The notes beneath the pieces are model-generated. The model was not told where the DNA came from. It did no database searches and saw only the letters and a program-made list of their open reading frames with translations. A DNA stretch of 32,000 bases, from assembly GCF_900289195.1 (NCBI RefSeq), contig NZ_OMOH01000004.1, forward strand, positions 180,001 through 212,000, read 5' to 3'. The stretch is from Propionibacterium ruminifibrarum (lineage in GTDB: Bacteria; Actinomycetota; Actinomycetes; Propionibacteriales; Propionibacteriaceae). Shown here piece after piece: positions 1 to 32,000 of this stretch (position 1 is the stretch's first letter; every line of letters starts with the position of its first letter). A program made the translations under genes and the position numbers.

Positions 1-103
1 TACTCATGTGACGGCCGACAGTCCGCAAGGATCGGTTCAGAACCGCCTCGGATGAGCGGTCATGGCTGCCCGACCCGACCCTCACCTCAAGCCGCGCGTC
101 GGA

Positions 104-937
104 TCAGAGGACATTCTCAGACCCGTCGTCGGCCCAGCCGCTCCTCGTGGTGAGGAGACGGGGCGAGTAGCTCACGTCGGCCAGGACGGGCAGCCGCTCC
201 CTGGCCCGGTCGGCCAGGGCGAGGTCGAGGTTGACGACGGCCAGGTCGGGCTGCTCCCCCAGTTCGAGGAGCACCCGGCCCGAGGGGTCCACGACCATCG
301 AGTGGCCCACCCCGGTGGGCAGACCGTAATCCTCGGCGGGGCCGGCCTGGTCGACGGCGACGACGAAGGACACCGAGTCCATCGCCCGCGCCGTGACGAG
401 GGTCCGCCACTGGTGCACCTTGTCCGGGCCGGGCGCCCAGGAGGCGCACACGAGCATGGCGCGGGCGCCGCGGCGGGCCAGCTCGGTGAACTGGGCCGGG
501 AAGCGGACGTCGTAGCAGATGGCGAGGCCGAGGCGTTCGCCCGCGACCTCGGCGACGACCAGCCGGTCGCCGGGCGCCACCCGGTCGGACTCCCGCTGCC
601 CGAGGGCGTCGAAGAGGTGGATCTTGTCGTAGCAGACCAGGTCCCGGTCCGTGACGAGAAGCGTGTTGCGCACCCTGCCGTCCGGGGCCGTCGTGAACAT
701 GCCAGCCGCGATGACGACGCCCAGCTCGGCGGCGAGGGCCTGCACGGCGCTCGCCCACGGCCCGCCGGCGGGCTCGGCCGCCCTCGCCGGGTTCCGGCGG
801 AAGGAACACATCGTGGCCTCGGGGAACACGACGAGTTCGGCCCCCTCGCGTGCGGCGCGGGAGGCGAAATCCGAGACCAGCGCCAGGTTCTCCTGGGGAT
901 CGGTGGTGACCGTGAGCTGGGCGAGAGCGATCCGCAT
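104..937 (-). CDS. carbon-nitrogen hydrolase (nitrilase superfamily) protein
   Basis: ORF 104..976 (-). The likely start is MRIALAQL (ATG at 937). The Glu-Lys-Cys triad contexts typical of this family are readable: VVFPEATM, YDKIHLFD, LAICYDVRFP. Confidence 0.85.
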   Translation of the reverse strand: MRIALAQLTVTTDPQENLALVSDFASRAAREGAELVVFPEATMCSFRRNPARAAEPAGGPWASAVQALAAELGVVIAAGMFTTAPDGRVRNTLLVTDRDLVCYDKIHLFDALGQRESDRVAPGDRLVVAEVAGERLGLAICYDVRFPAQFTELARRGARAMLVCASWAPGPDKVHQWRTLVTARAMDSVSFVVAVDQAGPAEDYGLPTGVGHSMVVDPSGRVLLELGEQPDLAVVNLDLALADRARERLPVLADVSYSPRLLTTRSGWADDGSENVL

Positions 938-1170
938 GGGCCCACTCTCGTCCCTGAGCGCCGCCTGCGGCAACACCCTCTCGCGGGGACCCGACCCTGC
1001 CGTCCGCGTTCGCCCTCACCGACGCGATACAGCATCGCCCACTCGCGGGCCGTGACTCATGCTCCGCCGGGCACAACGCCTTCGCGGCGCGCCAATACTG
1101 AATCACCGGTGCGTCTCCGGGACTGTGGACAGTGCCGCGCGCCCGACCGTCCGGTTCTAGACTTCGCGGC

Positions 1171-1533
1171 ATGGCCGTCTTCGAGCAGCACACCACCCTC
1201 AGCAGGCAGTACCCCCTGCCCTACGCCACCGTCTTCAACGCAGTACCCCAGGTGATCCAGCACCTGGGCCACCGACTGCAACACGCGGACCCGAACCAGG
1301 GCATCATCCGGTTCTCGACCGGCATGAGTCTCACCACGTGGGGCGAGAACCTCACGGCGCAGATCGCCCCGGTCGACCCGCAGCAGTCGGCAACCGCCGT
1401 CCAGCTGACCTCCAGCGGCGCCCTGCCCACGCTCATCGCTCAGGGCAAGCGCAACCGCAAGGTGATCAACGCGTTCTTCGATGAGTTGGACCGGGCCCTG
1501 CAGTGGCAGCAGGGCGCCCCCGGGCAGGGCTGA
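1171..1533 (+). CDS. hypothetical protein (about 120 aa)
   Basis: ORF 1132..1533 (+). The internal ATG at 1171 (MAVFEQHTTL...) is more plausible than the GTG at 1132, which adds an R/S/G-rich head. Amino-acid composition is natural. I recognise no family. Confidence 0.5.
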   Translation: MAVFEQHTTLSRQYPLPYATVFNAVPQVIQHLGHRLQHADPNQGIIRFSTGMSLTTWGENLTAQIAPVDPQQSATAVQLTSSGALPTLIAQGKRNRKVINAFFDELDRALQWQQGAPGQG

Positions 1534-1591
1534 GACGGCGGGCGCCCGACACTCCGCGGCCGCCACGACGCCATCGGCTTGGCGTCCCGGA

Positions 1592-2530
1592 CTATTCGAG
1601 CCCCATGACGAACCGCCGACTGAATACCATCCCCGGTTGGATAACGAGCGTTCCGTCCTCGGGCAGATCGAGGTCGTGACCATGACTGGCGGCACGATCA
1701 TGGACCTCTTGGTAACTACCCATCTGAGGTTCGATCGTGCCGTCCGGCGCCCAGTAGAAGACATTGCGGCTCAAAAGCCCTCCGGGATTGTTGAACCCCG
1801 CCTCAGGGGTGAAGGAGCCAATCATCTGGGCGATGCCGAGGATACTGGTGAGGCCTTCTTCGCGCGTCGGGAGCGAATACATCAGGAGTGACCGGTTCGG
1901 CACCGCGAAGAGCAGGCCGTCAGGCGCCTCCACGCCGAGCCGCCCCAGCAGCGCGGGTATGTTCCCGATCTTGGACGCGATGAACATCGAGTCGCCTGTT
2001 ACAAAGTGCACGCCACCCTCGTCGAAGGTTTCATCGATCGGTTCAGCATCGGTGTTGATCTGCCCCAAACCGAAGAGCACGTCAAGAGGCACCTCAAGAT
2101 CGCCGATGTTCTTGTCGGTCAGCGTGACGACATGGGTCGGGTAGTCGAGGCAGAGCACTTGGAACAGGCCCTCTGCGAAAGGGCGTCCATAGTCGCAGCC
2201 GTCGGCATCGGCTGTGGCGATGATGCGGGTGTACACGATGGGCAGCACTTCATCAACGCTGAGCCTGGGTGCCGACTGGGCCCGGGATGCCTCAATGGCG
2301 AATTGCACCCATCGTTGCAACGTCGCCTCCCACTGTGACTGCGGGGTTCGCATCAGGTCGTCTGCGACGTTCTCCATCGACAACCTGCCCATGTCAGCGA
2401 GCTGGAGGGCTTTGCCATGCTCGGTCATGACGGGTTCCGCGGTGATGCCTTGCCGGACCAGTTCCTGGATGAGGTAACCCGCGGCACCGTTGAGCACCGA
2501 ATCCCTGTCCGGCCCTTGATCAGCACTCAT
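1592..2530 (-). CDS. hypothetical protein (313 aa), family not recognised
   Basis: ORF 1592..2692 (-). The ATG at 2530 (MSADQGPDRD...) follows a GGAGG (revcomp of cctcc at 2536-2540) with about 5 nt spacing. Composition is protein-like throughout. GC is visibly lower than in the core genes of this window. Confidence 0.7.
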   Translation of the reverse strand: MSADQGPDRDSVLNGAAGYLIQELVRQGITAEPVMTEHGKALQLADMGRLSMENVADDLMRTPQSQWEATLQRWVQFAIEASRAQSAPRLSVDEVLPIVYTRIIATADADGCDYGRPFAEGLFQVLCLDYPTHVVTLTDKNIGDLEVPLDVLFGLGQINTDAEPIDETFDEGGVHFVTGDSMFIASKIGNIPALLGRLGVEAPDGLLFAVPNRSLLMYSLPTREEGLTSILGIAQMIGSFTPEAGFNNPGGLLSRNVFYWAPDGTIEPQMGSYQEVHDRAASHGHDLDLPEDGTLVIQPGMVFSRRFVMGLE

Positions 2531-2807
2531 GGCACCTCCATAGTCATTGCTTGCTCCAAGCTTAGGCGGTAAGGGTGACCCCGAATTGTGGCGAGGCTCT
2601 GCGGGCCAGAGCCTAGCCGCGTAACGATGCGTGGGTTGCCGGACAGGGGCCTGTCTGGCCTCACACGGCCATACGTATGCCCGGTTGTTCACGTGCGCGG
2701 GCGAGTGTTGGTCTGGACATGCATGCTCACTCCGTCGTAGCGCATATGACGAACGCCAAGACCGACAAGATCTTCAGGGACTAGGTTCTGCCCCGACTCG
2801 GACGAGA

Positions 2808-3600
2808 TCATGGCTCGACAGAACCCTGTTAAGGCCAGCTGCCGTGATATACGAGACCGACCCGATTAGATGCAGCTCTACCAAAGCACTCCCGTCGCAA
2901 GGCATCAGGACAGTGGTCGCCGCTCCCTCGAAACACCAGAATCCCTCAGATCGAGGGTGAAAGCCGAAGCGATCGACGCCAAGCACCTCTCGACTCTGCT
3001 GTGTCTGGATGCGTCCACCGCAGTGACGGTCCCCGACGAGTTGACCGAGGCTGCTCGTAATCTTGTCAGGGTCCGTGAGGACTGCCGCCCGGATCTGACG
3101 CGGGTCCGGCACCGGTTGTCGAAACTGCTGCTGCGACACGGGATCGCCAACTTCGCGGGGGCAGGCCCGGCCCAGGGCTCATAACGCGTGGCTACGCGGG
3201 CAGCGGTTCGATTCACTCCACCCGGGCCTCATTCGATAAAGCCTACGAGAGTGTGGCCCCGATCACGGCACCGTGACCGTCTCGACGAACACATCGCCGC
3301 CATGGCCGTTGACAGCCGATACACGCCTGTGAGCCGAGGGCTGGGGGTTTGCGTGGAATCTCCACCCTGACCAGGTTCGCCCAGTGGTCAAGATCAATGA
3401 CTGGTCCCAGTTCATTGGTAACTCGCTCGCCGGACTAGTCCTCTCGAAGAATTCGTCAGGACAGAAACGAAGCCAAGGGCCAGTCACCAAGACCAACAAC
3501 AGCCATGCCTGTGGCGCACCTCACCACTCCACGCCAGAGCCAGCAGCAAGAGCACCCATACCCTTCATATCTCGCGACGACAGAAAGCAGGAGATTACAC
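2808..3600 (+). pseudogene. IS110-family transposase remnant (5'-truncated, frameshifted, in-frame stop)
   Basis: Consecutive pieces in different frames match the conserved central and C-terminal parts of IS110-family transposases. They are AVIYETDP..GIRTVVAAPSK (frame of ORF 2631..2960); AIDAKHLSTLLCLD..TAVTVPDELTEAARNLVRVREDCRPDLTRVRHRLSKLLLRHGI (ORF 2870..3184, closed by TAA at 3182..3184); RDRLDEHIAAMAVDSRYTPV (ORF 3188..3370); and INDWSQFIGNSLAGLVLSKNSSGQKRSQGPVTKTNNSHA (ORF 3384..3608). The N-terminal catalytic region is absent. Confidence 0.7.
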
Positions 3601-5412
3601 TTATCTAATGATCATCTCATCGATACGCGCGACATCGCGAGCTGGGTCCTGGGCAGCGGGATACACGGTGAACTCGTAATAGTTAGGATGCGCGATCTGC
3701 AGTGACGGAAGTGGAGACTCTCTGAGTCGAACGAGGATGAAGGTGTCTGCGAGGAGGTCTAAACTCTTGGCGCGATCGGTGTCGAATTTGTCGCGATGCC
3801 AGTATGATCCGTCGTATTCAATTGCGAGTCGCTCATCCGCTGTCAGATTAACTAACACATCAATAGTCCACGACGAATGGGTTCGGAATCTTGCAGAGTG
3901 GACGCGAAAGCCTGATTTCGCATTCCCCCATCGCGCGAGAGCCGCCAAATAGTACTCGCCCTCAATCCGCGACTTGCCAGTTTCAATACACTCGGGACAT
4001 TGAGATCCATTAACTCTGGCTGTCGGCATTGCCCGCCATACGTGAGTCGGATCATTTTTACATACCCACAGGGGCGGTTCTTTAAGTTGGGTGGTATTTG
4101 AACGAATTTCCCATGGGGAAATTGGATTATCAACCGACCACTCTTCAGCCAGTTCTGGATAGTGATATGCCAGCGAGTCAAGGATAGTGCGGCACAGCGG
4201 ACACCTCCAGCGGTCGTACTTGTCGCGCTCACGGGGCGTGGCTTGGAACTCATGACCACAGACAGGATCTCGCCACCAGATCATGCGACGAGAGTTTGGA
4301 GAGATGTTCGCGAGTCGCAGATTGCCGTTCTTCGTAGGATGCCATTGACTACTGATCTCGGGCGTCAACCGGCTTGCGGCAGGGTTCACATCCGCTCGTT
4401 TTGCATTAGCCTCGCGCGTCTCGTTAGCCTTGCAAGCAGAACAGCCATCAAAAAGATAACTGAGAGGGCTGCGCGTATTGCGATGACCAGAAGGGCATCG
4501 AAATCTGTAGCCCGAGCCCATGTATTTCTTATCGACCAGAACATTCGCTGGCGGGATGTCTTCGTCCCAAGCAGTCAAAAGCTCGGGCACGTCAGCAATG
4601 GTCTTCCCCCTAAGCAACGCCAACTTTTCTTCCCAAGCCGCCCGCCTAATCGATTGACACTCCGGACACGAGAAGGAGTCGTTCGTGACATCGAGGATAC
4701 GAGCTTTGAATGAATGACCTTCAGAACAAGTCCACCAGGCTTCGCGACGGGATTTGATCGTTGCGACTTCCCAAAAGGAATCCGAGTTGCATTCGTGATC
4801 CCACCATACGATCGCTCGATTGTCAGAGTTCTTGAGAAGGTTCGCACCCTGAGTCTTCTTGGTGCCTACTGTCGCAGTTTTTTGATTTCGCCGACATGAA
4901 CAGCCCCAACCAATATCCCCGCTTCGCTGCGCCTCAACTCTGCCACAGGAATTACAGCGTGTAGCATGGGGGTCATCTTCAAGACTGGGATTCGTTAGCG
5001 GACCAAGATAAGTGAACCCATTCTCTTCCGCAGCCTGTCGCACGGTGGATATATCTACGGCCCGTTCAGCTCTGCCCGACATGGAACGTGCGTTTCTAGC
5101 CCACGAACGCCAGTAGCACGCTCGACAAACAGCTTCACCAACTTGTATTCGGTCAAGAATATACTCGAAACGGTAGTGCCCTTGGAAATTGCATCGTATA
5201 CATCGAGTCAACAAGTAAGCAGATGGCTTGGTGAAGTCTTCAAGCAGGATCAGGCCACCTTGAGAATAAAGTTGACAGAGGTGATCGCGGCACCATGTTG
5301 GCCGCGTTCGAGTTGCAAATGCTCCGGGTTGTTCACACCCTTCCACACTGCAAGTCTTCATGATGTACCTCATTTCGTCCTTGACTATTAACACCATAGT
5401 TGAACCACTCAT
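3601..5412 (-). CDS. multi-zinc-ribbon protein with C-terminal Vsr/DUF559-like PD-(D/E)XK nuclease domain
   Basis: This is an uninterrupted 603-aa ORF in the lowest-GC stretch of the window. Four tandem repeats (about aa 190-253, 275-328, 350-407, 415-475) follow the pattern W..(N/D)...(S/P)....WW.C..GH.(F/W)......R.....CP.C, which resembles DUF4379-type treble-clef zinc ribbons. Extra CxxC pairs lie in the N-terminal 180 aa. The C-terminus (about aa 478-565) reads SRIEGE...WTIDVLV...LAIEYDGSYWH...DTDRAKSLDLLADTFILVRLRE, the E / D / E-x-DG..H / D..R...L...vlR pattern of Vsr/DUF559-type endonuclease folds. The start is uncertain among 5412, 5373 and 5361; the ATG at 5361 (MKTCSVEGC) has a GAGG 6 nt upstream. 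Confidence 0.8.
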   Translation of the reverse strand: MSGSTMVLIVKDEMRYIMKTCSVEGCEQPGAFATRTRPTWCRDHLCQLYSQGGLILLEDFTKPSAYLLTRCIRCNFQGHYRFEYILDRIQVGEAVCRACYWRSWARNARSMSGRAERAVDISTVRQAAEENGFTYLGPLTNPSLEDDPHATRCNSCGRVEAQRSGDIGWGCSCRRNQKTATVGTKKTQGANLLKNSDNRAIVWWDHECNSDSFWEVATIKSRREAWWTCSEGHSFKARILDVTNDSFSCPECQSIRRAAWEEKLALLRGKTIADVPELLTAWDEDIPPANVLVDKKYMGSGYRFRCPSGHRNTRSPLSYLFDGCSACKANETREANAKRADVNPAASRLTPEISSQWHPTKNGNLRLANISPNSRRMIWWRDPVCGHEFQATPRERDKYDRWRCPLCRTILDSLAYHYPELAEEWSVDNPISPWEIRSNTTQLKEPPLWVCKNDPTHVWRAMPTARVNGSQCPECIETGKSRIEGEYYLAALARWGNAKSGFRVHSARFRTHSSWTIDVLVNLTADERLAIEYDGSYWHRDKFDTDRAKSLDLLADTFILVRLRESPLPSLQIAHPNYYEFTVYPAAQDPARDVARIDEMIIR

Positions 5413-5539
5413 ACAACCAGCTCGTACGAGTAATAACTAATGCCCCAACCAAGGTTGAAAGCTTTGACCACACGCAATCGCAGGATCGCGTCCGTAGCGA
5501 AGAGCTGCCACTGGGAACAGTCCTAGCCCTGGTGCGGGC

Positions 5540-6142
5540 ACGGCATGGGGACGAGGAGTCCAGGTGAATGAGACAGCATGGCGTTGACTAGGAGCGGAGC
5601 GTGTACTGGGTGCGACGTGGTGGGCCTCGTCCTCCACGAGGACGTCGAAGGCGTAGCGGCGCGCCGACCCCGCCCTGCCGTCGTCGGCGAGCAGCAGATT
5701 GGTGCGCGGGGCCTCCAGGGCTCGGCGCAGCGGTTCGAGCTGGTAGGACTCCCGAGCGGAAGGGCGCCTGGAAGGCCTTCGGGTCGGCCGAGGTCACCGC
5801 GCCCCAGCGGACGGCGTCGACGAAGGCGCCGAGCGTGTCCGGCTCGTCGAACGAGGATGCGTCGATCGTCTCGGGCAGGCCGCGGTCGGGGACGATCGAG
5901 GTGCCGACCTCGAGCTCCCAGACGACGGTGAGTTCCTCGCCCATGCGGTCCTCGGCGAGTGACTGCAACGCGACCAGGTGTTCCAGGCCGGCACGTGCCT
6001 CGTCTGCGGGGCTGCGGGACAGGCCCTGCTCACGGACGTCGGTGACCGCCCAGGTGGCGCCACGGACCTGGACGACCTGGCCGGGTTCTGGCACAGAGAC
6101 CGGCCCTGTGGGCGTGGACGTGTTGAGCTGTTCGGTGGTCAT
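5540..6142 (-). pseudogene. SF2 (SNF2/DEAD-like) helicase remnant: N-terminal domain plus collapsed motif I-II region, 3' part lost
   Basis: ORF 5588..6166 (-) starts MTTEQLNT..GQVVQVRGATWAVTDV...LTVVWELEVG...FDEPDTLGAFVDAVRWGAVTSADPKAFQAPFRSG. It then turns into R/G/P-rich text. Shifting frame near 5750 gives SYQLEPLRRALEAPRTNLLLADD, followed about 12 aa later by FDVLVEDEAHHVAP. Motif I (..ADDxGxGKT) has lost its GKT and is almost fused to motif II (DEAH). Recognisable sequence ends near 5540 at the junction with low-GC DNA. Confidence 0.6.
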
Positions 6143-6325
6143 CGCATCCCTTGGCTTGGTTCGCACAGTCGCCGTGCGACGACGTCACCCTATCGGAAGG
6201 GTCCGACATCACGGTGCAAGCTCAGGCGTGGCGCGGGCGACACAAAGCGTATCGAGGGGTTGGCGCACGGGGCGTCACCAGGTGGCCGGCTGCCGAGGCC
6301 CCGCACAAGACCGCGGGCCTCAGCG

Positions 6326-7000
6326 TCACTGCGGCTCGGGAAAGCTGCCCACAACCCCGAGGTCGATGTGCAACCCCAGCGGCACGCCATCGGCGTCGCG
6401 GGTGAGCACGACCGGATAGACGCCGTCGCCCCAGCCGGAGTTCGAGATCACGACGTTCTCCCCGTTCGAGGCGAGCGGCATGACGATGTTGGCCGAGCCT
6501 TCACGGTAGTACTCGGGGTCGTACAGGAGATCGAACCACGAGCCGGGCTCTTCGGATTCAAAGACCTCACAGTCCCACTCGAGGTCATCGGGCGGCATAG
6601 CGGTGGCGACGGCGTCATGGTCGACGAAACCGACCGTTCCTGCGTCCACGAAAACGCCTGACTTCCTGCCGTCCGCCGTCTGGGCGTCCTCGACGGAGGC
6701 GGCCTCGCCGTCTGCAAGGATGACGGACAGATAGGCCTCGCGCAGGTGCGCGCCGTCCTGCGTCGGAGAGACGTCGGCGACCGTGACCCGCACCGGGTAG
6801 TCGCCCGGCTCGACGGCGAAGAACGGACCGTTACCAAGGGTGACGAAGGGGTCACAGGCCTCCAGGCGCCCCGAGGGCACCCGCAGCATCCCCAGGTCAG
6901 TCACGGTGAGCCCGACTGACCCGGCGGGGTAGTAAAAACCGTCCTCGAAAGGGCTTGGCACCAGCCCGGAGACGAGGGCGTAGAAGTCGAGATCAGGCAT
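6326..7000 (-). CDS. DUF4241 domain-containing protein
   Basis: ORF 6326..7117 (-). The ATG at 7000 gives MPDLDFYALVSG.... Segments such as LRVPSGRLEACDPF, GDYPVRVTVADV, VFVDAGTVGFVDHDA and GWGDGVYPV fit my recollection of DUF4241 proteins. Confidence 0.75.
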   Translation of the reverse strand: MPDLDFYALVSGLVPSPFEDGFYYPAGSVGLTVTDLGMLRVPSGRLEACDPFVTLGNGPFFAVEPGDYPVRVTVADVSPTQDGAHLREAYLSVILADGEAASVEDAQTADGRKSGVFVDAGTVGFVDHDAVATAMPPDDLEWDCEVFESEEPGSWFDLLYDPEYYREGSANIVMPLASNGENVVISNSGWGDGVYPVVLTRDADGVPLGLHIDLGVVGSFPEPQ

Positions 7001-7255
7001 GGTCCGAATACTACTGGGAGCGTTGCCGCACGCAGGTGGCGCTGTGGCGGGCCGGGTGAGCTTTCGACGCATCGCTGGCGGGTGGGGTCGGACCGTCATG
7101 GCGATCTCGACCGTCAATCAGTTGTCGGGCCTGGCGCGACCTGACGTTGCTGCCGCTGCGCGCGGAATCCGCATCAAGGGTCCAGCCGACCCGCTCGACC
7201 GCCCAGCGGAGCAGCTCAGGGGCGACGCCGACATGGGCGACCACCGCAGCACCTC

Positions 7256-7789
7256 CTAAGAGACCGAGAAGGTCATGCGCACATCGCCCGACCCGAGCAG
7301 CGCGCCCAGTTCGTCGTCGCTCATGCCCCGGATCCTTCCCAGCCTCGTGTACTCCCAGGTGTTGGATCCGTAGAACACGACGATCTGGTCGCCCGTGTAC
7401 AGGACGATGTCGCCGGCCTCCGTGGTGATCCGCTCGTCGTCGTGGGGTAGGTCGAAGCCGAGGCCACCGACCTGCTCGAAACCGCCGTACCTCGACATCT
7501 GCACGGTCACCGGCTCGTCCGCGGCGGCGTCGGCCAGCGCGCGGACCGTCTCGTTGTCCTCCCACGCGACGTCGACGTCGCGGCCGTCTATGGACAGGGT
7601 GAGCATGCCGTCCTCCTCGTCGTGTCGCGCGGTGGACGAGCCCGTGGGCGAGGACTGCCCGGCGGCGGGTGCGTCGTCGGCGCCACCGCTCCCGCGGCCG
7701 CAGCCTGCCGAGGCGACGAGTGTCGCGGAGGCGGCCCCGGTGAGCAGCGCCGCGAAACCCCGGCGCGACAGGGCGATCCTGTTCAACAT
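7256..7789 (-). CDS. cyclophilin-like-fold lipoprotein (Tat-type signal)
   Basis: ORF 7256..7861 (-), with the ATG at 7789. The N-terminus MLNRIALSRRGFAALLTGAASATLVASAGCG has a twin-arginine motif (SRRGFAAL) and a lipobox (SAGC). The C-terminal domain (LTLSIDGRDVDVAWEDNETVRAL...GDIVLYTGDQIVVFYG) resembles the cyclophilin-like family. Confidence 0.7.
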   Translation of the reverse strand: MLNRIALSRRGFAALLTGAASATLVASAGCGRGSGGADDAPAAGQSSPTGSSTARHDEEDGMLTLSIDGRDVDVAWEDNETVRALADAAADEPVTVQMSRYGGFEQVGGLGFDLPHDDERITTEAGDIVLYTGDQIVVFYGSNTWEYTRLGRIRGMSDDELGALLGSGDVRMTFSVS

Positions 7790-7883
7790 GGGCTGGTCAC
7801 GTCCCTTCCCTAGGAAAACCGAATGGTGTGAAGGGGACCATTCCATGGTGCCACAGCGCACCCCAGGAGGAGCCCGGCGTCTC

Positions 7884-8111
7884 CTATTCCTCTTGCCCGT
7901 CCGGCCCGGCGATCCTGCGGAATGCGACCGTCTGGTTCTTCAGGGATATCTTGTCGACCCGATAGCCGAAGTCGAGCAGTTCCTTCTTGTAGGTCAGGAA
8001 GGAGTGGTCGATCGGTACACCGGCGATGTCGCCGATCTGCTCGAAACTCAGCTGGAACGACGAGCGGCCGTCTTCCTGCACGTGCCGCCACAGTGCGTCG
8101 TACTTGCTCAT
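7884..8111 (-). CDS. small conserved hypothetical protein (75 aa)
   Basis: ORF MSKYDALWRHVQEDGRSSFQLSFEQIGDIAGVPIDHSFLTYKKELLDFGYRVDKISLKNQTVAFRRI... The pattern (MSKYD.LW..., PIDHSFL.YKKEL, trailing beta-hairpin-like K.S.K..TV.F) resembles a widely scattered small-protein family I cannot name. Confidence 0.6.
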   Translation of the reverse strand: MSKYDALWRHVQEDGRSSFQLSFEQIGDIAGVPIDHSFLTYKKELLDFGYRVDKISLKNQTVAFRRIAGPDGQEE

Positions 8112-8150
8112 GTGTTCCCCTCCCCCCTGAACACCAGGTTCACGAGCCGT

Positions 8151-9473
8151 CTACTCGGCGCCCGTGCGCAGCCAGCGACCGGTCCGGGCGCGCAGGGTGA
8201 GGGTCAAAGCCCGGGCAGCGAGGAAACCAGAGTAGGCCACCCACAGCCAGACCAGGCCGGCGGGCCCGCCGGTGCACCAGTGCGCCACCGCCACGAGCAT
8301 CGGCAGGTGGCAGGCCGCGACGAACATCCCGGCCAGCGCCAGGTAGCGGGTGTCGCCGGCGCCGATGAGCACCCCGTCGAGCACGAACACGAGCGCGGCC
8401 AGCGGCATGATGGCCGCCAGCACGACGAAGGAGTGCATGGCCAGCTGCTGCACCGCCGCGTCGGAGGTGAACAGCCGCACCAGCGGGGGCCTGAGCGCGA
8501 CGAGCAGCAGCCCCATGACGACGGCCTGCACGCAGCCCCAGCCCAGGGCCCGTTTCATGACAGTCCGCGCCCCGGCCGTCTCGCCGGCCCCGAGGTGGCG
8601 TCCGATGAGGGCCTGGCAGGCGATGGCCAGGGAGTCGAGGGCGAAGGTGAGGACGGTGTACAGCGAGTTCGTCACCTGGTGGGCGGCCAGGGTCAGCGAG
8701 CCCAGGCCGGTGGCGACGACGGTGGTCGCGGTGAGCGAGAACCACAAGGTGGCGGTGCGCAGCACGAGCCAGCCCCCGGACGACGCCGAGGCGACCATGC
8801 CGCGCGGGTCCGGGCGCAGCCGCATGCCCAGCCCTCGGCAGCGGCGGATGATGACGGCGGCGAGCGCGAGGCACGACAGCCCCTGGGCGGTGGCGGTGGC
8901 GACGGCCGAGCCGGCGATCCCCAGGCCGAAACCGTAGATGAGCAGGGCGTCCAGGCCGATGTTCGCCACGTTGACGCCGATCGCCACCACCATGGGGGTG
9001 CGGGTGTCCTGCAGGCCGCGCAGCAGCCCGGTCGAGGCGAGCACGACGAGCTGGAAGGGCAGGCCGGCCGCGACGATCCGCAGATAGGTGACGGCCGCGT
9101 CGGCCACGTCCGGCGCGGGCCCGTACCAGCCGACGATCGTCGGGGCCAGCAGGGCGAGCAGCCCGGCGAGCACCACACCGAGCGCCCCGCCGAGGGCCAT
9201 GCCGTCACGGCCGGCCTCGTAGGCCGCCAGGTCGCGGCCCGCGCCGAGGCGGTGGGCGACGACGCTGGTCGTCGAGTAGGCCAGGAAGACGCACATGCCG
9301 GTGATGACGCCCAGCACGTTGCCGCCCAGCCCGAGTCCTGCCAGCGGGACGGCGCCGACGTGCCCGATGAACGCGGTGTCGGCCATGACGAGCAGCGGCT
9401 CGGAGACGAGGGTGGCGAAGGTGGGCAGGGCCAGCGCCAGCAGGTCACGGTCGTTTCTCGTCCACAGCGCCAC
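8151..9473 (-). CDS. MATE family efflux transporter
   Basis: ORF 8151..9629 (-). It is polytopic and hydrophobic throughout, with the typical MATE N-terminus DLLALALPTFATLVSEPLLVMADTAFIGHVG. The most plausible start is the GTG at 9473 (VALWTRNDRD); the 5' 52 codons of the ORF run into AT-rich promoter DNA. Confidence 0.85.
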   Translation of the reverse strand: MALWTRNDRDLLALALPTFATLVSEPLLVMADTAFIGHVGAVPLAGLGLGGNVLGVITGMCVFLAYSTTSVVAHRLGAGRDLAAYEAGRDGMALGGALGVVLAGLLALLAPTIVGWYGPAPDVADAAVTYLRIVAAGLPFQLVVLASTGLLRGLQDTRTPMVVAIGVNVANIGLDALLIYGFGLGIAGSAVATATAQGLSCLALAAVIIRRCRGLGMRLRPDPRGMVASASSGGWLVLRTATLWFSLTATTVVATGLGSLTLAAHQVTNSLYTVLTFALDSLAIACQALIGRHLGAGETAGARTVMKRALGWGCVQAVVMGLLLVALRPPLVRLFTSDAAVQQLAMHSFVVLAAIMPLAALVFVLDGVLIGAGDTRYLALAGMFVAACHLPMLVAVAHWCTGGPAGLVWLWVAYSGFLAARALTLTLRARTGRWLRTGAE

Positions 9474-9500
9474 GGGCCACGAGGCTACCCCGCCGGCCCG

Positions 9501-9545
9501 GTAACCGGGGTGAAACACAATCGTTACAAATATCTTGACGTCAAG
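9501..9545 (+). promoter_or_regulatory. putative GlnR-type box plus 12-bp palindrome in the MATE/gdhA divergent region
   Basis: GTAAC-cggggt-GAAAC-acaatc-GTTAC-aaatat-CTTGA (9501..9538) follows the actinobacterial GlnR consensus gTnAc-n6-GaAAc-n6-GtnAC-n6-GAAAc, with a poor last half-site. The perfect palindrome CTTGACGTCAAG lies at 9534..9545. Confidence 0.3.
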
Positions 9546-9604
9546 ACATGAGATTGCTTCATTTCGCGCAGGTCGCGGTGACATATTCAAGATGTCCCCG
9601 GTGA

Positions 9605-10987
<1,383 letters not shown>

Positions 10988-11085
10988 TACGGCAGCAGGC
11001 CCGGCCCGCCCGGCGGTTCCGTCGCTGATACGGCGGCCCCACGCCGTTGGGCAGGTCCGGCCCGGCCCAGCAGACCCGAACGACT

Positions 11086-11118
11086 CGGAGGCGGTCACCT
11101 GCACGGTGGCCGCCTCCG
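11086..11118 (+). terminator. GC-rich hairpin about 100 nt downstream of gdhA
   Basis: cggaggcggTcacc-tgcac-ggtgGccgcctccg: 14-bp arms with one mismatch and a 5-nt loop. There is no U-tract. Confidence 0.4.
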
Positions 11119-11356
11119 GCGTTCCCGCCCGGCGCCCAGCACGCGTATCAAGCCGGTCCCCGGGTCGGGACGCACCCGGCTCGGGCAGGCCGCGCCGGGC
11201 GCCGGGTCACCGGCGGGAACACTTCGTGGCTCACACGACCAGCGTTCCCGTGCCGTACAGGAGCGCATCGGATGCCCGCTGGCCGCGCAACTCATGGCTC
11301 CCGGACCATCCGGGCCGGTGCACCGTCTCCCCTGACAGGATCGCCGCCTTCCTCCC

Positions 11357-12364
11357 GTGGATAGGTTGGGGCCCATGGATGCCGTGGAGCGCCTCATCGT
11401 CGCCGAATCCCCCGAGCGCGCCGGGCACGTGCTCGTCATCAACTGCCCGGGCCTGGTCGAGGCCGCCCAGGAGATCGCGCCGCGGGTGAGCGTGTGGTGC
11501 GACGACCGCCGCGACGCCGACGAGGGGCCCGCCGGCCTGCTGCTGGACGCCTTCGACGAGCCCTCCCTGGCCGGCGTCGACCTGGTGTGGCTGCGCCTGC
11601 CCAAGGCCCTGTCGGCCCTCGACGACTACACCGAACGCCTCGCCGTCTGGGCGGCGCCCGAGGTGCGCCTGATCGCCGCCGGGCGCCAGAAGAACATGAC
11701 GCATTCGATGAATGACGTGCTGCGCCGCCACTTCGGCGAGGTCTCGGCGTCGCTGGGGGTCGGCAAGTGCCGAGCCCTGCGGGCCTCCCAGCCGAGGAAG
11801 CGCCGGCTGCGCTGGCCCCGCGAGAGGACGCACCCCGAGCTGGGCATCGGCGTCATCGCGCACGGCGAGGTCTTCGCCACCAACGAGGTGGACGACGGCA
11901 CCCGCCTGCTCGCCGAGCTGTGCGGCGACATCCACGGGGACGACCTGCTCGACCTGGGCTGCGGCTCGGGCATCCTGGCCACGCTGCTGGCCCGCGCCAA
12001 CCCCGGCGCACGGGTGCACGCCGTCGACGTGAGCCGCGCCGCCGTCGAGTCGGCCCGGCTGACCGCCGAGGCCAACGGCAAGGACGTCCAGGTGCACTGG
12101 GCGTCCCGGCTCGACGGCTGGGCCCCGGACAGTCTCGACGTCGTCGTCATGAACCCGCCCTTCCACCGCGGCATCGCCAAGGACTCCGAACCGGCCCTGG
12201 CCATGTTCGACGACGCGGCCCGCCTGTTGCGGCCGGGCGGCGAGCTGTGGTGCGTCTACAACTCGCACCTGCCGTGGCGCAAACGACTGAACGAGAAGGT
12301 CGGCCGGACCACCGTCGTGAGGCAGAACCCCTTCTACACCGTCACCCGCACGATCGCCCGCTGA
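11357..12364 (+). CDS. class I SAM-dependent methyltransferase, RsmC/RlmG-like (rRNA m2G type)
   Basis: ORF 11357..12364. SAM motif I is LLDLGCGSGILA and motif IV is VVMNPPFHRG (NPPF). Length and two-domain layout resemble RsmC/RlmG. The start is either GTG 11357 or ATG 11375. Confidence 0.8.
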   Translation: MDRLGPMDAVERLIVAESPERAGHVLVINCPGLVEAAQEIAPRVSVWCDDRRDADEGPAGLLLDAFDEPSLAGVDLVWLRLPKALSALDDYTERLAVWAAPEVRLIAAGRQKNMTHSMNDVLRRHFGEVSASLGVGKCRALRASQPRKRRLRWPRERTHPELGIGVIAHGEVFATNEVDDGTRLLAELCGDIHGDDLLDLGCGSGILATLLARANPGARVHAVDVSRAAVESARLTAEANGKDVQVHWASRLDGWAPDSLDVVVMNPPFHRGIAKDSEPALAMFDDAARLLRPGGELWCVYNSHLPWRKRLNEKVGRTTVVRQNPFYTVTRTIAR

Positions 12365-12671
12365 GCAGCACCGGGCACCGGGCGGCGCGTCCCCCCGCTC
12401 GGCGGGGCCCGAGGACCGGCACCGGCTCGTCTGCGGCATGCCCTCGCGATCCGGCGTCGAGGGCTGCCGGGCCGGGGCGTAGCGACACCCAGCTCAACGC
12501 CTACACCCTCCGCCCTGTCGGGATGCCCGGGTCGGGGCGGCAGCAGGATCAGCATGTGCCCGCAAGCCGACACCAAGGCCCCGGACCCCACCAGGAGCGC
12601 AAGGAAATACACCGGATTCCCCCGGTTTTTGGGACTCCCCGTCGCTGCAGAGTTGCCACTATCGTTCGGGC

Positions 12672-13463
12672 ATGGCCGCGGCGAAGAACTGGAAGAAGCG
12701 GTGGCTGCCGAATCAGCACGGGGCGTGGGCGATGCTCATCGTCCCCTTCGTCGTCGGCGCCCTGACCCGCCATCGCGCGGACGGGCTGCCGATGTGGTGG
12801 GTCCCGCTGGCCGTCATGTGGCTCGTCGGCTACTGCCTGTTCGCCCAGTGCGTCAGCTGGCTGAAGACACCGGCACGGCGCCGGGGCGAGCTGCGCACCC
12901 CGATCATCACCTACTTCGTCGTCTGCGTGGCCTGCGGCCTGGTGGTCCTGGCCCTGGGCGGGGCCGGACTGGCGATCTGGCTGGTGGGTTTCGCACCCCT
13001 CGTCGCAGCGGCATTCGCCCTGGTCCGCAACCGCGAGGAGCGTTCGGTCACCTCGGGCATGACGACGGTCGCGGCGGCCTGCCTCATGTTCTACGTGGTG
13101 CGCTGCGGCGGCTGGCCGGTGCTCAGCCCCGGCCTGCACGACACGGTGACCGGGATTCTGCTGTACGGCTACTTCGCCGGCACCGTCTTCCACGTGAAGT
13201 CCTTCATCCGCGAGAAGAACAATCCGGCGGCGGCCCGCAACTCGACGCTGTGGCACGGGGCCTGGCTCGTCGCGGCGGCAGTCGCGTGCGGGCCCTGGCT
13301 CGGCCTCGGCTCGCCCTGGTGGATCGTCTTCTTCGCAGTGGCCCTGGCCCGCACGATGGTCATGAAACGGATGCAGAACAACGGTTTCCCCTTCCGTCCG
13401 GGGACGCTGGGTGTCATCGAGATCATCCTCAGCGCCTCCGCCATCGCCTGCTCGCTGCTCTGA
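12672..13463 (+). CDS. YwiC-like family membrane protein
   Basis: 263-aa polytopic ORF. The N-terminus KKRWLPNQHGAWAMLIVPF matches my recollection of YwiC-like proteins. Confidence 0.65.
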   Translation: MAAAKNWKKRWLPNQHGAWAMLIVPFVVGALTRHRADGLPMWWVPLAVMWLVGYCLFAQCVSWLKTPARRRGELRTPIITYFVVCVACGLVVLALGGAGLAIWLVGFAPLVAAAFALVRNREERSVTSGMTTVAAACLMFYVVRCGGWPVLSPGLHDTVTGILLYGYFAGTVFHVKSFIREKNNPAAARNSTLWHGAWLVAAAVACGPWLGLGSPWWIVFFAVALARTMVMKRMQNNGFPFRPGTLGVIEIILSASAIACSLL

Positions 13464-13491
13464 GCGCCGCCCACCCCGCACTCCGCGCAAA

Positions 13492-13754
13492 CCCTGCGCT
13501 TCTCGTGTGTCATTTCACGACAGCCGCAGGCCCACGCACTCCAGCACAAGAGCTCACTCCAGCGTCCCGCACATGTTCCATACATAGGGCTGCGCTTCTC
13601 GTGCGTCTTTTCACGACAACCGCAGGACAGCCCGATGCGACCAGCTCCACCGCGAAACGCAGGGCGTTGGCCCCTCGCCGCAGCAGGACAAGCCAGCCCC
13701 AGCCTTCCACCTAGACCCTGCGTTTCCTGTGTGTCATTTCACGACGACCGCAGG
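13492..13754 (+). repeat. three tandemly spaced copies of a 39-bp palindromic hairpin repeat plus an inverted half-copy
   Basis: Copy 1 is 13492..13530, ccctgcgcttctcgtgtgtcatttcacgacagccgcagg. Copy 2 is 13588..13626, ggctgcgcttctcgtgcgtcttttcacgacaaccgcagg. Copy 3 is 13716..13754, ccctgcgtttcctgtgtgtcatttcacgacgaccgcagg. The half-copy is 13648..13668, caccgcgaaacgcagggcgtt. The outer arms CCTGCG/CGCAGG and the inner arms TCGTG/CACGA are mutually complementary. Confidence 0.85.
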
Positions 13755-13819
13755 ACTACCCGCCCCGGGCTTCGCCCGAAACGCGGGCCAGATCTTCCCC
13801 GCGGGACTACGGTGGGGCC

Positions 13820-14677
13820 ATGACAGCTGTTCCCGCATCGATGATCCGACTCAGCAACGCCACCAACGGCACCGTCGAGATCCCCCAGCTGGGTTTCGGC
13901 ACCTACAAGGTGCCGCCCGCCGAGGCCGAACGCGTCGTGGGCGAGGCGCTCGAGGTCGGCTACCGCCACATCGACACCGCGCAGATGTACGCGAACGAGG
14001 CCGGTGTGGGTCGCGCGATCGCCGCCAGCGGCATCGACCGTGACGACCTGTTCGTCACGAGCAAGCTCAACAACAGCAACCACGCCCGCGACGACGCCCT
14101 GCGGTCCTTCGACCAGACCCTCAAGGACCTTCAGCTCGAACGGCTCGACCTGTTCCTCGTGCACTGGCCGATGGCCGCCGCGACGAATCTCGTCGAGACC
14201 TGGCAGACCATGATCGAGATCCTGCAGTCCGGCCGGGTCCGCGCGATCGGCGTCTCGAACTACCAGCCCGACCACCTGCGCACGATCACCGACGCCACCG
14301 GCATCGCCCCGGCCGTCAACCAGGTCGAGATCAGCCCCTACCTGACCCAGGAGCCGCTGCGCGCCCTGCACACCCAGATGGGCATCGCCACCGAGTCCTG
14401 GTCGCCACTCGCCCGTGGCAAGGTGGCCGACGACCCGGCGATCAAGGCGATCGGCGAAGAACTCGGCCGCACCGCATCCCAGGTCGTGCTGCGCTGGCAC
14501 CTGCAGCGCGGCGACATCGTGTTCCCCAAGTCGATGCACCGCGAACGCATGGTCGAGAACGCCCAGCTGTTCGACTTCACGCTCTCGGCCGCCCAGATGG
14601 ACGCGATCAGCGCCCTCAACCGGGACGAGCGGCAGGGCAGCCACCCCGACGAGGTGCAGTGGACCAAGCAGCCCTGA
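13820..14677 (+). CDS. aldo/keto reductase (2,5-diketo-D-gluconate reductase-like)
   Basis: 285-aa ORF carrying LGFGTYK, GYRHIDTAQMYANE, FVTSKL and DLFLVHWP, which are canonical AKR blocks. Confidence 0.9.
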   Translation: MTAVPASMIRLSNATNGTVEIPQLGFGTYKVPPAEAERVVGEALEVGYRHIDTAQMYANEAGVGRAIAASGIDRDDLFVTSKLNNSNHARDDALRSFDQTLKDLQLERLDLFLVHWPMAAATNLVETWQTMIEILQSGRVRAIGVSNYQPDHLRTITDATGIAPAVNQVEISPYLTQEPLRALHTQMGIATESWSPLARGKVADDPAIKAIGEELGRTASQVVLRWHLQRGDIVFPKSMHRERMVENAQLFDFTLSAAQMDAISALNRDERQGSHPDEVQWTKQP

Positions 14678-14978
14678 TCCCGTATCGCTCGGGGCCACCG
14701 CGCCTGGTCCACGGCTGTCATCTCAGTCGATTGCCCTGGTCCTGCGCCAGGACCACCGCCCTGCACGACGGCGAATCGGCCACCCAGCCCCCAGGCTACG
14801 GGCAGCGGTCGGCGCCGATCGTAGAGCCGTGACCGGTGCCGCGTCTCTCCCCGGCCTCCCGGGAAGCGGCCATCCCCGGCAAGGTGGCCGGCCCGGTCAC
14901 GCCCGCGCCGGCCGCACCATTCGACTTTGCCCTGCGGCCAATGGCGCGGCGCAAGGCCCGTCCCGCTAGCCTTGGCCC

Positions 14979-16166
14979 ATGCCGCGTTTCGAGCCCTTTC
15001 CCGCACTGCGCTATGCACCGCAGACCGACCTTGACGCCGTCATCGCGCCGCCCTACGACGTACTGAGCGACGCCGACATCGACGCGCTGGAGGCCCGCGA
15101 CCCGTACAACATCGCCTGGATCGACGATCCGCGCGGTGGCGAGGACCGCTACGAGAAGGCCGCCCAGACCCTCAGGCAGTGGCTCGCCGAGGGCGTCATG
15201 GTGCCCGACCCCGTGCCGAGCTTCACGATCTACCGCATGGCCTTCACCGACGCCACTGGGGCGAGCCGTGTCATCTCCGGCGTGCTAGGCGGTCTGGAGG
15301 TCGTCGACGAGGGTGCCGGGGGCGTGCTCCCCCACGAGCGCACCACGAAGAAGGCCGTCACCGACCGCCTCGACCTGACCCGCGCCACTGCCACCAACGG
15401 CTCCCCGGTGTGGGGCCTGTCGCTCGCGTCCGGCCTCACCCAGGCCCTCCAGGCCCCGGCAGAGCCGGTCGGCGAGATCACCGTCGACGGTGTCCGGCAC
15501 AGCGTCGAGCGCGTCACCGATCCCGACCGCATCGCCGAGATCAGCGCCATCATCGGCTCCGACGACGTCCTCGTCGCCGACGGGCACCACCGCTACTCGA
15601 TCTCGCGCACCTACCGCGACGAGGTGCGCGCCGCCACCGGCCGCACCGACACCGAGGCCGAACTCACGTTGACCTTCGTCAACGAGCTGGTGGACGACCA
15701 GCTGTCGATCGAGGCCATTCACCGCCTGGTCGACGGCATCTCCTGGGACGACCTGGTCGCCGCGCTGGAGCGCTTCTTCACCGTCGAGCCCCTCGACGAG
15801 GAGCTCAGCCCAGCCACCCTGGCCCGCATGGTCGCCGAGGGCCGGCTGGTGCTGCTCTCCCCCGACGGCCGGGCCTGCTGGCTGACCGCCCGGCCCGGCG
15901 TCTTCGACGACGTCCGCTCCCTCGACGGGGCCTGGCTCGAGAAGGCCCTGGGTGACACGAGCGCCGTCTTCAGCTACCAGCACGGCCTGGACGAGATGCG
16001 TGAGGCCGTCACCGGCCACACCGCAGGCATCCTGATCCGCCCGACCAGCCTGGACGAGATCATGCGCACCGCCCGCGAGGGCCTGCTCATGCCGCCGAAG
16101 TCGACCTTCTTCACCCCGAAGCTGCGCACCGGCTTCGTCATGCGCCCCACCGCCCCGCTGGGCTGA
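14979..16166 (+). CDS. DUF1015 domain-containing protein
   Basis: 395-aa ORF. The N-terminus MPRFEPFPALRYAP....VIAPPYDVLSD and the internal VADGHHRY are characteristic of DUF1015. Confidence 0.85.
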   Translation: MPRFEPFPALRYAPQTDLDAVIAPPYDVLSDADIDALEARDPYNIAWIDDPRGGEDRYEKAAQTLRQWLAEGVMVPDPVPSFTIYRMAFTDATGASRVISGVLGGLEVVDEGAGGVLPHERTTKKAVTDRLDLTRATATNGSPVWGLSLASGLTQALQAPAEPVGEITVDGVRHSVERVTDPDRIAEISAIIGSDDVLVADGHHRYSISRTYRDEVRAATGRTDTEAELTLTFVNELVDDQLSIEAIHRLVDGISWDDLVAALERFFTVEPLDEELSPATLARMVAEGRLVLLSPDGRACWLTARPGVFDDVRSLDGAWLEKALGDTSAVFSYQHGLDEMREAVTGHTAGILIRPTSLDEIMRTAREGLLMPPKSTFFTPKLRTGFVMRPTAPLG

Positions 16167-16192
16167 GCAGCAGAGCAGAGCCGACCAACGTC

Positions 16193-16230
16193 GGCGGGCG
16201 TCCGGGGCAGCACGGTCCCGGACGCCCGCC
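16193..16230 (+). terminator. perfect 14-bp-stem hairpin downstream of the DUF1015 gene
   Basis: ggcgggcgtccggg-gcagcacggt-cccggacgcccgcc, 27 nt after the stop codon. The right half is repeated 60 bp later (see repeat 16201..16289). Confidence 0.55.
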
Positions 16231-16289
16231 GGCTGCCGTCGGTGTCCACGCTCGTCCAGATCCGGGGCCAGCACGGTCCCGGACGCCCG
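16201..16289 (+). repeat. 28/29-nt direct repeat
   Basis: tccggggcagcacggtcccggacgcccg at 16201..16228 and tccggggccagcacggtcccggacgcccg at 16261..16289. They are identical except for one extra c. Confidence 0.8.
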
Positions 16290-16583
16290 GCTCGACGGGC
16301 TCACGGGCCTCCCCGTCGCCCACCTGACGTGTCCGGGCGGCCCGGCACGGCGTTCGCCTCGCCGGCCAAGGACCGGGGCCGCCATCACGCGCAAAGCCGG
16401 TCGGGCCGAATTCCCCTCGACCGCCGGGGACCGAGGACTTCCACTTGGTTCATGGCCGCACGGCATGAGTTCTGCTCTGCGCCGTACTCGCCGCCCTGCC
16501 GTCGGGGGCGGGGAAATGCCACGCTAAAGTCAGTGAATGGGCCGTGACACCGGCGTGCGCGGCCACGGACCAGGAGAGGAAAC

Positions 16584-18098
16584 ATGACAGACCGCATTGC
16601 CAACGCACAGCTGCGCGGCAAGGTGATGAGCGCGGACGAGGCTGCCGCCCTCATCCCGGCCGGGGCCCAGATCGGTTTCGGCGGATTCACCGGATCCGGT
16701 TACCCCAAGGAGCTTCCCCAAGCTCTCGCCGCCCGCATCAGGGCTGCGCACGAGGCCGGTGAGGACTTCACCGTCAACGCGTTCACCGGTGCCTCCACCG
16801 CTCCAGAGCTCGACGGCGCACTGGCCGACGCCAACGGCATCGGCCTGCGCACCCCGTACCAGTCCGATCCGCACATGCGCGCCAAGATCAACGACGGCAC
16901 GTCCTACTACATCGACACCCATCTCTCCCATGCCGCCCAGGTGGTGGCGGAGGGCTTCTACGGCAAGCTCGACTTCGCCGTCGTCGAGGCCACCCGCATC
17001 ACCGAGGAGGGCAACATCATCCCGACGTCCTCGATCGGCAACAACAAGACCTACCTCGACTGCGCCGAGAAAATCATCATCGAGGTCAACTCCTGGCAGT
17101 CCCTCGATCTTGAGGGCATGCACGACGTCTGGAACGGCTACCTCACTCCTCCCAACCGCCCGATCATCCCGATCGTCAAGCCCGGAAACCGCATCGGCGA
17201 CAACTTCCTGACGATCGACCCGAACAAGGTCGTCGCCATCATCGAAACCGACGACCCCGACCGCAACACGCCGTTCAAGCCGATCGACGACGATTCTCGC
17301 GCCATCGCCGGCTACCTGCTCGACTTCTACGACAACGAGGTCAAGCACGGCCGCCTGCCGAAGAACCTGCTGCCGCTGCAGTCCGGTGTCGGCAACATCC
17401 CGAACGCCGTGCTCGACGGCCTGCTCAACTCCGACCTGGAGAACCTCACCAGCTACACCGAGGTCATCCAGGACGGCATGGTCGACCTCATCGACGCCGG
17501 CAAGCTGACCGTCGCCTCGGCCACGGCCTTCTCGCTGAGCCCCGAGTACGCCCACAAGATGAACGACGAGGCGGCCAGGTACCGCAACTCGATCATCCTG
17601 CGCTCGCAGGAGATCTCGAACCATCCCGAGGTGATCCGTCGTCTCGGTGTGCTGAGCTGCAACGGCATGATCGAGGCCGACATCTACGGCAACGTGAACT
17701 CCACCCACGTCGCTGGCACCCGCATGATGAACGGCATCGGCGGCTCGGGCGACTTCACGCGCAACGCCTACATCTCGGCGTTCGTCTCGCCGTCGGTCGC
17801 CAAGGACGGCGCCATCTCGGCGATCACCCCGATGGTCAGCCACGTCGACCACACCGAGCACGACGTCATGGTGATTATCACCGAGCAGGGCCTGGCGGAC
17901 CTGCGCGGTCTGGCGCCGCGTCAGCGGGCCAAGAAGATCATCGAGAACTGCGCCCATCCCGATTACAAGGCCCAGCTCACCGAGTACTACGAGGCCGCGC
18001 TGAAGTCCTCGAAGGCCAAGCACACGCCGCATGACCTGGCGCACAGCTTCGACTTCCACCGCAGCTTCCTCGAGAACGGCACGATGAAGCTGAGCTGA
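16584..18098 (+). CDS. succinate CoA-transferase (acetyl-CoA hydrolase/transferase family; propionyl-CoA:succinate CoA-transferase type)
   Basis: 504-aa ORF with the ATG preceded by ggagaggaaac. Family blocks present: GFGGFTGSGYPK, PYQSDPHMR, LQSGVGNIPNAV, MNGIGGSGDFTRNA. Confidence 0.9.
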   Translation: MTDRIANAQLRGKVMSADEAAALIPAGAQIGFGGFTGSGYPKELPQALAARIRAAHEAGEDFTVNAFTGASTAPELDGALADANGIGLRTPYQSDPHMRAKINDGTSYYIDTHLSHAAQVVAEGFYGKLDFAVVEATRITEEGNIIPTSSIGNNKTYLDCAEKIIIEVNSWQSLDLEGMHDVWNGYLTPPNRPIIPIVKPGNRIGDNFLTIDPNKVVAIIETDDPDRNTPFKPIDDDSRAIAGYLLDFYDNEVKHGRLPKNLLPLQSGVGNIPNAVLDGLLNSDLENLTSYTEVIQDGMVDLIDAGKLTVASATAFSLSPEYAHKMNDEAARYRNSIILRSQEISNHPEVIRRLGVLSCNGMIEADIYGNVNSTHVAGTRMMNGIGGSGDFTRNAYISAFVSPSVAKDGAISAITPMVSHVDHTEHDVMVIITEQGLADLRGLAPRQRAKKIIENCAHPDYKAQLTEYYEAALKSSKAKHTPHDLAHSFDFHRSFLENGTMKLS

Positions 18099-18113
18099 CG
18101 CTCCTGGACACGC

Positions 18114-18144
18114 TGAGGGGGTCACCGTGACGGTGGCCCCCTCA
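18114..18144 (+). terminator. hairpin 16 nt downstream of the CoA-transferase stop
   Basis: tgagggggTcaccg-tga-cggtgGccccctca: 14-bp arms, one mismatch, followed by a T-containing tract (tgctgttcctggcttt). Confidence 0.55.
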
Positions 18145-18328
18145 TGCTGTTCCTGGCTTTGGCCGCCGGGCCACGGCACGGGCACATGGCCCCGTGCCAC
18201 GCGCCCCTCCCCGGGCCAGGGGTTCGCGCGGCGGCAGACCACCCCTCGATCCATCGGGGTGTGTTCTCGCGCCCGGTTGGGTCCTCTCACCGCTGGCCGC
18301 CCACCCCACGGCACCCGGCAGGGCGGGA

Positions 18329-18979
18329 TCAGCCGAGCAGCCGGGCGGCGAGCTGATCGGGGGTGTCGACGACGGCGACGGCCTCTTCGGCCCGCAGTTC
18401 GTCCGGGTTCCCGGCGCCCCAGGTGACGCCGATGCCTGGCATCTTGGCGGCTCGGGCCGCCCGCAGGTCCCAGACGGCGTCCCCGACGTAGGCGACCGAG
18501 CCGAGGGAGCCGCCCATGCGGGTCAGCCCTGCCAGCAGCGGCTCGGGGTCGGGCTTGTGCCTGGTGGTGTCCTCGACGCCGCAGGCCACCTCGATGAGAT
18601 CGCCGTAGCCGGACACATCCAGGCCGTGCTCGGCGAGGGAACGCATCTTGGCGGTGACGACGCCGACGCGCAGCCCCGCGTCCCGCAGGCGGCCGACGAG
18701 GTCGACCATGCCGGCGTAGGCGGTGACGTACTCGTCGTGGTGGGCGACGTTCCACTCGTGGTAGAGGCGGACGACCTCGTCGGGACGGTCGGGCACGACA
18801 CTGGCGACGGCCTGGCGAAGGGGCAGGCCGATGAGCGGGGTGACCTCGTCGCGGGACAGCTGCCGGTCGAGGACCTCACGGCCCAGGTACTGCCAGGTGG
18901 CGACGATGAGGTCGATCGAGTTGATGAGGGTCCCGTCCAGGTCGAAGAGGACGAGTTCGTAGGGCGCCGCGGTGCTCAC
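18329..18979 (-). CDS. HAD-IA family hydrolase (phosphoglycolate phosphatase/PpaX-like)
   Basis: 216-aa ORF. Motif I is LVLFDLDGTLINS, motif II is GVVTAK and motif IV is YVGDAVWDL. Confidence 0.85.
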   Translation of the reverse strand: MSTAAPYELVLFDLDGTLINSIDLIVATWQYLGREVLDRQLSRDEVTPLIGLPLRQAVASVVPDRPDEVVRLYHEWNVAHHDEYVTAYAGMVDLVGRLRDAGLRVGVVTAKMRSLAEHGLDVSGYGDLIEVACGVEDTTRHKPDPEPLLAGLTRMGGSLGSVAYVGDAVWDLRAARAAKMPGIGVTWGAGNPDELRAEEAVAVVDTPDQLAARLLG

Positions 18980-19096
18980 GGGACGAGTCTATGGCGCCCT
19001 CGTCCGGCCGCGTCCGGCCCGATGATCCGGACGACGACAACCCCGGTCTGCGATGGCTCGCGGCGAGGGAGCCGGCACAGCGCATGCTGGGTGGGG

Positions 19097-19453
19097 TCAG
19101 CCACGAAACCCCGACCGAGGACTTCCAAGGAGTCGGCGCGGCGCACGGGCAGCGGCCCGCCCCGGCACCCCCGGCCCCGTGCCGCCGGCCGGGCCCGGAC
19201 CGCGAGGGGCCGAGGTCGTTGCCGATGTGCCAGGCGGGGTGGTGGCGGCAGCGGGCAGAGGCAACCCGCTCAATTTGCCACCGCCCTCGTGGCACAGCGG
19301 GCCGGGCGCGCGCGGGCAGAGGTCGGCCACGTCGTCGGGGACGCTGATCCCCAGGCAGCGGGCCGGGCCGGCGGGGGCAGAGGGGCAGTAGGCTTGGCGG
19401 GGGCCGAGCGACCCGACGCAACCGACGAGGCAGATGAGGTGAGCCCGCAGCAT
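19097..19453 (-). CDS. candidate small cysteine-rich protein (tentative)
   Basis: This is the downstream part of ORF 19097..19969 (-), starting at the ATG at 19453: MLRAHLICLVGCVGSLGPRQAYCPSAPAGPARCLGISVPDDVADLCPRAPGPLCHEGGGK..., with six Cys in the first 55 aa. Third-codon positions are almost all G/C over the first roughly 55 codons. By hand count, position-1 GC exceeds position-2 GC, which favours this strand over the co-phased plus-strand ORF 19053..19391. There is no clear RBS and I recognise no family. Confidence 0.3.
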   Translation of the reverse strand: MLRAHLICLVGCVGSLGPRQAYCPSAPAGPARCLGISVPDDVADLCPRAPGPLCHEGGGKLSGLPLPAAATTPPGTSATTSAPRGPGPAGGTGPGVPGRAAARAPRRLLGSPRSGFRG

Positions 19454-20246
19454 GAGTTCCGACCCGAGCGCCCAGGGCGTGCCGCCGAGTGAGCAGGACC
19501 CCGCATCCGGAGCGCGCCGCGTCGGTGAGGCCCGGGCCCCGCTGGACGAGTCCACCCGCCCGAACCGCCGGGCACTGCCCGGCGAGGTGACGCCCGCCAC
19601 CGGCGGTGGGGCCGAGGCGCAGGTCGCCTCCGCGGCAGACCCGGCCGGCCCCGGGGAATGGCAGGGCATCGGCCAGGCACCGGCACACCGCGTCGAGACG
19701 CTTCCTCCCCTGGAGGAGATGCACCATGGCGTGCCCGTGTCCCCCCGCACGGGGGAACCGAGACGCACAGGCCCGCTCGTCGCGTTGCAGTGCTTCCTGT
19801 ACGCGGCCGCCACCGCCAGCGGACTGGGATACGCCCTGTACTGGTGGCGGGCGATGCACGTGGAGAACTTCGACCGGTCGGCGTGGATCATCGGCCTGCT
19901 CGACCCGCGCCCCGGCAGCGCGGGCTCCATCGTGCTCGTCATCGTGCTGGCACTGCTCGTCATCGTCATGGTCGGTGCGCCGTCCGTCGCCGCCTACCAG
20001 GCGTGGACGGGTGAGCGCTTCGCACAGAAGCTGGCACTCGTCGCGCTGGGGGTCGCCTTCCTCGGCGCACTGCTCAACCCGCTGGCCTGCGCCGCCGTCC
20101 CGCTGGCGGCCGCCGGCGTGGCGTTGTCGCGCACGAGCGGCGTGACGAGCTACTTCGACGCCTGGGAGGCGCTGCGCGCACCGGTGCGCGAGACCGAGAC
20201 TGCGGGCAGGAACGTCTTCTACGGGCGCCTGCCCCGGTTCCAGTGA
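19452..20246 (+). CDS. hypothetical membrane protein with disordered N-terminal region
   Basis: 264-aa ORF with high third-position GC from the first codon. Three to four hydrophobic helices are visible (LVALQCFLYAAATASGLGYALYWW, SIVLVIVLALLVIVMVGAPSVAAY, LALVALGVAFLGALL..AAVPLAAAGVAL). Confidence 0.6.
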   Translation: MSSDPSAQGVPPSEQDPASGARRVGEARAPLDESTRPNRRALPGEVTPATGGGAEAQVASAADPAGPGEWQGIGQAPAHRVETLPPLEEMHHGVPVSPRTGEPRRTGPLVALQCFLYAAATASGLGYALYWWRAMHVENFDRSAWIIGLLDPRPGSAGSIVLVIVLALLVIVMVGAPSVAAYQAWTGERFAQKLALVALGVAFLGALLNPLACAAVPLAAAGVALSRTSGVTSYFDAWEALRAPVRETETAGRNVFYGRLPRFQ

Positions 20247-20878
20247 GAGGTGGGCCGATCGTGGCGAACAACCAGGTTTGGGGCGCGCTCGGACGCATCG
20301 CCCGCGACGTGCTGCGCAGCTCCCTGCGCGAGGCGGAGAAGAAGGCGCGCAGGGACGCGCGAAGAGCCACGAGGCAACCAGCTCGTACCCCTTCTCAGCG
20401 CGGCAACGGCGAACAGACCCGTCTGCAGCAGGGTGTCGCTGCCGCGCGCCCCGCGCCGCATCCGACGAAGGACTACCCGGGCGACTACGTCCGCAAACCC
20501 GCCCTGACCTACGACCCGCACCCCGACCGGATGGCCGATCCGGGTGAGGTGGTGTGGACCTGGGTGCCATTCGAGGAGAACTACGCGCTGGGCAAGGACC
20601 GTCCGGTGCTCATCATCGGCCGTGACGACGACTGGCTGCTGGGGCTCATGCTGAGCAGCCAGGACCACGACGACAGGGCCCAGGTGGAGCAGCGCGAGGG
20701 TCGCTGGTGGTGCAACATCGGCTCGGGCGAGTGGGACCAGCAGGGGCGCGAGTCCGAGGTGCGCACCGACCGCATCATCCGGGTCGACCCCGGCAACGTG
20801 CGGCGCCTGGCCGGCAGGCTCGACAAGAAGCGGTTCGACCTGGTGGCGTCCGAGGTGGAGAAGCACTGGAACGACTGA
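20243..20878 (+). CDS. PemK/MazF-like (SH3-fold toxin family) domain protein with long basic N-terminal extension
   Basis: The C-terminal half reads PGEVVWTWVPFEENYALGKDRPVLIIGRDDDWLLGLMLSSQ....VRTDRIIRVDP, which resembles the PemK-like fold core. The GTG at 20243 overlaps the upstream stop (GTGA). The alternative GTG at 20261 has gagaggtggg upstream. Confidence 0.65.
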   Translation: MRGGPIVANNQVWGALGRIARDVLRSSLREAEKKARRDARRATRQPARTPSQRGNGEQTRLQQGVAAARPAPHPTKDYPGDYVRKPALTYDPHPDRMADPGEVVWTWVPFEENYALGKDRPVLIIGRDDDWLLGLMLSSQDHDDRAQVEQREGRWWCNIGSGEWDQQGRESEVRTDRIIRVDPGNVRRLAGRLDKKRFDLVASEVEKHWND

Positions 20879-20957
20879 GTCGGGCTGCTGCACCAAGCGC
20901 GACCAGGCTGCGCCGGACGGGCCGGGTGCGCTACAGTTGTCCCGGCCTCACGGCCAC

Positions 20958-21031
20958 GCGGGCGTAGCTCAATGGTAGAGCGCCAGCTTCCCAAGCTGGA
21001 CACGCGGGTTCGATTCCCGTCGCCCGCTCCA
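20958..21031 (+). tRNA. tRNA-Gly (anticodon CCC)
   Basis: GCGGGCG-T-AGCTCAATGGTAGAGC-G-CCAGCTTCCCAAGCTGG-ACAC-GCGGGTTCGATTCCCGT-CGCCCGC-TCCA. The cloverleaf folds by hand. The anticodon loop TTCCCAA gives CCC, and CCA is encoded. Confidence 0.9.
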
Positions 21032-21260
21032 GTTTTGCAGCAAGCACGTTCCCATCTGATTTGCTGCTCCACGAGCGGTCGCTCAACTCGTCCTCACCTC
21101 GGTGGAATCGGCGGCTCGCCTTTTAGGCAGAGAAGATGACCACTTGTCATGGCCGGGGCACCGACCAGCATCAGGGCACAACGCGGTGAGCGAAACCCCG
21201 TTGTGCAACCCAATCGGAGCTCTAATAGAGGAAAGACACGAACCGAGACAAACAGGCGCG

Positions 21261-22886
21261 TCAGGCCGGTTCGAGGTGCAGGCCGCGCCCATGCCAGTGG
21301 TCGATGAGCCAGCGGTCGTGGCTGGCGACGACCAGCGTCCCGGTCCACCTGTGGAGCGCTTCCTCCAGTGCCTCCATGGTGTCGAGGTCGAGGTAGTTGG
21401 TCGGTTCGTCGATCACGAGGACGGGCGGGCGCCCGGCGAGCGCCATCGCGAGTTGAGCGCGCCGCTGATTGCCCGCCGACAGTTCCGGAACGGGGACTGT
21501 CCACATGGACGGGTGGAGGATTCCCCGCCCGAGTTCACCGATCCCCCTGAGCCAGATCTCCTCGGCGAACCCCGGATCGCCCGCTCTCGGCAGGTGTTGG
21601 GGAACGAATCCGATGGGCCGGTCGGATGCGATCGTTCCGCTGGCCTGCGCACCGGCAGGCGGCTTCCCAGTGGCGATCCAGCTCAGCAGCGTGGTTTTCC
21701 CGGCCCCGTTGGAGCCCGTCACGAGCAGGTGCTCACCACGGGCGAGGTCGAAGCTGGTCGACGCCAGCCGCCGTCTCACCGCCACCCGGCGTGCGGACAG
21801 CGCCGACCCAGGGCGGACCGGCACCGGATTCATCGGAAACGAAAGCTCGTAGCCGCGAGGTTTGCGCACCTCCTGACGTGAGAGGTCCTCCAGCCGCCGG
21901 TCATCGTTGCGGGTCCGGCGGGTGGCTGTCGCCGCCGCCCGGTCGGCGAAGTACTTCTTGGCCATGCCCTCGGCCCTGGCCAGCCGGACGCCGCCTCGGG
22001 CGATCCTGGCGCCGGCCTGCCGATGCTCCCGCAACCCGCGCTTCTCGGCCTGCTGGGCGGCATGCAGTTCCGAATGCCTGGCGCGGGCCCTCCTCTTCTC
22101 TTCGAGATAGTCGGAGTAGTTACCCGCGCATCGGTGGAGGCCGGTGAATTCGTCGGCCCCCTCGGCCCTTGCGAGGGCGCGCCACACGTCGATGTCCATG
22201 TCGTAGGTGACCGTGGCGGTGTCCTCGATGAAGGCGCGGTCGTGGCTCGCCATCAGCACCGGCCCGTGCCAGTGGTTGACGGTCCGCGCCAGGAAGCCCA
22301 CCGCGCCGGCGTCGAGGTGGTTGGTCGGTTCGTCCAGGATCAGCGTCTCGGGTCGGACGAGGAGTGTCGCCGCCAGCCGGAGTCGCCCGCGCTGGCCGGG
22401 GGACAACGATCCCAGGCTTCTGCCGCGCCCGGGGCCAGTGAGTTCGGACAGGCCGAGCCCCGCGAGCGTCTCGTCCACCCGTGCGTCGAGCGACCACACA
22501 TCGCGGGCCGTCATCTGGGCGAGCAGCCGGTCATACTCCCGTGCCAGGCGATCGCCGCCGCCTTCGGAGATCCGGGCAGTGATCTCCTCAAACCTCGTGA
22601 AGAGCACGCGCAATGGGCGAAGTGACGCGTCGAGGTACTCGCCGACGGAACCGCCAGAGCCTTCGGTGTCCGGGATGAGGCGTGGGCCGGCATCGCCGGC
22701 ACACGTCACCGTGCCCCGATCCGGCAGTAGGCGGCCGGTGACGATACGGAGCAACGTGGTCTTGCCGCATCCGTTCGGGCCGATCAGGCACGCACGCTCG
22801 CCGTCACCGACGCGAAGGCTGACGTGATCCAGCAGCGGGGATGACGAATAGGAGAAAGAAATGTCGTCGAGAATGATGGCAGGCAC
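21261..22886 (-). CDS. ABC-F family ATPase (two ABC domains, no transmembrane domain); possible ribosome-protection/translation factor
   Basis: 541-aa ORF with a GTG start 6 nt after GGAG. Walker A is GPNGCGKTT / GSNGAGKTT, the signature is LSPGQRGRL / LSAGNQRRA, and Walker B is LILDEPTNHLD / LVIDEPTNYLD. A roughly 80-90 aa charged Arg/Ala-rich interdomain linker (EEKRRARARHSELHAAQQAEKRGLREHRQAGARIARGG...) is present. Confidence 0.9.
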   Translation of the reverse strand: MPAIILDDISFSYSSSPLLDHVSLRVGDGERACLIGPNGCGKTTLLRIVTGRLLPDRGTVTCAGDAGPRLIPDTEGSGGSVGEYLDASLRPLRVLFTRFEEITARISEGGGDRLAREYDRLLAQMTARDVWSLDARVDETLAGLGLSELTGPGRGRSLGSLSPGQRGRLRLAATLLVRPETLILDEPTNHLDAGAVGFLARTVNHWHGPVLMASHDRAFIEDTATVTYDMDIDVWRALARAEGADEFTGLHRCAGNYSDYLEEKRRARARHSELHAAQQAEKRGLREHRQAGARIARGGVRLARAEGMAKKYFADRAAATATRRTRNDDRRLEDLSRQEVRKPRGYELSFPMNPVPVRPGSALSARRVAVRRRLASTSFDLARGEHLLVTGSNGAGKTTLLSWIATGKPPAGAQASGTIASDRPIGFVPQHLPRAGDPGFAEEIWLRGIGELGRGILHPSMWTVPVPELSAGNQRRAQLAMALAGRPPVLVIDEPTNYLDLDTMEALEEALHRWTGTLVVASHDRWLIDHWHGRGLHLEPA

Positions 22887-23357
22887 AGTGATCTCCGGGA
22901 CGCGGGAACTGGTCAGCGTCTCAGCCGGGCTGAGTGAAGATCACATGAACATCGCTGCGGCATCCTCCTCGGCAGAACCGGCAGCGCCCTTGGGGCGCGC
23001 CGCCGCGGCCAAGTGTAGTCGACTCCCCTCCATCCTCACCGGCCCCGGGCGGGAGTCCGCCGAGAGCGTCGGCGGTGTGACGGTGCGGTGGGACCCAGCC
23101 GCTCGTGGCGCCGTGGATCGGCGCGCCTGCGCCGCCACCTGGTCGACGGGCTCGGCAGCCCATGGCGGTGTGGGGGCACGTTCTCCCCTTCACGTCTTGG
23201 GCGCTGAGACGGCCGTACTCGCCCCGGGACCGGCCGGAACCCGTACCGTGGTGGTCGAAGCGCTGCCATGAGCGGGAAGGCCGCCAACGGTGAGCGGACG
23301 GATCACACCAGGGGCCAACCTGCGGGGTCCGGGCCCGTGGAGACAGGAGCAGCAGGG

Positions 23358-23786
23358 ATGAAACGACTGGTCAAAGCCGGAGCGGCGCTGGCCGGACTCG
23401 CGGTCGTCGTGCTGGCGGTGGTCATCGCCGTAGCGGTTGCGACGGCCCCCGGACCCGATCCGGCCGTGCTCGTCGAGGGTGAGAGCAGGACGTCGTCGTC
23501 GGGCCAGTACACGTCCGAGTTCTTCTCCGAGGACAGCGACGGACAACACCTCGTGTATCCGGTGATCAAGGATGCGGCAGGCGCGGTGGTGTGGAGCGAC
23601 GACGAACGCTATCTGCAGAGCGCGCACCCGGTCGGGGTCGTCTGGCAGGAGGACGCCGACGTGCTGTGGCTGCTGTCCAGCGACATCGGCAATTCCAGGG
23701 TGGTGCAGGTCGACGGGGAGTGGACCAAGGACTGGGACCAGGCCACGCCGCCGCCCGACATCGCGAGGATCGACGAGGGCCGCTGA
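23358..23786 (+). CDS. hypothetical secreted/membrane-anchored protein
   Basis: ORF 23268..23786. The ATG at 23358 lies 8 nt after AGGAG and gives MKRLVKAGAALAGLAVVVLAVVIAVAVATAPG (signal/anchor), followed by a roughly 110-aa domain. I recognise no family. Confidence 0.6.
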   Translation: MKRLVKAGAALAGLAVVVLAVVIAVAVATAPGPDPAVLVEGESRTSSSGQYTSEFFSEDSDGQHLVYPVIKDAAGAVVWSDDERYLQSAHPVGVVWQEDADVLWLLSSDIGNSRVVQVDGEWTKDWDQATPPPDIARIDEGR

Positions 23787-24033
23787 GCAGTGGTTCCCGT
23801 GGGCCCTGCCCTGAGAGCCGCTCCGTTACCCTGCGCGCCCAGGAACCGACAGAATCCTCGGCCGCGGGCGGCCAGCAGCACGGAATCAAACCAGTCACCG
23901 TGACCATGCCGTTCCGCGTTTCTTCTCATTGGACGAGAGGACATCCCCATATCTTCATCCCACGGCACTTTGCCCTCCAGCCCCAGACGAGTGATGCGAC
24001 CAGCACCCAGGGCCACGCAACAATGGAGGCACC

Positions 24034-24362
24034 ATGCGAGAACCTGACAAAGGAAGAACCATCACCCCGAATCACAACAACCAGTTGATCGAGACACGGC
24101 GACCCTTGGGTCGTCACCGGCTCGTCGCGAAACAGGCCGTGCGCGAGGTTTCCCACGGCGCCCCAGCCGTCGATTCCAAGGCCTTCAGACGCGATATCGC
24201 TGACCTTCTCGGCCAAGACATGGGCCCGGTGAATAACGCAACAGACCTGTGGCAGACCTTCTGATCGCCTCAGCAGCCCTCACCGAGGACCTGCCGCTCG
24301 TCACCAGGGATCCCAACGACTTCGCCGGTCTCGAAGGACTTGTCACCATCATCGCCGTCTGA
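24034..24362 (+). pseudogene. vapBC-type toxin-antitoxin remnant (antitoxin-like tail fused to the last ~35 aa of a PIN-domain toxin)
   Basis: The frame opening at 24237 reads ..DLLIASAALTEDLPLVTRDPNDFAGLEGLVTIIAV*, with its stop at 24360..24362. This is the typical C-terminus of VapC PIN toxins (D.lIAa.A......LvTrd..DF). Just upstream, in another frame, ..APAVDSKAFRRDIADLLGQDM resembles VapB antitoxin C-termini. The first roughly 90 aa of the PIN domain are absent. Confidence 0.5.
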
Positions 24363-24442
24363 GGATGATGGCGCGGTCAACGGGGCGTCGGGGCACTCGC
24401 GACCCCAAGACCTGTTCCCCGCCCCAGGGCGACGGGCACCCC

Positions 24443-25624
24443 TCACAGTCCGGCGACGAATCCGCCCAGCCGCTCCAGCCCCTCGGCGAGTTCGTCACGG
24501 CCGGCCGCATAGGACAACCGCACGTGCGTGTCACCCGTCGCCGGCCCGAAGTCGAGGCCTGGGGTGAGCGCCACGTGCGCCTCCTCGAGGGCGCGCTCGC
24601 AGAAGGTCCACGCGTCCAGCCCCGTGGCGCTGACGTCGAAGTAGACGTAGAAGGCGCCGTCCGGCCGGACCGGCACCGGCAGGCCGATCCGTTCGAGCCC
24701 GTCCAGGACGATGCCGCGGCGCGCCAGCAGTTCGAGCCTGCGGTCTTCACAGGCCGCGATCGCCTCGGGAGTGAAGCACGCCATCGCCGCTAGCTGCGTT
24801 GGCATTGCCGCGCAGAGGAAGAAGTTGACGGCCAGGTTCTCGGCCGGTTCGACGAGTTCCTCGGGCAGCACCAGCCAGCCCAGCCGCCAGCCGGTCATGC
24901 CGAAGTACTTGGAGAACGAGGACACGATGAGGGCGTCCGGGTCGGTCTCGAGGGCGGTGCGCGCCGGGGAGCCGTCGTCGGCCGGGTCGGCCAGCGCCAG
25001 GTAGATCTCGTCGATGACCCGCCAGGCGCCGCGCTCACGGGCGGCCGCGCAGATCGCGGTGAGTTCGCCGTAGTCGATGGTGGTGCCCGTCGGGTTCGAG
25101 GGCGTCGCCAGCTGCACGGCGGCGGTGCGGCCGGTCCATACCGCCTCCATGGTGGCCCGGTCGAGCTGGTAGCGGGTGGCGGGCGTCGTCGGCGCGAGCA
25201 CGACCCGGCCGCCGAAGGCGTCGACGAGTTCCCGGTTGCACGGGTAGCACGGGTCGGCCATGACGACGTCGTCGCCGTGGTCGGTGGTGAGCGCGGTAGC
25301 CAGCAGCAGGCCGGCCGAGGCGCCGGCCGTGATGAGGATGCGCCGGGGATCGAGGTCGAGGCCGTGGCGCTGCCGGTAGAAACCGGCCACCTCCTCGCGC
25401 AGCGCGGGCAGTCCAGCCGCCGGGGTGTACGGCAGGGGCCGGCCGTCCATGGCCTCGCGCATCGCCTCGTGTACCCCGGGCGGCGCCCCGAAGGAGGGCT
25501 CGCCGAGACTCAGCTTGGCGATACTGGCGCCCCCGGTCTCGAGCTCGCGGGCGCGCGCCCCGATACTCATGGCGTGGAACGGCTGGGCGGACAGGGCCCG
25601 CTGCGCGATCTTCGGCGTGGTCAT
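24443..25624 (-). CDS. pyridoxal-phosphate-dependent aminotransferase (class I/II, aspartate aminotransferase-like)
   Basis: 393-aa ORF carrying TPSNPTG, DEIY and the PLP-lysine block SFSKYFGMTGWRLGW. Confidence 0.9.
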   Translation of the reverse strand: MTTPKIAQRALSAQPFHAMSIGARARELETGGASIAKLSLGEPSFGAPPGVHEAMREAMDGRPLPYTPAAGLPALREEVAGFYRQRHGLDLDPRRILITAGASAGLLLATALTTDHGDDVVMADPCYPCNRELVDAFGGRVVLAPTTPATRYQLDRATMEAVWTGRTAAVQLATPSNPTGTTIDYGELTAICAAARERGAWRVIDEIYLALADPADDGSPARTALETDPDALIVSSFSKYFGMTGWRLGWLVLPEELVEPAENLAVNFFLCAAMPTQLAAMACFTPEAIAACEDRRLELLARRGIVLDGLERIGLPVPVRPDGAFYVYFDVSATGLDAWTFCERALEEAHVALTPGLDFGPATGDTHVRLSYAAGRDELAEGLERLGGFVAGL

Positions 25625-25742
25625 GACGGCTCCCGGTGCTCGTCGTCCACCGCCGGGCGACGGCGGACCGCGGGTTCAGCCTAGGGCAGGCGAGCGGCCG
25701 GGGCCTGCCGGGCCCGTCCCTCGGTCCTACCCAGGGTCTCGT

Positions 25743-25841
25743 CCTGCGAGTCTCGTGAAATGGCTGCTCAGAACCGCGCAGGTCAACGCGCTACTCAGCT
25801 CGTCCTGCGAGTCTCGTGAAATGACACACGAAAGACGCAGG
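25743..25841 (-). repeat. two copies of the palindromic hairpin repeat, opposite orientation to the 13.5-kb copies
   Basis: Copy at 25743..25782: cctgcgagtctcgtgaaatggctgctcagaaccgcgcagg (degenerate). Copy at 25804..25841: cctgcgagtctcgtgaaatgacacacgaaagacgcagg. The reverse complement of the second, cctgcgtctttcgtgtgtcatttcacgagactcgcagg, matches copy 13492..13530, including the loop TGTCATTT. Confidence 0.8.
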
Positions 25842-25921
25842 ACGAAATCGGAGGAACGCCGCCCACCGGTTGTACCTGCGGTGCGGTTTCCGCCCTGTCC
25901 GCGAGACGGACGAGGAGTACG

Positions 25922-26581
25922 TCATGGCGTGCGACCTGCGGCCCGCATGAGCCGGGGCCAGTGGATCAGCCAGCCGCCCGCCGCCCGGGCGTCCTGCCCG
26001 GCGCGGATGATGAGGGCGTGGAAGACCGCGAACTCGTCGACGGTGAAGCCCTCGGCCTGCACTCTCGCGTTGAGCGCGGCGCGGGCCCGGCCGTAGTCCG
26101 GGTGTTCGCCGAAACCGGCCACGGCGAGCAGCCGACGGGCGTAGCTGTCGAAGACGAACACCGGGCGGCGGTAGGCGTACAGGCTGATCGCGTCGGCGGT
26201 CTCGGCCCCGACGCCCCGCACCGCGAGCAGTGAGGAGCGCAGTTCCGCGTCGTCCCAGGCGGCGGCGTCCCCGTCGTGGCGCACGAACCAGTCCGCCAGT
26301 TCCTTGAGGCTGCGACTCTTGGCCGTCATGAAGCCGGATGGCCGGATGATCTCGGCCAGGGCCTCCCGGTCGATCCCGCGCATCGCCGCCGCGTCCAGCA
26401 GGCCTGCGGCGCGCAGGGCGTCGACGGAGCGTTCCACGTTCGTCCACGCCGTGTTCTGCACGAGCACGGCGCCGGCCATCATCTCAAAACGGGTCTCCGC
26501 CGGCCACCAGTCCTCTGAGGCGGTCGTGGCGGACAGCACGTCGAAGAGTGCGCGGAAGGTCGGCACGGCTGGGTCTCGCAC
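25922..26581 (-). CDS. endonuclease III-like HhH-GPD superfamily protein
   Basis: 219-aa ORF with a GTG start. Readable blocks: VLVQNTAWTNVE, the helix-hairpin-helix LLAVRGVGAETADAI, and VFVFDSYARR. No C-terminal Cys cluster is seen. Confidence 0.8.
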   Translation of the reverse strand: MRDPAVPTFRALFDVLSATTASEDWWPAETRFEMMAGAVLVQNTAWTNVERSVDALRAAGLLDAAAMRGIDREALAEIIRPSGFMTAKSRSLKELADWFVRHDGDAAAWDDAELRSSLLAVRGVGAETADAISLYAYRRPVFVFDSYARRLLAVAGFGEHPDYGRARAALNARVQAEGFTVDEFAVFHALIIRAGQDARAAGGWLIHWPRLMRAAGRTP

Positions 26582-26713
26582 ACGCCGAGTCTAGGGGTGA
26601 TGGGTGCCTGACGGGGCACCTCGGGGGCCGTCTCGAAGACGGTGCCGTCGACCGCGGCAGGAGCATCATCGAAACCGTCTCCTCGGGCAGCGGAGGGCGG
26701 CTACCCTGAGGCC

Positions 26714-27223
26714 ATGCGCCGAACCCACCCCACCGGCCCTCGTGGCCGCGCCATCGTGCCCGGCATTCTCGCTCTCGTAATGGCCCTCGCCCTCACCACC
26801 GGCTGCTCCAGCCTGGCCGGGTCGGACGACACCCAGGAACCGTCCGCCGCCAGCACGCTGCCCACCCTGGCGGCGGTGACCCTGACCGTCGGGGACCACA
26901 CGACGATCGTCACCCTGTACGACACACCGGCCTCACGCGAGCTGCTCGACAGGATGCCCCTGACATTGCCCGTCAATGACGTCTGGAACCAAGTCAAGTG
27001 GCTCGAGATCCCCGATGGGCTGACCACCGAGGGGACCGAGACCACCACGCACGCCGACAACGGTGCCATCACCTACGCCGAGAGCGGCAGCATGCTCATG
27101 CTCGCCTACATCCCGACGGACTTCAGCTCAGAGGTCTACCAGATCGGCACCTACGATGTCGCCGATAAGGAGTTCATCAAGAGCATCGAGAGAGGCACCG
27201 AGGCGACCCTGTCCCACGGCTGA
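26714..27223 (+). CDS. cyclophilin-like-fold lipoprotein (second copy in the window)
   Basis: ORF 26642..27223, with the ATG at 26714. The signal peptide plus lipobox is ILALVMALALTTGCSS. The domain VTLTVGDHTTIVTLYDTPASRELLDRMPLTLPVND...NGAITYAESGSMLMLAY resembles the cyclophilin-like family. Confidence 0.65.
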   Translation: MRRTHPTGPRGRAIVPGILALVMALALTTGCSSLAGSDDTQEPSAASTLPTLAAVTLTVGDHTTIVTLYDTPASRELLDRMPLTLPVNDVWNQVKWLEIPDGLTTEGTETTTHADNGAITYAESGSMLMLAYIPTDFSSEVYQIGTYDVADKEFIKSIERGTEATLSHG

Positions 27224-27348
27224 GGATGCGGGGTGATCTTTAAGTAAGCGCTTGACGGCGTGTCCTGAAACCGGTCCGTTCCTCACGGAGATCATTCGGG
27301 GACAACGGGTCGGCTCCCCCACTCGAACCCCGGGCCACCGAGAACTGA

Positions 27349-27377
27349 TTGACAGCTCCGTAGCGCAACCCTAATTT
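27349..27377 (+). promoter_or_regulatory. putative sigma-70-type promoter for the ABC exporter pair
   Basis: TTGACA (27349..27354), a 17-nt spacer, then TAATTT (27372..27377), about 40 nt upstream of the ABC ATPase start. Confidence 0.4.
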
Positions 27378-27415
27378 GAGGCACCGGAACGACCGCACCA
27401 CTGTGGGCAGGGAGG

Positions 27416-28135
27416 GTGGTGGACATCATTGCCGTGACACAAGACGCTCCCCTGCTGACGATTGAGGGTCTTTCCGCGTGGTACGAGCCGAATCATCCGG
27501 TCCTCAAGGACATCAACATCGAGGTTCGCCCCGGAGAGGCCGTCGGGCTACTCGGGGCCAACGGCGCGGGGAAGACCACCCTCTTGCACTCGATCTGCGC
27601 CGTGCACCGGAAGATGGATTACCGGTCATTCCTCCTCAACGGGGAACCATCGAGCCCGCGGAGTGAGGCGTTCAAGCATCAGCGCTACCTGAGCCTGACC
27701 GAGGACAAATCCTTTCCCACGTGGGATCTGTCCAATTTCATCCGCTTCATCGAACGCGCGTACCGGATGCGGCACGACGCGGCCCGGCTCGAGTCGCTGG
27801 TACGGGGATTCCATTTCGAGAGCTACCGGACAACCGTGTTCGCCGAACTGTCGAGCGGTTCGCGGAAGAAGGCCAATCTAATTGCCGCGTTCCACGCCCC
27901 AGCACCCCTGCTGCTGCTCGATGAGCCAGTCGACTTCCTGGACTTCACCGCGACCGAATTCCTCTACTCCGCCATCGTGGCCGCTCGGGACGACGGACGG
28001 TCCGTCCTCCTCAGCTCGCACATCGCCGAGTCCTTCACCCGATGCACCAGCAGCGTCCACGTGCTGAAGGACGGTATCCTCACCGGCCCGTTCCCGACCC
28101 CGCAGGATCCTCATGACGTGGCATCGCTCATCTGA
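27416..28135 (+). CDS. ABC transporter ATP-binding protein
   Basis: 239-aa ORF. Walker A is GANGAGKTT, the signature is LSSGSRKK, Walker B is LLLLDEP and the H-loop is SSHI. The start (GTG 27416) directly abuts GGAGGG, so the true start may differ by a few codons. Confidence 0.85.
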   Translation: MVDIIAVTQDAPLLTIEGLSAWYEPNHPVLKDINIEVRPGEAVGLLGANGAGKTTLLHSICAVHRKMDYRSFLLNGEPSSPRSEAFKHQRYLSLTEDKSFPTWDLSNFIRFIERAYRMRHDAARLESLVRGFHFESYRTTVFAELSSGSRKKANLIAAFHAPAPLLLLDEPVDFLDFTATEFLYSAIVAARDDGRSVLLSSHIAESFTRCTSSVHVLKDGILTGPFPTPQDPHDVASLI

Positions 28136-29231
28136 CGGCGCGAGCGCCCTCGTCGCACTCGGCGGACAGTTCATCACGGTCCGTTCCATTCTGTGTGGAG
28201 CCTCGTTGAGCGCAATCGCGGTGTTCCTCGCCCTGAACATCGGGGTCCGGGTGCGGATGGAAGTCGTCGTGGCATCGCTGTGCGTGGCCCTGCTGGGTTC
28301 GGCATCAACGATCGGCAGAACGTGGATCAGCACCCAGAAATGGGCAGTCCTGCTGGCGTTTCCGATCAGGGAGAGCACCCTCATCCGCCAGACCGTCCTG
28401 GTCGCCACGGGAGTACTGGGGCTCGACGTCGTCTGCCCGGTCATCCTGTTCGCGGCGCTGTCCGCAGACGATCCCGGCATCTGGGAGATCTGCTGTGCCG
28501 CACTCTTCGGGTTCGGGGCAGCCGTGCTCTCAGTGATCGCGCTGTCCGCCACGAACATTCGCGCCCGGCTGGGCTCGCTGGGCGCCCTGCTCGTCGCCGC
28601 TCCCCTCGGCATCGCCCATGTCGGCATCGGAGCCGCATTCGCCGTCGCGGCGGCAGCCGTGAGCCTCGCCACGATCCGCGAGCTGGGCACCGCGCCCCAA
28701 ACCAGGCGGCGCGCGGCAGCGGGCTCGGGTCTCCTGCTGGGGGAGTTGCGATCCAGCACCATGGCGCTTGCGAACACCATCGGCCTGGTCGTGATGAGCG
28801 CGGTCTTCACCGTCACGATGGCAGGTCAGGGCTTCGTCTCGCCCTTGGGCATGGCCATCGTCACCGCCAACACCCCTCTCAACTCGTACTTCTCGAGATA
28901 CCCGAGCACCTACGCGGTGGTCATGGCCGCCCCCAGATCGGACGTGGTCTTCGCCCGGTATTACCTGGGTGTCTGCCTCTTCTACGCGATGAGCGGGGCA
29001 CCGGCCGGCGTCGTACTCGCCCGCGGCGGAGCCGGGGCCCTCGTCGCCGTCTCGGAGCTCGCCGCCTGCGCCACTGCGGCTGCGCTCGCCGCATGGGCGA
29101 TGGAGAGATTCCGCCCCGTCACCACGTGGAAGTCCGAACGCGAGGTGCTGCGCCACCCCCGGAAGTACCTCCCACCAGCAGCCGGGCTGGCAGCGGCGAC
29201 GCTCGTAATGCTCGCAACCTCACCGGCCTGA
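28113..29231 (+). CDS. putative ABC exporter permease (polytopic membrane protein, family not recognised)
   Basis: 372-aa ORF whose ATG overlaps the ATPase gene by 23 nt, suggesting translational coupling. It has many hydrophobic helices and Ala/Gly/Val/Leu-rich composition. Confidence 0.65.
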   Translation: MTWHRSSDGASALVALGGQFITVRSILCGASLSAIAVFLALNIGVRVRMEVVVASLCVALLGSASTIGRTWISTQKWAVLLAFPIRESTLIRQTVLVATGVLGLDVVCPVILFAALSADDPGIWEICCAALFGFGAAVLSVIALSATNIRARLGSLGALLVAAPLGIAHVGIGAAFAVAAAAVSLATIRELGTAPQTRRRAAAGSGLLLGELRSSTMALANTIGLVVMSAVFTVTMAGQGFVSPLGMAIVTANTPLNSYFSRYPSTYAVVMAAPRSDVVFARYYLGVCLFYAMSGAPAGVVLARGGAGALVAVSELAACATAAALAAWAMERFRPVTTWKSEREVLRHPRKYLPPAAGLAAATLVMLATSPA

Positions 29232-29397
29232 ACCTGGCCCATCGGCCGCGGCCCCGTCCTCCGACACGAGGCAGTCGGGCAAGCTGCTTCTTTCACCAAG
29301 GCAGGCCAGTCAGCCGATTGTGATGCCGACAAGTCCATCTGGTCGCGTGAATCTCACGCACCCACACCGCCTGCCAAATCATTGGGTACGCAGGCGC

Positions 29398-29817
29398 CTA
29401 CCCGGACGTTCTTCTCTTCTCGAGAACCACCTTCTGGTTCCTCAGTTTCGATGAGGTGGCATCGTAACTGTCATCCAGCCACTGGCAGATCTCCTCGAAG
29501 GGAACAGTGCCGTCCAGCACGATCGAAACCCAGTTCCATGCAACGCTCGGGTAGCCACGGAGGTAGCCGGGCTGCTGCACCAGTGAGTCGGCCAGCGGTG
29601 GGTCATCGATCTTCAGACTCACGATCTGCGCATCACCATCACCGTCCAGACCTAACTGGCTGCGGGACTTGACGATGAAGACGGCGAACCACTTGCCGTT
29701 GTCCGAGTGCCGCAAGACGGCATAGTCCTCATGCTTGAATGGCAGCTGCTCCGGCTCCACCCCGTACTTCTTCCTCGCGTAGGCCTCCAGCCGCTCACGC
29801 AGCATCTCATTGTTCAT
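29398..29817 (-). CDS. MmcQ/YjbR family DNA-binding protein
   Basis: ORF 29398..29931 (-). The ATG at 29817 lies 6 nt after GGAGG. The sequence MNNEMLRERLEAYARKKYGVEPEQLPF..YAVLRH..NGKWFAVF...LKIDDP.....QPGYLRGYP...WNWVSIVLDGTVP fits the YjbR pattern. Confidence 0.8.
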   Translation of the reverse strand: MNNEMLRERLEAYARKKYGVEPEQLPFKHEDYAVLRHSDNGKWFAVFIVKSRSQLGLDGDGDAQIVSLKIDDPPLADSLVQQPGYLRGYPSVAWNWVSIVLDGTVPFEEICQWLDDSYDATSSKLRNQKVVLEKRRTSG

Positions 29818-30136
29818 GGCGCACCTCCCGTACATCGGCATGAGAACACACATGCACTGCGCGGCTGCCGGTCCTTCCGCCACGCCCGTCACGGCGCCTG
29901 CTTTGAATGCACAACCCTGACGCATCGGCAAGGCCCCAGGTCACCGGGCACGTGGCGGCAGCACCCGTGACGATCCTCCCGGTCTCCCCCAGTGTGCCCC
30001 TGCCGCACGGCACCTCCCACCGGCCGGCACGGACGCTCGGGCATGGCGCCCCGGCCAGGGCTGTGAGAGTGCCACGCCTCGAACCAGTACGAACGTTTCC
30101 TTCCCCACCCTCGGGCCCGACGTCTACCGTTGGGTC

Positions 30137-31093
30137 ATGCGAACGTCCACGCGTCATCCCTCGAAACTGTCCATCGTCGGCGCCGGTGCGGTCGGCACCT
30201 CCCTCGCCTACGCCGCGCTCATCCGTGACTCGGCCCAGGTCATCTCCCTTTACGACATCGCCACGAAGAAGGTCGACGCCGAGGTCAAGGATCTCGCGCA
30301 CGGCACCCAGTTCACGAACTCCGTCGTCATGGGCGGGGACGACATCTCCGTGGTCAAGGACTCGTCCATCGTCATCATCACCGCAGGCGCCAAGCAGAAA
30401 CCGGGCCAGACCAGGCTCGATCTGGCCGCGACGAACGCGAAGATCCTCGCCTCGATGATGCCCCAGCTCGTGGAGCAGGCCCCCGACGCGCTCTACGTGC
30501 TCGTCACGAACCCCTGCGACGTGCTCACCGTCGTCGCGCAGAAGGTCTCCGGCCTGCCGACGGCGCAGGTGCTGTCCACCGGCACGCTGCTCGACACCTC
30601 GCGTCTGCGCTATCTCATCGCCCGGAAGGCCCAGGTGGCCCAGCCGAACGTGCACTCGATGATCGTCGGCGAGCACGGCGACTCGGAGTTCCCGCTGTGG
30701 TCGAGCGCCACGATCTCGTCGGTGCCGATCCGCGACTGGACGGTGGCGGGCGAGCGCGTCTTCACCCAGCCGGTGCTCGACGGCCTGGCGCACGAGGCGG
30801 CATTCGCCGCGTACGAGGTCATCGAGGGCAAGGGCGCGACGAACTACGCCATCGGTCTCGCCGGGGCCCGGCTCGTCGAGGCGCTGCTGTCGCCCACCCG
30901 CAGCGTGCTGCCGGTCTCGAGCGTCCTGGACGGCTACTACGACATCTCCGGCGTCGCGCTCAGCCTGCCCACCCTGGTGAGCGAGCACGGCGTCGACCGC
31001 GTCGTCGAGGCACCGATGAGCGCGGACGAGGTGAGCCTGCTGCACGCCTCAGCCGAGCGCATCCGCGAGACGGTGGCCTCGGTCGGATTCTGA
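30137..31093 (+). CDS. ldh: L-lactate dehydrogenase
   Basis: 318-aa ORF. It carries the Rossmann motif [13 protein letters not shown], then [26 protein letters not shown] and the substrate/catalytic block [13 protein letters not shown]. Confidence 0.93.
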
Positions 31094-31113
31094 CTCCTCG
31101 CCCCTGCCCCACG

Positions 31114-31153
31114 CCCTGCGTTCTTCGTGCGTCACCCCACGAAGAACGCAGGG
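31114..31153 (+). terminator. perfect 16-bp-stem palindrome 20 nt after the ldh stop; archetype of the dispersed hairpin repeat
   Basis: ccctgcgttcttcgtg-cgtcaccc-cacgaagaacgcaggg: perfect 16-bp arms and an 8-nt loop. Its arm sequence is the fully paired version of the 13.5-kb and 25.8-kb repeats. Confidence 0.7.
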
Positions 31154-31174
31154 CGTTACGCATAGCCTGGATGC

Positions 31175-31546
31175 ATGACCGACGAAGAACTCATCCTCGA
31201 GTGCTGGAACGCCCAGCTCGACGCCATGGACGCCGCCGACACAGCGGCGCTGGGCGCCTGTTTCACCCCTGACGCGCACCTGGTGCACATGACCGGCCGC
31301 GTCCAGCCCCTCGACTCCTGGCTGGCCGGTATCCGCGCCGGTCAGTTCGTCTATCACCGCATCGACCGCCGATCGGTCACGGTGACCGACGTGACCGGCA
31401 CCACCGCCCACCTCGTCGGCCACGTCACGACCGGCATCACCGACGACGGTTCCGGCCAGGCCTGGCCGCTGCGGATGGCCCAGACCTACGTGCGCAGCGG
31501 CGACAGCTGGCTGTGCAGCGAGTCACGGGTCACCTTCGACCGCTGA
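31175..31546 (+). CDS. NTF2-like (SnoaL/DUF4440-type) family protein
   Basis: 123-aa ORF. The sequence MTDEELILECWNAQLDAMDAADTAALGACFTPDAHLVHMTG... shows the typical NTF2-like opening helix pattern and size. Confidence 0.7.
   Translation: MTDEELILECWNAQLDAMDAADTAALGACFTPDAHLVHMTGRVQPLDSWLAGIRAGQFVYHRIDRRSVTVTDVTGTTAHLVGHVTTGITDDGSGQAWPLRMAQTYVRSGDSWLCSESRVTFDR

Positions 31547-32000
<454 letters not shown>

What the first reader, a model, noticed from the sequence alone, without database searches (positions are those of the whole stretch)
3601..5412. Low-GC orphan gene: four tandem treble-clef zinc ribbons fused to a Vsr/DUF559-like nuclease, a candidate single-gene defence or selfish nuclease
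This 603-aa ORF sits in the most compositionally foreign DNA of the window, by eye roughly half G+C against about two-thirds or more in the flanking core genes. Its architecture is unusual. The N-terminal 180 aa is rich in CxxC pairs. Four tandem repeats of a W..N/D...WW.C..GH.F/W....CP.C unit follow (aa ~190-475, nt ~3988-4845). The terminal domain (aa ~478-565, nt ~3718-3981) carries the E / D / IEYDGSYWH / D..R...L...vlR signature of Vsr/DUF559-type PD-(D/E)XK endonucleases. A repeated nucleic-acid-binding array feeding a nuclease is the logic of many recently found single-gene anti-phage effectors and of homing-type nucleases. The neighbourhood fits a defence-island turnover site, with an IS110 remnant on one side and the stump of a defence-type helicase on the other. 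I know of no characterised function for this domain combination.
Basis: partly seen in the sequence, partly recalled or inferred. Interest (0 to 1): 0.72.

Follow-up and report, generated by a model that had tools for sequence, protein, structure and literature searches.

The report
Mobile zinc-finger-array Vsr-type endonuclease gene
This is an intact, recently imported gene for a DNA-cutting enzyme guided by a string of zinc fingers; it belongs to a large family that nobody has tested in the lab, and here it sits where a phage-defence system was lost.

Summary
ORF 3601-5412(-) is real, though the true start is probably 5361, giving 586 aa. It has 52% G+C against 69% in the host, Propionibacterium ruminifibrarum.

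The protein has three parts:
- a Cys-rich N-terminus, with a CCCH knuckle and two related modules;
- four homologous DUF4379 treble-clef repeats;
- a C-terminal Vsr/DUF559-type PD-(D/E)xK nuclease, in which all five residues of the 'EDxHD' homing-endonuclease motif are invariant.

It is not an orphan. More than 500 full-length homologues exist in Actinomycetota, and the superfamily has about 9,700 cluster representatives. The same architecture is common in giant viruses and phages. A 2025 paper noted it as a putative new homing-endonuclease group.

The family has no partner gene and is under strong purifying selection (dN/dS 0.07-0.18). Copies lie in changing positions: plasmids, prophage ends and defence islands.

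In the window the gene lies beside the 5' stump of drmD, where related bacteria carry a complete DISARM operon. An IS110 remnant lies on the other side.

Best reading: a stand-alone, zinc-array-guided DNA endonuclease carried as mobile cargo, most likely used for defence or exclusion. Selfish homing is the main rival. It is a new member of a known but untested kind.

The parts
3601..5361 (-). Zinc-array/Vsr-type endonuclease gene: 586 aa plus stop. The maximal ORF extends to 5412.
   Evidence: ORF. Homologues and the gene call on the identical contig begin at MKTC. GAGG lies 6 nt upstream of ATG 5361. The protein is identical to SPF68291.1 of Propionibacterium ruminifibrarum.
5281..5361 (-). 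N-terminal CCCH zinc knuckle (aa 1-27; C4, C9, C24, H27).
   Evidence: The four ligand residues are nearly invariant in 44 sequences. No family match.
5086..5280 (-). Cys-rich module NA (aa 28-92; C54, C57, H62, C79, C82).
   Evidence: Invariant ligands. hhalign NA-NB 86% and NA-R1 71%. Model pLDDT is about 90.
4882..5052 (-). Cys-rich module NB (aa 104-160; H132, C136, C139, C154, C156).
   Evidence: Invariant ligands. Related to NA.
4654..4842 (-). DUF4379 treble-clef repeat R1 (aa 174-236).
   Evidence: Pfam PF14311. hhalign R1-R3 98%, E=9e-14.
4429..4605 (-). DUF4379-like repeat R2 (aa 253-311), the most divergent repeat. It is missing in some homologues (P0034, P0037).
   Evidence: hhalign R1-R2 88.5% and R2-R4 75%. 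Sequences of the variants that lack it.
4189..4380 (-). DUF4379 repeat R3 (aa 328-391), the best-conserved module.
   Evidence: Best Pfam stretch, aa 354-408 in the 603-aa numbering. Sequence match to trypanosome mt-SAF33/mS66 DUF4379. Conservation profile.
3985..4188 (-). DUF4379 repeat R4 (aa 392-459).
   Evidence: hhalign R3-R4 95.5%. Invariant C434, H440, C455, C458.
3604..3984 (-). C-terminal Vsr/DUF559/EDxHD-type PD-(D/E)xK nuclease domain (aa 460-586). Key residues: E467, D501, E515, D517, H522, D529, K532.
   Evidence: A profile of the domain hits I-Bth0305I (3r3p, E=0.0023) and a DUF559 structure (3hrl, E=0.51, not significant). 23 of 25 members hit MTES_1575 and DUF559. Domain model pLDDT 89.8, with Foldseek hits to Bax1, McrC, R2 RLE, BspD6I and Can2. 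Invariant residues.
5608..6142 (-). Pseudogene: the 5' stump of drmD (DISARM SNF2 helicase). It is frameshifted, carries an internal deletion of about 285 bp, and is truncated at about 5608.
   Evidence: BLAST against the intact allele in L103. PADLOC DrmD E=0 for the intact allele and 5.5e-62 for the stump. Complete DISARM operon at the syntenic site in P. acidifaciens.
2870..3184 (+). Probable IS110-family transposase remnant (end of the DEDD domain).
   Evidence: PF01548 E=8.3e-5, 22.8 bits, below the cut-off of 29; profile positions 88-152 of 155.

Best explanation
**What it is.** The gene encodes a stand-alone DNA endonuclease built like a modular reading head attached to a blade. Seven zinc-binding modules probably bind nucleic acid, most likely a long stretch of DNA. 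They are one CCCH knuckle, two N-terminal Cys modules and four DUF4379 treble-clef repeats.

**How it cuts.** The modules position a C-terminal Vsr/EDxHD-type PD-(D/E)xK domain that cuts with Mg2+. The predicted catalytic residues are E467, D501, D517, H522 and D529. By analogy with I-Bth0305I it probably acts as a dimer.

**How it travels.** The gene moves as single-gene cargo of prophage ends, plasmids and variable islands in Actinomycetota.

**Likely role.** I think its most likely biological role is defence or exclusion: cutting incoming phage or plasmid DNA that carries its target while the host genome lacks it. That would make it a homing-endonuclease-type enzyme working for its carrier.

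**In this genome.** It reached P. ruminifibrarum recently from a lower-G+C actinobacterium. It now lies where a DISARM system was deleted.

**Shown:** the architecture, the conserved ligands and catalytic residues, purifying selection, mobility, and the genomic context.

**Inferred:** DNA rather than RNA as substrate, sequence specificity, dimerisation, and the defence role.
For: **Architecture and active site**
- Pfam DUF4379 hit and repeat homology.
- Invariant Cys/His ligands and acidic/His residues in 44 sequences spanning 44-81% identity.
- The EDxHD residues map one to one onto I-Bth0305I E170/D196/N208/H213/D222.
- PD-(D/E)xK structural matches.

**Functional constraint**
- dN/dS is 0.07-0.18.
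- 75 of 80 genomic copies are intact.

**Single-gene cargo**
- No conserved neighbour in 86 loci.
- DNA homology to the nearest relatives stops within about 100 bp of the ORF.
- Full-length copies occur on Streptomyces, Mycobacterium, Rhodococcus and Arthrobacter plasmids.

**Defence-type context**
- In the window the gene lies next to a drmD stump at a site that carries full DISARM in P. acidifaciens. Sister strains differ there by a Peptidase_M78+DUF4411 module.
- In Actinomyces, Gleimia and C. pelargi it lies beside Abi_2, and in Actinomyces and Gleimia also beside SLFN_AlbA_2.
- In C. glutamicum it lies near HEPN_Apea and DUF4238.
- Nearest neighbours elsewhere include type I, IIG and III R-M, GmrSD, UzuA, JetC, BilD, a DRT reverse transcriptase and HEC-06.

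**Prophage cargo slot**
- In four viral contigs the gene sits at the prophage end, against the large serine integrases.
- A related prophage carries an AlbA_2-like gene in exactly that slot instead.

**Other**
- The 586-aa family is absent from sequenced actinophage genomes; the phage database gave only 5 distant hits.
Against: - No experiment exists for any member, as far as the searched literature shows.
- No PADLOC model matches the protein.
- The closest solved nuclease relative is a homing endonuclease.
- The same architecture inside phage introns has been interpreted as a homing endonuclease.
- Many viral relatives are annotated as homing or restriction endonucleases.
- Variable islands collect selfish DNA as well as defence genes, and my neighbour counts have no background control.
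- In Nocardia the gene lies among metabolic genes.
- How a lone nuclease would spare the host genome is unknown.
- The solved DUF4379 proteins bind ribosomal RNA, not DNA.
Confidence: 0.45

Rival explanations
1. It is a free-standing homing endonuclease gene, a purely selfish element. The enzyme would cut a specific site in genomes that lack the gene, and recombinational repair would copy the gene in.
For: - The nuclease carries the full EDxHD composite motif, and its best solved relative is I-Bth0305I.
- The architecture matches that described for homing endonuclease genes inside phage group I and II introns.
- PHROG and BFVD relatives are annotated as homing or HNH endonucleases.
- The unit of transfer is essentially the ORF alone: 91-92% DNA identity over about 2 kb between a prophage, Corynebacterium pelargi and Arachnia.
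- The gene's G+C differs from its host's.
- Repeat number varies from 3 to 14 across the superfamily, as expected for changing target length.
- Free-standing EDxHD homing endonucleases (Hef) are known.
Against: - Flanking genes are not conserved, so no common target locus is visible.
- In the prophage slot the gene alternates with an unrelated gene rather than with an empty site.
- The putative reading modules are among the most conserved parts of the protein across orders, which does not fit diverging targets.
- In most genomes the gene's G+C matches that of its flanks (mean difference -0.007), and nearly all copies are intact, unlike a typical homing-gene decay cycle.
- It is not in an intron or intein, and it is absent from actinophages.
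Confidence: 0.3
2. It is an RNA-directed nuclease or RNA-binding regulator. The treble-clef modules would bind structured RNA, and the Vsr-like domain would cut or hold RNA.
For: - The only solved DUF4379 proteins are parts of trypanosome mitoribosomes or their assembly intermediates.
- A paper title found in the literature search calls the mitochondrial RNA-binding protein FASTKD4 'Vsr-like'.
Against: - The catalytic constellation is the DNA-cleaving Vsr/EDxHD set, and it is invariant.
- Relatives with this architecture are associated with mobile DNA.
- There is no link to ribosomal or RNA-processing genes in 86 loci.
Confidence: 0.08
3. In this genome the gene is a passenger: an intact leftover of a decayed integrative element or prophage end that landed in the DISARM locus through IS-mediated rearrangement. 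It would have no current role for the host.
For: - IS110 remnant and pseudogenised drmD on either side.
- Serine-recombinase remnants lie beside close relatives in L017, L018, L021 and L026.
- Decayed or chimeric copies exist: Gleimia europaea pseudogenes and the ZnR-Abi_2 fusion P0079.
- No promoter-like site was detected.
Against: - The ORF is intact and identical or nearly so in several metagenomic strains of the species.
- The family is under strong purifying selection.
- There is a good Shine-Dalgarno sequence.
- The promoter scan covers only the sigma-70 consensus, which fits actinobacterial promoters poorly.
Confidence: 0.12

Closest known systems
Putative homing endonucleases built from CapR/DUF4379/DUF723-like repeats plus an EDxHD/Vsr-like nuclease (NAR 2025, gkaf761, PMC12350094)
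   Same: Same plan: several zinc modules of about 60 aa, then a Vsr-like nuclease of about 100 aa. The authors note thousands of mostly unannotated relatives. My search found about 9,700 cluster representatives.
   Different: Those genes sit inside group I or II introns of phage genes. This one is free-standing in a bacterial chromosome. It has an extra N-terminal Cys-rich region of about 170 aa with no family match. It belongs to a 586-aa family found only in Actinomycetota. None of these proteins has been tested in the lab.
I-Bth0305I, the EDxHD homing endonuclease family (PDB 3R3P; NAR 2011, PMC3239194)
   Same: Best profile match among PDB sequences (E=0.0023). All five composite-motif positions correspond: E467, D501, D517 (Asn in I-Bth0305I), H522 and D529.
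   Different: I-Bth0305I uses NUMOD/helix-turn-helix DNA-binding motifs and is encoded in a group I intron in phage recA. Here the reading head is a zinc-module array and the gene is not in an intron. The sequence similarity is weak.
Giant-virus and phage proteins with multiple DUF4379 repeats plus a restriction-endonuclease domain (for example Lausannevirus/Insectomime ISTM_159, and Marseillevirus proteins named 'Restriction endonuclease')
   Same: Near full-length structural matches, E down to 4e-18, with 164 viral proteins at E<=0.001. [quoted passage not shown]
   Different: Only 11-21% sequence identity. The hosts are eukaryotic viruses or phages of other phyla. Their function is equally untested.
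Vsr very-short-patch repair endonuclease and DUF559/MTES_1575 nuclease domains
   Same: Same nuclease fold and the core motif (ExDG..WH). Its residues line up with Vsr D51, H64, H69 and D97 through I-Bth0305I.
   Different: No Dcm methyltransferase partner and no Vsr zinc site. The Pfam scores of the window protein stay below the curated cut-offs: 18-21 bits against 38.2. There is a large zinc-array extension.
Single-gene defence cargo at prophage ends and in defence hotspots (for example Abi_2/AbiD-like, AlbA_2/Schlafen-like and GmrSD genes)
   Same: Same kinds of location: next to prophage integrases, on plasmids, and in islands with R-M, Abi and DISARM genes. It is interchangeable with an AlbA_2-like gene in one prophage slot.
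   Different: No PADLOC family matches. No phenotype is known.

Membership tests
DUF4379 (PF14311) treble-clef zinc finger | Match to the Pfam model above the gathering score | tested here: met
   89.3 bits against a cut-off of 24.5, E=1.8e-25, 3 stretches.
DUF4379 (PF14311) treble-clef zinc finger | Conserved Cys/His zinc ligands in each repeat | tested here: met
   C212/C232/C235, C289/H293/C307/C310, C368/H370/C387 (90% or more)/C390 and C434/H440/C455/C458; all are invariant in 44 sequences except C387, which is nearly invariant.
DUF4379 (PF14311) treble-clef zinc finger | Similarity to solved DUF4379 proteins | tested here: met
   phmmer against mt-SAF33 (6sga_Fd) E=0.0017. Foldseek against 6yxx_E2 2e-6 and 7pua_Fd/6sga_Fd TMt 0.62-0.64.
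EDxHD / Vsr-like homing endonucleases (I-Bth0305I) | C-terminal Vsr-like PD-(D/E)xK nuclease fold | tested here: met
   Profile against 3r3p E=0.0023. Foldseek top hits are all PD-(D/E)xK nucleases, at modest E values of 2e-3 and weaker.
EDxHD / Vsr-like homing endonucleases (I-Bth0305I) | Composite E-D-x-H-D catalytic residues (E170, D196, N208, H213, D222 in I-Bth0305I) | tested here: met
   E467, D501, D517, H522 and D529 are invariant. D517, H522 and D529 are placed by the alignment to 3r3p; E467 and D501 are assigned by motif position, because that alignment does not reach them. The motif definition comes from PMC3239194.
EDxHD / Vsr-like homing endonucleases (I-Bth0305I) | Encoded in an intron or intein, or free-standing at a fixed site with gene-less alleles that it cleaves (homing) | tested here: not met
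   Not in an intron or intein. Flanks differ between genomes. In the prophage slot the alternative allele carries another gene. Cleavage itself cannot be tested here.
EDxHD / Vsr-like homing endonucleases (I-Bth0305I) | N-terminal NUMOD/helix-turn-helix DNA-binding region | tested here: not met
   The N-terminal part consists of zinc modules. No NUMOD or HTH family was found.
CapR/DUF4379/DUF723-repeat + Vsr-like nuclease group (NAR 2025) | Three to five (or more) zinc modules of about 60 aa followed by a Vsr-like domain of about 100 aa | tested here: met
   Four DUF4379 repeats, two related N-terminal modules and the nuclease. Description.
CapR/DUF4379/DUF723-repeat + Vsr-like nuclease group (NAR 2025) | Residence inside a phage group I or II intron | tested here: not met
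   Chromosomal and free-standing. The gene's 3' half (aa 297-544) matches a phage protein family (phrog_559) annotated as HNH endonuclease, and the phage database gave only 5 distant hits. No RNA-family scan for introns was run, but the gene is flanked by pseudogene fragments, not by exons.
DUF559 (PF04480) / REase_MTES_1575 (PF18741) | Match above the Pfam gathering score | tested here: inconclusive
   Window protein: 18.3-21.5 bits against a cut-off of 38.2. 23 of 25 family members hit both models below the cut-off, best E=3.4e-7.
Vsr mismatch-repair endonuclease | Pairing with a Dcm-type cytosine methyltransferase; short single-domain protein | tested here: not met
   No methyltransferase next to the gene in the window or as a recurrent neighbour. 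The protein is 586 aa with a zinc array.
Known anti-phage defence systems (PADLOC-DB v2) | Match to any defence protein model | tested here: not met
   0 families at E<=1.
Known anti-phage defence systems (PADLOC-DB v2) | Protection against phage or plasmid challenge | not testable with these tools
   Needs cloning and challenge experiments.

The most novel reading that the evidence does not exclude
The 586-aa actinobacterial family is a new single-gene anti-phage or anti-plasmid system. A fixed array of six or seven zinc modules recognises a conserved feature of invading DNA, and a homing-endonuclease-type Vsr nuclease destroys it. The gene is traded as a cassette between prophage ends, plasmids and defence hotspots. 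This would be a homing-endonuclease lineage turned to immunity.
Probability: 0.35. Interest if true: 0.7.

Novelty: new member of a known kind. Interest (0 to 1): 0.45.

Why it matters
If members of this very large and untested superfamily are sequence-specific nucleases, their target length may be set by the number of treble-clef modules (3 to 14). They would then be a natural modular DNA-recognition scaffold, of interest for enzyme engineering.

If the actinobacterial branch defends its host, it would add a one-gene system to the sparse defence catalogue of Actinomycetota. It would also be a second example of homing-type nucleases recruited for conflicts between mobile elements and hosts.

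For this genome, the locus records a defence swap: DISARM was lost and a foreign nuclease cassette was gained.

Tried and rejected
**Searches that found nothing**
- NCBIfam and PADLOC scans of the protein.
- The N-terminal 185 aa against Pfam and PDB sequences. My guess that it would match CapR or DUF723 was not borne out; only internal hhalign links to the repeats appeared.
- Terminal direct or inverted repeats around the cassette: only short matches expected by chance.
- tRNA genes as an integration site.
- DNA-level search of plasmids with the cassette.
- A conserved partner gene in 86 loci.
- Abi_2 or serine-recombinase remnants in the window.
- Literature searches for DUF559 with zinc ribbon, treble clef with anti-phage, and PF14311.

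**Analyses of limited value**
- The sigma-70 promoter scan found no site; it is uninformative for an actinobacterium.
- Looking up the CN-hydrolase to find an alternative right-hand junction returned only the window's own contig.
- Foldseek of the isolated nuclease domain gave only modest E-values. The fold assignment therefore rests on agreement between the HMM, motif and structural hits.

**Ideas rejected**
- P0079, an 'Abi_2 + DUF4379 fusion', is not a designed architecture. It is a deletion chimera of two adjacent genes.
- The Curtobacterium plasmid with 11 matching places was inspected but settled nothing.
Full report
**1. The observation**

The window holds an ORF at 3601..5412 on the minus strand, 603 aa long. 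Three things point to ATG 5361 as the real start, giving 586 aa:
- Almost all of the more than 500 homologues start at the position of query residue 18, MKTC.
- The gene call on contig L097, which is 100% identical to the window, is 586 aa.
- A GAGG lies 6 nt upstream of ATG 5361.

The gene is 52.4% G+C. The rest of the window is 69.4%. The low-G+C block spans about 3400-5550 and ends sharply near 5550-5600.

The organism is Propionibacterium ruminifibrarum. The protein is identical to SPF68291.1 (UniProt A0A375I2E1), which its submitter named 'ssDNA-binding transcriptional regulator'.

**2. Anatomy of the protein**

*The repeats.* Pfam finds DUF4379 (PF14311, 'probable treble clef zinc finger') at 89 bits in three stretches. 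Profile-profile comparison of the four units I delimited gives:
- R1-R3 98%
- R3-R4 95.5%
- R1-R4 92%
- R1-R2 88.5%
- R2-R4 75%
- R2-R3 10%

So there are four homologous repeats, and R2 is the most divergent. Some homologues lack R2 altogether.

*The N-terminus.* The N-terminal 170 aa match no Pfam or PDB family. They do carry invariant Cys/His ligands. They split into a CCCH knuckle and two modules, NA and NB. NA and NB resemble each other (86%) and, more weakly, R1 (71%).

*The nuclease.* The C-terminal 125 aa form a PD-(D/E)xK nuclease of the Vsr/DUF559 kind. The evidence:
- The window protein hits MTES_1575 below the Pfam cut-off.
- 23 of 25 family members hit both MTES_1575 and DUF559.
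- A profile of the domain finds I-Bth0305I (3R3P, E=0.0023) as its best PDB-sequence match, followed at E=0.51 by a DUF559 structure.
- AlphaFold models are confident: pLDDT 87.9 for the full length and 89.8 for the domain.
- The models match Bax1, McrC, the R2 restriction-like endonuclease, BspD6I, PaqCI and Can2/Card1, at modest E-values.

*The active site.* The I-Bth0305I paper defines the family's composite EDxHD motif as E170, D196, N208, H213 and D222, equivalent to Vsr E25, D51, H64, H69 and D97. The corresponding residues here are E467, D501, D517, H522 and D529. All are invariant in 44 sequences that are 44-81% identical to the window protein.

**3. Not an orphan, and not an unknown combination**

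- Full-length relatives of about 586 aa occur across Actinomycetota. Examples are Actinomyces, Gleimia, Arachnia, Corynebacterium, Rothia, Arthrobacter, Nocardia, Gordonia, Mycobacterium, Rhodococcus, Streptomyces, Kitasatospora and Amycolatopsis.
- A scan of one genome per species found 204 loci that encode a relative; all 80 that were listed are from Actinomycetota.
- An exhaustive search of 1.84 billion cluster representatives gave 9,734 hits at E<=0.001 and 1,009 at E<=1e-30. Many are proteins of 700-1,400 aa with 5-14 repeat stretches, and in many of them the match runs on into the nuclease domain.
- The predicted structure matches 164 viral proteins at E<=0.001, often over nearly the full length. 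They include giant-virus proteins named 'restriction endonuclease' and phage proteins named 'homing endonuclease'.
- A 2025 NAR paper describes homing endonuclease genes in phage introns with 3-5 CapR/DUF4379/DUF723-like domains plus an EDxHD/Vsr-like nuclease. [quoted passage not shown]
- I found no experimental work on any member.

**4. How the family behaves**

*It is constrained.*
- dN/dS is 0.07-0.18 between the window gene and its nearest relatives, and among those relatives.
- 75 of 80 genomic copies are intact.

*It has no partner gene.* In 86 loci, the commonest neighbour clusters were:
- tyrosine integrases, 8 loci
- an ABC transporter, 7 loci
- Abi_2, 5 loci
- rve transposase fragments, 5 loci
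- AlbA_2/Schlafen-like proteins, 4 + 4 loci
- resolvases, 4 loci

*It lives on mobile DNA.*
- Full-length copies lie on plasmids of Streptomyces, Mycobacterium, Rhodococcus and Arthrobacter.
- pRHL2 carries two copies that are 66% identical.
- In four IMG/VR contigs a 77%-identical copy sits at the very end of a prophage. It is convergent with, and overlaps, the first of two large serine recombinases. Endolysin and tail genes follow.
- Remnants of that recombinase lie beside the gene in C. pelargi, Arachnia, Rothia and a Dermabacteraceae genome.
- A related prophage (L131) lacks the gene. In the same slot it carries a 426-aa AlbA_2-like gene. The slot is bounded by the recombinase 3' end and a conserved 85-bp segment.

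*The gene moves almost alone.*
- DNA similarity between the window and its nearest relatives is confined to the ORF plus about 15-60 bp.
- The prophage copy shares 91-92% DNA identity over only about 2 kb with C. pelargi and Arachnia.

*Composition.* In most genomes the gene's G+C matches its flanks (mean difference -0.007). In the window the difference is -0.17. The nearest relatives live in hosts of about 54-57% G+C. This indicates recent import.

**5. The window's neighbourhood**

- Upstream of the gene, at 5608-6142 on the minus strand, lies the 5' end of drmD, the SNF2 helicase of DISARM.
- The intact allele in a sister strain (L103) matches PADLOC DrmD at E=0 (1,226 bits). The stump still matches at 5.5e-62.
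- The window copy is frameshifted, has an internal deletion, and ends at about 5608.
- In Propionibacterium acidifaciens the syntenic site, after the DUF4241 gene, carries DrmD (1,074 aa), a methyltransferase of about 1,410 aa, and a large helicase of more than 1,300 aa.
- Sister strains also differ by a Peptidase_M78+DUF4411 pair and an IS inserted nearby.
- On the other side, 2870-3184 is a weak IS110 DEDD-domain remnant.

**6. What it most likely does**

*Molecular level (confidence about 0.85).* It is a zinc-module array joined to an active Vsr/EDxHD nuclease. I infer that the array reads DNA and that the nuclease cuts with Mg2+, probably as a dimer like I-Bth0305I.

*Biological level.* Two readings compete.

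I favour a defence or exclusion role (0.45). The reasons:
- It sits at the prophage integrase-proximal cargo slot and alternates there with an AlbA_2-like gene.
- It lies next to Abi_2, SLFN_AlbA_2, HEPN_Apea, GmrSD and R-M genes.
- Roughly one in ten nearest neighbours is a strong PADLOC hit.
- Here it occupies a former DISARM site.
- The family is long-lived, intact and ameliorated in Streptomyces and its relatives.
- Its putative reading modules are highly conserved.
- It is absent from sequenced actinophages.

The selfish homing reading (0.30) rests on:
- the nuclease lineage;
- the intron-borne relatives;
- the single-gene unit of transfer.

Against the homing reading:
- there is no common target locus;
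- in the prophage slot the gene alternates with another gene, not with an empty site.

The two readings can merge. A homing-type nuclease carried by a prophage or plasmid could cut competitors. An RNA-directed role (0.08) and a mere-passenger status in this host (0.12) are less likely.

*Caveats.*
- The neighbour statistics lack a background control.
- The fold matches of the isolated domain are individually weak.
- Nothing here measures activity.

**7. Novelty and score**

The finding is a correct and careful reading of an unusual gene. However, the architecture is already recorded in Pfam-based annotations of viruses and in a 2025 paper, and the family is large.

What is new here:
- the delineation of an Actinomycetota-specific 586-aa family with an extra N-terminal Cys-rich region;
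- its behaviour as a cassette at prophage ends, on plasmids and in defence hotspots;
- the DISARM-replacement context.

I rate it a new member of a known, functionally untested kind, with interest 0.45.

Noticed in passing
window 5608-6142 (-), compared with L103, L211-L215: A DISARM operon (DrmD, a methyltransferase of about 1,410 aa, and DrmA) is present at this site in Propionibacterium acidifaciens; an intact drmD, on a contig that ends inside the gene, is seen in a sister strain of P. ruminifibrarum. The window strain keeps only a frameshifted drmD 5' stump with an internal deletion.
   Followed up: yes
window about 7182-7256; L100, L103, L104, L211-L215: Sister strains and P. acidifaciens carry a two-gene Peptidase_M78 (ImmA/IrrE-like) + DUF4411 module next to the DUF4241 gene; in the sister strains it lies between the cyclophilin-like gene and DUF4241. 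Some also carry an IS481- or DDE_3-type transposase. The window strain lacks the module. This is a second variable slot in the same hotspot.
   Followed up: partly
window 1592-2530 (-) and 1132-1533 (+): A 312-aa ORF and a small ORF (about 120-133 aa) match no Pfam or PADLOC family. They lie in DNA of intermediate G+C (0.59-0.65) between the IS110 remnant and the CN-hydrolase gene. They may belong to the same foreign segment.
   Followed up: partly
window 2-1056 compared with L098/L001: Identity to the sister strain drops from about 99% to 96% left of position 1056, and the sister strain has about 170 extra bases at that point. This looks like a recombination boundary at the edge of the island.
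   Followed up: no
L128-L130 (protein P0079): A 598-aa chimera joins the first 336 aa of a ZnR-nuclease homologue to the C-terminal part of an Abi_2 protein. It apparently arose by a deletion between two adjacent genes, and it recurs in several samples.
   Followed up: partly
L020 and L024 (Gleimia europaea): Both copies of the gene in this species are broken (longest open stretches 497 and 539 aa). Copies in related Actinomyces are intact.
   Followed up: partly
L131 7613-8893 (-) and L109 8001-9761: Related prophages carry either an AlbA_2-like gene or the ZnR-nuclease gene in the same slot between the serine integrase and a conserved 85-bp segment. This is a cargo-exchange hotspot at the prophage end.
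   Followed up: yes
L016 (Rhodococcus jostii RHA1 pRHL2) 7992-9731 and 12712-14550: Two paralogues of the family, 66% identical, lie 3 kb apart near the end of a linear plasmid.
   Followed up: partly
proteins P0137, P0143, P0239 and others: Superfamily members of 1,000-1,400 aa show up to 14 DUF4379-like stretches. The number of modules varies widely, from 3 to 14.
   Followed up: no
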